Shown here piece by piece: positions 1 to 64,000 of a stretch of 64,000 nucleotides of DNA; the stretch's first letter is position 1; the number at the start of each line of letters is the position of its first letter. The notes beneath the pieces were generated by a model. The model ran no database searches and was not told where the DNA came from. It worked only from the letters and a program-made list of their open reading frames with translations. The translations under genes were made by a program, and so were the position numbers. The stretch is from an uncultured Acidobacteriota bacterium (GTDB lineage: Bacteria > Acidobacteriota > Terriglobia > UBA7540), in contig CAWDSK010000006.1 in NCBI GenBank assembly GCA_963804995.1, forward strand, positions 96,001 through 160,000. The letters are read 5' to 3'.

Positions 1-99
1 GCCGAATTCTTCCTCTACCCGCTGGAGGTCTGGCTTCACGAGCTCGAAAACTTCCTTGATCGTCAGGTTCTTGAGGGTCGCCAAGCGTTGATTCTCCAT
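1..99 (-). CDS. Polyprenyl diphosphate synthase family protein, 5' end only (runs off the window edge)
   Basis: Hand translation from ATG at 99: MENQRLATLKNLTIKEVFELVKPDLQRVEEEFG, resembling the N-terminal helix of IspB-like synthases. Confidence 0.55.
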   Translation of the reverse strand, partial: MENQRLATLKNLTIKEVFELVKPDLQRVEEEFG

Positions 100-237
100 C
101 GCACAGTCTGCGGCTACACACATTCAAATGTGTTCACGAGACTTGTGGGCAATCGCTGAAATTTAAATACTCCCATAAAACGCCGATGAAGGGAAGGGCG
201 AAGTGTGCAAATAGCAGCTACGAGCTTGAAAAGGATG

Positions 238-374
238 TTCGCGCAGAGACGCAGGGGCGCAGAGAAAATTTGAACATGAAGAAGGAAGAACCTGAGTATA
301 AGCCGGGTAGAGGCGTGGGATTTCTTCCCTTCCTTTGTCCTTCCTGCTCAGCGTCACTGCGTCTCTGCGCGAGA
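238..374. repeat. Inverted-repeat element built from 9-mer units
   Basis: Left arm TTCGCGCAGAGACGCAGGGGCGCAGAG (238-264) is the near reverse complement of right arm CTCAGCGTCACTGCGTCTCTGCGCGAGA (347-374). Confidence 0.8.
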
Positions 375-697
375 TAAGCTGGATTTGCCGCTGTGCCTGA
401 GATCGACGCCCATCTCGGTCTTTCGCGCCGCTTCCGGCTGATCCGGCAATTGGGCGCGGGCGGCATGGGTGCGGCCTTGTAGGGGTCGCCGCGGCGACCA
501 TTCGGCCAAGGCCGAGCGCCGCTCGGCCCTACAACCCCTTGTCCCCTGGCGCTGTAAAGGGTCCTGAACCGCAAGGGGTTTGCCTTTTCCTGTCACTCGC
601 CACTTGTCACTCGTCACTGCCTTGGATGACCCCGAGTTCCTCCTGCGTTTTCAAAATGAAGCGGCTTCCGCGGGCCGCATTCATCACCTCAACGTCG

Positions 698-1804
698 TCA
701 CCATTCCCATTGTGAAGCGACACGTTCGAACTGGTGGCCCGCGGATGTGACCGCAGCTTGAATCCAGGTCGGCAGTTGGAATCGTGCATAAGGATTGGTG
801 ATCAGTTTCGTTTGGAGGAGCCAATCGTAGCGTTTTTCTACCGGCACCATGCCGCTGTCAAAAAGGCAGACGGCACTTACCCTCGTATGGATATCAGGCC
901 GAAGACGTCCCTCGATGAGGGATACCCAGGGTTTCAAGTTCCTTGTTGAACTAGGGATTGCGATCATGACTAGCCCGGCCCCGTTTTGCGGCAGCTGCCT
1001 TGCCTCTTTTCTTAGAACTTCTTCGGCTCTTTCATCTGTGAATGGCATTCGAACTGACACTTGATATTGAGGTCCGCCACCAGCCCCACCGGCGGCGAAC
1101 ATTGCTAGACCAATCATCGGCGTATCGGCAAATTCCGGAACTTCGCACGGGAGCAAGTTTCCAACTTGAACGTGGTCGAGGAAAAGCAATACCATACCTC
1201 CCATCAACTCTGCACGGTGTTGTCCAGGCAACATGCAAAACTCTGGCAGTTGATGACAGAGTAGCGCGACCTCTTCCTCGGTAGGCTCTCGGCGCAACAG
1301 TATTTCGAGGGCAAACGGGCGGTCCGTTTTGTTAAACGCATCCGTGAGTCTGCGGAGGATCCTCTCAACTCAACGCTGCTCTTGGGACGTATTTGGCTGT
1401 GTAACCTCAACGGTTGTCCATTGTTCGTCACCCTTCTTCACGCGGAAATCCGCCTTTCGCGTGTCGACTTTTGGATGCAACTCCAACTCCACGGAGAGAC
1501 CGAAGGGGCGAATTAGATAGATCGCAGTGAGTTCCGCCTCCGCATTCTGGTCCCTGCGGCGAATATACCTTAATAGTTCCTCGGGCTGAGCGATGCCTTC
1601 GAGCGCAGCCAGGCGCTGTCCCACACCGATTATTCGCAACGCCGGAGCTATTCCTTTGGCCGAGGTGTCAGATGCGATCCATTTAGGGCCAAGCACATCC
1701 TCAACGCGATTCACGGCTGCAACTACGGATTCGGGGGCCAAAGCAAGGACGTCTATTTTCCCAAGCAGCAGATTGTTTTCGATGTCCTCAATCGACCAAC
1801 TCAT
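698..1804 (-). pseudogene. Hypothetical protein with a PD-(D/E)xK-like motif, split by one in-frame TGA at 1370-1372
   Basis: ORFs 1370-1804 and 698-1297 share a frame; the 72 nt between read VERILRRLTDAFNKTDRPFALEIL without stops. Motif ADFRVK...TVEVT. Confidence 0.7.
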
Positions 1805-1929
1805 GCGGTTATCCTACACCATGCTGATTGCCGCGGCGCTCATAAGGGACTCTGCGGTCGTTAAATCGCCGGTCACAAGCGCACCACTGCTTCAATAATT
1901 TTGCGGCACAAGCCGGGCATTTGTAGCGC

Positions 1930-3807
1930 TTACTCCCGACTAATCTCTCCGTGGGTTGCTGGGTTACGCACATCGACAACCTGTCGGAGGATGTTGAGCC
2001 TCCCCAGCAGAATCGAATGTCGCTTCTGAAGCCACGCATTGAATCGCTGGAAAATTGGCGCACTAGATGTCCGGCATTGCCCCAGAACAACGCACATGCT
2101 GCCAAGGGTCAACTTCCCATTTTGTACGAGATAGGACGCAAACATCTCCGTTTCCTTCAACAAGAGTCCTTTGTTGGCAAGCGATAACAAATCCCTGTCT
2201 TTCCTGACCTCAACTCGGAACAACCCAAACACCTCGATCTTAGGTTCCAGTTCGACGGCTTTTGCAAATGCTTCGGCACCGCTTTCAAACAGTGTGCTTT
2301 TTTGTGATGGCTCCAGCATGGGGAAATAGTGCATCAACGTTACAGCTTTGCGCCACGCGCGCCGTGCTTCATCGCTGAGTTGGCTATATGCGGGCCAGAA
2401 CTCGTTGTGAAGTGAGTCTATAAGTTCGGCCACCTCTAGACGGGTCTTCAGAAATGCCTCCGCGTGGGAGGAAAAATCTGCCGTGGTGTGGGGGACACCG
2501 CCCAACGCCAATGCTAGTTTGGTTTTTAAATCTCTCTCCAAGATTGGATTGAGATCCACTGCCTTTTTGAGGCTCCGATATGCTTCCTGGTATCGACCGC
2601 GTTGGGCTTCCACTTCCGCCACGCACAAAAAAGCGCTGGAGTCTTCGGGGTAGTCATTTAGCCAGGTACTCAAAACCTTGAGAGCTTTTTCGGCCTCCCC
2701 CGCCAATTGAAAACTTTTTGCAGTGGAATAGAGCACCCTTGGTCTGAAATCCTTTTTGATATAGAGCGGTTCGCGCTTGTGGATTACCATCTCTACATAC
2801 ACTGAGGTGTCCCCGAAGATAAGTTCCCTGTACATTTCCATGTCGCGCTTAGTCAAGACTGCTGCCGTTCCAACGAACTCCTGGTAGTTCTCGGCAGCCT
2901 TACGGAATTCTCCAAGGGCGAAGCAGCAGCGGGCAAGCATTGCACCGTAGACTCGTGGGACAGGGGTTTCCAAAGCAAGCACTTTTTCAAGATCGTATCT
3001 TGCGGCTAGAATCCGTTGTTTCTGAACGCTGCTGGCATCCTCATCGTGGTTGTCTGTCGTGAGCAGGGCAGACTCAAATATTGAAAAGATTAGATCCTCG
3101 TTTCCATCATCGAATACTTCAGGACTCCACTGCGGGGCGTCGGCAAGTTTTTCATTCCCCGCATCAAACACAACCAAGAAATCCAACTGCCCCCGCAATA
3201 ACAAGATTCTTGCCGTGTTCAATGCCCCCACTAGTTCTGCATAATTGTAAAGGCGCTGGGCACGGTCCCAATCTCTGATCACGAGCGAATTCAGTATCTC
3301 CCACTTAATCGTTCGCCAGTCGTTCGGGCATTCATCCACTGGAAGCAGGCCTACCAAGGTGTTCAAGTCCCCCAGGAAAGCTCTTCGAAAGTGCGAGACC
3401 TCCTCATCCTTCATGGGCGATTCAAAGGTGGCAGCCGAATAGCAGAAATGCAGGGCTGTGAACCGTGTCGCGACATGTGCGGGGTCAGATGCAAGTTCGT
3501 TCGCAAAGTACCTCAAAATCTGCTCCATACCCTCAATCGGCTTCTTCTTGTCGGGGTCGGGGAGCGACAAGTAAAGGTCATTTGCCCAATCAGACCAAGG
3601 AGGCCATTCATAGTTGGGCTCTCCTACGGCTGATGGTTGTGACAGGGAGGTACAATAAAGGGCCGGAATATCCTCGGATAAAGACAAGTGTCTTTGAGTC
3701 CACTCAATCCAGGAGCGGACTTCTTCCGCAACTTGTTCATCGGTTCGATCCTTCACGACCGCCCTCCTCTGAAGTGAGATTATAACGGCGGGGTTCGGCG
3801 CTTTCAA
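1930..3807 (-). CDS. TPR-repeat protein with a C-terminal HEPN-like RNxxxH motif
   Basis: TPR-like helices (LARCCFALGEFRKAAENY; EAQRGRYQEAYRSLKKAVDLNP) and C-terminal LTLGSM...DVRNPATHG. The frame stays open 18 more codons past the TAA, to 1873. Confidence 0.7.
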   Translation of the reverse strand: MKAPNPAVIISLQRRAVVKDRTDEQVAEEVRSWIEWTQRHLSLSEDIPALYCTSLSQPSAVGEPNYEWPPWSDWANDLYLSLPDPDKKKPIEGMEQILRYFANELASDPAHVATRFTALHFCYSAATFESPMKDEEVSHFRRAFLGDLNTLVGLLPVDECPNDWRTIKWEILNSLVIRDWDRAQRLYNYAELVGALNTARILLLRGQLDFLVVFDAGNEKLADAPQWSPEVFDDGNEDLIFSIFESALLTTDNHDEDASSVQKQRILAARYDLEKVLALETPVPRVYGAMLARCCFALGEFRKAAENYQEFVGTAAVLTKRDMEMYRELIFGDTSVYVEMVIHKREPLYIKKDFRPRVLYSTAKSFQLAGEAEKALKVLSTWLNDYPEDSSAFLCVAEVEAQRGRYQEAYRSLKKAVDLNPILERDLKTKLALALGGVPHTTADFSSHAEAFLKTRLEVAELIDSLHNEFWPAYSQLSDEARRAWRKAVTLMHYFPMLEPSQKSTLFESGAEAFAKAVELEPKIEVFGLFRVEVRKDRDLLSLANKGLLLKETEMFASYLVQNGKLTLGSMCVVLGQCRTSSAPIFQRFNAWLQKRHSILLGRLNILRQVVDVRNPATHGEISRE

Positions 3808-3831
3808 AAGAGTGGAGGGGGGTGTATGGGC

Positions 3832-4110
3832 TCACTCGTTTTCGGGTGTTCCACTTTTCGAAAATATCTCGCGGGCCAATTGCGGGTCAAAGTTGCCCTC
3901 GCGAATGAGGTCTTGTTTTGTCTCTTCCAAGTACTGGCGTGCAGACTCCCCCATACTTGCCTTAGAGTTCTCAGCGAGTCCTACTCCGAACCACTCTAGA
4001 AACTGACGAATGCTTGCCACCTGACGCCGAATGCGAACAAGTTCCCTGACGGCAAAGCAGAGGATGATTAGCAATAGAATCAACAGCAGGGTGTCCATGG
4101 AAACCTCCAT
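3832..4110 (-). CDS. Small membrane-anchored hypothetical protein
   Basis: 92 aa with N-terminal hydrophobic helix LLLILLLIILCFAV; co-oriented and 24 bp upstream of the TPR gene. Confidence 0.65.
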   Translation of the reverse strand: MEVSMDTLLLILLLIILCFAVRELVRIRRQVASIRQFLEWFGVGLAENSKASMGESARQYLEETKQDLIREGNFDPQLAREIFSKSGTPENE

Positions 4111-4327
4111 TTCTGTGTGCGCAAGTCTCTATCCTGGACAGCAGGAGGATTATACACCGGGGGGAGGGCACCCGGATTCCGGCCTATATCCTTCTTATCA
4201 CTCGTAGGCGTGATGCTCTGCTTGATGGTCCTTTAATGCAAATAGGCAACCCGCGGGTGGCGCATATATTACCTCTTATGTATGCGTCCCACGATCACGG
4301 GCAACATCTCTGTTACCGCGTCCTATC

Positions 4328-4424
4328 CGCGGCCGGTTCTGGCTTCGGTAGCACAGGCACTCCTGCCTGTGTTTTATGCATGGAATGCATCAACCTTGGG
4401 CACAGGCAAGAGTGCCTGTGTCAC
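4328..4424. repeat. REP-like palindromic pair (GTAG/GTGG family)
   Basis: GTAGCACAGGCACTCCTGCCTGTG ... CACAGGCAAGAGTGCCTGTGTCAC; similar pairs at ~51170-51245 and inside metG. Confidence 0.8.
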
Positions 4425-4850
4425 ATCCCACGACTTGTTCGTGAGGGCTTTTTCCACCGCTTCCGGGTTTCTCCCATCAAGCAGGCGCGCACCGCGCTTT
4501 CCGGACGCCTGCGCCCCTGCTCCCATTCCTGGAGCGAGCGCGGACTGACGACGTGGCGCCCCGATGCATCGGGGCGGTTCTTCCTTAGGTTCACTCTCCC
4601 AAGCCTGAGGGTACACTCCTGTTCTTGAGATTTGTGGTTTTTCCTACAGAAGAACCGCGGACCCCAAAGGCGGGGGTCCGCGCTACCCGAACTGATTCGT
4701 GCGGGGCGCATTTTCATGTACGCGCCCCACGAACCCAGGCAACCTCTCCGTCACCGCGTCCCATCCGTGGCCGGTTCTGGCTTCTTAACGGTCGCCAACA
4801 GAAAATGCGATATCGGCGCCACCCCCCGAAAAGGAAAGCTCGCACGTAAC

Positions 4851-4972
4851 CCACTGTCATCCTGAGGCCCGGTTCTTTCGGGCCGAAGGACCTCGGCAGT
4901 TTGTCGCGGCGCACTGGGAAGAGCGAACTACAGAGGTCCTTCGCCCAAATTACGGGCTCAGGATGACAGTGG
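4851..4972. repeat. Palindromic repeat element GTCATCCTGAG...CTCAGGATGAC
   Basis: Perfect 16-bp terminal inverted arms CCACTGTCATCCTGAG / CTCAGGATGACAGTGG with inner CGAAGGACCTC / GAGGTCCTTCG. Confidence 0.8.
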
Positions 4973-5110
4973 GAGTGGGGCTGCTCAAAATGAATGTGGG
5001 CAGGCACGGTCGGTGCAATCGTGGGTGGCACCCCGATGCATCGGGGTGCTACCCACGCTTGTGTGAAGGTGCCGTGATGGTGTACACTTCTGGTGTACAT
5101 GGAGTTGACT

Positions 5111-5353
5111 ATGAGCACTCAAAGGGTAAGTATACGGGAAGCTCGGCAACGCTTACGCCACCTGCTGGAGCAGGTTCAGGCAGGCGATGAAGTCATCGTG
5201 TTGCGCCGGGGGGTCGAGGTGGGAAGGCTCGTCCGTCCCGAGCGAACCAAGGCGCCCCTTCCCGATCTGAGCGGCCTCCGGGCCTCGGTGAAACTGCGGG
5301 GCCGGGCCTTGAGCGAAGACCTTACGGAAGGCCGCAGGAGCAGCCGATATTGA
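5111..5353 (+). CDS. Phd/YefM-family antitoxin
   Basis: VSIREARQRLRHLLEQVQAGDEVIVLRRGVEVGRLV; GGAG RBS upstream; overlaps the toxin start by 4 nt. Confidence 0.9.
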   Translation: MSTQRVSIREARQRLRHLLEQVQAGDEVIVLRRGVEVGRLVRPERTKAPLPDLSGLRASVKLRGRALSEDLTEGRRSSRY

Positions 5354-5772
5354 TTTACGTTGACACCAGCGTGCTGGCCGCCTATTACTGCCCCGAACCC
5401 CTGAGCGGGCAGGCACAGCGTGCGTTGGCCCAAGCGGGTGAACGGGCGATTAGCTCGCTGGTGGAACTGGAATTCGTATCCGCAATCGCCCGGAAAGTCC
5501 GCACGCACGAAATGCGTCGAGGCGATGCGCATCGGATCCTCGCCGCATTTCAATCCCATCTGGAACAAGGGGTTTATACACGGCTGGCAGTGGATGGCGC
5601 GCACTTTGCCAAGGCACGCGAGTGGCTCTCGACTCTGGTGGTTCCCCTCCAGACTCTGGACGCCTTGCATGTGGCGGTAGCCGCTTTGAAGGGTTGCTCC
5701 GTAATGACCGCTGACGCCGCGCTCGCCAAGGCTTGCGCAAAGGTGGGCGTTACGGCTCGCCTAATTGCCTGA
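5350..5772 (+). CDS. vapC: PIN-domain toxin VapC
   Basis: IYVDTS start, conserved ELE, LQTLDALHVAVA and MTAD PIN motifs. Confidence 0.92.
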   Translation: MIYVDTSVLAAYYCPEPLSGQAQRALAQAGERAISSLVELEFVSAIARKVRTHEMRRGDAHRILAAFQSHLEQGVYTRLAVDGAHFAKAREWLSTLVVPLQTLDALHVAVAALKGCSVMTADAALAKACAKVGVTARLIA

Positions 5773-6107
5773 CGCTTGCCCCCCTTCACGCGGGTGCGCC
5801 CCGATGCATCGGGGCGGCTTGCAGTTTCAAATCCTCGCGTTCTGATTAGCTGGCCAAAGCAAGGAAGAGAAACGAGCAGATGCAAACCGCCGAGTTCCAG
5901 AACTCGCCACGTTGAGTCGCCAAGGCGACAACTCCAAGCTACCAAAGCAAACAGGCTCGGCCGCGAATGCGACCGAGCCTGTTTGTAGTGCCTATCCCGG
6001 CGCGCCGGGACTCACACAAGACACTTGCTGCCTTCTGCCTACCGCCTTCAGCTTACTGCCTACTCTTCCGGGGCGCTACGCTTGCTTCGTCTTCAATCTG
6101 GCTTTCC

Positions 6108-6593
6108 TCAGGCCGCCCTTGCCTTAGCGGCAATTGCCGGCGTTACCACGTTTACCTTGATCTGCTTCGGCTTCGTTTCCTCGCGCTTCGGGACGTGCAG
6201 CGTCAGCGCGCCATTCTGATATTCGGCTTTGATGTCCTCCGATTTCACGGAGTTCGCCAGCGAGAAGCTCCGACTGAATGCACCATAGGCGCGTTCGACG
6301 CGCAGGTAGTTCTCCTCGTCCACTTTCTTCTCAAACTTGCGTTCGCCGCGAATCGTGAGGATGTTGTTCGCAACGCGGATGTCCAGGTCCTGCGGATTCA
6401 CTTCCGGCAGGTCCGCCTTTATGACCAGCTCGTTCTCGGTCTCGTATATGTCAACGGCCGGCGCCCAGGTGGTCAGGTTCGATTCCTCGCCCGTACGCTC
6501 CAGCGCCTCGCCAAACATGCGGCTGAGCTGTTCCTGCAAAGCCGTAGCCCCGCGGGAAGGGTCCCAGCGATTCATCATTCTCATTTCAGTCAC
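6108..6593 (-). CDS. Hsp20/alpha-crystallin small heat-shock protein
   Basis: WAPAVDIYE, DLPEV, LTIRGER, ERAYGAFSRSF, AEYQNGALTLHVPK. Confidence 0.95.
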   Translation of the reverse strand: MTEMRMMNRWDPSRGATALQEQLSRMFGEALERTGEESNLTTWAPAVDIYETENELVIKADLPEVNPQDLDIRVANNILTIRGERKFEKKVDEENYLRVERAYGAFSRSFSLANSVKSEDIKAEYQNGALTLHVPKREETKPKQIKVNVVTPAIAAKARAA

Positions 6594-6616
6594 CTCACTT
6601 AAATAAGTAGAATAAC

Positions 6617-6645
6617 ATCTTATAATATTCGCTAAGTGTTGTCAA
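6617..6645 (-). promoter_or_regulatory. Sigma70-type promoter for hsp20
   Basis: Minus strand TTGACA-N17-TAAGAT, ending 24 bp upstream of the hsp20 start. Confidence 0.65.
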
Positions 6646-7784
6646 GTTTGAAAAACATTATCTCTAATGATATACTGTCTCGTATAACACTGGGCAGCTA
6701 TCCCGGCGCTACAAATTCTTAAGCCCCGCAGGGGCGACCTACTACAGCCCGGGCCACCGGCAGCTTGAAAATCTCCCATCCACAACGTGGGTCAGAACTG
6801 CACGCGCCGTGCCTGCCCCCTTCACGCTACAATAGGCATTCTGAAACCTACAGGAGGCGAGACGAAACCCCCATGAAACGGATTGAGCGCAACCCCGAGT
6901 CCCTGAACTACACATTCGATTTCCATCATCCTCCCGCCCTCAAAGTAGGACTGGGAGAATCCTTCCTACTGGAGACGGAAGATGCACCCTCGGGCACCTA
7001 CCGGACGCCAGAGGATGCGGCACAGTTGCTCGAACCGTGGTATCTCAAGCATTCTCCCCCCAAGGCCAACCCGGTCACCGGCCCGGTTTTTGTGGAAGGG
7101 GTTGAACCCGGGGATACTCTGGTTGTACACATCGAGCAGTTGGAGCTTGACTCTCAGGGCGCAACCTATTGGCGTCCGGGCCACAAGCCGCTCGGTGATT
7201 CTGTCAAGTGGCGTGAATTAAGTACGCCAACCCTGGTGATGGGCAGCATCCAGGACGAAGAAGTGGTGATGGAGGAAGCAGCCACCTGGGAGGACGGCAG
7301 GGTGAGGCGGCATCCATTAGGATTGCGGGTGCGGAAGTCCCCCTTCATCGGTACCATCGCCGTCGCTCCGGAGCGGGAGGTAGAGACATCCGTCTTTGGT
7401 CAGGGGAGTTGGGGAGGAAATCTGGACGTCCGTGACATCTGCCCCGGCACACGCGTGCTCATCCCTTGCTATCATGAGGGCGGCCTCTTGTACGTCGGAG
7501 ATGTGCACGCCTGCCAGGGTGACACCGAGTTCTATGGGACGGCCATGGAAATCCGCAGCGTCGTTACCCTGCGCTGCGACGTCATCAAGCATAAACGGGT
7601 TCCCTTTATGCGGTTGGAAAAGGAGGGCAGCATCATTTCATTGGCGTCCGCTCGTCCCCTGGAAGAAGCCGTTTGGAGGGCAAGTATTCAACTGATGGAA
7701 TGGCTGATTGATGAGTACTGTCGGCGCGCATTTAAAAACGTAGAAATTTGAACAGAGGCCGGTTTTCCGGGGTGGGGTTGAATG

Positions 7785-8133
7785 TCAGCCCGTGGTGGTG
7801 GCGGTCTTGCCGGTTGCGGGGTGGAGGGGGACTTTGCTGCGCAGGTAGGCAAGATAGGACTCTGGGACCGGCTGGGCGAGCAGTTCTTCGATCACGGGCA
7901 GGAAGTAATGTAGGGAGCGAATAGGTCCGAGGGGCATGGCGTCGGGGCGACGAGCCGCGCGGCGGGATGAGGCTAACAGGAAGGCTGTTTCCACGGTCGT
8001 CAGGGGGATCTGGCGCTCCCAAAGTTGACGGACCAGACGCAGGTCGAAGCGGCTCAGACGGCGCGGGTGTATCGGGCAGGCGGAGATAGAGATCGATCAG
8101 CGTTTGGCGATAGGTTTCAAGATCGGTGGGCAC
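7785..8133 (-). pseudogene. IS21 accessory ORF downstream of istB, with a 1-nt frameshift near 8064
   Basis: [23 protein letters not shown] joins RRLSRFDLRLVRQLWERQIPLTTVETAFLLASSRR...PIRSLHYFLPVIEELL if one base is removed. Confidence 0.7.
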
Positions 8134-8935
8134 GGGGGTTCCTTTCGGAGTTTTTCTTGTGCGCGGCGGCTTCCAGTTCGCTTTCCCGGACGCGGTAGGA
8201 AGTGCCTTCGATCAGGGTGACGTCGGCATGATGAGTGAGGCGATCCAGCAGCGCGGCGATGCAGGTGGCGTTGGGGAAAACGGTGTTCCAGTCTTTGAAA
8301 GCCTTGTTGGTAGTCAGCAGAATAGAATTGCGTTCGTAGCGGTGGTTAATCACTTCGAAGAGCAGGTCGGCGGCGTGGGCGTCGTAAGCCAGATATCCAC
8401 ACTCGTCAATGACCAGCAGAGCGGGGCGGGCATAGAAGCGGAACTTACGGCGACGTAAGCCGGGGGAATCGCCATCGAGATCGGCGAGCAGATCGGCGGC
8501 GGTGCGAAACAGCACCGAGTGGCCGGCGAGCACGGCGGCATGGGCGATGTTTTTGGCGATTAAGGTTTTGCCCAGCCCGTTCGTGCCGCACAGGAGAAGA
8601 TTGCGGCCGGAGGCGAGGAAGTCCAGGGTGAGGGCGCGTTCGATTAAGGGGCGGTCAATCTTCTTGGGCCAGTGCCAATCGAAATCGGCCAGCGGTTTGA
8701 AGCGGCCGAGGCGGGCTTGGGCGAGGCGGCGTTCGAGGCTGCGGCGAGCCCGGTCTTCGGTTTCGGAGCGGGCGATTTCTTCCAGCAGTTGGCGGGGGCT
8801 CCAGGGCTGAGTCGAGGCGCGGGCGAGGAGATCATCCAGACCTTGGGCGGTGACCAGCAGGCCGAGATGGTTCAGTTGCGCGGCCAGATCAGGATTCGGG
8901 CTCGGGTTCTTCGTCGGGGTCCTGGGGGAGTTCAT
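8117..8935 (-). CDS. istB: IS21 helper ATPase IstB
   Basis: Walker A GTNGLGKT, Walker B LLVIDE, and LLDRLTHH motif. Confidence 0.95.
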
Positions 8936-10391
8936 CGTAAGCCTCCAAAGAGGGATTTGAGACGGTCAAGTTTTCCAGATCGGGGCGGCGCGAGAGATTG
9001 ACGGGCAAGGGAGCGCGTTGCCGGCGTTGGCGATGGCGGCGCGCCAGGATAAAGGCCACGGAGGAAAGGCGCGGGGTGTGACGGTCGAGGGCTTCCCGGA
9101 GGGTGGCGCTCAGTTCCGCAGGCCCATAGTCATCGAGCAGGCGGAGGAGTTGCACGGTAAGCCGAGCGGTGGATTCACCGCGCTCGAAGGCGGCTTGAAG
9201 AAAGGCGGGGCTTTCCGGGACCAGGATGGTCAGGCGACCGGAGGGGGTGGAGCCCAAAGCCTTGCGTTTTTGCTCCAGCAAGGCTTGGTGGTGAGCGGGT
9301 TCTTCGACGAGTTCATGCCGGTCATAGGAGCGGGGGTGGGAAGCGATTTCGGTGGCGCCATCGAGCAGGCGCACGCGGGTGGGGGAAGCCACCAAGGTCA
9401 GCGTGCGGCCCAAGGCCTGGGGCGGCACGGAATAGTCGTTGAGGTCGAAGCGGACCCAGAGGGTTTTATCGGCGCGCACGGTGGTGGTCAAGTCGCAGGA
9501 GAAAGGATGCGCAGGAAGTGGCAGCAGGCGCGGTTTCTCTTCCTCGAAAACCTGGGCGACGGTGCGGGAGTCGTCACCGGGCCAGGGGCGCTGATGAGCG
9601 ACCTGGTTGCGCCAGTCGAGAGCCTGACGGTTGAAATCGGTCAGGGTGGTGAAGGGACGGGCGGCGAAGAAGTTGTGACGGACATACTGAATGGCGCGCT
9701 CCACGCGGCCTTTTTCATTGCCCCGCGCCGGGCGGCAGGGGCGAGTGGCGAAATGGTAGTGGGCCGAGAGTTCGAGAAAACGGGGGTGGAAATGGATGGC
9801 CTCGCCACGGCGTTCCAAGACCACGCTGCGGAGATTGTCGGTCAAAACGGTTCGCGCGGCCCCACCCCAATCGGCGAAGGCATGGACGTGGCCGAGGAGA
9901 AAATTCTCCAGGGTCTGGTCGAGGAAGAACTCCAGCCACAAAGCGCGGCTGTAGGAGAGGGTGAGGACGAAGCCGGACAAACGACGGCGGGCGCGACCGA
10001 TGGCCACTTCCCCGAAGTGGGCCCAATCGGCCTGCGCTTGCTCGCCGGGGAAGGTGTGAAGACGCAGAAAAGCTTCACCCTGGGGCGGGCGCAGTTCGGC
10101 CACGACGCGGCGGAGTTGGTTGATGCTGCCGGGGTAGCCGCGCGAGCGGATCATCTGGAAGAGGCGGGTAGCGCGCAGGCGAGGATATTGCTGCAAGGTC
10201 TGGCGCAGGAAGTCGAGGTAAGGATCGGTGAGGCGATCGCGCAGCCGGGGATGGCTACGGAAGCGATCGGTGTCGAGCGCGGCGCGCACGGTATCGGGAT
10301 GCAGGTGCAGTTCCGCCGCAATGGTGCCGATTTTCCAATGCTCGGCATGAAACAGGTGACGGATTTGAGCGACTTGTTCATCGGCAATCAT
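8889..10391 (-). CDS. istA: IS21 transposase IstA
   Basis: N-terminal [26 protein letters not shown] and FDLNDYSVP motifs. Confidence 0.95.
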
Positions 10392-10830
10392 GCTTCACCT
10401 CGGGAAAAGGATTGATCCAACGCCCCCGGCGTCCGCAAATCTGACAGACGACCCAGCTCGCCGCGTACTCGGCGTCCGACCCAGGGGAAAAAACTGCCGC
10501 CGGAGGGGCTTCGGCCGGCTCCGGAGCCGGAGGCGCTGTCAGATTCACACAGGGGGAAGCACGAAGGGAAGATTGATCTGTCACGCGAGCTTTTAAGCGC
10601 TGGCGATACTCGCGTTGGCGCTGGCGATGATCGAGGCGCCCCTCCAGGCCGAGACTTTGTTGATAGCGGCGGTTAGCCTCGCGGCGCTGGAGACGGCGGG
10701 ATTTTTCCCGGCAATGGGGACGGCAATAACGCTGGCCGCGGTCACAGTGAGGGCAGAGATAAAACACCGCGCCACAGGGAGGAAAGTGACACACGCGCTG
10801 GCGAAAAACAGCGGAACAAGCAACCGGCAC
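10378..10830 (-). CDS. Cys-rich accessory ORF upstream of istA (possible Zn-binding protein; start uncertain)
   Basis: CHFPPC...[15 protein letters not shown] and C-terminal CQICG; inside the IRs and overlapping the istA start. Confidence 0.7.
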
Positions 10831-11898
10831 CGGTTTCGAGAGAGGGCACTGGACAACCGGCGACGATCATGGCAGGATGACTCTCGCTGACGAACTTGGA
10901 GGTCCTTTGACCGGGGCCACCAATGAAAAACCCCGGTTGGGCAAACAACCGGGGTTCTCCTCCTTACATCTCCAGGAACTCATCCTACCAAATCCCGCTG
11001 TCCCCGAACGCGCCTGCGGCGATGATATTCAAAGCCAAAACCGCCTGCGGCGATGAGGATGGCTCGCTCTCAATCCTCGGCCTGTGTTCAGATTTCTACG
11101 TTTCTAAGCGGGTGCCTACAAGTACCAGTGCTCGCCACGCAAAGCCTATTTATTGCTGGGAATCAATCCCGATTTTCGCGTCAACGTTTATCAGATGGCG
11201 CTGATAGGCAAGCTGCAATACACGGTGGGCGCGGAAATCTCCAAAAGGAACTTGACCGGCTGAGGTAAAGGGTAGCCGTCCCGCCCGCAACGGGATCGAT
11301 GGCCAGCGGATTGGCGGGGTCGTTGAATCCAACCTGATTGTTGGCCTGCAAGACTGAGTGAACACCATCCCTGCAGTGGCCGCCGGCAATGTACGATTGT
11401 ACGTTTACGCCACCCTGGTACGAATCATTGACAGTCCCCTACAACCGTGTACAAGGGGACTCTCGGCGATCTAACCCTTGCAACGTCGTCACCCGGCTTT
11501 GACGTCAGGATTGGCTTGGAGGCTGTTTAATCTGGCCAAAATGTCCGGGTTACTTCAAGAGTATATACGACGTTTTGTCGTCTTCCACCACTCCAGTGTG
11601 TCCCAGTTGTAGGCCAACGCGGGCCGTAGCGGCCCTTGTCCCACGTCTCCAGGCCGAAACCCAAGATCTTGGGTCAAACCCGCTCTTTTGATTCAAGTTA
11701 GGTTGGGTGTCCGCCGAAGATACAGTAGAGAGCTCAATTGCGGGTGTGGTGTTTCCGTACTGGCGGGGAAAAGACTGTGAGGAGTGGGTTCCGAGGTTAG
11801 AAGATAAACACCGAAAGTGCGAGGGGAGGGCTGGCCCCAATCGGAATAAGATTAACAAAAATCCGCGCCCTGCCCAGCCTGCTCGATTAGGACCCGAA

Positions 11899-14742
11899 AT
11901 GAAAAGGAGTTGGATGCAGACTTTTCGCGACTTCCCCGTCCGCCACAAGCTCATAGTGATCATGATGCTCTCGACCACCGTGGCTTTGGGGGCAGCGTGC
12001 GCAGCCGTGGGCATGTATGCGGGGCTCCGTTTCGAGCGCACCAGAAGCCGTGATCTGTCAGCCCTGGCGGAGATTATTGGCCAGGAGAGTAGTGCCCCCC
12101 TGGCCTCCGGCGATCGCCAGTCTGCCGCGGGGATTCTGTCAAACCTGGAGTCCAAGCCGAATATCCTCGCAGCCTGCCTATACTCCAAGGACGGAGAAGT
12201 CTTCGCGGAGTATCACCGGCGCGGCCTCTCAAGGTCGGTGCCTACGAAAGTGCTTGGGGGAGAGGAACAAATCACCCGTCTTGAACGGTTGGCCCTGGTC
12301 CGCCGCGTTTCCCGGGACGGTGAGAAGGTTGGAAGCCTTTACATTGAATCGGAAATCAAGGAGCGGAACGGCTGGTTCCTCCTCTACGCGGGAACAGCAG
12401 CCCTCATCCTATTAGGGACCCTCGGCATCATCTGGATTCTCTCCGCACTCCTCGGACGCCTCCTCTCCGACCCGATGTTGCACCTGGTTCAGACCATCCA
12501 GGCCGCTGCTAAGGAAAAGGGATTCTCTTTGCACCGGACCAGCAAAAGCAAGGAAGAACTAAGTTTGCTGTGGGATGTCTTCATCGGAATGATGGCGGAG
12601 ATCGAGGCGCGAGACAAGAAGCTCCACCAACATGGGGAAGATCTGGAAGCAGGAATCAAGGTGCGCACGGAAGAATTACAGGCCCAAAACCGCCAACTCC
12701 TCCTCGCCAAGGGTGAGGCGGAACGAGCCTGCCGCTCCCAAAGTGAATTCCTGGCCAACATGAGCCACGAAATCCGCACCCCCATGAATGCCATCATGGG
12801 AATGACCGACCTGGTTCTGGACAACGATTCCGACCCAACCCGGCGGGAGTACTTGCGCCTGGTGAAATCCTCAGCCGAGTCGCTGCTTACGGTCATCAAC
12901 GACATTCTGGATATCTCCAAGATCGAGGCGGGAAAACTGGACTTTGACCAGGTGGAGTTCAGCCTGCGCGATTGCCTGAGTGAGACCATGAAGGCCCTCG
13001 CGCTGCACACCCACGAAAAGGACCTGGAACTCACTTTCCGAGTGCAACCCGAAGTGCCGGATGGACTGCTAGGGGATCCCACTCGCCTCCGGCAGATCGT
13101 GGTCAACCTGGTCGGAAATGCCATCAAGTTTACGAATGAAGGGGGAGTCGCGTTCTCGGTGGGGGTCGAGTCAAACGACGTTCAGAACGTGCTCCTGCAT
13201 TTTTCTGTTGCTGATACCGGAATCGGCATTCCGACGGAGAAGCGGGCGGTCATTTTCGAAGCTTTCTCGCAAGCTGACCACTCCACCAGCCGCCGTTACG
13301 GGGGCACAGGGCTGGGGCTGACCATCTCCTCACGCCTGGTAGCTCTGATGGACGGGCGAATCTGGGTGGATAGCGAAGTTGGCAAGGGGAGTACCTTCCA
13401 TTTCACGCTCAAATTTCCTCGAGCCAAGAACCTTCATGCCTCGACTGTCATTGTGAATCCCGCCGCCTTGCGCGACATGCCGGCCCTGGTGGTTGACGAC
13501 AATGCGAGCAATCGCCTGTTGCTGGATGAGTTGCTTCGCCATTGGGGAATGAAACCTTCCCTGGCGGAGAGTGGAGAAGGCGGACTCTCCCTTTTGGAGC
13601 AAGCCAGCCAAACAGGGATTACGATTCCCCTCATCCTCCTGGACTGCCGGATGCCCGACATGGATGGCTTCACCTTTGCCAAACGTGTGAAAGCCAACCC
13701 CCATTTCAAAGGCGCCATCATCATGATGCTCACCTCCGGCGGTCAACGCGGAGACGCATCCCGGTGCCGGGAACTGCACATTGCCGCCTATCTGGTCAAG
13801 CCCATCCAGGAATCCGAACTCTTGGAAGCCATCCTCAGTGTCTTGGGGCATAAGGTGGAATCCCCCCCTCAGCAGCCCGCCCTGGTGACTCGCCATTCCC
13901 TAAGGCAAGACCGGCAGCACCTGAATATCCTTCTGGCTGAAGACAACGCGGTAAATCAGATCGTGGCGGTCCGGCTCCTCCAGAAGTTGGGACACAATGT
14001 GAGGGTGGTCGCCAACGGGCGTGAAGCCCTCACCCTGCTGGCGGAGCAGAAGTTCGATCTGATCATTATGGACGTGCAGATGCCGGAAATGGACGGATTT
14101 GAAACCACCCGCCTCATCCGCGAAAAGGAGGCGGCCACTGGCAAGCATTTGCCCATTATTGCCATGACGGCGCACGCCATGAAGGGTGACCGGGAACGTT
14201 GCCTGGCCGCCGGCATGGATCGGTACGTTGCGAAGCCGATTCGCCCGACAGAATTGTTTGAAGCCATCCAGCGAATCGCCCCGCAGTCCGAGCCTGCGCC
14301 TCCGCCTGCGACCCCTCCCCCTGCGGAGAATTGCATTGACTGGCCCGCCGCGTGGGCAAACCTGGAAGGAGACCGCGAACTTATGAGCGAGTTAGCCCGT
14401 CTGTTTCTTGATGACCTCCCACCACAGTTGGAGGCTATCCATAAGGCGGCGGAGATGACCCAGGGCGATGATTTGGAGCGGGTTGCTCACCGGCTGAAAA
14501 GTTCGGTGGGAAATTTTGCGGCGAGGTCGGCCTTCAAGGCTGCCTTCCATCTTGAGAAGGTCGCGCACGACGGGGATTTGAAACTGATTCCCGGAGCAGT
14601 AAGTGCTCTGGAAGCCGAACTCGAGCGCTTGCGGATCGAGTTGGAAAAGTGGGCGGAGAATTCCCCGGACTGGGCGACAGATTTTCCCCCTCCCGACGCT
14701 CCTGGCGCGGCGGAATCAGGTCTGCACGCAGGCCCTGGGTAA
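11899..14742 (+). CDS. Hybrid sensor histidine kinase (2 TM sensor, HisKA, HATPase, two REC, Hpt)
   Basis: H-box [31 protein letters not shown], receivers LLDCRMP and IMDVQMP, Hpt VAHRLKSS. Confidence 0.95.
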
Positions 14743-15504
14743 GAACTTCTCGAAGTTCTGAATAACCTGCTGCCCCACTTCTTCTTCGGTCAGATTGTGT
14801 AGCCGGGCGAGCTCCTGGGTGACGCCGCGCACATAGGCAGGCTCGTTGCGCTTGCCACGATAAGGCATGGGCGCCAGGTAAGGGCAATCCGTTTCGGTTA
14901 AGACCCGGTCCAAAGGAACCTCACGCGCCACCTCCCGCAGGGCCTCAGCCTTCTTGAACGTCAGGTTCCCCGCGAAAGAAACCAGAAAGCCCCACTCCAA
15001 GAACAGCCGGGCATCCTCAGAGCTTCCCGTAAAACAATGAAGAATTCCACCTAAGCCGGCGGAGTTCCAGTAGGTCGCAACCGCCTCACGGAGGTCAGGC
15101 CAGGCATCCCGGCAATGAATGATGATGGGCAGCCTGAGCCCCCGCGCCAGTTCCATCTGTTGAACCAACACGCGCTTCTGCACTTCGCGGGGTGAGTGGT
15201 CGTAGTAATAATCCAGACCGATTTCACCTATGGCAACCACCTTGGGATTTTCAGCGAGTTTGAGGATTTGTTCGGCATGCATGTCCGTGTAGTGGCGGGC
15301 TTCGTGGGGGTGAACTCCCACCGACGCGGAGACCCAATCACGCTGCGCGGCGATTTCAAGCGGCGAGTCCAGCCGGTCGGGACCCGTCCCCCCACCTGCC
15401 AGCAGCAGGTACCGAAGCCCCGCCGCACGCGCGCGTTCAATCACCGCCTCGCGGTCAGCATCAAAGGCGGAATCGTCCAAATGGGCGTGGGAATCAAGGA
15501 GCAC
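14716..15504 (-). CDS. tatD: TatD-family hydrolase/DNase
   Basis: [38 protein letters not shown]; probable GTG start at 15504. Confidence 0.95.
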
Positions 15505-15527
15505 TGTCCGTAGTCCGTGGTCAGTTG

Positions 15528-15737
15528 TCAGTTGCACTTTCCTCTGTCTTGAAAGCTCCCTCTCCCCGAACCCTCTGCGATATTAGCTCCAACGCTGTCC
15601 GCAGCGCAGACCATCTGCCTTCCCACAGTAGATTTGGGAAATTGTTCCCAGCCACTGACGATCGTCCATACTTCATCCGCAAGTCTTTCGCCCAGTTTGT
15701 ATACTTGCAGGTTCTCAAATTTGGTCCTCGCCGCCAT
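15528..15737 (-). pseudogene. Four-helix-bundle (23S rRNA IVP / TIGR02436-like) protein, C-terminally truncated
   Basis: FENLQVYK...QMVCAADSVGANIAEGSGRGS then stops; flanked by inverted heptamer-repeat arms at 15505-15539 and 15756-15789. Confidence 0.85.
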
Positions 15738-15806
15738 GGAAAAATCTTCTCCTACAAGTGCAACGGACAACGGACCACGGACAACTGACGAAGGGAGATC
15801 ACCCGA

Positions 15807-18056
15807 TTACTTCAGCCTGACTCCGTTCGGAACGTCTTCGCCAAAGGTGACCAGCACGGGGCGGCCTTCGGGGCCAATGGAGGCTGCCACGATCATACCA
15901 TTGGATTCCACGCCGCGAAGTTTGCGGGGTTGAAGATTCGTCACCACCACCACTTTCATGCCGATTAGTTTCTCCGGCGCGTAAAACTCCGCAATACCCG
16001 CGCAGACCTGGCGCACTTCGGTGCCTATATCCACCGTCAACTTCAGCAACTTCTTCGCCCCGGGGATGGCCTCGGCTGTTTTGATTTCGCCCGTGCGCAT
16101 TTCCACCTTGGCGAAATCTTCAATGGAGATTTGGCTAGGGACTGGGGGCTGGGGGCTAGGTGCTCGGTGCTGGGGGCTGGGGGTTTGTGGCACGGCCATC
16201 CTGGCCGTGTCTTCTTTCACGGGCTGGAAGCCCGTGCCACTTGAAGATTCAGGCGCAGGCGCCGCTTCGGGTGCTTTTTCTGTTTCCACGGGTTTCAATA
16301 CCTCCTTGGGTTTGTCGCGATTGCGGTCAGCCTCAGCCAGTTCTTCAAGTTTGGCGAGCGTGACAGCCTTGTCGAGCCGCGGGAAGACCGGTTCCGCCTT
16401 GCCAATCTTAGTGCCGGGTTTCAACTGGCCCCACTTGAGTTCGTCCAAGCGCTGGTCGGCCAGCTTGCCTTCGCAGCCCAATTGCTTCCAGATCCGCTCA
16501 GCGCCGGCGGGCAGCACCGGAGCGAGTAGCACCGCCGTGAAGCGCAGAGCCTCAGCGGCAGTAGAAAGAATCGCGGCGATTCGAACCTGATTACCATGAC
16601 GGTCCTGGTCGGCAAGCGTCCAAGGAGCGTTCTCGACAAGATACTTATTAACGTCACCGATGAATGCCCAGACATGGGCCAGTACAAACGACAAGTCAAA
16701 CCCCGTGAACCGCTCCATGACCGCAGCGTGGAGTCTGTCGGATGCTTCGACGATTTCCACGGTTCTGGAGTCCAGGGCAATGCGATTCTTGGCAAGCATC
16801 GCCCGGGCTCCCTCTTCACCCTTAATCGCAGCGTGGATAATCTCCCAGGGTACCGGAAGACGGGGAATCTCGGCGTTGCAATACCGGTTGATCATATTCA
16901 CTGTCCGGTTCGCCAGATTCCCCAAATCATTTGCCAGGTCCGCGTTGTACCGCTGGATGAAACCCTCATAGGAAAAACTGGTATCTTGCCCGAACGGCGC
17001 CTCGCGCAACAGGTAGTAACGCAGCGCGTCGTTGCCCGGCGCGCCGAAGGAGTCAAGCGCGTCCACGATCGGCTCAGGGTAGACCACGTTGCCCTTCGAC
17101 TTCGACATCTTATCCTGCTCATAGTAAATCCAGCCGTGCGCGAAGACGGTGGTCGGTAGCATCTCAGGTTGGTCGGGATAGGCAGCCATGATGAACGCCG
17201 GCCAATAGACGGCATGGAACCGCAGGATGTCCTTGCCCAGCATGTGCACCAGTTCTGACTCACCAGGTTTGTTCCGCCAGTATTTCTGAAACTCCATGCT
17301 TCCGTTTTCACCCTGCGCGTAGCCAATGCCCGTCATATAACTGGTGAGGGCGTCATACCAAACGTAAAACACCTGGTGGGGGTCATCGGGCCAGGGGATG
17401 CCCCACTTCAGGCGGCTCCGGCTGACCGAAATGTCGCGCAGGCCGCTTTTCACAAAGCTCTTGACTTCATTCATGCGGTAATCGGGCTTCACAAAATCAG
17501 GACGGCTCTGGTAGAGATCGAGAAGCGGTTTTTCAAACGCCGAGAGCTTGAAAAAGTAATTGTCTTCGCTGATCAGCTCCGCCGGGCGTCCGCAGATGTC
17601 GCAGTTCGCGGGTTCCGTGTTGTCGGAAACATAGCGCTCGTCCGAGACACAATAACGCCCCTCGTAGCGATGGGTGAAGATATAGCCATTTTCCCTGGCG
17701 CGAATCAGCATCCGTTGGACCGAGATGGTGTGGTCCGGATGGTCCGTGTAGATGAAGCGCAGAGAATTCTGGTCGTGCTCAGGATAAACCTTGACGGGGA
17801 TGCCAAGTTTCTCCCAGAGCTCGACAAACAATTTCCGCTTTTCTGCGACGAATTCGCTGGGCGATTGGCCCGCCGCGGTGGCCGCGCGTTCCAGCTTCTC
17901 GCCGTGCTCATCCGTGCCCGTGAGGAACGCCACATCATAACCGCACATGCGTTTGTAGCGTGCCAGCACGTCGCACACGATCGTGGTGTAAGCTGAGCCC
18001 ACGTGCGGCCGCGCGTTGGGATAGTAGATGGGAGTGGTGAGGAAAAACGTCTTCAT
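15807..18056 (-). CDS. metG: Methionine--tRNA ligase with C-terminal tRNA-binding domain
   Basis: TTPIYYPN..PHVGS (HIGH-like), GTDEHG, KMSKS, and C-terminal NLQPRKLRGVESNGMI. Confidence 0.98.
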   Translation of the reverse strand: MKTFFLTTPIYYPNARPHVGSAYTTIVCDVLARYKRMCGYDVAFLTGTDEHGEKLERAATAAGQSPSEFVAEKRKLFVELWEKLGIPVKVYPEHDQNSLRFIYTDHPDHTISVQRMLIRARENGYIFTHRYEGRYCVSDERYVSDNTEPANCDICGRPAELISEDNYFFKLSAFEKPLLDLYQSRPDFVKPDYRMNEVKSFVKSGLRDISVSRSRLKWGIPWPDDPHQVFYVWYDALTSYMTGIGYAQGENGSMEFQKYWRNKPGESELVHMLGKDILRFHAVYWPAFIMAAYPDQPEMLPTTVFAHGWIYYEQDKMSKSKGNVVYPEPIVDALDSFGAPGNDALRYYLLREAPFGQDTSFSYEGFIQRYNADLANDLGNLANRTVNMINRYCNAEIPRLPVPWEIIHAAIKGEEGARAMLAKNRIALDSRTVEIVEASDRLHAAVMERFTGFDLSFVLAHVWAFIGDVNKYLVENAPWTLADQDRHGNQVRIAAILSTAAEALRFTAVLLAPVLPAGAERIWKQLGCEGKLADQRLDELKWGQLKPGTKIGKAEPVFPRLDKAVTLAKLEELAEADRNRDKPKEVLKPVETEKAPEAAPAPESSSGTGFQPVKEDTARMAVPQTPSPQHRAPSPQPPVPSQISIEDFAKVEMRTGEIKTAEAIPGAKKLLKLTVDIGTEVRQVCAGIAEFYAPEKLIGMKVVVVTNLQPRKLRGVESNGMIVAASIGPEGRPVLVTFGEDVPNGVRLK

Positions 18057-19552
18057 GCGCCGGCTGCCTTCTCACTTTGCTGGAGGTAAGCCGCCTCCGC
18101 CGCTGCCATCACCTGCTTGAGCGGCACAGATTTCTCCGCAGCCAGGCGCTGGCAATCTTCGAACTCCGGCGCCACGTTCAACACCTTCCCTTCCCGCCGC
18201 GCCACCTTGACGTTCACCGAACCGTAAGGCGTTTCCACCGACACCTGCTCGCGCTCAAGCACTTTCCGCCGCGCTTCGTGGATTCGTACCCCGATGGTGG
18301 TGGTCTGTTCAAAGAGAAGCTGGGAGAGCGCATCCGTCTTGGTCGATTCACAAAGGATGCTGATGGTCAGGCCCGGCCGATTCTTTTTCATCTGGGCGGA
18401 ACTGCACGTCACATCGAGCGCCCCCGCAGCCAGCGCCTGTTCCAGGAAGTAGCCGTAAAGCTGCGGGCTCATGTCGTCCACATTGGCTTCGATAATCGAA
18501 ACTATCTCGTCAGCGTAAGGTGTTTCTATCGTTACCTGCTCGCGCTCCGGTACTTTCCGTCGCGCTTCAGAGATGCGTACGCCCAGGGTGGGGGTCTGGT
18601 CGAAGAGCAACTGCGAAAGCGCGTCACTCTTGCCGGGTTCGCAGAGGATGCTGATGGCGAGGCCGGGCCGATTCTCTTTCAACCGGGCTGAGCTACACGT
18701 GACGTCAAGAGCGCCCGCGGCCAGAGCCTGTTCCAGAAAGGTCGCGTAATGTTGCGGGCTCATTTCATTGACGTTGGCTTCGATCATGGAAACGATCTCG
18801 TCACCGGGCAGCCCGGGCTGGCCGGCGTCGGCTTCCAGGCGCTCGCCGATGAAAAGACGCGCAATGTTCGGGTGGCCCGCGAAGTCCTTTTCCCCGGCTC
18901 CGTAGCCGATTCGCTCCACCTTCATTGCCGGTAGCGGGCCGAACCCGGAAGCCAGCGTGGTAACCAGGGCAGCGCCCGTGGGCGTGACCAATTCACCCGC
19001 TACGCCCGAGGAATACACCGGGACGTCCTTCAACAATTCTGAAGTGGCCGGAGCAGGCACCGGTAGTGAGCCGTGAGCCGCATCAACCTGCCCGCCCCCC
19101 ACGTTCAAAGGCGAACAAACCAAATCGGAAATCTCGAGCAACTCGAGGCCCACGCACGTCCCCACGATATCGAGGATGGCATCAACCGCGCCGACTTCGT
19201 GGAAGTGGATTTCGTCCGGAGGCATGCTGTGGAGCCTCCCTTCGACTTCGGCCAAGCGGTTGAAAACCTGGAGGGCCCGGCCCGCCGCCTTCTCCGGCAG
19301 CGCTGCCTGTGCGATTAGAGCCTGGATGTCGCCCAGGGTGCGGTGGGGTTGATCGCCGGGCACCCGGATATCCACACGCGCGCCCACTATGCCGCCGCGT
19401 ATGGCGCGCGTCCGCTTGAATTCGTAAAAACCCAGGTGGAGCTTCTTCAATTCCGCAAACAGCCGATCGACGGAAACTCCCCCGTCAATCAATACGGCGA
19501 GAAACATATCGCCACTAATGCCAGAGGAACAATCCAGGTAGGCCTGTCTCAT
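18053..19552 (-). CDS. larC: Nickel pincer cofactor biosynthesis protein LarC with an internal 97-aa duplication
   Basis: YLDCSSGISGDM, IHFHEVGAVDAILD, LPVPAPAT, ELVTPTGAA, MKKNRPG, PEFEDC. Confidence 0.95.
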   Translation of the reverse strand: MRQAYLDCSSGISGDMFLAVLIDGGVSVDRLFAELKKLHLGFYEFKRTRAIRGGIVGARVDIRVPGDQPHRTLGDIQALIAQAALPEKAAGRALQVFNRLAEVEGRLHSMPPDEIHFHEVGAVDAILDIVGTCVGLELLEISDLVCSPLNVGGGQVDAAHGSLPVPAPATSELLKDVPVYSSGVAGELVTPTGAALVTTLASGFGPLPAMKVERIGYGAGEKDFAGHPNIARLFIGERLEADAGQPGLPGDEIVSMIEANVNEMSPQHYATFLEQALAAGALDVTCSSARLKENRPGLAISILCEPGKSDALSQLLFDQTPTLGVRISEARRKVPEREQVTIETPYADEIVSIIEANVDDMSPQLYGYFLEQALAAGALDVTCSSAQMKKNRPGLTISILCESTKTDALSQLLFEQTTTIGVRIHEARRKVLEREQVSVETPYGSVNVKVARREGKVLNVAPEFEDCQRLAAEKSVPLKQVMAAAEAAYLQQSEKAAGA

Positions 19553-19634
19553 ATTAACCTCGGTAAGATTTCTCCCGCCGGGCCCCGCAGAACCCAATCG
19601 GCGAGTTCATCAGCAGGAGTCGGGTCAGGATTTA

Positions 19635-19844
19635 TTACGGCCAGTCGTACCACTCCCAGACCAGCCGGGGATTGCTCCGGAAGGCCTCCGGAGTAGCGAG
19701 CTTCTCCGGCGCAAAATTCCTCCACAGGCCATTCGGCCCCCGAAACGTCGGGATCCCACTCTCGGCGGAGATGCCTGCCCCCGTGAAGGCTACGATTCGC
19801 GCCGCCTCCAGAGCCGCTCGCAAGGTCCCCAGCAGGTCATCCAC
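19635..19844 (-). pseudogene. cobB: Sirtuin (CobB-like NAD-dependent deacylase) N-terminal fragment
   Basis: [17 protein letters not shown] and [16 protein letters not shown], then stop after 69 aa with no room for the rest before larC. Confidence 0.85.
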
Positions 19845-20135
19845 AAGGATTTATAATGCCCGGCAAGAAATTCTGCCGAAAATCCGATAGTATGCTCTAC
19901 CGCAAAAGGTGTCAATGCGGTGCGGCATGGAGTCCGACCGAGACCGAATGTCAGGATTCAGCCGCTGGGTGTCGGCAAAGGGCGAAATTCGAAGCTCGAA
20001 ACTCGCCCAGTTGGCCATCCCCCGTAAGTTGGAATCCCTGCCCTCAGGCACCGTGCCTTCGCAGGGATGACTTGGACCTCATCGAATTTCGAACTTCGAT
20101 TTTCGAATTTCGCTTTTTGACAAAGGAGACCTGGA

Positions 20136-21041
20136 ATGGAGAACCTTAATCGTCGTCGCTTTTTGCAAGTTACTGCGGCCGCCGGGACAGCGGGCCTGGT
20201 GGCAAGCGTTCCCGCCGCGCCGGCCGGACAGCACATGCGGATGGGACTCATCATTAATATTTCCAAGGACGCGGACGGCAAGCTCAAACTGGTTCATGAT
20301 CTCGGCATCCCCACGTGCCAGGCCCAGACCGATGATTTCTCAGATTCAGTTTATAACGCCCTGAAGGCCGCCAGCGAGAAGCATGGCATCGAGATTACGG
20401 CTATGAATGCTTCCGGGGGCCCGCCCAATGTGTATGATTTTTACCAGGGCCCCTTGACGATTGGTGTCGTGCCGAAAAAATACCGACGGCAACGAATCGA
20501 TAACTTCAAGCGTGCCTCTGATTTCGCCAAGCGGCTGGGCGTGCCCGCCTTCCACACGCATTATGGTTTTATCCCGGAAAATCCCAATGATCCCGAGTAT
20601 CAGGGCGTAGTGGAGGCGCTGCGCGAGGTCGCCACTCATATCAAAGGCAACGGCCAGATTATGCTTTACGAGACGGGCCAGGAAACGCCCATCACCATGC
20701 TCCGTGCTATCACCGACGTTGGGCTGGATAACCAATTCGTAAACCTGGACACCGCCAACCTGATCCTCTACGGGAAGGGCAATCCTCTGGATGCTCTTGA
20801 TGTGCTGGGTAAGCTGGTGCGCGGTGTTCATGCCAAGGATGGACTCTTTCCCACCGACCCCAGGCAACTTGGCCGTGAAGTGCCCATTGGAGAGGGTAAA
20901 GCGAATTTCCCCAAACTGATTCCGCGCCTGAAAGAGCTGGGATATACGGGGGCGCTGACTATCGAACGCGAAATCTCCGGACCCCGGCAGCTTGAGGACA
21001 TTAAGAAGGAAAAGGCGTTTCTTGAAAAACTGATTGCTTGA
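20136..21041 (+). CDS. Tat-exported sugar phosphate isomerase/epimerase (TIM barrel)
   Basis: NRRRFLQ Tat signal; YETGQE, NLDTAN, VHAKDG, TIEREI. Confidence 0.9.
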   Translation: MENLNRRRFLQVTAAAGTAGLVASVPAAPAGQHMRMGLIINISKDADGKLKLVHDLGIPTCQAQTDDFSDSVYNALKAASEKHGIEITAMNASGGPPNVYDFYQGPLTIGVVPKKYRRQRIDNFKRASDFAKRLGVPAFHTHYGFIPENPNDPEYQGVVEALREVATHIKGNGQIMLYETGQETPITMLRAITDVGLDNQFVNLDTANLILYGKGNPLDALDVLGKLVRGVHAKDGLFPTDPRQLGREVPIGEGKANFPKLIPRLKELGYTGALTIEREISGPRQLEDIKKEKAFLEKLIA

Positions 21042-21312
21042 GGCGCGCTGACAAGGCCGCGAGGAATTCAGTCCGCTTACACATTGCGGGTAGAATCCAC
21101 CTTAGGCAGGACCAGCGCATCAACTGCCCTGCTCCTGCAAGTTGTGGTCGCGCGGCATCGATGTTCAGGCTCGTCCTGCTTTTTGGGGTTTACGAAAAGG
21201 GGCGGCGTGATGTAGTTTTGTAAAGGTAGTTTCCGTAGGGTCCTTCTGTTGCCTTCCATTCACCTCGCGTCCAGGCTGCCGTGGCCATGACGCGCGTGTG
21301 AATGGGATAGGC

Positions 21313-21387
21313 GGGCCGGTAGCTCAATGGTAGAGCACTGCCCTTTTAAGGCAGGGGTTCTGGGTTCGAATCCCAGCCGGCTCACCA
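21313..21387 (+). tRNA. tRNA-Lys(TTT)
   Basis: Cloverleaf; anticodon arm CTGCC-CTTTTAA-GGCAG, T-loop GGTTCGAATCC, encoded CCA. Confidence 0.97.
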
Positions 21388-21503
21388 CCTGACTAAGGCA
21401 GAAGAATTACCACCAAGGCACAAAGACACCAAGAAATCACAGGGCAGTTCGCTTGCTTCTCGAGGTATGCCCCGCCGGGTGTCCAAGTGGTTCATCGTTT
21501 GAA

Positions 21504-22859
21504 TTAGGCTTCGCGAGCCGTCCCGCTCGCGTTATCCCAGATCATCTTCTTACCGGAGCGGCAGGAGAGATTCACCATATGGCCTGCCGCCGCGGCGTAG
21601 TGACCCACCTGGGCGTTCTCACTGCATTCTTTCCGGGAGCGGACACACTGCAAGAATTCCAGCAAGTGCAGCACCGTGGCATCTGGCGTTTGGTCTTTGT
21701 AAGTGACCGTTCCCTCCAGGTGGAGTGCTGGATTGGACTCCGCACGGTGATCGCCCATGTCCATGAATTCTTCCTGAAGACTCTTCGGCCAGGAATCGAT
21801 GGCATACCCGTAGCCTTCGCGAGGATTCTCCGGCGCCAAGACGAAACTGCTCCCCATGAGCGAAAGCGATCCCTGGGTGCCCAGGAAGACCATGCCCTGC
21901 TCGGGGGTGCTCGCATTGTTGAAAGTCGCCCCCATGTTAACGTTGAAGCCTTCCGGATATTCAAATAACGCGTCCAGGGTGTCAGGAACTTCACGGCCGT
22001 CGTTGCGATTGAGAATCCGCCCGACCGCCGTCACGCTCAACGGCACCTTGGCATCCATGATGAAGTGAATCGACGTAATAAGATGTACAAATAGGTCGGT
22101 CGATATACCCCCGGAATAATCCCAGTATTTGCGATAGCGGAAGACACGCTCCGGATCATAGGCACACTTCGGCGCATTGCCCAGCCACTCTTCCCAGTTG
22201 AAATTCACTCCATTCTTCAAATCGGGTGGAATGGGATAATTCCAGGCGCCGACGGAGCTGTTGCGGTTGTAAGAAGCAATAATCTTTGTGACCTTTCCCA
22301 GTTGCCCAGAGTCTACAATCTCCCTGGCCTTTTTTTGCAGAGCAGAGGAGCGACCCTGGCTGCCGGTTTGCAGAACTCGGTTGTACCGCCGGACAGCTTC
22401 AATCATCTTGGGGCCGTCCTCGATGCGATGCGTCATGGGCTTTTCGATGTAAACGTCCTTCCCTGCGGAAAGTGCGTCCAGGACGATCGGGAGGTGCCAG
22501 TGATCGGGTGGCGCCACCACGACCGCGTCAACATCCTTGCGCCCGAGCAGGGCTTTGTACTGCGCAAAATGGGTGTCGATCTTGCCGTCGGTACGTTCCT
22601 TGGCGCGTGCTAGATGGCCCTGATAGCAGTCGCTGACGGCCACCAGATTGGCTTGCTCGGTTTTCTTGACTGCTTCCATCAGGATATTCCCGCGGATGCC
22701 GAATCCAATAAAACCAACGTTGACACGGTCACTCGCGCTAGCCGCAGGCGGCAATGGCGCTGCCTCCAGGGGAATCCCTTTCCCGTTCAGCAGCAACCCC
22801 AAACCCGCCGCGCCCACGGTGCTCCGGCGCATAAACTCACGTCTGGAAAATGAAGACAT
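21504..22859 (-). CDS. Tat-exported Gfo/Idh/MocA oxidoreductase
   Basis: SRREF Tat signal; VGFIGFGIRG, PPDHWH, DVYIEKP. Confidence 0.92.
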   Translation of the reverse strand: MSSFSRREFMRRSTVGAAGLGLLLNGKGIPLEAAPLPPAASASDRVNVGFIGFGIRGNILMEAVKKTEQANLVAVSDCYQGHLARAKERTDGKIDTHFAQYKALLGRKDVDAVVVAPPDHWHLPIVLDALSAGKDVYIEKPMTHRIEDGPKMIEAVRRYNRVLQTGSQGRSSALQKKAREIVDSGQLGKVTKIIASYNRNSSVGAWNYPIPPDLKNGVNFNWEEWLGNAPKCAYDPERVFRYRKYWDYSGGISTDLFVHLITSIHFIMDAKVPLSVTAVGRILNRNDGREVPDTLDALFEYPEGFNVNMGATFNNASTPEQGMVFLGTQGSLSLMGSSFVLAPENPREGYGYAIDSWPKSLQEEFMDMGDHRAESNPALHLEGTVTYKDQTPDATVLHLLEFLQCVRSRKECSENAQVGHYAAAAGHMVNLSCRSGKKMIWDNASGTAREA

Positions 22860-23066
22860 AAGACCCTTCCTCCTTGCAAATGCGGCAGGACTCCGGACTG
22901 AAGCTCTGCCCTCCTAACGTCCGGTGGACTGCTAACTCATAACGCTCTCGCAACCCCAGGTCAACGGGAATCTTTCGATGGCCTTCCCGAGTCGCCGGAT
23001 TTCGCAGCGGGAGCTGCACCCAGTCTGCTATCCTCTAAACGATTACCCTGTAGAGGTGATGAACAT

Positions 23067-23930
23067 ATGGCCGAAGAGAAGAAGCCTGGCAATGAGATGC
23101 CGCCCCTTGCCTACCGCAATCTCCGCTTTCTGGAAAGCGCTGATGCGCGCGCACTGCGCATTATCTCCGAATACTTTGATCCGCAGTCCCGCATGCGAAG
23201 GGCGGGAATCCAACACACCGTGGTGATGTTCGGATCGGCGCGCATCCTGCCTCGCGATGTGGCCGTTGAGAAGTTACGCGAACTGGAAACCCGCGGCAAG
23301 GAAGTGTCCATCCCCACGTTGCGTGCGGAGGTCAAACGAGCCCGCATGGACGTCCACATGTCGCGCTATTACGAGGACGCGCGCCAGTTAGCAACCCTGA
23401 TCACTCGATGGGCCGTGACGCTTCACAACAATCCCCGGCTTCTCGTGGTCTGTTCGGGAGGAGGCCCTGGAATCATGGAAGCGGCCAACCGCGGGGCAAG
23501 CGAAGCCGGTGGAAAATCCATGGGGCTCAACATCCATTTACCGATGGAACAGAAACCCAACCCTTACATCTCCCCGGAATTGAACATGCTGTTCCGTTAT
23601 TTCTTCATGCGTAAACTCTGGTTTGCGCAGCCGGCTCAAGCTCTGATTGTCTTTCCGGGTGGCTTCGGTACGTTGGATGAAATGTTTGAGTTCCTCACCT
23701 TGATCCAGACCCACAAGATGGGACATCGGGTGACGATCCTCCTCTATGGCTCGAAGTTCTGGAAGCGCGCCGTCAACTTCGGTTGGCTGCTCGAGGCGGG
23801 GACCATCAGCAAAGAGGATCTGGAATTGATACGCTTTGTCGATTCTCCCTCGCAAGCTTTTGAGATTCTGAAGAACGAACTAGGCCCTCGCCTCGGCGTG
23901 CGACCGGTCATCAAACATCCTTTTGTGTAA
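23067..23930 (+). CDS. LOG/SLOG-family nucleotide monophosphate nucleosidase (TIGR00730-like)
   Basis: FGSAR, SGGGPGIMEAAN, YFFMRK, FPGGFGTLDE. Confidence 0.93.
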   Translation: MAEEKKPGNEMPPLAYRNLRFLESADARALRIISEYFDPQSRMRRAGIQHTVVMFGSARILPRDVAVEKLRELETRGKEVSIPTLRAEVKRARMDVHMSRYYEDARQLATLITRWAVTLHNNPRLLVVCSGGGPGIMEAANRGASEAGGKSMGLNIHLPMEQKPNPYISPELNMLFRYFFMRKLWFAQPAQALIVFPGGFGTLDEMFEFLTLIQTHKMGHRVTILLYGSKFWKRAVNFGWLLEAGTISKEDLELIRFVDSPSQAFEILKNELGPRLGVRPVIKHPFV

Positions 23931-23994
23931 CTGTCGAAGAGTTATAATTCCAGACGGACGAGAGGATTCTTGCAGTTCGTCTCCGGAGGTGCTT

Positions 23995-25521
23995 ATGCAA
24001 TTCCTCAAGGAAAGCATGCTCGAACTTATCATTCAGACCTCTACAAACCTTCCTCCAGACGTGCGCCAAGCCATGGCCTGGGCGCTGAAAACAGAGAATC
24101 CCCAATCGCAAGCTGGGCAAGCGCTGGCCATAATCGGTGAGAACATTGACATGGCCCACCAGGACGAAGGCGCCATTTGCCAGGACACGGGCATGCTGAC
24201 CTTCGAGATCAAAACCCCCGTCGGAGTCAACCAGATTTCGATGAGAAAGCAGGCACTGGAAGCGGTTGCTGAGGCCACCAAGCGTGGCAAGTTGCGGCCG
24301 AATTCCGTGGACTCGATTACGGGCAAGAACAGTGGCGATAACCTGGGACCAGGAACGCCGATCTTCCATTTCGAACAATGGGAAAGACCGGAAGTGGAGG
24401 TTCGTCTCATCCTCAAAGGCGGTGGTTGCGAGAACAAGAATATCCAGTACTCAGTCCCCTGCGAGCTTGAACATTTAGGACGCGCGGACCGGGACCTGGA
24501 GGGAGTTAAGAAATGCCTCCTCCACGCAGTTTGGCAAGCCCAAGGCCAGGGTTGCGCGCCGGGGGCGATCGGCGTCTGCATCGGCAGCGATCGTGCGGGC
24601 GGATATCACCACGCCAAGCTGCAGCTCTTTCGTTCCCTCGACGACACGAACCCTGATCTGGTTCTGGCCAGGCTCGAAGAAGAGGTCATGGAACAAGCCA
24701 ATAAGCTGGGCGTAGGGGCCATGGGCTTCGGCGGCTCAAGCTCGCTGATCGGCTGCAAGATCACTGCGGCAAACCGGCTGCCTGCCAGCTTCTTTGTCAG
24801 CGTGGCTTACGACTGCTGGGCCTTCCGCCGCTTGGGAGTTATGCTGGACGCCGAAACCGGCGCCATTACTAAATGGTTGTATCGCGATCCCAGCCGACCC
24901 GTCGAACGCCTGATCGCTTTGGGAACGGGTTTCCAATTGTCCGGCCGCGAGGTGCGGCTCGAACCGCCGCTCAGCGAGGAAAAAGTTCGCGCCCTGAGGG
25001 TCGGCGACGTGGTGTTGATCAATGGCCCTATGGTCACCGGCCGCGACGCTGCGCATCACTACCTGATGCATCACGAGGCCCCTTACAACATGCAGGGTGC
25101 AATCCTCTATCATTGCGGCCCCGTGATGCTTAAGGAAGGTGACCAATGGCGAACCAAAGCCGCCGGCCCCACCACCAGCATCCGCGAGGAACCATACGAA
25201 GCTGACATCATCCGGCGCTTCGGAATTCGTGCCGTGATGGGCAAGGGAGGGATGGGCAAGAAAACCCTTGCTGCGCTGAAGGAATTTGGTGCCGTTTATC
25301 TCCACGCCATTGGTGGCGCCGCGCAGTTTTACGCCCGCTGCCTACCCAAAGTCCATGCGGTTTACCTGCTCGAGGAAATCGGTGTTCCCGAAGCTATGTG
25401 GGTCTTCGAAGCGCGCAACTTCCCCGCCATCGTGACCATGGATTCGCACGGGAGTTCTCTCCATGAGGAAGTTTCCACCACAACGGGAAGTGCACTCGAA
25501 AAGATGGGGGCAGGCCGTTAG
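23995..25521 (+). CDS. Class I (Fe-S) fumarate hydratase, fused alpha/beta form
   Basis: ICQDTG, LKGGGCEN, GRDAAH, AGPTTS, GKGGMG. Confidence 0.92.
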   Translation: MQFLKESMLELIIQTSTNLPPDVRQAMAWALKTENPQSQAGQALAIIGENIDMAHQDEGAICQDTGMLTFEIKTPVGVNQISMRKQALEAVAEATKRGKLRPNSVDSITGKNSGDNLGPGTPIFHFEQWERPEVEVRLILKGGGCENKNIQYSVPCELEHLGRADRDLEGVKKCLLHAVWQAQGQGCAPGAIGVCIGSDRAGGYHHAKLQLFRSLDDTNPDLVLARLEEEVMEQANKLGVGAMGFGGSSSLIGCKITAANRLPASFFVSVAYDCWAFRRLGVMLDAETGAITKWLYRDPSRPVERLIALGTGFQLSGREVRLEPPLSEEKVRALRVGDVVLINGPMVTGRDAAHHYLMHHEAPYNMQGAILYHCGPVMLKEGDQWRTKAAGPTTSIREEPYEADIIRRFGIRAVMGKGGMGKKTLAALKEFGAVYLHAIGGAAQFYARCLPKVHAVYLLEEIGVPEAMWVFEARNFPAIVTMDSHGSSLHEEVSTTTGSALEKMGAGR

Positions 25522-25846
25522 CTGCGTCCAGCCATCCAGTAAGTATAAGGAATTAGGCAAGAAGCGGGAAACGCTACAACCCATAATCTAGCTTTTCAAA
25601 AGTCGGCGTGCTGTGACCCACCTGCGCAGAGACCCACGCGCACCCCAATTAGATAAGGGCGTCCGCGAAAAATACGAATATGACCCCATCGAGCATTCCG
25701 GCCCTCAGGCCCAGAGGCAAACGTCCTGTATTCGGCTGTGCCTTGGCTCGATCCTTCAAGTCAACCTCCAAGTCAAAACTAGACAACCTCCAGACCTCAT
25801 GCGAGAATTCAATTCATCGGGGGCAAAATCCAAGAGTGAGGTTTGG

Positions 25847-27256
25847 ATGTATTTCCAACAGTTCTATCTGTCTTGTCTAGCACATGCCTCTTACATGATC
25901 GCCTCGGAGGGTATCGCGGCCGTCGTTGACCCGCAGCGAAACGTGGCGATCTACGTGGAAGAGGCGCAGAAGCACAACCTCAGGATTGAGCACATCATCG
26001 AAACTCACTTGCACGCCGATTTCGTCTCCGGCCATCAGGAGCTCGCCGCTTCGACGGGTGCAACGATTCATCTGAGCGCACGAGCGGGAGCGCAATTCCC
26101 CCACCACGACGTCCGCGACTGCGACGAAATTCGCTTTGGTCGATGCGTACTGCGGATCCTCGAGACGCCCGGCCACAGCGCTGATAGTATTTGCGTCCTG
26201 GTCACAGACCTCAACCGCTCCGCGCAACCTTGGGCTGCGCTCACCGGCGATACGCTGTTCATCGGAGAAGTTGGCCGGCCTGATCTTTCCCCCGACCACA
26301 GCGCGGAAGAACTCGCCTCGATGCTTTACGACAGCCTACACGCAAAACTTCTGAAGTTACCTGATGCGGTGGAGATTTATCCTGCTCACGGGGCCGGCTC
26401 GCTGTGTGGCCGTAACATCAGCCCCGAACGCCACTCGACCGTCGGTAAAGAGCGTGCCTTTAATTATGCGCTGCGACCCATGGCCCGCCAGGATTTCATC
26501 CGGTTGATGGTCACGGACCTGCCCGAGCGGCCGGAGTATTTTTTCCGTGACAAGGAAATCAACCGCGCCGGCGCTCCCGCCGTTTCGGACCTACCCAACT
26601 TCCCGGCCCTTTCTGCCCAGGAGGTCGCGAGATGGCAAGCCCAAAATGCCGTCGTCCTCGACACTCGACCGGCCGCTCAGTTTGGCGCCGGGCATCTTCC
26701 CGGCTCGATCCACATCGCACTCTGCGGCCAGTACGCTTCCTGGGCGGGGACGCTGTTGGGACTTGAAACTCCCGTAGTTCTGGTTGCCGAGGATGCGGGA
26801 CGCGCCGAGGAATCGCGAGTGCGCCTGGCGCGAGTGGGGCTCGATAAAACTGTGGGATATCTCCAGGACGGGGTGCGCGTCTGGCAGCAAGCGGGGTTGC
26901 CCCTTGAGGAAGTTCCGCAGATCTCAGTCTTGCAGCTTTACGAGGAGCTCCGCGATCAACCCGGCGCCTTGCAGGTGATCGACGTGCGCAGGCCCAGCGA
27001 GTGGGCAGCCGGGCACCTCGAAGTCGCCCAACTCAAACCGCTGCACAAACTCAACTCGTTGCTGGATGATTTAAGCCCGCAGAAACCCATCGCGGTGCAC
27101 TGTCAGAGCGGGTACCGCTCCTCCATTGCCACCAGCCTTCTCCAACGCGCAGGCTTCAAACAGGTAATGAATGTGGTGGGCGGGTTCGACGCATGGAGGG
27201 CCCACGAGCTGCACGCTGTCACCGACCAGCCGCAAACACAATCTATAACCGGCTAA
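25847..27256 (+). CDS. MBL-fold hydrolase (persulfide dioxygenase-like) fused to two rhodanese domains
   Basis: ETHLHADFVSG, TPGH, TGDTLF, PAHGAGSLCG; rhodanese active loop VHCQSGYRS. Confidence 0.92.
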   Translation: MYFQQFYLSCLAHASYMIASEGIAAVVDPQRNVAIYVEEAQKHNLRIEHIIETHLHADFVSGHQELAASTGATIHLSARAGAQFPHHDVRDCDEIRFGRCVLRILETPGHSADSICVLVTDLNRSAQPWAALTGDTLFIGEVGRPDLSPDHSAEELASMLYDSLHAKLLKLPDAVEIYPAHGAGSLCGRNISPERHSTVGKERAFNYALRPMARQDFIRLMVTDLPERPEYFFRDKEINRAGAPAVSDLPNFPALSAQEVARWQAQNAVVLDTRPAAQFGAGHLPGSIHIALCGQYASWAGTLLGLETPVVLVAEDAGRAEESRVRLARVGLDKTVGYLQDGVRVWQQAGLPLEEVPQISVLQLYEELRDQPGALQVIDVRRPSEWAAGHLEVAQLKPLHKLNSLLDDLSPQKPIAVHCQSGYRSSIATSLLQRAGFKQVMNVVGGFDAWRAHELHAVTDQPQTQSITG

Positions 27257-27319
27257 AGGAATTAACTGCCAAGTTAAATATTAGGCCACTGGCCGCAATT
27301 TGGCCGGGATTCATCACGC

Positions 27320-28378
27320 TCACTCTGCGTGGAGCAAGCTGGACTTCCCTTCCGCCAACATTGGTTTGTTGGGACGTTCCGCGGGAGGGGCGAGGACAGC
27401 TTGAAAACTGGAATTGATGTTGATGGGGACCGGAATCACATTCACGATATGTTTATCTTGCACCATCACCTTCAGCATCAGGCCATGGTGCGTGGCAGGA
27501 TTCTTCTGGTCGAAAACAAAATTCCCGAGGCTGTAGGCGATCCAACGGTTGTGGTAGACCTCAACCAGTTGAACAACATGAGGATGGCTGCCCACCACCA
27601 TGTCCGCGCCCGCATCGATCATCTGGTGGGCGAGTTCTGTTTGATCACGCGTCGGCTTCAAAGCATATTCGACGCCCCAGTGCGGGCACACGATCACGAG
27701 GTCGGCAAGAGGGCGCGCAAAGCGGATGTCGGCCAGCACCTGCGCGGGCTCCAGCCACGCTACACCCGGCCGGTCGACACCCGCCCTCGCCTCTTTGGGG
27801 TCCACATCCACGTAGGCAAGGAAGGCAAGGCGCAAGCCACCCACTGTCACTAGCACGGGGTAGTGCGCCGCCAAGCTGTTCAGGCCCGCGCCCACCGGGT
27901 GAATGCCTTCCCCACGCAAGCGCTCCAGGCTATCCAGTAACGCCTCCGGGCCCCAATCATAGGAGTGATTGTTGGCCTGGGAGACAACGTTAAAACCTGC
28001 AGTTTTCAGCCCCTCAAGCGCCCGGGGATCAGCGCGGAAGGAATAGAGATGATGCAGATTTCGGCCACGGTCAGAGACTGGACACTCCAGGTTGCAGAAT
28101 CGCAGGTCGGCGTCGAGTAGCGTGTCGGCAATAACCTCAAAAGGCTGCTTCCAGTCGCGCTGAGTTTCCATACGGGAGCCCACAGCGCGCGAAAGCATCA
28201 CATCGCCCACAAAAAGTATAGTGTGCTCACGCTTTTCTGTTGACGCCGCATAGGCTGGGGAAGAGGGCGGCCGGGATGAGAGATCCTGCGGCGGCGACAA
28301 CGGGCTCAAAACACACCACCCCGCGAGCGACATCAACGCGAAGAAACCCATCCGAAGCCTACGATTCATACCATTCAT
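27320..28378 (-). CDS. CapA/PgsA-family metallophosphatase
   Basis: VGDVM, NLECP, ANNHSYDWG, HWGVEY, GSHPHV, YSLGNFVFDQ. Confidence 0.93.
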   Translation of the reverse strand: MNGMNRRLRMGFFALMSLAGWCVLSPLSPPQDLSSRPPSSPAYAASTEKREHTILFVGDVMLSRAVGSRMETQRDWKQPFEVIADTLLDADLRFCNLECPVSDRGRNLHHLYSFRADPRALEGLKTAGFNVVSQANNHSYDWGPEALLDSLERLRGEGIHPVGAGLNSLAAHYPVLVTVGGLRLAFLAYVDVDPKEARAGVDRPGVAWLEPAQVLADIRFARPLADLVIVCPHWGVEYALKPTRDQTELAHQMIDAGADMVVGSHPHVVQLVEVYHNRWIAYSLGNFVFDQKNPATHHGLMLKVMVQDKHIVNVIPVPININSSFQAVLAPPAERPNKPMLAEGKSSLLHAE

Positions 28379-28432
28379 CCACGAGGCCAGTTTATTTACA
28401 AAGCCTCCGGTCCCGGACCTCAGGGTTAACTG

Positions 28433-28954
28433 CTATTTCAGGTTCTCAGGGATCAGGAATTCCACCAGCACCAAATCGTGCCACTCCCCGCCCAATTTGC
28501 CATGCCGCTCGTGCACGCCCACTTCTTTCCAGCCCGTCAATTGGCAGAGCTTCCGCGCACCCTCATTCACCGCCATGATACGCCCAATGATCTTATAGAA
28601 GCCCTTCTCGCGGGCGATGTTCTGCATGGCCTTCATGAGCTCCTGCGCCACGCCGTGGCCCCGCAGGCTGCGCTCTATATAAATCGAAAGTTCCGCGATG
28701 CCATCATAGCAATGTCGGGGGCTGTAGGGGTAAAGAGCCGACCAGCCCATCAGCGTATGCTTGACCTCCGCCACTAACACCGGGTATTTGTCAGGCCGCG
28801 CCGTGAGCCACAAATATCGCTCTTCAGGCGTCACATAGGCATTCTCGAAAGTCGCCGCACGGTCTTGCACACCCTGGTTGTAAATGCGGGCAATTTCTTT
28901 GGCGTCGTCAACTCGTGCGGCACGAATCTTCAGGGGACCACTCCACTCCGTCAT
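28433..28954 (-). CDS. GNAT N-acetyltransferase, phosphinothricin/arsinothricin acetyltransferase-like
   Basis: IARIYNQG...ATFE, ELSIYI...RGHGV, VGVHERHGKLGGEWHD. Confidence 0.85.
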   Translation of the reverse strand: MTEWSGPLKIRAARVDDAKEIARIYNQGVQDRAATFENAYVTPEERYLWLTARPDKYPVLVAEVKHTLMGWSALYPYSPRHCYDGIAELSIYIERSLRGHGVAQELMKAMQNIAREKGFYKIIGRIMAVNEGARKLCQLTGWKEVGVHERHGKLGGEWHDLVLVEFLIPENLK

Positions 28955-29237
28955 GGAACCCTACCTTGAATGAGAATTGATCGCGGATGGCGATTCTAAC
29001 CCGACACCGCTGAGAGCGCAAATTGTGGATGAAGGTGATGAATCGAAGGGGGAATGCAGATCAACCCACGGCAGGACGGCGCAGCCAATATCGCATTGTC
29101 AAAGCAGGCGCTGCCTTATGGTCGCGGGCTATTGCCCCCAAGCGTGACCGGTCAACAAACCAATGCCTGCGCGCATAACCTGGCTTGACTTTTGCCCCAA
29201 GGGAAGATATTCTGAAGGCGAATAAAAGGCGAACAGA

Positions 29238-30176
29238 ATGCAAAAGCCTTCCGCCGGCAAGATACTCGTGGGCCCCGCTGGTTGGTCCTATGCCGACTGG
29301 GAAGGAATCGTCTATCCCCACAGCAAGCCGCGCGGCTTCCATGAAGCTGCCTACCTGGCGCAGTATTTCGATACGATCGAAATCAACACGTCCTTTTACA
29401 ATCCCCCACGCGCCGAAGTCGTGCAGTCTTGGGTCGACAAGGTTCAGGACAACCCTTCCTTCAAATTCACAGCCAAGCTCTGGAAGCGTTTCACCCACGA
29501 GCGCAACGCCAATCTCCAGGAGGAGAGAACCTTCAAGAAGGCACTCGAACCCTTGTTGGCCTCAGGCCGATTGGGGGCCCTGCTTCTACAATTCCCATGG
29601 TCGTTCAAGAACACCCGCGAGAATCATGAATACCTGAGTGGCCTTTTCATGCAGTTCATGGAATACCCGCTGGTCGTTGAGATACGGCATAGCTCGTGGA
29701 ACCAAGTGCAGATTCTGGAGTGGCTGCGCGAACTGGGTGTGGGTTTCTGCAATATCGACCAACCCGTCATCGGGCTCTCCCTCGCGCCAAGCGACCATGT
29801 AACCACGCCCGTCGGCTATGTGCGGCTGCACGGGCGAAACTATGAACACTGGTTTACTTCGAGCGAACATCCCGAAGAACGCTACAACTACCTTTACAGC
29901 CTGGAGGAGCTCAAACCCTGGGCTGAGCGTATCGCCAATATCGCTCGCCATGCGGATATTACCTTCGTCATTACCAACAATCATTATCAGGGAAAAGCCA
30001 TTGTGAACGCCTTCGAACTTGTCAGCCTCTTGCGCGGCCAGCCCGTGCGGATCCCTGAGAATTTGCGCGAACGATATCCCGAACTTGTTGAGATAGCCCT
30101 TCCTGCAACAGAACCCTCGGCGCCCAAGCAAGGTGACTTTCTTTTTGAGAACTCTCCTGCTGAGAAGAATAATTGA
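29238..30176 (+). CDS. DUF72-family protein
   Basis: GPAGWSYADW, EINTSFY, LLQFP, VEIRH, YVRLHGR, YLYS..EL..W. Confidence 0.92.
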   Translation: MQKPSAGKILVGPAGWSYADWEGIVYPHSKPRGFHEAAYLAQYFDTIEINTSFYNPPRAEVVQSWVDKVQDNPSFKFTAKLWKRFTHERNANLQEERTFKKALEPLLASGRLGALLLQFPWSFKNTRENHEYLSGLFMQFMEYPLVVEIRHSSWNQVQILEWLRELGVGFCNIDQPVIGLSLAPSDHVTTPVGYVRLHGRNYEHWFTSSEHPEERYNYLYSLEELKPWAERIANIARHADITFVITNNHYQGKAIVNAFELVSLLRGQPVRIPENLRERYPELVEIALPATEPSAPKQGDFLFENSPAEKNN

Positions 30177-30296
30177 CAGTATGAAAGCGCCGCTGCTAGC
30201 ATGAAAAGGTTTCGGACTGCAGCGACAACCCGCTGGGGCGTGCGTGGAGAAAAGTCGCTCACGCGCGCGAGGCTTGGTTCACAACTTACCCGCTGA

Positions 30297-30374
30297 GTCC
30301 CCGTCGTCTAGCCCGGCCTAGGACATCGCCCTTTCACGGCGGTAACACGGGTTCAAATCCCGTCGGGGACGCCA
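30297..30374 (+). tRNA. tRNA-Glu(TTC)
   Basis: Acceptor GTCCCCG/CGGGGAC, anticodon arm TCGCC-CTTTCAC-GGCGG, GGTTCAAATCC, encoded CCA. Confidence 0.97.
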
Positions 30375-30580
30375 CTTTCAAATCAATAGCTTGCGGACGT
30401 TGCGCGCGTCTGTCATGGGCTCAAAAGGGAATTACGGGCGGCGCACTTGTATCCGACTTTGTACCCGCGGCAGACGGAGCATTTTCCGCCTGAGTTTTGC
30501 CATACGCATGGGGACTACTGAGGAGCAATTTCCTCGAACGCTGTTGGGGGGGATCTGGCCCGGAATCCGCGCTCCGGTGG

Positions 30581-31746
30581 CTAAATTTTACGCAGGGCGC
30601 GCTCGAATCCGGGTAGAGCGCGTTCAATGGTTTGGCGAGGAATCGTGAGCGACAGGCGAAAGTGTCCGGCCCGCCCAAAACCCGAGCCTGGCACGGCCAG
30701 GATGCCCTCGTCCATCAGGCTGCGCACAAAGGCCAAGTCGTCAGGTATTGGCGCCTTGGGGAACATATAAAAGGTTCCTTGAGGTTTTGTGACCTCGTAA
30801 CCGAACCGCCTTAAGCCTTCCCAGAGCAGATCTCTTTTTCCTGGTAGGGGCGCGGATCAATCTGGAGATCGGCGACCTCAGCAATAACCCATTGCCAGAT
30901 AGCAGGAGCATTGATAAAACCCAGAATCCGGTTGGCGAAGGTGCAGGCGTCGCGTAGCGCCTGCAGTTCCTGCAGGCAAGGCGAAAGGGCCAGATAACCG
31001 ATTCGCTCCCCGGGAATGGCCAGGGCTTTCGACCATGAATAGGCAAGCACGGTGCGGCGAATGAGCGAGGGAATCACGGGCAGCGTCCGCCCATCAAAGA
31101 TCAGGGATTTATACGGCTCGTCGACGATGACCGTTACGGGGTGATCCAGACCGGAAATCAAACCTTCCAAGTCCAGCAGGAATTCGCGGGAGTAGACCAC
31201 GCCCGTCGGATTATTGGGCGAATTGAGGATGATCGCCTTGGTGCGGGGGGTGATAACGGCGGCGATGCGCCCGATGTCGGGTTGGAACTTATCATCCGTC
31301 TCGACCAGCACCATGCGGCCGGCATGATTCTCAATGTAAAACTGATATTCGGGAAAGAAGGGGACCAGGATGATGACCTCGTCGCCGGGATCGAGCAGCG
31401 CCTTGAGCACCACGTTGATGGCGCCCGCTGCTCCGACCGACATGAGGATGTGATCTGCGGTGTATGCCAGCCCCGTCTGCCCGGAGAGTTGCCGAGCAAT
31501 GACTTCCCGCACCGCGCTGAAGCCCGCATTAGGCATGTAGGCGTGGCTGCGGGGCCGATTGCTATCGACAACCCGGCGCAATGCCGAGATCACCTCTTGC
31601 GGTGGTTCGCCGTCGGGATTCCCCAAGGTGAAATCAAAAACGTTCTCTTCCCCGCGCTCCCGCTTCATCCGGGCGCCAATTTCGAACATGCGCCGAATCC
31701 AGGAGGCGTGTTCCATCTGTTCCGCAATAGTTTTGCCTATACTCAT
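30581..31746 (-). CDS. PLP-dependent class I/II aminotransferase, frameshifted in an A-run near 30835
   Basis: NSPNNPTG, DEPY, SWSKALAIPGERIG. Adding one A gives QEKRDLLWEGLRRFGYEVTKPQGTFYMFPK, joining ORF 30581-30766. Confidence 0.9.
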
Positions 31747-31753
31747 TGCATAT

Positions 31754-33084
31754 CAGTGCTGTCCCATTACAAGTCGAACAGGCTCAATTGGATACCTGGA
31801 TCGACATCGGTAGATTGCTCGTTGAAGTTGGAAAAACCCTCTAAAATCGGGGTTTTTTCGAAGATCGTGACACTGAGAATTTCGAGAATTTGATAGAGAC
31901 TCATGTCCAGCCCGAGTTGCTTTTTGGCGATGGCTACCAGAACGTAAGCCGCCAGGGCGACCCACACTTGCGTCTTCACGGCGTTCTCGGAGGTACCGTA
32001 AAAAGCCTTGATGCGGAGGTGCTGTTTGATCCAGCGAAAGAACAGTTCCACCTGCCAGCGTACCCGATAGAGTTGGGCGATGAGCAAGGGAAGCAGGGAA
32101 AAGTTGTTGGTCAGGAAGGTCAGCCGCGAGTCTTTTTCGGCATCGTAGAAGACGATGCGACGAAGTTGATCGGGATAGCGTTGCGCCGTGCGGATGCCGG
32201 TGAGGCGAATGATTTGGTCGCAGCGCAGGCCGCTGGAGCGATCGACCGGGCGCGAGGTGCGCAGGTAGAACTGCAAGTTCTTTTTGGCGCGCGTAACGAA
32301 AAAGGCGCAGGCTTGCGTGAACAGATAGAGACGCGCGAAGTCCACATAACCGCGGTCGAGCAAGTAAAGCGCTCCCGGTTCCAGGAACAGTTCGTTGAGA
32401 AGGTTGACATCGTGCACCTGCCCGCCGGTCACATAAACACTGGTCGGAATGCTGCCGCGCACGTCCAACAGGGTATGTAGTTTGACCGCACTTTTGTGCC
32501 GGCGGAACTTTCCCCAAGGGAAGAGCGACAAGCACAAATCGATGGTGGTCGAGTCGAAGGCATACACGGTCTCGGACAAGTCCACGCCGAAAGATTCCTC
32601 GCGGTAAAGATCGCGCGCGAGGTGAATCAACGCTTGCGCGAAGTCGCGGTAGATGCGCCAGTCGCGAACCTCGTTGGCGTGCGCCAGCGTGTTGCGCGAA
32701 ACTTGTCCGCGAAAACCCATATGATAAAGTTTGGAGGGCTGGGCGCGCAGACAAGCTTCGATATCGCGCAAGCTGCGGCGATAAGTGAGTTGAGCGAACA
32801 GCAAGCAAAGGAACTGGTCCCAACAAGAGAAGTCCTTCACGTAACGATTGCCCTGGTAGCGATCGACGCAAATCTCGAACTGGTAGGTCGGGAGAAAATC
32901 CAAAAGTTGCGAGAAAACACTGCGACCAACATTCATCTGCTGCCTCCGGCTTGGGCTGGGACACAACAGAATGATGCCAAAAGAGCCGCAGAAAATTGAA
33001 ATCGAAAAGTAACATCCCGACCTCTTACTTCTTTTCGATCAAGCAGTTACGGCGATGCGCCCCAACTTTCTTGGGACAGCACTG
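31754..33084 (-). mobile_element. IS4-family element, 1331 bp
   Basis: 13-bp perfect IRs CAGTGCTGTCCCA / TGGGACAGCACTG; 6-bp TSD GCATAT at 31748-31753 and 33085-33090. Confidence 0.95.
31767..32936 (-). CDS. IS4-family DDE transposase
   Basis: FDSTTI, LDRGY, YRVRWQVELFFRWIKQ (YREK signature). Confidence 0.95.
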   Translation of the reverse strand: MNVGRSVFSQLLDFLPTYQFEICVDRYQGNRYVKDFSCWDQFLCLLFAQLTYRRSLRDIEACLRAQPSKLYHMGFRGQVSRNTLAHANEVRDWRIYRDFAQALIHLARDLYREESFGVDLSETVYAFDSTTIDLCLSLFPWGKFRRHKSAVKLHTLLDVRGSIPTSVYVTGGQVHDVNLLNELFLEPGALYLLDRGYVDFARLYLFTQACAFFVTRAKKNLQFYLRTSRPVDRSSGLRCDQIIRLTGIRTAQRYPDQLRRIVFYDAEKDSRLTFLTNNFSLLPLLIAQLYRVRWQVELFFRWIKQHLRIKAFYGTSENAVKTQVWVALAAYVLVAIAKKQLGLDMSLYQILEILSVTIFEKTPILEGFSNFNEQSTDVDPGIQLSLFDL

Positions 33085-33147
33085 GCATATCTCAGATTTT
33101 AAATGAATCCCCGGCGCGCCGAGTCAGCTATAGCGCGGGCGGGCCCG

Positions 33148-33588
33148 TCATTTTTCGATGCGCCGATAAACTTCAGTACTGCCAACGACATTGATGCCGG
33201 CAGATTGCAGTCGCGCAATGGCCGCATCGGGATTATCGAACCGGAAGATCAAGACCGCCGTGTCGCCGCGGCCGAACGTGAACGCGTACATGTACTCGAT
33301 GTTGATGCCGGTCTCCTCGAAGCCGCCCAGCACTTCCGCCAGACCACCGGGCCGGTCGGGCACCTCCACGGCGACTACTTCCGTGACGTTGACGACGTAG
33401 CCTGCTTCCTGAAGAAGGCGGGCACCCTTCTCCCAATCGGAAACGATGAGGCGGAGAATTCCGAAGCGCTCCGTATCAGCCAAAGTCAGGGTCCGGATAT
33501 CGATACCTGCTTGGGCAAGAAGGCGACAAGGTTCCGTCAACTGGCTCGGCTTGTTCTCCAGGAAAAGCGAAAGCTGATGAATCTTCAT
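33148..33588 (-). CDS. Tandem ACT-domain protein
   Basis: QLSLFLENKP, LADTERFGILRLIV, VPDRPGGL, NIEYMYAF. Confidence 0.92.
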   Translation of the reverse strand: MKIHQLSLFLENKPSQLTEPCRLLAQAGIDIRTLTLADTERFGILRLIVSDWEKGARLLQEAGYVVNVTEVVAVEVPDRPGGLAEVLGGFEETGINIEYMYAFTFGRGDTAVLIFRFDNPDAAIARLQSAGINVVGSTEVYRRIEK

Positions 33589-33616
33589 GGGCACCCCCTG
33601 CTTGGGCTATTGCCTC

Positions 33617-33695
33617 GTTCACCGCAGAGGCGCGGAGGCGCAGAGGTCTGAAAACAAGGATTCATTTCTCTGCGTCTCAGCGCCTCAGCGGTGAC
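33617..33695. repeat. Inverted-repeat element built from 9-mer units
   Basis: TCACCGCAGAGGCGCGGAGGCGCAGAG ... CTCTGCGTCTCAGCGCCTCAGCGGTGA. Confidence 0.8.
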
Positions 33696-33749
33696 AGTTG
33701 CATTTGCTCCCACCTTCTTACCCAACCCAGTATCTGCCTGGCCCGCAAT

Positions 33750-35087
33750 CTACTTGTCAAGATTTCTTCGATCAATGACCCTTTGCGCCTTTCCCTCGCT
33801 GCGCTTAAGTGTCTGCGGAGCCACCAGCCGGACCTCCACTCGCAGTCCGAGCGTCTGATTCAAAGACTGAGCAAGCTTGTTGTACAGTTTTTCCATCGCT
33901 CCAACCTTGTCGCTGAAAGCCGCCGGAGTAACTTCAACGTGAACCTCCATCTGATCCAACCCTTCCTCGCGCGTCAGGATGATCTGATAGTGAGGGAGCG
34001 CGCCTTCCACGGCCAGCAGGGCGGATTCGACCTGGGAGGGGAACACGTTGACGCCACGAATGATGAACATGTCATCGCTGCGGCGGCTGATTCGTTTAAT
34101 GCGGCGGAGGGTTCGACCGCAGGGACATGAGCCCGGCACGAAGGCACTGATGTCACGGGTGCGATAACGAAGCATGGGCATGGCGTGCTTGCTCAAGGTC
34201 GTCACCACCAACTCCCCTTCCTCTCCCTCCGGAACCGGCTGTTCGGAGTCCGGGTCAATAATTTCCGGATAGAAGTGATCCTCAAAGATATGCAAGCCTG
34301 CCTGGCAACGGCACTCACTCCCCACACCCGGGCCGGTAATCTCCGAGAGCCCGTAAATATCATAGGCCTTGATGCCGCTCGCCGTTTCGATGTGGCGGCG
34401 CAGCGAGTCGCTCCAGGGCTCGGCGCCGAAGACTCCCACCCGCAGGGACAGTTCCCGCACATCGACTCCCATCTCCGAGGCGCGGTCGAGCAAATGAAGA
34501 AAGTAGGTCGGCGTGCAGCAGATGGCCGTCACGTTGAAATCTTTCATGACCATGATCTGTCGATCGCTGTTCCCGCCGGAAATGGGAATCACGGTCGCAC
34601 CCAGCGCCTCGGCGCCGTAATGGGCCCCCAGCCCTCCGGTGAACAGGCCGTAGCCATAAGCGTTCTGAATGATATCGCCGCACCCCAGCCCGCACGCCGA
34701 AAGCGTCCTCACCATTGCGTCGGTCCAGACGGCGAGGTCGTGCTGGGTGTAGGCAACTACAATTGGCTTGCCGGTCGTTCCACTGGAGGCATGCAACCGG
34801 ACCACATCCTGCAAGGGGCTGGCGAACAGGCCGAAGGGGTAAGTATCACGCAAGTCCGCCTTCATCGTGAAAGGTAAGCGGGTCACGTCGTCCAATGTCC
34901 GCATATCTTCCGGCCGGACGTTTCGCTCATCCATGCGTTGGCGATAGAGTTCAACGTGCAGGTAAGCACGACGAACGGTACTCCGCAACCGGCCCAACTG
35001 CAGGTCTCGCATTTGCGGTACCTGCATGTAATCCGGTGCGCTGGCGGGATGAATGTCCAACAAGGAGTCTTCAGTGGGGCCGGTCAT
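33750..35087 (-). CDS. paaK: Phenylacetate--CoA ligase
   Basis: HASSGTTGKP, YGYGLFTGG, DIYGLSE, RYRTRD, RSDDMFIIRGVNVFPSQ. Confidence 0.95.
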   Translation of the reverse strand: MTGPTEDSLLDIHPASAPDYMQVPQMRDLQLGRLRSTVRRAYLHVELYRQRMDERNVRPEDMRTLDDVTRLPFTMKADLRDTYPFGLFASPLQDVVRLHASSGTTGKPIVVAYTQHDLAVWTDAMVRTLSACGLGCGDIIQNAYGYGLFTGGLGAHYGAEALGATVIPISGGNSDRQIMVMKDFNVTAICCTPTYFLHLLDRASEMGVDVRELSLRVGVFGAEPWSDSLRRHIETASGIKAYDIYGLSEITGPGVGSECRCQAGLHIFEDHFYPEIIDPDSEQPVPEGEEGELVVTTLSKHAMPMLRYRTRDISAFVPGSCPCGRTLRRIKRISRRSDDMFIIRGVNVFPSQVESALLAVEGALPHYQIILTREEGLDQMEVHVEVTPAAFSDKVGAMEKLYNKLAQSLNQTLGLRVEVRLVAPQTLKRSEGKAQRVIDRRNLDK

Positions 35088-35575
35088 GGGTTGGGTACGC
35101 TCGAGTCAGTTTGGGCTGCGGCGCGTCCAATAGCGAGCGCCTGCAGATTCGCGGCATGCAGCTTCGGCGCCAGATTCAGGCGGATAGCGTCCAGCCAGAT
35201 AGATTCAGGAAAAGGGAGGCTCACGCTTAGCCAGCCGAGTAGCGCCACGTTGAGGCTTCGCTTATCACGCAAGGTGTTCTCTGGAATCGCGTCCGGTGCA
35301 ATCAACTTACCACCCTGCCGCAATTGCCAACGATTGGGCTCTACCTGATCGGGCGAGAGGACCACCAGATAGTCTGCCTCTCCGAAGGGCACCATGGGGC
35401 TGTAAACCTTTTCACCAAAGCGAACGTCGCTCGTAACGGAGCCACCACGCTGGCTCATGCCGTGGATTTCGCTCTTCTTCACGTCGAGTCCGGCACGGAA
35501 TGCCACGTCGGCGACGATATCGGATGCCTTAAGCACTCCTTGTCCACCCAGGCCGGCAATCACGATGTTGGTCAC
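35084..35575 (-). CDS. iorB: Indolepyruvate:ferredoxin oxidoreductase beta subunit
   Basis: IAGLGGQG, SEIHGMSQRGGSV; probable GTG start next to the iorA stop. Confidence 0.92.
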   Translation of the reverse strand: MTNIVIAGLGGQGVLKASDIVADVAFRAGLDVKKSEIHGMSQRGGSVTSDVRFGEKVYSPMVPFGEADYLVVLSPDQVEPNRWQLRQGGKLIAPDAIPENTLRDKRSLNVALLGWLSVSLPFPESIWLDAIRLNLAPKLHAANLQALAIGRAAAQTDSSVPNP

Positions 35576-35576
35576 C

Positions 35577-37208
35577 TTAGTCCTGTTGCTCAATGCAGTT
35601 CTCCGATATCTCGTCGCGGGCTGCGGATCGTTCATACGCCTTAATGCTGCCCGCCGCCAGCAGGCAGTTGCGGCGCGCCACAATGACTGTAAGATCTCCA
35701 CGGGCAAGGCTCGCAGCTATCAGCTCCTGGAAGGCGGCAGGATTGGCCGTCGGATCAGTCACGTGCACAGTGTCAATCCCGAGTGACCGCACCAAATCTT
35801 CGATGACGACTTTGCCCGTGGGCTGGTGTTCAAGGGTCCGGCCCGTACCCGGATGCTCCTGCATACCGGTCATGGCTGTCGTCCCGTTGTCGAGGATAAT
35901 AACCACATGACCGGTCTTTGGCGGGTTGTAAACCATCTCGACCAGGCCCGTGATCCCGCTGTGGATGAAGGTGCTGTCACCTATAGTACCAACGACACGA
36001 CGGGCTTGCTCCGGCGGCAAGGCATGCCTTAAACCCAGCCCCACGCCGATGCTCGCCCCCATGCAGACGCAAGTGTCGCAGGCCTCGAAGGGCGGCAGCA
36101 CCGCCAGCGTGTAACAACCGATATCACTTGCCACGATGCAATCCAGGTTGCGCAGGGCGCTGAAAACTGAACGGTGAGGACAACCCTGACACAATTGGGG
36201 CGGCTTTCCCGGTGGAGGAACCGGCTCTTGCGAAGTGTCGGCAGCGAGAATGCGCTTGACCCGATCCACATTCAATTCGCCGAAACGATACTCTTCCGGC
36301 TTTCCTTGGACTGCCAGGCCAGCCGCGCGACAGGCGTCCAGCAAGTAGGGATCTCCCTCTTCAATCACCACGCAGCGGGACACGCTCCCGACAAAGCGGC
36401 GAATGGTTTCCAACGGGACGGGATAGCTCATGCCCAGCTTCAGCACCGCAGCATCGGGCGCCGCCTCGCGGGCGTGCATAAAGGCGATTCCTGAAGTAAT
36501 GATCCCCAGGGACCGGTCGCCGTCGGTTTCCCGGTTCGGCCCGTCGGCTTCGTTCCATTCCAGAATGCGCGCGAGCTTTTCACGGAGCCGATGATGAGCA
36601 GGCCGGGCGTATGCGGGGATCATCACCCGTCCTTTGATGTCGCGGACGAAGGTGGCCGGGGCACTCGATGGCGCCAAGGCTCCCGCAGGGCAGACGACCG
36701 TCTTGGAATGACACACGCGGGTCGTCAGCCGAAGGAGCACAGGGATTCCCCAGCGTTCAGAGATGCGAACGGCCAGCAGAGTGAAGTCGTAGGCTTCCTG
36801 GGAGTCCGCGGGCTCCAGCATCGGCACTCCCGCCGCTACGGCGTAGCGGCGATTGTCCTGTTCATTCTGGCTTGAGGCCATGCCGGGATCGTCCGCCGAA
36901 ACCACCACTAGAGCGCCGGTGACGCCCGTGTAGGTGGCCGTGAAAAGCGGGTCAGCGGCCACGTTCAGTCCGACGTGCTTCATGGTGACGAGGGCGCGGG
37001 CATTGGTATAAGCAACCCCCAGCCCCACCTCAAGGGCGACCTTCTCGTTGGGTGCCCATTGGGCGCGGCCTCCCAGGCGGGAAAAACTTTCCAGAATTTC
37101 CGTGGAGGGCGTTCCGGGATACCCTGTGCCCAGAGTGATATCACCAGCGCGGGCAGCCAGAGCCACCGCCTCGTTCCCACTCAATAACAGCCGATCCGGT
37201 CCACTCAT
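35577..37208 (-). CDS. iorA: Indolepyruvate:ferredoxin oxidoreductase alpha subunit
   Basis: GYPGTPSTE, NEKVALE, MKHVGLNVAAD, LCQGCPH, IGDSTFIHSG (TPP binding). Confidence 0.95.
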   Translation of the reverse strand: MSGPDRLLLSGNEAVALAARAGDITLGTGYPGTPSTEILESFSRLGGRAQWAPNEKVALEVGLGVAYTNARALVTMKHVGLNVAADPLFTATYTGVTGALVVVSADDPGMASSQNEQDNRRYAVAAGVPMLEPADSQEAYDFTLLAVRISERWGIPVLLRLTTRVCHSKTVVCPAGALAPSSAPATFVRDIKGRVMIPAYARPAHHRLREKLARILEWNEADGPNRETDGDRSLGIITSGIAFMHAREAAPDAAVLKLGMSYPVPLETIRRFVGSVSRCVVIEEGDPYLLDACRAAGLAVQGKPEEYRFGELNVDRVKRILAADTSQEPVPPPGKPPQLCQGCPHRSVFSALRNLDCIVASDIGCYTLAVLPPFEACDTCVCMGASIGVGLGLRHALPPEQARRVVGTIGDSTFIHSGITGLVEMVYNPPKTGHVVIILDNGTTAMTGMQEHPGTGRTLEHQPTGKVVIEDLVRSLGIDTVHVTDPTANPAAFQELIAASLARGDLTVIVARRNCLLAAGSIKAYERSAARDEISENCIEQQD

Positions 37209-37723
37209 CTACAGCCTCATGATCGCTTTCCCTCCCAAGCCTTGCTCGCAAACAAACGGGCCCCCGCTTCTCCGCAAACCATGACGCCTACTGGTGAGAC
37301 TTGAGTGAGAGCAGGCCTAAGGAAGCGCAATAGGCAGCCAACAAAACGGATGATTCTAACCTTGCTGGCGAGCTTAATCAATTTATATGATTCGGCAAAT
37401 TTCCTTCGCTGAAACGCGATGCGGAACTTAGGGCAGCGGAGCCGTCTATACAAAGTCAGAGGGCAAAAAACGCGTGAAGGTGGGAAAGTTGGTGGGACAA
37501 GGGCCGCTATGGCCCGCGGAGAGCAACATGTGGGACAGTCCCACATTGACAAATTGTCTCCGGCCTGCGGAATTGGAATAGGCAACCAAGCGATGCCGAT
37601 TCCGTCGACCCGCTGCCACACCACATGTCCTCCGCCAGCGGTTTAGCGGAGGGCCCCCACGCTCCGGAAGTTTTCCTGTTACCTCTTCGTGCCGATTGCA
37701 TTTATGCAGATGAGGTAAGGGAA

Positions 37724-38290
37724 ATGCGTGTGAACTCGCGGGTCCAAAAAATCTGGTTGCGGCTGCTCGGTGCTGGCGATCCTTCCCAGGCCACGCGCAT
37801 CGAGACGATTGAAGAGGGCTACTACGCGGTGGTGCACAAGGCCCTCAAACGAACCAGATGCCATGTCAGGCGCGAGCATGAGGATTTTCTGGCGGTTAAA
37901 CCCTTCCTTCCCAATCTCAACCACACCCGGGCGGTTTACCTGAATCAGAAAGGCAATTGTGGGCTGGCAAAGAAAGATCGTTGGCTTGACTGGGCGGGCC
38001 AGTTCAGTGAACAAGTCGAGCAAGGCGCGCGCCATGCGTTCGCGATCGTAGACGTGAAGATTTTTGCCCAGAAAATTTCCACCGCTCTCCGAGCGCCGGG
38101 TTGGAAAGTTGATCATGTGGAAGACAGTCTTCGCGTTAACGATGGGCGATTTATAGAGAGCGTTAGCCTGCTCCGCGCCATCGTGCGAATGGTTCTTTCC
38201 CGTAGCACCTTCGCCCAGGCCGCCCGGTCGCTAAGGACCGAAGTGCGCAAGCGCTTCTGGTTGGCCGCCCAGTTACGCTCACCGTTTTGA
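37724..38290 (+). CDS. Hypothetical protein, probably truncated at a deletion junction
   Basis: Open frame with protein-like composition that ends where an unrelated RND fragment begins. Confidence 0.55.
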
Positions 38291-38414
38291 TCCGATCTTT
38301 CAGGGGCTCGCGATTTCACTGATGGCGGGCGAGGTGGCCTCCACATTCCTTTCGCGCATGGCGGTGCCTGTGCTCTATTACCTGAACGCGCGGAGCGAAG
38401 AAAACAGTGGTTAG
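38286..38414 (+). pseudogene. C-terminal remnant of an RND (AcrB-like) efflux permease
   Basis: Hand translation [42 protein letters not shown], typical of the last TM helix; no start or upstream body. Confidence 0.75.
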
Positions 38415-38494
38415 TGGCTAGTGGTTAGTGGTTAGTGGTTGGAGGGTGGTTGCTAGCCACTTGCCACTAACCACTGATCATAGGAGGAAACATC

Positions 38495-38683
38495 ATGGAT
38501 GTGAATCGATGGTTACGGATTGTGGCAGGAGCCTTTGTTCTGGCTTCCCTGGCCTTGGGTTACTGGGTAAGCCCGAAATGGTATCTCATTACCGCTTTCG
38601 TGGGACTCAATCTGCTCCATTCGGCGTTTACGAACTGGTGCCCGATGATGACTATCCTGCGTAAGCTCGGCGTGAAGCCTTAA
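38495..38683 (+). CDS. DUF2892/YgaP-like small membrane protein
   Basis: RIVAG...FVGLNLLHSAFTNWCPM; AGGAGG RBS. Confidence 0.9.
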   Translation: MDVNRWLRIVAGAFVLASLALGYWVSPKWYLITAFVGLNLLHSAFTNWCPMMTILRKLGVKP

Positions 38684-38857
38684 AGATTCAACGAAGGGGC
38701 TGAAGCCCCACCCTTCCAATTCGGTGGCGAGAATCCCGGCAAGCCTCAGGAGATGATGCGCCCAGAATCGGCAAGCAGCGTGAGCCGTACACTCCGCACT
38801 GTGCTAAAGTTCCATTGATGAGACTGCTCAGCTTGACCCTGACGCTGAGGAGGAAGC

Positions 38858-40815
38858 ATGAAGGCGAGGCCGAGAAATTCCCGAGCCCCAAAGAAATCCA
38901 TAGAGAATCAAACGCCGACCGGGAAGGTGGCCGCCGAAACCAGCGACCGCGCTTTGGGCATGAACGCGCGGATCTGCCGGCGCGATTTTCTGAACTCTAC
39001 TCTGCTCGCTTCCGGAAGCGTGTTGCTGGAATCGCTGACCCCCTCGAGCTCCTGGCACAGCAGCCGGGTTGGGGAGGATATACGGGGGAGGGCGATTACG
39101 CCGTGGCAAACGGAAACACGCAGGAAGTGATGCTCGCCGCGCATGCGGTGCGCGATGGCGTTTTCGATTCTCCCTCCGCGCCCGGGGCGGACACAGGCGA
39201 GGTCTTCGACCTGGTGATCGTGGGAGGAGGGTTCAGCGGTCTGGCTTCCGCGCTGTACTTTAAAGACCACGCCTCAGCCAAGCAGACGTGTCTGGTGCTT
39301 GAAAACCATCCCATCTTCGGCGGCCAGGCGCGGCGGAACGAATTCGTTGTGGATGGTCACCGCCTGATGGCGCCGCAAGGCTCAAACATGTGTTCGGCTC
39401 GGGGACGCGGGGTGGTTGGAGATCTCTACGGGCGCATCGGCGTCGATCCCGGCGAGTTCAAATATCAGGAGTGGAGCGGCCCTTCCCCCGCGATGCCCTT
39501 GAGCCACAACAGCTATACCCACTTCCGGACGTTGCCTTCGCCCCCCAACTTCGGCTTTTGGTTCGGGCCGAAGTTTGGCCAGAATCCGGGAAAGTGGATC
39601 GTTGATCCCTGGAATAATCTGCAGAGTCTTCCCCTCTCCCCCCAACTGCGGTCCGATTTCGCGAAGTATATCAAGCTGGTCATCGAGCGCCACCGAACAC
39701 AGGAGCATGAAACGGAAGAGGAACTGCGCCGCCTCGACAGCCTCACCATGGAGGTGGCCGCGGAGCGCTACGGCCTGAGCCGCGAGTTTATCCGTCTGTT
39801 TATGGGTTCCCATATCGCCGCCGGCTATGGCGTCGGACCTGATGCCATCACCGCTTCCGAGTACTCACTGATCTTTGGCATGCGCGGCCCCGACGACAGT
39901 CAGCACAGCTTCCCCGGCGGCAACACGGGTTTGATACGGCACCTCATGAAGACCCTCATCCCGGATGTGATCCCCGGGCCTCGCACCTACGAGGCGGTTT
40001 GCCGCAACCGCATCAACTTTGCCACCTTGGATCGCCCTGTGAATCAGGTGCGCATCCGCCTGCGCTCAACGGTCGTCAGAGTTGAGCATGAAGGAGAGCC
40101 GGAGAAAGCTTCCTACGTCCGCGTGACTTACACGCGCGACGGCAAGATCTATCGTCTGAAGGCTCGTGCGGTGATCATGGCGGGAGGCGGCTGGATCACC
40201 AAGCATGTGGTGCGGGACCTGCCCGCTACGCATCGCGAGGCCTATGACCAATTCAACTATAATGCGACCTTGGTGGCCAATGTGGCCGTGCGCAACTGGC
40301 GGTTTCTCCACAAACTGGGCCTTTCCGGCGGACGCTGGTTCGAGGGCTTCGGCTATTGGACGGAAGTGCGCACCATCGCCACGTTTGGCGCCGACTCGCC
40401 CACTATCGGGCCTGACTCTCCCACCGTTCTCTCCCTCATCGTGCCGTTTTTTTATCCGGGCTTGCCGCTGGCCGAACAGTGCAGCAAAGGTCGCGCGGAG
40501 TTGCTCTCCACTTCCTTTCGCGATTACGAGCGGAAAATCCGCGAGCAGTTTACCGACATGTTTGCAAGTTCCGGATTCGACGCGCGGCAGGATATCGCCG
40601 GGATCATCCTGAACCGCTGGGGACATCATTACATTGTTCCCCAACCGGGATTCAAATATGGCGAAGACGGCAAACCCGCACCGCGTGAAACTCTGCGCCG
40701 CGCCCCCTTTGGCAGGATTGCCTTTGCCAACACGGACGTGGCCGCAGTTTCGGGACACGTCACGGCCATCGAAGAGGCTCATCGCGCCTTCATGCAGATC
40801 CTGCCTCTCCTATGA
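38858..40815 (+). CDS. Tat-exported FAD-dependent oxidoreductase (spermidine dehydrogenase-like), frameshift in the C-run near 39040
   Basis: LGMNARICRRDFLNSTLL in one frame; DLVIVGGGFSGL, ENHPIFGG, FPGGN and NRWGH in the other. Confidence 0.85.
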
Positions 40816-40966
40816 ATACGCGAAGGTGCGCCGACACTATGATTGGCTGGGATTGGCCGACCGCACCCGCATCGAGTACTCTAACGGGCCGCACGCCATT
40901 CATGGGGTGGGGACAGTCGATTTCCTCCATCACTTTCTGAATTGGGGCGAGCCGTTCCACTGGTAG
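40811..40966 (+). pseudogene. Orphan C-terminal fragment of an alpha/beta hydrolase
   Basis: YEYAKVRRHYDWLGLADRTRIEYSNGPHAIHGVGTVDFLHHFLNW with a catalytic-His-like GPH; no N-terminal part. Confidence 0.55.
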
Positions 40967-41027
40967 CGGACATTCCTAATCGAGGCGGAAGTGGACAAGC
41001 GCCGTCCAGATAATAGGGAGGTGAGCA

Positions 41028-43140
41028 ATGCAACGTCGAAGATTCCTAAAAGCGGGTATAGCGACGTGTGGAGCAGGGTTCCTGAACATTGAAGGCTCGG
41101 GGTCGGACACTCTCAAACACGGGGTCCCTACCCCAACGTTGGCCGCGACTACAGAGAGTTGGGGTGAGAGCATGTCCCTGCGCGGCTATCTCTCGCGCGA
41201 GGCGGCTCGAATTACCCGTGGAGCTTTATCCGCCTACAAAACCCCGGCTGCGTGGCGGCAGGCGCTGCCGGAGCGCCGCCGGCAGTATATGGAAATGATG
41301 GGGTTGGATGATTTGCCGCCCTATGGCCAACGGCCGCCGCTCAACGTGACGGTCACAGGCGTGGTAGAACGCCCGAAGTATCGCATCGAGAAACTGTATT
41401 ACGAGAGCGTGCCCCAGCTCTTTGTGACGGCGAATCTCTACATCCCTAGTTCTCTAAGCTCTCCTGCCCCCGCCGTTCTCTATGTGTGTGGTCATGCCGA
41501 GAAACAAAAGACCCACTACCAGGCTCACGCGCGTCGTTTCGCGGAGTTAGGGTTCGTGTGCCTCCTCATTGAAACACTGGAAGGAGAGGAGACCCAAGGA
41601 TACCACCACGGCATCTATGAGCGGGGTTGGTTCCATTGGATTAGCCGGGGATACACTCCGGCAGGGGTTGAGATGTTGAATGGTATTCGGGGGGTTGACC
41701 TTCTCGTCCAGCGGCCTGAAGTCGACCCGAAGCGGTTGGGCGTAACGGGAATATCCGGCGGTGGCTCCTACAGTTGGTGGGTAGGAGCAGGAGATGAGCG
41801 GATTAAGATCGTTGCCCCGGTATGTGGAACTTCGACTTTGTTATCGTACGTCTATGACCGCACCCTCGACAGCAACTGTGACTGCCAGTGGTGGATCAAC
41901 AGCTATAAGTGGGACATGGCGGATGTCGGGGCGCTGATTGCCCCTCGCCCGCTCCTGATCGTTGATTCCGACCACGACATTCATTTCACGGTTGCCTCCA
42001 CGCGCGCCGTCCACCAGCAACTCAAACCGCTTTATTCCCTGTTGGGAGCTCCCGAGAACCTCGGCCGGGTGGATGCCTCTGGTGCCCACGGTTATTACCC
42101 GCTCTCTCGAACCAGCATATTCTCGTGGTTCGTAAAGCACCTGCAGGGGAAGAATATTCCGCCCGAGGAGATTGGTGACGTGGATGAACGTCCGGAGTCC
42201 CAGGAATCCGAGGAGACCTTGCGGGTGCATAGCAACGGCCAACCCGCCGGAAGCCGGGTGCAGACCATCCAGGACAATTTCATCAAGCTGGCCGAGCCGC
42301 CGCAGATTGCAGATGGGGACGGATTGAAACATACACGGCAAAGCGTGATCGCAGGATTGCGCCGGAAGAGTTTCGCCGCTTTCCCGCCCACACCGCTGCC
42401 CCTCAGTCTGCACATCGAACATGAATTCGAAGAAGAGCGTGGCAAGGGGGCAATCTTCCACTTTGCCTCGGAGGAAGGCTGGAGACTGCGGGGCACCCTG
42501 CACGTTGCAAGCGCAGTTACTAAACCCGCTCCAGCGGTGGTCGGACTGTGCTCCCCCGGGGACAAGTCCGAGAACGCTGACTGGCGGGGAGGAGCCATGG
42601 AGGAGTTCCTAAGACCTCTCCAAGCGCCGTGGGCGAAGGTTTCGCTTGAGCTGCGCGGAACGGGGGAAAGCGCGTGGGGCGAGACGCTTCAATGGCACCT
42701 TCGGCGCGCCGGAGCCTGGACGGGAAGGACCCTGGCGAGTATGTGGGTTTATGACACCTTGCGCGGCGCTCGCCTGCGTGCGCGAGCTCCCCCAGGTGGA
42801 TGGCCGGCAAATCGCTCTGGCCGCGCGGGGTCAGTTGGCCGTCGTCGCTCTGTACGCTGCTTTGCTCGACGGTCATGTCAACACGCTGTTCTTGGAAACT
42901 CCTCCGGCGACCCAGAATGCACCGAGTCAACCGGATGGCCGGGGTGACGCGGTGGAGATGCTCGGGTGCCTGCGCGTCACCGACTTGCCGCAGGTGGCGG
43001 GATTGCTTTATCCCTCGGAACTGGTGTTTATCGGCGAGTGCCCATCCACATACGATTGGGCCCAGGACCTCTATCAAAAGCTGGGGGCGGCAGAGCGATT
43101 CCGGCGGGTCAGTAAGCTGGAGGATTGGCGGCCAAGCTGA
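41028..43140 (+). CDS. Tat-exported double alpha/beta hydrolase (acetylxylan esterase-like), frameshift near 42764
   Basis: QRRRFLK signal, VCGH, nucleophile elbow TGISGGG, LIAPRPLL; DTLR joins ALACVRELPQVDG after a 1-nt shift. Confidence 0.85.
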
Positions 43141-43242
43141 GGAATAGGACCTGCAGCTAACCATGCTCGATCCGTAGGAAGGGGGTTAGTACATCCCGAA
43201 ATACTGGTGGTGATGAAAAACTCATTCCACTGACTATTAGGA

Positions 43243-43332
43243 TGGCGGAGGGAGAGGGATTCGAACCCCCGAGCCCCTTTCGGGGCTAACGGTTTTCAAG
43301 ACCGCCGGTTTCAACCGCTCACCCATCCCTCC
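43243..43332 (-). tRNA. tRNA-Ser(TGA)
   Basis: Reverse complement GGAGGGATGGGTGAGCGG...GCGGT-CTTGAAA-ACCGT, long variable arm, GGTTCGAATCC, CCA. Confidence 0.97.
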
Positions 43333-43643
43333 GCATGGATGCTGCTTTGTTTAAGCGCCTCGGCGAGGAGACAGCATCTACGAGACTACCATAATTTCCC
43401 TACCCCGGCACGCGACGCGGCGCCCGGGTACTGGTGCAGTTTGACGTAGCGGCGCCCGGCTGGTGATGTCATTTGGAAAGTGATCCTTTACCCTCTTCCC
43501 TGGGGAGAGGGCGGACAGGAGCCGGCATCTTCGTCAACCAAGGCAGGTCCGGTTTCGGGTTCGATTAGATCGGACCCTCGGACTCCATCAATCGGAGACG
43601 GGTGAGGGATCTCTTCGCGGCTAATGTTGCCTGACGCTATCCA

Positions 43644-44874
43644 CTAGATCCTCAAGAACAACTTCCTTCGATACATCCAGAAGAGCACCGCCCAGTAACA
43701 CAACAGTACAGCCACGCCTTCCATGAAGGGTTGGAGGCCGGCACCGAGGAAGGCAAAGAATTGCGACCCCAGGTGGATGCGGAACGTGCTAAGGAGGAAT
43801 TCCTCCATAAAATGCGCAATACAGTAGGCGGCGATGGAGTTCATGCCGATGACCACCAGGGGGAAGGCCCATGTTTTGCGCTGCCTGACCTCAATCACCC
43901 AGCAGAACGCCGCCAGCAATAAGAAACACATTCCGCCGCTGAACAATGTCCAACTGGGCGTCCAGATGCGCTTCACGACCGGGCAGATGTGGGTGAAGTG
44001 AAAGAATAGGCCGGCCGCGATTCCCACGGCTCCGGCGACGAGTAACTGCCGCAGGGGAATCTTGGGAGCGGCAGCTCGCAACCAGCGCCCCGCCACAAGA
44101 CCCAGGATCATGGTGCCCAGCGTAGGAATGAAACTGAGCGTCAGGTATCCACCATCGTTATAAACGAAGGGCGTTTCGCGTGGGAAGAGATTCAGGAACC
44201 ACTGGTCGAACGCAGTCCCCAAATTGTAGTTCTTGTTCCAGTGCGCGGCAAAGCCGGTGTAATTGTGCTGAGCGTTCCAGGCAGCGGATACTCCCACGGA
44301 TTGCCAATCAAAGCTGGGGGCCGGCAACCGGATAGAGCGCCCAGGCCAGCCAGTACCCCGTGAGGATCGCACCCAGCGTAGCCCACGCCCAGCGCGGCGG
44401 GCGGAAACCGAGTAGGAAGAGAAAGGGATAGCCGAACCCGATCTGCGTGAGCGTGTCTTCCATGGTGAAGTAAGTTTGTGTGCGGTCCATCGAGCGCAGG
44501 AAGACGCCCAGGGCCGCCAGCAGGAAAGCTCGCCACAAGGCATGGGCAAACAGTTTCCAAAAGGTTCCACCCTTCGCCACACGGCTCGCAATGGAGTAAG
44601 GAAGTGCCACACCTACCAGGAATGAAAATGAGGGCTGAATGAGATCATGCAGCGAACACCCAGCCCATTCAACATGGGTCTGGTGGTAGGCCAGAATCTG
44701 CCAGAACCAGCTCGTCGGAAAAGCCTGGGCTACACGGGAAAGGCGCAGGACTTCCGCCATCATGAGGAACATCACGAAGCCGCGATAGGCGTCAACGGCA
44801 ACGTTTCGGGCAACCGGCGAGCGGCTAGGCGGGGATGCCGCCAGCAGTGGGGCGGATTCGACAACGGTGCTCAT
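43644..44874 (-). CDS. DUF5009 / heparan-alpha-glucosaminide N-acetyltransferase-like membrane protein, frameshift near 44329
   Basis: [46 protein letters not shown]. Confidence 0.85.
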
Positions 44875-44928
44875 GTGCCACCTCCCTTTCGTCGAACAAT
44901 ATCACAGCGCCTGTCGCGAGCAAAGCAC

Positions 44929-46041
44929 TCAAAGGGGATTCGTGCACCCCGAGTATCGAGCTTTCTTCCAGGCGCTCAGTAAGTCAGGTCCGCCGTTGCC
45001 CGCGAGATCATAACCCGCCAGGGTCAGCAAGCTGAGCGCCAAGCCCTTCATGGTGAAGAATTGCTCCATCCGCTCATCACACGATTTGGCCTGCTGGTAG
45101 CGCGCCTGGTAGAGCTCAAACTGTGGGTAAAGTTCCCGCAGGGACATCAGACGTGTATCGCGAACCGGCGGATTCGACGCCAGGGCATTGACGCGAGCCG
45201 CCATCTTCTTGAGTAGTTCTTCGCGGGCGAGTGCGGCCCGGCTCGCAGCTTTTCCCAGCGCCTCCTCCTGCGCGAGTTGCCCGTCCGCTATCCTGCGAAG
45301 CGTGGAGCCGGAAAAGTTGTAACTGAAGGCCACCGACCACGAGAGCTGCAGGTTGTTGAGGAATTGCTGCAATTGGATCGGCGCGTCCAGTCGCGGTTCC
45401 ATTCCCACACTGCTGCTGAACGACCACCCGGCGAGGACCCTTGTCCAACTAGTGCTTTTCGAAAAGCGCTGGAGCAATGGCAGATTGTAAGAAGCTACGT
45501 AATTCTGCCGGAGTGACTGTTGAAATGTCCCGAACCCGATGCCGTTGGCAAACAGGCCCGTGATTTCCGTGCCGTAGTCAGTTCGAGCATTGCCGCTCAA
45601 ACGATCGAAAAGATACTTATTGATAGGGGTTTGGTTCTGCTTGCTAATTTCGCTCGTCAGCACTCTCTCCTCTTGTTGTGCGGAATCGAGATTGGAGAGC
45701 AGGGTGGTGAGGGGCCCGGCCTCAGGCTGCGTAGGATGCTGTGATTCCGTGAAGCTGGAAACAAAGTCGAACTTTGGTCCGGTGAACCACCGCGCACTCA
45801 CTGGATAGGCGTGAATCTGTGATGCCTTGGAGGTCGAGCGCACCGCGGGTGGCGTGGCCGGGTCATCCGCCAGTCGCTCAACTTGTAAACCCAAGTGGCT
45901 TTCCAGCTCCTCGAGGCTGGGGAATGCTTCCACCAGCCTCGCCACATCCGCCGGGCCGTCGGCCGCAGGGGCGGAAGGCGGTGTCCCGAACAAACCCAAG
46001 AGTACTAAGAGCGCCACCATCACTTTTGTCTTCATCAACAT
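44929..46041 (-). CDS. Secreted hypothetical protein
   Basis: 370-aa ORF with a Sec-type signal peptide; no family recognised. Confidence 0.7.
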   Translation of the reverse strand: MLMKTKVMVALLVLLGLFGTPPSAPAADGPADVARLVEAFPSLEELESHLGLQVERLADDPATPPAVRSTSKASQIHAYPVSARWFTGPKFDFVSSFTESQHPTQPEAGPLTTLLSNLDSAQQEERVLTSEISKQNQTPINKYLFDRLSGNARTDYGTEITGLFANGIGFGTFQQSLRQNYVASYNLPLLQRFSKSTSWTRVLAGWSFSSSVGMEPRLDAPIQLQQFLNNLQLSWSVAFSYNFSGSTLRRIADGQLAQEEALGKAASRAALAREELLKKMAARVNALASNPPVRDTRLMSLRELYPQFELYQARYQQAKSCDERMEQFFTMKGLALSLLTLAGYDLAGNGGPDLLSAWKKARYSGCTNPL

Positions 46042-46341
46042 ATTGCAACTCCTAATATTATTTCATTTATGGACAGGTCTGGACGCGCCTGAGGCACCAT
46101 GGGAATAAACCCGATGGAACCTGAAAATTGACTTTTGAAAGGTCGGAGACTTATTGAAGACCCCCTCGCCCGGCGCTTCGCATCACCCTCTGTCGCCGCG
46201 GCAGAGAATCCGCCGATCCTACTGGCGGGCGACGGAGGGGTGGTGATGAGGGGGGCGCTTCCCCGGATCGAGCTTGTGAACTTAATTGTGAAAGGTGGTA
46301 CCCAACTCGTCCTCTCAAGCTGCGCCCGGTTACCGTCGCGC

Positions 46342-47184
46342 TCACCCATGGAGCTTCCGAAACGCCGCCAGGCACTGCCGGACGGTTTCCATCTCGGAAA
46401 GGTCCGAGCCTTCCTGTTCGATCAAGTAGTACTCGATCCCCCCAGTCGTTTCAGCCGCGGCGCAGATCTCTTTCCAAGGCGCAACGCCCGCGCCGGTCAG
46501 CACCCGGTAGCCTCCCTCGGCAGACCAGTCCTTGACGTGAATGGAGCGGATGCGTCCGGGATTCTTCTTGATCCAGGCCACGGGGTCATTGCCGGTCGCA
46601 AGACAAGTCCCCACATCCAGTTGTAGCATGATGCTCTTGTCCAGAGTTGCGGCCAACAGTTCAATCGGCTTCTTACCGTCCACCGGCTTCCACTCGAGAT
46701 CGTGATTGTGATAGCCCGCGTGCAGTCCCTGCGCTTTCATCTTGTCATTGGCCTTGTTCAAGGTGTCGGCAATTCGTTTCCAATCATCCAGACTGCTGAC
46801 CTTGCCGGGGTCGGCCAACACGATGTACCGCGTCCCGAGCATCTTGTTCAGGTCAATCGCCTTGCTGAGGCCTTCCGGCGTGAACGATTCGAGATTATTG
46901 TGGGTGGAGTAGCAACGAATGCCGAGCTCCTTCAGTTCAGCGTGAACCTTCTGCGCATACTCGGGCGTCCAATCGTAATACGGGTCGAAGAACTCAACAC
47001 ACTGGTAACCCATCTTCGCCACGCCCCGCACGGTTCCCATCAAATCCTTCTGCAACTCGTCGCGAACCGAGTAGAGTTCAAGTCCCACAGGAATTTGTTT
47101 TGAGTTTGGCAGTGCAGCCGCCAGCGGCGCCGCCGCCATAAATCCTAAGAATGAACGACGTGAAATGGAAGTTTGTTTCCTCAT
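46342..47184 (-). CDS. Tat-exported sugar phosphate isomerase/epimerase
   Basis: SRRSFLG, GLELYSVR, YHNH, QLDVG, HVKD, IEQE. Confidence 0.92.
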   Translation of the reverse strand: MRKQTSISRRSFLGFMAAAPLAAALPNSKQIPVGLELYSVRDELQKDLMGTVRGVAKMGYQCVEFFDPYYDWTPEYAQKVHAELKELGIRCYSTHNNLESFTPEGLSKAIDLNKMLGTRYIVLADPGKVSSLDDWKRIADTLNKANDKMKAQGLHAGYHNHDLEWKPVDGKKPIELLAATLDKSIMLQLDVGTCLATGNDPVAWIKKNPGRIRSIHVKDWSAEGGYRVLTGAGVAPWKEICAAAETTGGIEYYLIEQEGSDLSEMETVRQCLAAFRKLHG

Positions 47185-47467
47185 AATCGGCCTACCATAC
47201 CACAACCGGACTCGAGCGGAGCGGCCCAATTCATTGGGCAACTCGACAAAAAATCCTCTTTCGAATTGGGGCTACCTAATCAAGGGCGCAACTTACGTCG
47301 AGCCTGATGTGGGCCGATTTAATGTATGTGCTTGGGAACGCGTGCCATCTTGGGTTGCAGTACCTTAGTACCGTTGTCAGGCAGTTCAAGTAATGGTACT
47401 CAGGTATTGGTCAGTCTATTCCTTGGCCCTGAAAACGGGGGAGCCGCCAAGGCTCCCCGAGTAAGCT

Positions 47468-50077
47468 ATGGAAGACGCGACGACAATGGTGGCGGCGCGA
47501 AATTTCGTGCGCAGCCTGAATATCCTTCTCAAAACCGTGCGCCTTTACGGGGCGGACCACGAGCGGACCAACACGCTCTTCGGCGCGGCCTGGGAGGAAC
47601 TTCGCACCACGCTGGGGGGCACCGGAGATGCCGGAGTCCTGCTCGGAATCTCCGGGACGCAAATCCTGCTGGATGGTATGCCGCTGGAACGGCGGCCCAC
47701 CGATAAGAGTTTCGCGCAATTGTTCTCCGCCGCGGGGATCGCCAGTATTCACTTCTCTTCGCACGTTACCCCCGAAGACTTCCACCGATTCGTGCAGGCC
47801 TTCGCTTCGCGGTCCCACAAAGCCGGAGCTCTGATGGCGGAGTTGCGATCCGCCCTGGGGCTGGAGCACGCGACCATCCGGGTAAACGAAGTCCGCTTCG
47901 TTCCCCAGGATTCGGCGTTGGGGGAACCCAACCTGGCGGCGCAACTTGCCGTGCACGCGCTAGGGGAGGAGGCGCAGAAGTTGCAGTCGGTCCTGGAGGA
48001 CCCGCAACGGCTGCTGCAACTGATCGTGGCGGCGGAGAGCGTCCGAGCGGCGGGGGGGCGTGGACCCGGAGGAGCCCAGGACCCTACGGCGTTGACCCTT
48101 TCGTTGGCCGACGCCGCACCCGTCCAGGAAGAAGACGTCATGAAGGTGCTCTCCTGGCTGGGGCGGCTGGGTGAGGCGGCCGGGCATCCCAATTCCATTG
48201 AGCAGATCGGCAATGTCAAACAGCAACTGAATCAACTTCCCACTTCCGCGCAGGCAGCGCTGGCGCAAGGGTTGAAGAGCCTGGGGGCCGCGCCCGATCC
48301 CTCGCGGCCAGACACTCCCATGCTGGTGCAGCTAGCCGAGCGCGTGGCCATCCGCTTTGCCCTGGAGCGTTTCGAACGTGGCGAATCCAAAGTCAATGCC
48401 GTGGTGGAATTGCTGGGGCGCTTGAAGCGGGAAGTCACCTCGCTGCGAAAAATCGTGAAGGGGCAGGACGAGAAACTGGGGCGTGCGGGGGTGGATAACG
48501 AATCTTACGAAGAAATCCTCGACCGGCAGTTCTGGGCGGGCGTGCCGGACCGGCACAAAATGAAGATCCTGCTCTCTCCGGAAGCCTGGGCCATTCCGCC
48601 GCGCAACATTCGCAGTTTCGTTCAGGACCTGCTGGTTCGCCGCGAGACGGAAACGGCGCGCAACATCTTGGAGAACTATGCCGCGTGCGCGGGGTCGCCT
48701 GACGCGGCGGCGAGAAGGAAGGTGGCTATCGGCCTTACCGACCTGACCGACCTTTACTCCCAGACGCACACGCCGCTGCTGAAATCCACGCTGCGCGACC
48801 TGGGAGAGCAGTTGAACCGGGAGCCGGATGCCGAGCTGCAGACACTGCTCGGCGCCGCCTTCGTGCGCTTCAGCCATGAAGCCGCCGCCCAACGCCACTA
48901 CCCTGCGGTTGAGGAAGCCCTGACGGAGCTGGAAAAGATTGGCGAGCGCCAGCCCGGGCTCGCCAAGCTCCTCTGGCCGCGCGTTAAAGTCGGGAACCCG
49001 TTGCCGGAATTCATTGAGGAAGCGGCGCGGGCTGCGCAAATCCCGGAAGGCCTAGTGGAAGTGCTGCGGCGCACCCCGCATGTTACCACCGACCTGGCAG
49101 CCAACTGCCTGCCGCGCTGCTCGCGGCGCGATGAGTGGGACCGTCTGGTGGAATTGGTTCAAGGAATGGGTAGCCAGGGCATCAGCTACCTGCGCAAGGT
49201 GCTGGAAGAGCGCCCGGCCAGCGAGGCGGCTTTCCGTGTGGCGCTGCTTTGCCGCCTGGAGCCTTCCGCCCTCGAGAATCTCCTTCCCCAGCGCTTGCGC
49301 GAATGGGACGAGGTGGCGCACGACCAGGTGGTGAGGCAATTGGCATATAGCGGAGCTCCGGAACGCGGGAAACTGCTGGCCAGCCTCTACGATTCTCTTC
49401 ACCCCGCCGTCCGACCCGAAGCCCTGGATGAGATGGGAATGTGCGGCGACCGCGCCGTCGCCTCTACCCTCATGACCGTCGTGCAAACCCCGCCGCGCTA
49501 TTCCGCCGAAGCTTACCTGCAGATCAAAGCCATCGAAGCCCTGGGCCGTCTGCGTGAACCCCGCGCCGGGGCCCTGCTCCGGCCACTGGTCGAAGCCAAA
49601 CGCCTCTGGTGGTGGAAGTATCCGCGCGAGCTGAGGATCACCGCGGCGCAGGCGCTCCAGAAAATTGATCCGGATTGGGCCGCCCGCGTCATGCTGCGCT
49701 GTGGCCTGAGCAAGTCAGATCTCAGCCTGGCGCCCCTCGAAGCGGACGCCTCAACTCCCTGGTCGCGCTCGCGGCGCTATGAACGCCTCAACTTGTCCCG
49801 TCCCTTGAGGGGTACCGTCAGTAGCACGCAAGGCAGCTACCGCATCTCCGTCGGCCAACTCAGCCTGGGCGGCGGTGTGGCGCACAGCCAGTGCCACATT
49901 AAAGCAGGCAGTACCGCGGGCCTGAACTTCCAATCGGGATTGCATCGAATCCGCTCCGAGGTGCTGGTACGTGAGGCGCGACCTCAGGAATTGACCTTCG
50001 AGCTGGTCAAAATTGACCTGGCAGACCGCAACCAACTGCGCCGCTCCTGCGCCGGACTTCAAGCAGCCACGGCATAG
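47468..50077 (+). CDS. HEAT-repeat protein with a C-terminal PilZ-like domain
   Basis: HEAT-like IKAIEALGRLRE and RITAAQALQKID; C-terminal RRYER...QLSLGG. Confidence 0.8.
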   Translation: MEDATTMVAARNFVRSLNILLKTVRLYGADHERTNTLFGAAWEELRTTLGGTGDAGVLLGISGTQILLDGMPLERRPTDKSFAQLFSAAGIASIHFSSHVTPEDFHRFVQAFASRSHKAGALMAELRSALGLEHATIRVNEVRFVPQDSALGEPNLAAQLAVHALGEEAQKLQSVLEDPQRLLQLIVAAESVRAAGGRGPGGAQDPTALTLSLADAAPVQEEDVMKVLSWLGRLGEAAGHPNSIEQIGNVKQQLNQLPTSAQAALAQGLKSLGAAPDPSRPDTPMLVQLAERVAIRFALERFERGESKVNAVVELLGRLKREVTSLRKIVKGQDEKLGRAGVDNESYEEILDRQFWAGVPDRHKMKILLSPEAWAIPPRNIRSFVQDLLVRRETETARNILENYAACAGSPDAAARRKVAIGLTDLTDLYSQTHTPLLKSTLRDLGEQLNREPDAELQTLLGAAFVRFSHEAAAQRHYPAVEEALTELEKIGERQPGLAKLLWPRVKVGNPLPEFIEEAARAAQIPEGLVEVLRRTPHVTTDLAANCLPRCSRRDEWDRLVELVQGMGSQGISYLRKVLEERPASEAAFRVALLCRLEPSALENLLPQRLREWDEVAHDQVVRQLAYSGAPERGKLLASLYDSLHPAVRPEALDEMGMCGDRAVASTLMTVVQTPPRYSAEAYLQIKAIEALGRLREPRAGALLRPLVEAKRLWWWKYPRELRITAAQALQKIDPDWAARVMLRCGLSKSDLSLAPLEADASTPWSRSRRYERLNLSRPLRGTVSSTQGSYRISVGQLSLGGGVAHSQCHIKAGSTAGLNFQSGLHRIRSEVLVREARPQELTFELVKIDLADRNQLRRSCAGLQAATA

Positions 50078-50536
50078 ACGGGGCTCCGAATCGGGGGATC
50101 CGTTCATCGGGTCATCGGTTCATTGAGCCATTGAGTGATTTCGCGATTGAGCGAATGGGCGACTGGTTCATCGGGCCATTGAGCCAGCGTAGCGCGGTCC
50201 CCCGGTTTTTGATTCCGCGGTTCTTCGTATGGAAAGCCCGCAAATCTCAACCACAGGGGTTAGGGATTAGGGTTCTGGGCTCTGGCACGGCGGGGACGAT
50301 TTTCCCACGGATTGCGAAGCTGCGAAAAAAATCCCTGAACGAGCCAAAGCATCTCGCGCCGAGACGCAGAGGCCGCAAAGAAAACAAAGCAGTTATTTAT
50401 CTCAAATCTCTGCGCCTCGGCGCGAGATTGTCTATTTCTTCGCAGCTTCTTGCGCCGTGGGCTGCTCCTTTTTATCGGAGCTGGCAGCTAGAGGATTGCA
50501 GTCCTTGGCGGAGTTGCGGGAGCGGCCGGACAGTTC

Positions 50537-50929
50537 TTAGGGCTTACAGGCGCCGAAGTCCCTGGTTACATTTTGTACCTCGAAGACAAGCGTTTTGCCT
50601 TTGTCCCGGGGCTTGCCCTCCAAGGTCATTCGATCGCCCGGCTTAACGGCTGCCATGTTGCCAGACAGCGCGTAATCCCGCTTGTCTTTTTCGTTCGTTA
50701 CAATCATCCCGTTTGCTCCTGAGTTGACACAGCCCGTAATCGCTTTCTTTTTGGGCTTATGGCGAAGGACCAGAACGGTTACGACTACCACGATGACCGC
50801 AGTTACAGCTACAATTCCAATCACAATTTCGGTGGCGTCTGTCTTAAGTTGATCTGCCCGAGCGGGCGTGGCGATTGCCACACTAAGAACGGCAATCAGA
50901 ACTGCACGTAAGAGAAACTTTCGCGTCAT
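50537..50929 (-). CDS. Small exported/membrane protein
   Basis: Signal peptide ending PARA, a TM helix and a beta-rich ITGCV...DFGAC domain; AGGAGG RBS. Confidence 0.75.
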   Translation of the reverse strand: MTRKFLLRAVLIAVLSVAIATPARADQLKTDATEIVIGIVAVTAVIVVVVTVLVLRHKPKKKAITGCVNSGANGMIVTNEKDKRDYALSGNMAAVKPGDRMTLEGKPRDKGKTLVFEVQNVTRDFGACKP

Positions 50930-51604
50930 GCTGACCTCCTGAGCTAGAATTTTTACCTGGGTTCCCTGAGAGTGGAAAGCATACACCCAACCGCGGCTGG
51001 GACATATCATTGGTTTTTGGGGACGGGGATTTCCCAGAGGGACGGTGGGAGTTCTTCGTTTGAACATTCTGCAGATCCCCAACACGAACGGCTTCGCCAC
51101 GATACGTTTGCTCAAATGGCACAGTAAGGACCGCGGACCTCAACGGCGGAGGTCCGCGCTACGCTGGCTGTAGCACAGCCACTCCTGGCTGTGTCGCTAA
51201 GTTCGAACCTCCAGCCGCAGTCACAGGCAGGAGTGCCTGTGCTACCCGGCGCGGCTGCGCTACACTGGGCATTCCGTAGTTCGGACAATTCGGCGCACCT
51301 CTTTTACGATTTGGGCTACCGGTAGCCCATTTGTATATATCTCACTTGACAATGGATGGCTCCCTGCTAGGCTATTAACAGGAGACTTGTTTCGTGCTGA
51401 CATTGCCCCCGCCGTGGAATGCCAAACGAGGCCGCGACAATCGCGCCCCCTCGTCCCAAGGTGCGGCTTACTTGAAAATGCGCTGCCGACCGCCAGGATT
51501 CCCGCTTCCTGCCTTCGCAGGAAGGACAAGCGTGGGATCTGTGCCCAATCCTCCGGCGCGGCGGTCCGAAACACGGTTGGATATGACACAGATTGCGGTC
51601 TTCT

Positions 51605-51865
51605 TCTAACGATGTTGATGATAATAAAGGCAGTTAGCGGAAATACTGATGATTTACAGAAAATGTCAACGCATTGAAACTAAACCGGTTGCTTGATTGC
51701 CTGGCCCGGGTGCGCCACCGAAAAAAACTGTTTCGGATAGTCTGACGATGTGTATGAAAACAAAGGTAGGCGGCAGTGACAATTTGGCAAGTCTAGCGAT
51801 GTTGATGAAAACGCACAAGTTAACCTAATTTTCCGACGATGTTTATCAAAACAAAGGTAGTTATC
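51605..51865. repeat. Degenerate AT-rich direct-repeat array A (GATGTtgatGAAAAcaaaggnaGTTA)
   Basis: Units with GATGT at 51611, 51747, 51798 and 51838. Confidence 0.7.
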
Positions 51866-52236
51866 AGGAAAAGCGTGGTGTTTTGGACGGAATTCTGGAC
51901 TCGGGCATGGGGGGCGAGGAGCGGCGCTCGGCGCCCAGTGCGGCCACTAAAAGAGGCGTGGCGATTGCCACACTTAGAACGGCAATTTGGACTGCTCGTA
52001 AGAGAAACTTAGGGGTCATGCTGACCTCCTGAGCTAGAATCTCCATCTGGGTTCCCTGAGCGTGGGAAGCATCCACCCAGCCGCGACTGGGGCATACCAT
52101 TGGTTTTTGGGGCGCGGGGATTTCCCGCGGGACTGTGGCAGTTGGTGCCTCCACCTCCGTCGACGGGCAGGCTGACGCCGCGACGGGTCGGGGCGCCAGT
52201 CTGCCGATTTCGCGGATTGAAAGGAAGGCTGATAAT

Positions 52237-54504
52237 ATGAAACGCAGAATATTCCTACAGAAAACCACCGCAGGATTAGGTGTCTTGGCAGGATGGCCTC
52301 GCCCGAGCGAGGGGATGGGATTCTTCGCCGGTCGTCGCAGCTCCACTTGGCCAGAACCCACCCCCGGATAACTATCGAGTCCCCGATTGGCTGTGTTATT
52401 CGCGATCGGTCTATTTTGAGGGCTATTGCCCTCCGGCGTGGCCGCTTGGAAAGGAGCTCGATGCCAAGCGCATCGTTGAGCTCGCCGGCGAAATAGGCGG
52501 AGACACGTTGAGATTTCAACCCATCACCTATCGCGCCCTCTATCCGAGCAAGTTCTTCCCCACTTACCCGGAGTTGGGCAATCGGGACCTGATCGACGAG
52601 GTGTCGCGGGAATGCCGCCGGGCGGGCATCCATCTTTATTGCTACTGCATTCTCGCCGGCGGCTGGGATAAGGCTCTCGTCAATGATCCTCGCTATTTCC
52701 CGTACATGCTCCATGGTGCGGATGGCAAGCCCAGCGGGTGAGCGGAGCACCGGTTACGGCAACGTCGAGCAGATTATGACCTGCGGGACCGGGGAACCCT
52801 ACCGGCAAATGATCCGCAAGCTTGGTCCACGAACTCTGCGAGCATGACATCGACGGTCTTTACTTCGACGCTCCCAGCGGCTATCGGAGCGTCTGCTTTT
52901 GCGATAGTTGCCGGGAAGGCTTTAAGAAGTTCAGCGGCATGGACCTCGATCGCCTGCGCAACGTGCAGGGCCTCGAACACCTTCCGGCCAACGCGGATAT
53001 GAAGGCTCTCGGCGCCTGGTACGATTGGGCCAACAAGCTGACCGAGGAGGATCTGGTCGACCTCCGCAAGATCATCCACGGGAGTGGGAAATTCATGCTT
53101 TGCCACAACGGGGCGACCTGGAGGCCCGCGTCATTTCATTTGCAGTATCGATACTCGGACGGGTTTATGGTGGAGTATAGCGAGCAGTTCTATCAGCGCC
53201 TGCTGCGGGCGATGATGGGGGCGTCGATGGCCCGGCCCACCCGGAAGCTGGCGCAGACGTATATGGGCAGCTACGACGTGGCGGCGAACGGGCAACCGCC
53301 TCACGACCGTCCCTGGGCGGCGCACTGCGTGAACCTGGAGGATGGAGACGAGATCCGCATGGAGGGCTTCGCCGACCTCGCGGGGGGGAACATGCCCCTG
53401 TACAATAGCGTCAACCGCCTTCTGTACGGAGTCGGGGAGGGCAGCACGGAGCCGGTCAAGGAAGTTTTTGCTCTGATGCGCCGCGCCGAGCCTATCTTCA
53501 AAGATAGCGTCCCGGTCCCTTACCTGACCATCGTCCCCACCGCCGAGTCGCTGGAGCTCTGGCGAACCAAGCGCCAGAGTTGGAACATGATGATGAGTGA
53601 AGGTCTGGCGCTCGCAATGCTGGATGAGCGCATCAGTTTCGATGTCAATCCGAACACGGAGCTGAGCGCGGATTGGCTGAAGACCCAGAAGGCCATCGCG
53701 CTCTGTGGGGCGTCAGCCATGAAGGACGAGGACGCTCGCCTGCTGGCCGCTTGGGTGAAAGAAGGTGGAGGACTGCTGGCCACCTACGATTCGGGTCTCT
53801 ACAACGAGAAAGGCGAGTTGCGGCGAGATGGCGGAGCGCTGCGGGATATCCTGGGCGTGGACATGAAGGGAGAAGCCCCGGAAGGCCATACCGACACCTT
53901 CTATCGGATTACCCAATCTCATCCGGCGCTAGGCGAATATCACGAGGGAAAGATCGTGATGGCTGACGCGAAGCTGGTACCCATCACACCCCGGCCGGGG
54001 GCGACGGTTCTGGCGGAAGGCATCAACCTCGACTTCCAAAAAACTCTCGGTCCCGCCATCGTCGTCAATCAATACGGGCGAGGACGGGTCGTCTACGTGG
54101 CGGGAAGTTTGGAAGCCCAATACGTCGCCACCCGTGTGATCTCACTCCAGAGGATGCTCGCGTCCATGGTTCGCTACCTGCGGGCAGATGCGCCGATGCC
54201 TTTTAGCCTGGTTGCTCCCCGAGGGGTTTACGGGATTCTCCGCAGCGCTCCGGGCGGGGACTTGGTGCTTTGGATTTGCGCCAATGTGGGCTTCAAAGAC
54301 GCTACCGTCGGCCGCATGCGCCAGGATTTTCTGCCGGTCCCGAATGTGGTCGCCAGGGTCCTGGTGCCGGAAGGACGGCAACTGAAATCAGTCGAGTTGT
54401 TGCGCACGAACCAAACCGCGGCGTTTCCCATGGAGGGCGGGTACGCCGTAATCACAATACCTGTCGTGCATATCGCCGAGGTCGTGCACCTGAGTCTTGC
54501 TTAG
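52237..54504 (+). CDS. Exported glycoside-hydrolase-like protein (GHL6-like TIM barrel plus beta-galactosidase trimerisation-like domain) with three frameshifts
   Basis: MKRRIFLQ signal; RDLIDEVSRECRRAGI, IDGLYFD, CFCDSC, WVKEGGGLLAT. Shifts near 52310-52365, 52737 and 52822. Confidence 0.75.
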
Positions 54505-54514
54505 CAGTGTGCAG

Positions 54515-55420
54515 CTACCTCTCCAGCGCACTGCGGTCCCAGTTGCCGAGCGTTGCAGCAGCTTCGTACGTACTTTGGCAAAACTCCAGTAAGGTGGCCG
54601 TCGGAGAGGGTGTCTTGCGCACATCGTCATACATGAGCAGGAATTCGCCGAGCTCCTCGTCGTAGAACGCGGCATCCGGATGGACCCGCTCGTCCTTAAA
54701 TCCCGGCGGCTGGGGAACCGCGTAGGAGTAGAACGCCGCACCGTGAACGTTGCCGCTGCCGGGCCAAAAGCCAACACTGCTCACTTCGTGGGAATAAGCT
54801 TCCCGAGTCATCGCGTCGGCGCCCGGTCGCTCCGGAGCCCGGCGGCCTGAGAACCGGGTGACAGCGAGGTCGAAGCTCCCCCAGAAAAAGTGGACGGGGC
54901 TGCACTTGCCGATGAATCCAGCCCTGAACTGGTTGAAAACCGTATCTGCGGATAACAGAATGCGCCAGAATTTCTCAACGGATGCGCGGTCGTACGAGGC
55001 ATGGACGCGATCCTGATCAAACGCAATCGGATTGGGAATTTCGACCGGCATTTTCCAAATCTTGACCTCAATCTCCGCCGATCGAAGCAATTCCATGAAT
55101 TCCTGGTAGAAATCGGCTGCGGAGCGCGGTTCAAGCGGAAGCGTCTTCCGTAGTCCATCACTCGCCTCCAGAACGAGCTGATGCCGTATGAAATCAAACC
55201 AGATTTCGAAAGCTCTCTCACCGTAGGCGATCCTGGAGGTCGTCAGGCCCTGAGCCGTTACATAGAATGGGACATTCCACCACTGGTTCAAAACCGGCGT
55301 CAGACGTAGCCGGACCTTGCCTACGATTTGAGTCCACATGTGAAGTGTGGCGTAAGTTTCCTTCCAGGAATCGAGGCTAAGAACGGGCCAGCATTCCTTC
55401 CGATCGGCAGCATGAGCCAT
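54515..55420 (-). CDS. DUF5996-family protein
   Basis: TLHMWTQIVGK, SPVHFFWGSFDLAVTRFSGR, EAYSHEVSSVGFWPG. Confidence 0.88.
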   Translation of the reverse strand: MAHAADRKECWPVLSLDSWKETYATLHMWTQIVGKVRLRLTPVLNQWWNVPFYVTAQGLTTSRIAYGERAFEIWFDFIRHQLVLEASDGLRKTLPLEPRSAADFYQEFMELLRSAEIEVKIWKMPVEIPNPIAFDQDRVHASYDRASVEKFWRILLSADTVFNQFRAGFIGKCSPVHFFWGSFDLAVTRFSGRRAPERPGADAMTREAYSHEVSSVGFWPGSGNVHGAAFYSYAVPQPPGFKDERVHPDAAFYDEELGEFLLMYDDVRKTPSPTATLLEFCQSTYEAAATLGNWDRSALER

Positions 55421-55581
55421 GGTGACCTCATAGTGTTGCTGTTATCGATAGAGGGGCGTCTTTATGCCTACACCTTGTGAGGCTAAGCTCGCCGGTGCCA
55501 CAAACACCAAATGGCTCGATGACCCGATGGCTCAGCCCCTAGCCCCTAGTCCCCAGCCCCCATCTGCGAGCCCCTGGCGGG

Positions 55582-56247
55582 TCACATCGCGCCCGTCTTG
55601 ACCACGGGGCGACTCGATTGTATTCGCTTCGTTAACACTATCGCCGCGGTCATGGCGATAACCAGTGCGGTGGCAGTTATTAGCAACCAGCCGGGATGTC
55701 GCCCCAGATGTCGCAGACCGAGAACGAATCGGCGGCCATAGCGGGACGCAATTGCGGCCAGGGCTCCGTAACGCACGGCTCGGCCCACAGCCACGACGAC
55801 GAGGAAGGTCCGGAGAGGGTAGTTCAGCGCGCCGGCTATGGCGAAGAACGTGCTCGTCGGAAAGGGAAAAGGCACAACAGTGGAAACCACCAGAGCGCCC
55901 GTACCCCACCGCTGGAAGTACTTCAGCAGTCTCGCCACCTTGCGCTTTCCATACTTGCGGTGGAGATAGTCCAAACCGGCCTTACGCGCCATTCGGAATG
56001 TCAAAAAGGCGCCGATGACCGAGCCGGCCGTGGCGACTCCGGCGTAGTAGTACCACGGTTCGCGGTGCCGCGCCGCGAGGATGGCGGTGAGAATGTCCAG
56101 GCCACCAAAGGTTGGGATGGGGGTACTGTCGACGATCGCGAGAAGGAACAGTCCGAATACGCCCAAGTGCCGCAAGACCGCCGCGATCCCTTGCCGCGGT
56201 CGTGCCACTGGTTGAACAAAGTCCGCGAGTGACTTGAGAAGTTGCAC
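55582..56247 (-). CDS. DedA/VTT (YqaA-like) membrane protein
   Basis: GLFLLAIVDS, ATAGSVIG, VPFPFP, GRAVRY. Confidence 0.85.
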   Translation of the reverse strand: MQLLKSLADFVQPVARPRQGIAAVLRHLGVFGLFLLAIVDSTPIPTFGGLDILTAILAARHREPWYYYAGVATAGSVIGAFLTFRMARKAGLDYLHRKYGKRKVARLLKYFQRWGTGALVVSTVVPFPFPTSTFFAIAGALNYPLRTFLVVVAVGRAVRYGALAAIASRYGRRFVLGLRHLGRHPGWLLITATALVIAMTAAIVLTKRIQSSRPVVKTGAM

Positions 56248-56299
56248 GATTACCCGGCGTTACAATACCACGTTTTCAGCGGGCCGCCCTGTCCGCCAA

Positions 56300-57060
56300 C
56301 GTAGCGCGGTCCCCCGTTTTTGGGGCCCGCAGCTCTTCGTTTGGAAAACCCGCAAATCTCTCAATTTGAACTCATAGCCCTCGCCCCTCTGGGGGAGAGG
56401 GTGGACCGCAGCCGGCGTTCTCATCAGCCGGGGCGGGCCGGGCCTACGCCCACCGAAGGGGTGACTGGGAGCTGTAAACAACCTCGGCTTCGGCCCGCAG
56501 GCGGGTGAGGGGGTCCCCAGAAACAAATTGAGGAGCAAGCGAACGTTGGCGCACGAGAAGAAGCGCAGGCCTATCTTGTAGCGCGGCCCCCCGCCTTTGG
56601 GGTCCCGCGGTTCTTCATCTGCAATACCCGCACGGACGGCCGCGCCACGATATATCCCCTCAAATGACGCAGGAAGAACTTGAGCCCCCAAGAGCCTGCC
56701 CTGAGCAAAGCGAAGGGGGCGACCTACCACAGCCCAGGCCGAAGGTCCGCCGATCTTAATGGTGGGCCGAAGGTCCGCCGATCTTAATGGTGGGCCGAAG
56801 GCCCGCCGATCTTAATGGTGGAGCAACACCCTGGGTCAACAGATTGGTTCCCGGCCCGAGCCCTGTAGAGCCTGCCCTGAGCAAAGCGAAGGGGGCGATC
56901 TAAGCAACCCCCTGAACCGCCCCACTGGCTGGAACGAACGGGCACGATGGTGAGTAGGGTTAGCGCGCCCCTTCAGGGCTTACCGATGGAAAGGCGTGGC
57001 TTCCTTGACCCAGGGCGTTGCCCTGGGCTTTGTTAGGACGCCCCGTTGGGGCTGGAAGGT
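56300..57060. repeat. Mosaic cluster of palindromic repeats including a 28-bp tandem repeat x3
   Basis: GTAGCGCGG-type REPs (~56301, ~56578); CCCTCGCCCCTCTGGGGGAGAGGG element; AGAGCCTGCCCTGAGCAAAGCGAAGGGGGCGA at 56691 and 56867; GGCCGAAGGTCCGCCGATCTTAATGGTG x3 at 56737-56820; CCCAGGGCGTTGCCCTGGG hairpin. Confidence 0.85.
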
Positions 57061-57518
57061 AGCGGCGAGTTTACCTCGCCATTTTCCATGATCTCTCCGA
57101 GCTCGCGAACCGGAATCCGGCTGGCGCAGAGCGAGCTCAGCTCTGCGATTCACGTCCCTGCCCCTCCCCCCGAGGTTCCCGACCTCTAGATGCTCTTACA
57201 AGCCCAGCCACGTCCAGCCCCTGATTTTGTTATCGGAACGATTCGTCCGTCTTTACCATGGACCGGGTTGCTTAATCCACACTAAATCGCAGGGCTGTGC
57301 TCGCCCTGCGCCAACCTGCCAACTGACTTGATTTGCACAAAGTCGCAGAACTGGGCTCGTTCTGCGCCAGCCCGCCCCATACTGTAGTTCGTCCCCCATC
57401 GACAACAAAATGCTGTGGACCTGAACCCCAGGTCCGCGCAACGCTTGCTTTGCGGTAGTGTTCCAGCCCGTCAAAGGCCAAGGTGTGGCCACGGCGGTCA
57501 TTAAGCCAGACCCCCGGT

Positions 57519-58469
57519 TCAGCCCAACATCCGCCTTCGAAGAAAGTAAATAAACGCGCACAGCCAGAGAGTTCCAGCGGCCATACTGCACGCTAGCATT
57601 ACATGCCTCGCCCGTATGCCCAAGCCAACAAACTTCTGGTAGTCATGTTTGTTGATCTGCGTGCTCAGGGCAAAGGCAGGGTCTACTTCCAGCTTGTCTT
57701 CCAGCTTGTACATAAGTGCTTCGTGCCTCTTCACATGCCCCAGTGCACGCCTTTGAATCTTGTCCCAGGCAAGAGAGATTATGACGCCAACCAAGGCAAT
57801 GACAAGACCAACGTCCGGGTCATTGGGTAATTTGCCGGTCGTGAAGAGGGCGACCAAAAGAATTGCGTTCGCTGCCCAGAATGTGCCGAAGATACTCCAG
57901 AGCACCTGGTCTTCACTGGAGCGCAAACTGATAGCATTTGAGAGTTGGCCCCACTTCTCCTCCCGCGTGAGGCGCTTTCGCATGCGCCACGCGGATATTG
58001 CCTTGCTGTGCCCTCCCCCACATATATTGGGGGGAAGGTTCTCCAGACCAAAGTATGTGGGATTTGATCCGGGCTCACCCTCCTGCAAGGTACCCCCAAG
58101 AATGGTACACCTGTAAACAAGGAAGACTCCGCACCCTTTCGGATGGTCATCGAAAAAGAAAGCATCGAAAAGGCTGTCAACTGACACGACCAATCCCGTC
58201 TCTTCACGGACTTCCCGTACAACGGCCCGCGCTGGATCTTCGTCCGACTCCACATGCCCCGCTGGTAGGTTCCATTCCCCCTTGAAAGGTTCCGTGGTTC
58301 GGCATTGGAGCAGGAGGCGTCCATCCAGCTCTATTAGAGCCCCGGCTCCCACGATGAGTTGCTCATACTGAACCCAACCACACTCGGTACAGACGGCACG
58401 CTCCCTGCCCTCTATGTTTGTTCTTTGGAGCCGCGAGGCGCAGGCGATGCAAAACCTTCCGTTAGACAT
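57519..58469 (-). CDS. Zn-ribbon/Nudix hydrolase fused to a C-terminal multi-pass membrane domain
   Basis: CIAC...CTEC; intact Nudix box GHVESDEDPARAVVREVREETGL; three hydrophobic segments in the last ~150 aa; AGGAGG RBS. Confidence 0.88.
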   Translation of the reverse strand: MSNGRFCIACASRLQRTNIEGRERAVCTECGWVQYEQLIVGAGALIELDGRLLLQCRTTEPFKGEWNLPAGHVESDEDPARAVVREVREETGLVVSVDSLFDAFFFDDHPKGCGVFLVYRCTILGGTLQEGEPGSNPTYFGLENLPPNICGGGHSKAISAWRMRKRLTREEKWGQLSNAISLRSSEDQVLWSIFGTFWAANAILLVALFTTGKLPNDPDVGLVIALVGVIISLAWDKIQRRALGHVKRHEALMYKLEDKLEVDPAFALSTQINKHDYQKFVGLGIRARHVMLACSMAAGTLWLCAFIYFLRRRMLG

Positions 58470-58604
58470 GGTACATCCCCCTCCTCAAGCGGGTAGCCGC
58501 AGTCAGTGTCGTTCCGACTGTGGGTTCTTCCTTTGGTGAGGACTCTTCCGGTCAATAGCATCGGGCATGAGAAAAGCCCACGGTCATTAAAACGTTGACC
58601 GCGG

Positions 58605-59885
58605 CTACCCCGCTGTCCCACTTGCGGATTCCGCAATCATGTCAACTACGCGCAACAAGCCTTCCGACGATGCCACCGCGAAACGATCAGAAAGCGTAGG
58701 CGAATACATCCGAACGTCCGCTGCTGTGACGTTGTGCCAGACGGGAAGAATGATTCTCTTCCCGCCCGATTCTCTGCTCACCAGCCCGTCAAGTTCCTTT
58801 TGTGGCCACTCCTTCGAGAAAAAGGCCGGGCTGAGTACGACAATCCCGAATCTAGAGGCAGATAGCCCTCGATCAATAGATCTCCTCAGACTATCCCCCA
58901 ATCGTAGTGTGTATTCATCGAACCAGACATGAAAGCCACGCTTTCGGAGGGCCTCTGCTAGCGGTCGGACAAAAGCCTCCTTGTCCTCAGTAGCATGGCA
59001 GATGAAGACATCCCATGTCTTATTGTCATTCTCTGGCCGGTGGTCAGACTCTTTCCCAGACTCGGAAAATTCGAATTTTCGAGCACATGCAAGCAACTCC
59101 CGACCAATGGAAGCAAATTCTTTGGCCTGGTCCAGCTGCAATTCAGATCGGGCCTCTAATATCTGTCCTGCCTGCCGCAATGAACTTACGGTCGTTCCGA
59201 GATAGGCTGCGTCCCACGGGTCAGCTATCCATGTGATGCTACTACTATCCCCGGCCTTGAAGGCGAGCCAGAACACCTTCTGCCTAAGGAAGTCGTCGAT
59301 CATTCGTCCGGTGCCATCAGTTGATGGACGAGTTCTTAGTTTGACCTCCTGAAGTTCTATTGGGTGTGCCTGTTGCGGGTAGAATTTCACCAATCCTGAG
59401 TCTACGGCCAAGCGAATCGAATTCACCACACACTCGTTTACGAGGAACGGGTCTGGCTTCAGATCAAACATGCTCTGCTGATGCGTGATAACTACATAAC
59501 AATACGCAAGGCGCCCGTCCCGAGAATCTGTAACTGCCACGCGAACGTAACTGGCCGCCCGATTCCTCAGAGGTTCCCAAGGCCATTCTATCTGTAATAG
59601 AAGTGGCACACTTGAGATGCAGAAGAAGCCTGGCGATTTGTTCCTAAATCTGCTCCCGAGGGCTCGGGCAAATCTGAGCGCTCCTTGCTGGTAAGCCTGC
59701 ATCGCAGGAAGGTCCGAAAGCGCTTCTCGAAGAAGGGAGAATCTCCATTCCTTGCCGTACCCGCGAGCAATGAAGATAAAGGCGAATCCCCCGGGGTTCG
59801 GCTCCGGGGCGGAAAGCTTTACAGTGCGCTCGCTCTCGAAGATCATGGCGAGACGTTCGATGCCCCGTTCTAGTTCTGTATCCAT
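58605..59885 (-). CDS. TIR-domain protein with an unrecognised ~290-aa N-terminal region
   Basis: WDVFICHATEDK, VWFDE, GDSLRRSIDRGL, catalytic-Glu motif WPQKELDGL, ILPVWH; probable ATG at 59885. Confidence 0.92.
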   Translation of the reverse strand: MDTELERGIERLAMIFESERTVKLSAPEPNPGGFAFIFIARGYGKEWRFSLLREALSDLPAMQAYQQGALRFARALGSRFRNKSPGFFCISSVPLLLQIEWPWEPLRNRAASYVRVAVTDSRDGRLAYCYVVITHQQSMFDLKPDPFLVNECVVNSIRLAVDSGLVKFYPQQAHPIELQEVKLRTRPSTDGTGRMIDDFLRQKVFWLAFKAGDSSSITWIADPWDAAYLGTTVSSLRQAGQILEARSELQLDQAKEFASIGRELLACARKFEFSESGKESDHRPENDNKTWDVFICHATEDKEAFVRPLAEALRKRGFHVWFDEYTLRLGDSLRRSIDRGLSASRFGIVVLSPAFFSKEWPQKELDGLVSRESGGKRIILPVWHNVTAADVRMYSPTLSDRFAVASSEGLLRVVDMIAESASGTAG

Positions 59886-60003
59886 AACTAACCGAAAGGA
59901 GAATTCTCTGACTATATACACCCTGTGTGGGGGGAAGACAAGGGGCCCGAAGACAGTGAGAGCAAGCGCAGCGTGGACCTTTGCGGGGGTGCGGCAATTT
60001 GCT

Positions 60004-60076
60004 GTAGCGGCGGGTTTACCCCGCCACGCTGCCCGCGATCGCGTGGTATAAAATGGCGGGGTAAACCCGCCGCTAC
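60004..60076. repeat. GTAG-type REP inverted pair
   Basis: GTAGCGGCGGGTTTACCCCGCCA ... TGGCGGGGTAAACCCGCCGCTAC, perfect reverse complements. Confidence 0.88.
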
Positions 60077-60567
60077 GCTTGCTGTCCGTCCCCAGATCCA
60101 AATCCCGAATCCCTCGTCCCCCGCCCCCGCCGCGCCACACTCCCCCGTATCGTCTATCGGTGGGTTGGTAGCCGAACATGAGCCCAAAATGCACTGCGGG
60201 TTCGACAATCACCCAATCCCCGGATGCCTCAGTGAATCGATGACCCGATGGCTCGATGGCCCGATCACCGGATCTCCTGATCTCGCCATCGCCGGGCTAC
60301 ATCGCGCGCCAGGCGCCCGCAGCGGACAATGTGTCTGCCATTTTGCATTTTTGGGCTACTGGTAGCCCGAAGGTGCGTTTATCTTATTGACATAACCCAG
60401 TCCATTAAGAGCACAATAGAGGTGAGGATGCGTAGCTCCATGATGCGTCCAGGCAACCCTCGAAGGACGGCGGACCCCAATATTGGGGATCTGCCATGCC
60501 CTACCCTGAATGCTGGTTGTGTTTGCGAACATTTTTCTGTGTCTTCTGCGTTCCGAAGAGCTTTCAC

Positions 60568-61357
60568 GTCGAGTAGAGAGGAAGCGCACCACATGCTGAC
60601 CACGCCAGTCCAACGGATTACCGGGACGTGCACGCAGGGCACGCGTGTTTCTTCCTCCCCCTCTAAAATTCCGTACGGTGGGTTTTCCCCAGTACGGCTT
60701 CAAACGGGAATTCCTCCGCGACCTTCGTTCGCCCGGAGTGGCTTAAACCGACACCCCGCGCTCGCTTATACGCGGCCCAAGTTCCTATCTCCGAGAAGAG
60801 CCACGAGCCGTAGAGGGACTTTCGTCCAAGCGGCACTCCCCTCTTCTGACAGAACGCTCCCGTCCAGAGGTCCTTGGCTCGCCAGCGGGTTATATTGTCC
60901 CGCCGGGTCGTCGCTTACTATGACCTCATCCGAGACTCTCGACTCCTCCGGACCGGCTTATGACTTTGCCGCCCGGTGCTACCTGGGCCGAGAGGTTCCC
61001 CAATTTACTCCGCCTGTCTGTTCTCTCCGTGCCGTCTTCCGTACCCCGGCAGACCGAACGATTGCGCTTGGCTGTTTCTTCATCGTCCGCTTTGGCCTTC
61101 CCCATCTCTGTAGAGGGTCGGCATCTACAAACCCACGCGCTCCGGTTCCAGCGTGGCTGTGTAACGAGGCTGCAAAGTTCACTTTATGGTACGGCCCGGT
61201 AGAGTTGCTAGCCCCGCACCGGCCGGGGCGTTTACGTTCGAGCTTTCACCTCCTGAGTCGCCTCAAGCAGGCGTCGAATATAACTACGCGGGTAAATCAG
61301 CCAATTCCCGCGGCCGGACTTGCACCGGCAAGACAAGCAGCCTTATGGGCTGCAAAC
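60568..61357 (-). mobile_element. ORF-less group II intron (~790 nt; 5' boundary less certain)
   Basis: Minus strand: DV-like AAGCCGTACTGGGGAAAACCCACCGTACGGAATT with AGC triad, DVI ending CTTCCTCTCTACTCGAC, 5' end GTTTGCAGCCCATAAGGCTGC; no RT ORF. Confidence 0.82.
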
Positions 61358-61396
61358 AGAGGTCACAGCGCAGCCGGGCCGCACCCCCAAAAGCAT

Positions 61397-61531
61397 TTCA
61401 CCACGGAGGCCACAGAGGTCACGGAGAGTAGACGGAGAAAAAATTGCGGGTTAACACCCACGGAAGCGGGATCTCTACCGGCGCCATTAGAAGCGCTTTT
61501 CTCTGTGGTCTCCGTGCCCTCTGTGGTGGAT
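61397..61531. repeat. Inverted-repeat element built from 9-mer units
   Basis: CACCACGGAGGCCACAGAGGTCACGGAGA ... TCTCTGTGGTCTCCGTGCCCTCTGTGGTG. Confidence 0.82.
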
Positions 61532-61699
61532 CTTTTCTGCGCACGTCCTTGCTCAAGCGGACTGGGGTGTGTTTGGCGGCACGGGAGGCGGTCCAACTTG
61601 ATTGGCTATTACACCTCGCGAAGTCCGGCGCGTCACGAACCTGCTGCTGAGGATCAAACGCTATGAGCCTCAGATGGAAGCGTTAGAAAAAGCTGCGGC

Positions 61700-62094
61700 T
61701 CTCCATGATGTGCAAGAAAAGAAATGGGTTAGCCATTGAGAGTAAGAATGTCTGAAATCTCTAACTCATTCAGATAGCGAGATTTATGCTGAAACATCGG
61801 GGCCAAGGCGAAAAAACGGGAGCGGCCCTCCATGATGTAATAGAAACAAAAGGAATTAGCCCTGATGAGCGAAAATTGCGCAAAAATCTATATTATTGAA
61901 ATTAAAATAGTTAGCTTGTCTTCGCTGGTCTGTGTCAAAAATGAAAGAGGGGGATCAAAAAATGACGCTGCCGTTCTGTAAGTCACTGAAAACACATGTA
62001 GAAAAAATGTCTGTTCTGCGCCTCTCCATGATGTTGATGAAAACACGCTAGTTAAAGCATTCTCTCCATTATGTTGATGAAAAGAAAGGGAGTT
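61700..62094. repeat. Degenerate AT-rich direct-repeat array B (same family as array A)
   Basis: Units CTCCATGATGT...GAAAA with core at 61707, 61834, 62030 and 62070. Confidence 0.7.
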
Positions 62095-62512
62095 GTTCGC
62101 CGGGATAAACCGGCAGGAAGCAGAGGCCAGTTGGCGCAGAGCCAGGATTTTTGGCTCTGCGTCTTGCACAGAACTTGAAATGAAATTATCAACGGGCCTA
62201 TCCAAATCCGAGCGTAAACGGGCGGCGAGAGCCATAAATCGCAGAGCTGAGCTCGCTCTGCGCCAGCCCGCCACCCGATGGTCAGTGGCCGCCGGCCCAC
62301 ACTCGCCCGCTTCGGTAATCGGCGGGGTCAGGTGAGAAGATGAATCAAATGCTGACATCGAAAATCGCAAATCACGAATCGCCATTCACAAATGAGCCGA
62401 TCTCCCGATCACCGGATCGCCCGATGGCCCGCTCTGCGCATACCTTGATTTGGCGTGGAGCCGCTACAAGTCTATACTGCTAGCCCGACCCGAAGTCGGA
62501 AAGGACTCTTAG

Positions 62513-63985
62513 ATGTTTTCTATTTCCCGGCGTGATCTTATGGCTTCCTTACTATTTCTTCCCGCGGCGCTCCGCGCTGAGAGTGATTGGATTCCTCTTT
62601 TCAACGGCCATTCGCTTGACGGTTGGAAAGCGGATGCTCACCCTCACTCGTTTCGCGTTGAAGACGGAAAGATTGTGGCGACGGGACCGCGCGCCCACCT
62701 GTTCTACACAGGCCAGGTAGAGAAAGCGAGCTTCAAGAACTTTGAGTTAAAGGTGGAAGTGCTGGCGCGGCCGGGAGCGTCCTCCGGCATTTACTTTCAC
62801 GCTCCGTTCCAATCGCACGGCGGGCCGGCCAAGGGCTTCAAGATTCAAATCGACAATGTCTATGCGGGTGAAGGCGATGACCGCGACCGCCGCAAAACCG
62901 GCTCGCTTTACGGCTGCCGCGACATATACAAATCGATGGTGAAAGACGACGAGTGGTTCGAGCTCCACGCCGTGGTGCGTGCGAATCAGGTGCAGATTTG
63001 GCTGAACGACACCCTGATTGTCGATTACATCGAGTCTGACCCACCCGTGCAGTCCGCCACTACTCCGGGAGACGCCTTTGACCGCGGCACCTTCGCGCTC
63101 GAATGCCACGACCCGCATTCCAAGGTCTATTTCCGGAACCTGCGCGTGAAGCCTTTGCCCGATGATCTGAAGACACCGAATGAGACTCGGCCGAAACCAG
63201 ACGAGGTTTACAGTGACCTGTTGCGCATGCATCAGGAGGGCTTTCCCGTGGTGGACTACCACACGCACTTGAAGGGCGGCCTGACGCTGGAAGAGGCGCT
63301 TGCTAACTCTCGCCGCCTGGGAATCATGTACGGAATCGCGGTGAACGGCGGGTTGGGATTTCCTACCACCACCGACGCCTCGCTGGAACCTTTCCTGGCC
63401 AGCATGAAAGGGCAGCCGTGTTTTGTGGCGTTGCAGGGCGAAGGCCGCGAGTGGGTAACGCTATTTTCGCGGGAGACCATCGCCAAGTTCGATTACGCCT
63501 TCACCGACGCCATGACCTGGACCGACGACCACGGCAAACGCATGCGGCTGTGGATTCCCGAGGAGGTAGGTGAAATCGCCGACAGTGAGAAGTTCATGGA
63601 AACGATGGTAGACCGCATCCTGGGAATTCTGAACCATGAGCCCATCGATATCCACGCCAATCCTACCTTCCTCCCCGATGTCCTCGCGCGCGACTATGAT
63701 CGTTTGTGGACACCGGAGCGGATGCAGAAAGTTATCAACGCCGCGAAGGCCAATGACATCGCGATCGAAATCAATAACCGCTACAAAATCCCCAGTGCGG
63801 CTTTTATCAAACTTGCCAAAAAGGCGGGCGTGAAATTCTCCTTTGGAACGAATAACGGCGACCGCAACCTGGGGCGGGACGAGTACGCGGTGGCCATGGT
63901 GAAAGAATGCGGGCTTACCTGGCAGGACATTTTCATTCCCAAACCAGAGGGCCAGAAGGCGGCACAGAGACGGAAAGCGGCGTGA
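62513..63985 (+). CDS. Tat-exported DUF1080 (3-keto-disaccharide hydrolase-like) protein fused to a PHP-like domain
   Basis: SRRDL signal; WIPLFNGHSLDGW, TGSLY, ALECHD..VYFRN; then DYHTHLKG, IEINN and FSFGTN. Confidence 0.88.
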   Translation: MFSISRRDLMASLLFLPAALRAESDWIPLFNGHSLDGWKADAHPHSFRVEDGKIVATGPRAHLFYTGQVEKASFKNFELKVEVLARPGASSGIYFHAPFQSHGGPAKGFKIQIDNVYAGEGDDRDRRKTGSLYGCRDIYKSMVKDDEWFELHAVVRANQVQIWLNDTLIVDYIESDPPVQSATTPGDAFDRGTFALECHDPHSKVYFRNLRVKPLPDDLKTPNETRPKPDEVYSDLLRMHQEGFPVVDYHTHLKGGLTLEEALANSRRLGIMYGIAVNGGLGFPTTTDASLEPFLASMKGQPCFVALQGEGREWVTLFSRETIAKFDYAFTDAMTWTDDHGKRMRLWIPEEVGEIADSEKFMETMVDRILGILNHEPIDIHANPTFLPDVLARDYDRLWTPERMQKVINAAKANDIAIEINNRYKIPSAAFIKLAKKAGVKFSFGTNNGDRNLGRDEYAVAMVKECGLTWQDIFIPKPEGQKAAQRRKAA

Positions 63986-64000
63986 AGGGGCGGGCCGCGA

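Follow-up and report, generated by a model that had tools for sequence, protein, structure and literature searches.

An ORF-less, IIF-like group II intron of Acidobacteriota that reads twelve bases over two units of a 9-nt repeat and is likely guided to them by its RNA

Homing of group II introns into repeated DNA and mobility of introns lacking an ORF have both been published previously, for RmInt2 and TeI3, respectively. RmInt2 of Sinorhizobium meliloti (class D) uses EBS1, EBS2 and EBS3 to home into a repeated element; according to the cited part of that study its target is the inverted repeats of ISRm17, with a linker of 2 nt separating IBS1 from IBS2 and tolerance of one EBS2 mismatch (PMC4615759). 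TeI3 of Thermosynechococcus elongatus is an ORF-less, multi-copy element diversified by EBS changes, whose mobility in trans through the protein of a sibling was shown by experiment; its close relatives, as far as the cited sections describe them, are the co-resident TeI4, with visible ORF remnants, within one genome (PMC2882425). Introns of class C (IIC) use mostly abundant, largely intergenic sites capable of forming hairpins and, in the portions of the accounts cited here, read the hairpin while lacking EBS2 and part of EBS1 (PMC4424553, PMC8919778). Class F (IIF) introns, such as Ge.ur.I1, Pe.th.I2 and So.us.I2, are described in the relevant passages as having a IIB-like fold with EBS1 and EBS2, an alpha-prime in the Id loop, a 5-nt loop of domain V (DV) and a long, structured domain VI (DVI) (PMC3753933, PMC3552965). 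Among these traits, alpha-prime in a hairpin loop and the 5-nt DV loop are given as marks of IIE and IIF, and the long DVI as a mark of IIF (PMC3753933, in part).

The window analysed in this study is a stretch of 64,000 nt, G000:C6:96001-160000, where G000 denotes the host genome. On its minus strand, at 60568..61355, lies an ORF-less, IIF-like group II intron of 788 nt, which starts with UUGCAG and ends with CUCGAC. The original prediction of a group II intron at this place proved correct, the Rfam model group-II-D1D4-4 matching positions 61184-61331 of the minus strand with 66.2 bits (cut-off 49) and a six-domain fold with covariation being recovered. The covariance-model check proposed at that time was successful in part only, in that RF00029, the DV-DVI model, left the intron unmatched even at E up to 1. 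RF00029 also gave no match at E up to 0.001 in six related ORF-less loci, and in the same scan it matched four of six RT-type intron loci. This model is the basis of one published survey pipeline, as outlined in the cited section of PMC8919778, and the atypical DV of the intron escapes it.

The boundaries of the intron were established in this analysis. The predicted DV, DVI and ...ACTCGAC terminus are all present, with the 3' end at 60568 and a bulged A at -7. The 5' boundary had been placed at 61357, with an intron beginning GUUUG, which is 2 nt too far out, so that the proposed length of about 790 nt is corrected to 788 nt. The GT in question is exonic, because the relatives share the conserved start TYGCAG, which is kept in L093, L125 and L060, where GC precedes it instead of GT. 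The extent of 61355-60568 is based on this conservation together with the counts of empty sites, the reading frame of L125 and the pairing of G3-C4. With the 5' end corrected, the 26-nt empty junction is matched in the host genome 2, 4 and 8 times at up to 1, 2 and 3 mismatches, respectively, whereas the 24-nt junction proposed earlier has none there at up to 3 mismatches; the frame interrupted in L125 (87+175 codons) is open only with the corrected boundary. These two observations and the epsilon pairing ruled out the GUUUG register. The frame of L060, a locus that is possibly an assembly chimera, is likewise open only with the corrected boundary, and the frames of L012, L076 and L114 do not decide between the two. 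The U at position 1 is invariant in 19 of 19 aligned copies, and the 5' end reads UYGCA rather than the GUGYG consensus of group II introns. The 3' end conforms to the expected AY (the intron ends with AC), as does the presence of a bulged branch A in DVI.

A consensus fold of 19 copies calculated with RNAalifold, in which L125 was entered without its 3' end, recovered domains I-VI and predicted 217 pairs, 53 of them with compensatory change. On the minus strand of the window, domain I occupies 61006..61355 (its end being approximate) and contains beta/beta-prime, alpha at 61298-61302, alpha-prime at 61070-61074 in a hairpin loop, and the epsilon-prime GC at 61242-61243, which pairs with G3-C4 in all 19 copies. 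The alpha, beta and delta pairings are kept in L093, L125 and L128 via compensatory changes. Domains II and III together span 60868..61000 (II about 60932-61000, III about 60868-60927), and domain IV (60702..60866, about 165 nt) is structured, with neither an ORF nor an RT remnant. DV (60665..60701) has the AGC triad, a 5-nt GAAAA loop and a 2-nt bulge (CC), with AA opposite the AG of the triad, and the long DVI (60571..60663) carries the branch A at 60574. The order of domains from DI to DVI is normal, the permuted order of circularly permuted introns being absent.

In terms of its RNA, the intron works like those of class F/IIF; membership of a class defined by its protein cannot be claimed for an element without an ORF. 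It is matched by the same D1D4-4 model as two RT-bearing families of the host genome and combines IIB-like features (EBS1, EBS2, EBS3-IBS3 and an internal delta-delta') with the Id stem-loop ending in alpha-prime, the 5-nt DV loop and the long DVI of class F. It differs from class F in the lack of the intron-encoded RT/maturase, in U instead of G at position 1, in the CC bulge and the AA opposite the triad (D1D4-4-like introns with an RT show a standard helix here), and in the silence of RF00029. The loss of the ORF throughout the family with no close helper found, the U1 and the atypical DV are its distinctive properties.

The insertion site reads CTCTGT|G on the minus strand. IBS1, CTCTGT (exon -6..-1, 61356..61361), corresponds to bases 1-6 of a repeat unit; IBS2, CTGTG (exon -13..-9, 61364..61368), lies in the preceding unit, with a 2-nt linker to IBS1; and IBS3, the G at +1 (60567..60567), is the seventh base of the unit. 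A G begins all 51 distinct 3' exons. The segment ACAGAG, noted earlier near 61105 as complementary to CTCT|GT across the junction, is indeed EBS1 (61106..61111, minus strand), although all six bases that it pairs with are exonic; it is located in the hairpin loop of subdomain Id, with the delta U at 61112. EBS2, CACAG (61157..61161, minus strand), is unpaired in the consensus fold, has the delta-prime A at 61171 and reads the 9-nt unit before that read by EBS1. The C at 61049..61049 of the same strand (intron nt 307), which is invariant in the 19 aligned copies, is a candidate EBS3 by virtue of its position. Another segment considered as EBS2, CACGGAG at intron nt about 326, was rejected: it is paired inside domain I and fails in L125 and L128.

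Complementarity and covariation of guides and targets are evident in the 21 copies with a readable 5' exon. EBS1 pairs with exon -6..-1 without mismatch in 18 of them, and EBS2 (CACRG) pairs with the previous unit without mismatch in 15 and with at most one in 20; IBS1 is separated from IBS2 by a linker of 2 nt in 14 copies, the other 7 needing another length. CACAG is found with CTGTG in 5/6 cases and CACGG with CCGTG in 8/9 (Fisher p 0.011). When exons were shuffled among introns, the observed EBS1 score was reached in 0 of 20,000 shuffles, and that of EBS2 in 20 of 20,000 with the 2-nt linker only and in 0 of 20,000 with linkers of 1-4. The EBS2 type is scattered on the tree, requiring 4 and 6 changes (numbers as low arose in 57 and 147 of 500 shuffles); the tree itself is poorly resolved, 4 of its 18 branches being well supported. 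This lack of clustering indicates that the match between guide and exon recurs. Among divergent members, the EBS1 ACTGAG accompanies CTCAGT; L093 has EBS1 GCGAAG and EBS2 CACGA at a CTTCG repeat, L128 has EBS1 GCGAAA at a CTTTTG repeat of longer period, and L125 has EBS1 GCAGAT at a repeat-like, ATCTG-like site within a gene. Exceptions are L012, without an EBS2 match, and L060, with two EBS1 mismatches. L012 and L116 share a 5' exon and differ in their 3' exons, which indicates that assemblies can swap flanks.

The target is built from a repeat with a 9-nt period. In the host genome, 105 pairs of CTCYGTG are spaced by 9 nt and 39 by 18 nt; among the remaining spacings between 7 and 40, none is represented by more than 6 pairs. 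The unit, previously described as a palindromic 9-mer, is a tandem unit and no palindrome in itself; the arrays often occur as inverted arms. The neighbouring array (61399..61427, plus strand) contains an unoccupied target at a distance of 56 nt from the occupied one and has an inverted partner arm at 61500..61528 (plus strand; 29 nt, 79% complementary). The 3' exon carries a degenerate arm of an inverted repeat (60533..60554, plus strand), which is also found behind empty paralogous targets. Perfect 12-base targets (CYGTG-NN-CTCTGTG) number 95 in the host genome, in 38 clusters, and 93 of these are full repeat units; 67 targets of the CTGTG form were found, about 1 being expected by chance. 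In comparison with RmInt2, which carries the gene for its own RT and is directed to the ends of an IS (PMC4615759, in the part cited), the window intron has a target of tandem units, and the period of this target enables EBS1 and EBS2 to read one unit each of two in succession.

Of the 15 distinct 5' exons ending in CTCTGT, 14 contain a further unit upstream, with one mismatch at most and at a spacing of 8-10 (11 at exactly 9), compared with 120 of 648 genomic CTCTGTG sites (105 at exactly 9), a background taken from one genome only. Such a unit is present in 19 of all 22 5' exons, and a looser repeat rule applies to 30 of 50 3' exons, against 203 of the 648 background sites. This enrichment upholds the original prediction that the lineage uses an abundant repeat for homing. 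It had been reasoned that copies in unrelated targets would contradict this; most copies lie in the repeat, and L012 and L076 do not. The related idea that the repeats serve as safe sites holds in part: 54 of the 95 perfect targets lie outside ORFs of at least 150 codons, which cover 82% of the genome, but L012 and L076 are off the repeat and L125 interrupts an open frame.

The intron also draws attention to the repeats themselves. For 14 of the 95 perfect targets, a GxxExxY gene (TIGR04256) is found no more than 500 nt away, and all six GxxExxY genes inspected (L118-L123) have flanks with a 9-nt period, the CACAGAG type occurring at two; the variants seen are of the CACAGAG, CGCAGAG, CACCAAG and CGCAGAT types. 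Such flanking repeats are reminiscent of transposase-REP pairs, and the GxxExxY protein may have spread them. No description of 9-nt repeats associated with GxxExxY genes was found in the literature searched. A search by listings and abstracts also found no paper on this DV type or on REP-like or GxxExxY-associated repeats as homing sites of group II introns.

Relatives of the intron are distributed across several families of the Acidobacteriota. All 21 distinct full-length copies (736-795 nt) are devoid of an ORF and have no room for one. Among 133 genomes of the host family, a DNA search at E up to 1e-15 gave matches in 10, including the host genome itself; a search of a phylum sample, in which only two candidates from each genome were scored, gave matches in 2 of 401 genomes. 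A DV pattern gave 9 of 401 genomes of a class sample, comprising five members (one degraded) and four sister lineages or fragments. Scans with a 3'-end pattern yielded 14 GTDB and 58 metagenome loci; six chance matches without intron similarity (L046, L054, L056, L059, L070 and L090) and four sister lineages (L048, L100, L112 and L115) were dropped before exons were counted. Viral contigs gave no match to the intron, and 72,556 plasmid records gave two weak 80-nt matches. The degraded member L136 (G627) has a different EBS1 loop and follows a different palindromic repeat.

Within single metagenome samples, identical intron ends of 94-95 nt are joined to 5, 4, 3 and 2 different 3' flanks; in one genome (G030), identical ends occur on two. 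This points to recent copying in these relatives. In the host genome (7.55 Mb, 9 contigs, 92% complete) there is a single copy of the intron, and of its DV type, against 95 perfect targets, and the intron is therefore not expanding here. Truncated or internally deleted copies were also found (L013, L027, L042 and L091). Truncation at the 5' end was seen at six sites and at the 3' end at one, in a set from which sister lineages were left out and in which most loci had been found by their 3'-end pattern.

The reported absence of an RT gene was confirmed: the intron has no ORF, and tblastn with four intron proteins of the host genome detected no RT remnant in it (best E 0.14), nor any RT in the family loci L011-L136. 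The host genome contains 49 RT matches, and two of its RT-bearing intron families, with 3 and 6 copies, are of the D1D4-4 (class F-like) type; the window intron shows 56% identity to either of them (global, DI-DIII). Of 10 carrier genomes searched, 9 contain RT frames of the group II type. The original prediction had suggested looking for an RT-encoding relative; no close one was found in the host genome or among 20 RT loci from 8 carrier genomes, and the best local identity among the 23 RT-intron loci compared did not exceed 60%. The two D1D4-4 families of the host genome, with frames of 436 aa and 462 aa, are the best helper candidates; a further co-resident intron type has a 528-aa frame. 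Another RT-bearing intron of this genome, of 1913 nt (Rfam D1D4-6), has 39 5' ends in G000, for example at C2:580383 (L001), and its 37 copies with a readable 5' flank all share a single insertion position within a REP hairpin of the GTAG type. Two copies of the intron with the 462-aa frame lie head to tail at G000:C6:294142-296742.

We consider it probable that the ORF-less, IIF-like intron, which reads 12 bases over two 9-nt units, homes under the guidance of its RNA with the help of a borrowed RT. By analogy with established group II biology, the intron would be transcribed and spliced as a lariat at A782. The lariat would then reverse-splice into empty repeat units via RNA-DNA pairing of EBS1, EBS2 and EBS3, and the cDNA would be made by an RT supplied in trans by other group II introns. 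Self-splicing and retrohoming are predictions of this reading, the helping RT would presumably be that of a distant intron, and we infer that mobilisation takes place in trans. If the element is active, it would represent a compact ribozyme in which both the active-site helix and the 5' base are non-standard, an instance of mobility that uses the RT of an intron about 56-60% identical to it, and a natural series of guide-target pairs.

The best surviving alternative, which we nevertheless regard as unlikely, assumes the same targeting and treats the ORF-less copies as deletion derivatives of a close RT-bearing sibling, as in the TeI3/TeI4 case, which is either unsampled or fails to assemble. 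Multi-copy introns do break assemblies, and in many loci the sequence stops after about 100 nt of intron; moreover, bacterial ORF-less introns are nearly always accompanied in the genome by a closely related IEP-bearing intron, according to the cited part of PMC4424553. On the other hand, the host genome, in its nine contigs, has one copy of the DV type, and neither the family loci nor domain IV retain an RT or its remnant. Even the most divergent members, with 74-76% identity to the window intron over DI-DIII, are all ORF-less. The junction pattern, searched in the 133 genomes of the host family, gave nine matches, of which three are ORF-less members and six have no intron-like start in the matched text. 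In contrast to TeI3, confined to one genome in the cited account (PMC2882425), the present family is spread over several families of Acidobacteriota, and neither a close RT sibling in the genome nor a remnant in DIV, both found with TeI3, was detected here in assemblies that are incomplete.

It is much less probable that the intron does not retrohome at all and is carried passively by the repeat, copied at the DNA level by a GxxExxY nuclease or by recombination between repeats. Such carriage would agree with the location of copies inside a dispersed repeat and with the proximity of some targets to GxxExxY genes. However, differences between the flanks reach as far as the junction itself, more than one sub-type of the repeat is represented among them, the non-repeat or genic sites of L012, L076 and L125 still match EBS1, and covariation between guide and exon would be predicted only where the site is chosen by pairing.

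Recognition of the repeat by the shape of a DNA hairpin, as in class C, with EBS1 merely setting the register, has a still slighter chance of being correct. The frequent inverted arms of the arrays and the position of the insertion point near the end of one arm are compatible with it, but several properties of the intron are not those of class C, which lacks EBS2, has a short EBS1 and inserts after a hairpin: a 6-nt EBS1 is combined with a co-varying 5-nt EBS2, domain I is of the IIB/IIF type with delta-delta' and beta-beta', and some insertions have no repeat arm. The analogy with class C hairpins drawn earlier is therefore abandoned, recognition of the second unit being explained by base pairing of EBS2, and RNA-guided homing remains the likely mode. 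Equally improbable is a catalytically dead family whose copies are relics of an earlier burst: the mispairing of DV at the catalytic triad, which could lower activity, and the truncated or deleted copies might suggest this, but the DV type is invariant across members 74-76% identical and common to sister lineages, identical ends stand on different flanks, and compensatory changes run throughout the fold.

Returning to RNA-guided homing with a borrowed RT, we advance, with slightly more doubt than confidence, a broader reading. The family may be a long-lived non-autonomous lineage (a "ribozyme SINE") with no RT-bearing member left, remodelled in U1 and DV and missed by the DV-DVI model, which survives across Acidobacteriota by re-tuning its two guides to variants of a repeat spread by GxxExxY, its sisters with the same DV parasitising the DV or RT genes of other introns. 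If this reading is true, ORF-less mobile introns would be common, not rare, in soil and peat bacteria.

Sister ORF-less introns were observed at three loci (L019, L020 and L048); they start with GTGC, have the same atypical DV and are located within domain V of other group II introns or immediately after it, with nesting in L048. A further ORF-less sister lineage (L115 and L130) lies inside RT genes at the conserved EPIF-EADF motif, and the DV of L130 is similar to the atypical DV. Insertion inside RT genes could give these elements access to the transcript of the host intron.

In metatranscriptomes, contigs covered relatives of the intron in all four sets compared with the whole element, where DNA in the libraries is possible; no exon-exon or circle joint was found in the RNA contigs of these four. 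In two RNA studies the contigs start at 60585, and DNA contigs reach 60567, which is a weak hint. A promoter scan yielded no usable signal (3 matches against 1.4 expected). Over the DV segment (window 60660-60703), contigs from four runs reach several times the depth of those on DVI and continue into many different flanks. Introns with the atypical DV appear to be abundant in peat, wetland and soil samples.

Some other features of the window should be mentioned. A frame with a TIR domain (58605-60212, minus strand) adjoins the 3' exon and shows partial matches, below cut-offs, to anti-phage TIR families. An AT-rich intergenic repeat starting with CTCCATKATGT occurs at 61701, 61828, 62024 and 62064 and 17 times in the genome. 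Finally, the Rfam model Acido-Lenti-1 matches 57009-57053 of the plus strand with 38.2 bits (cut-off 37).
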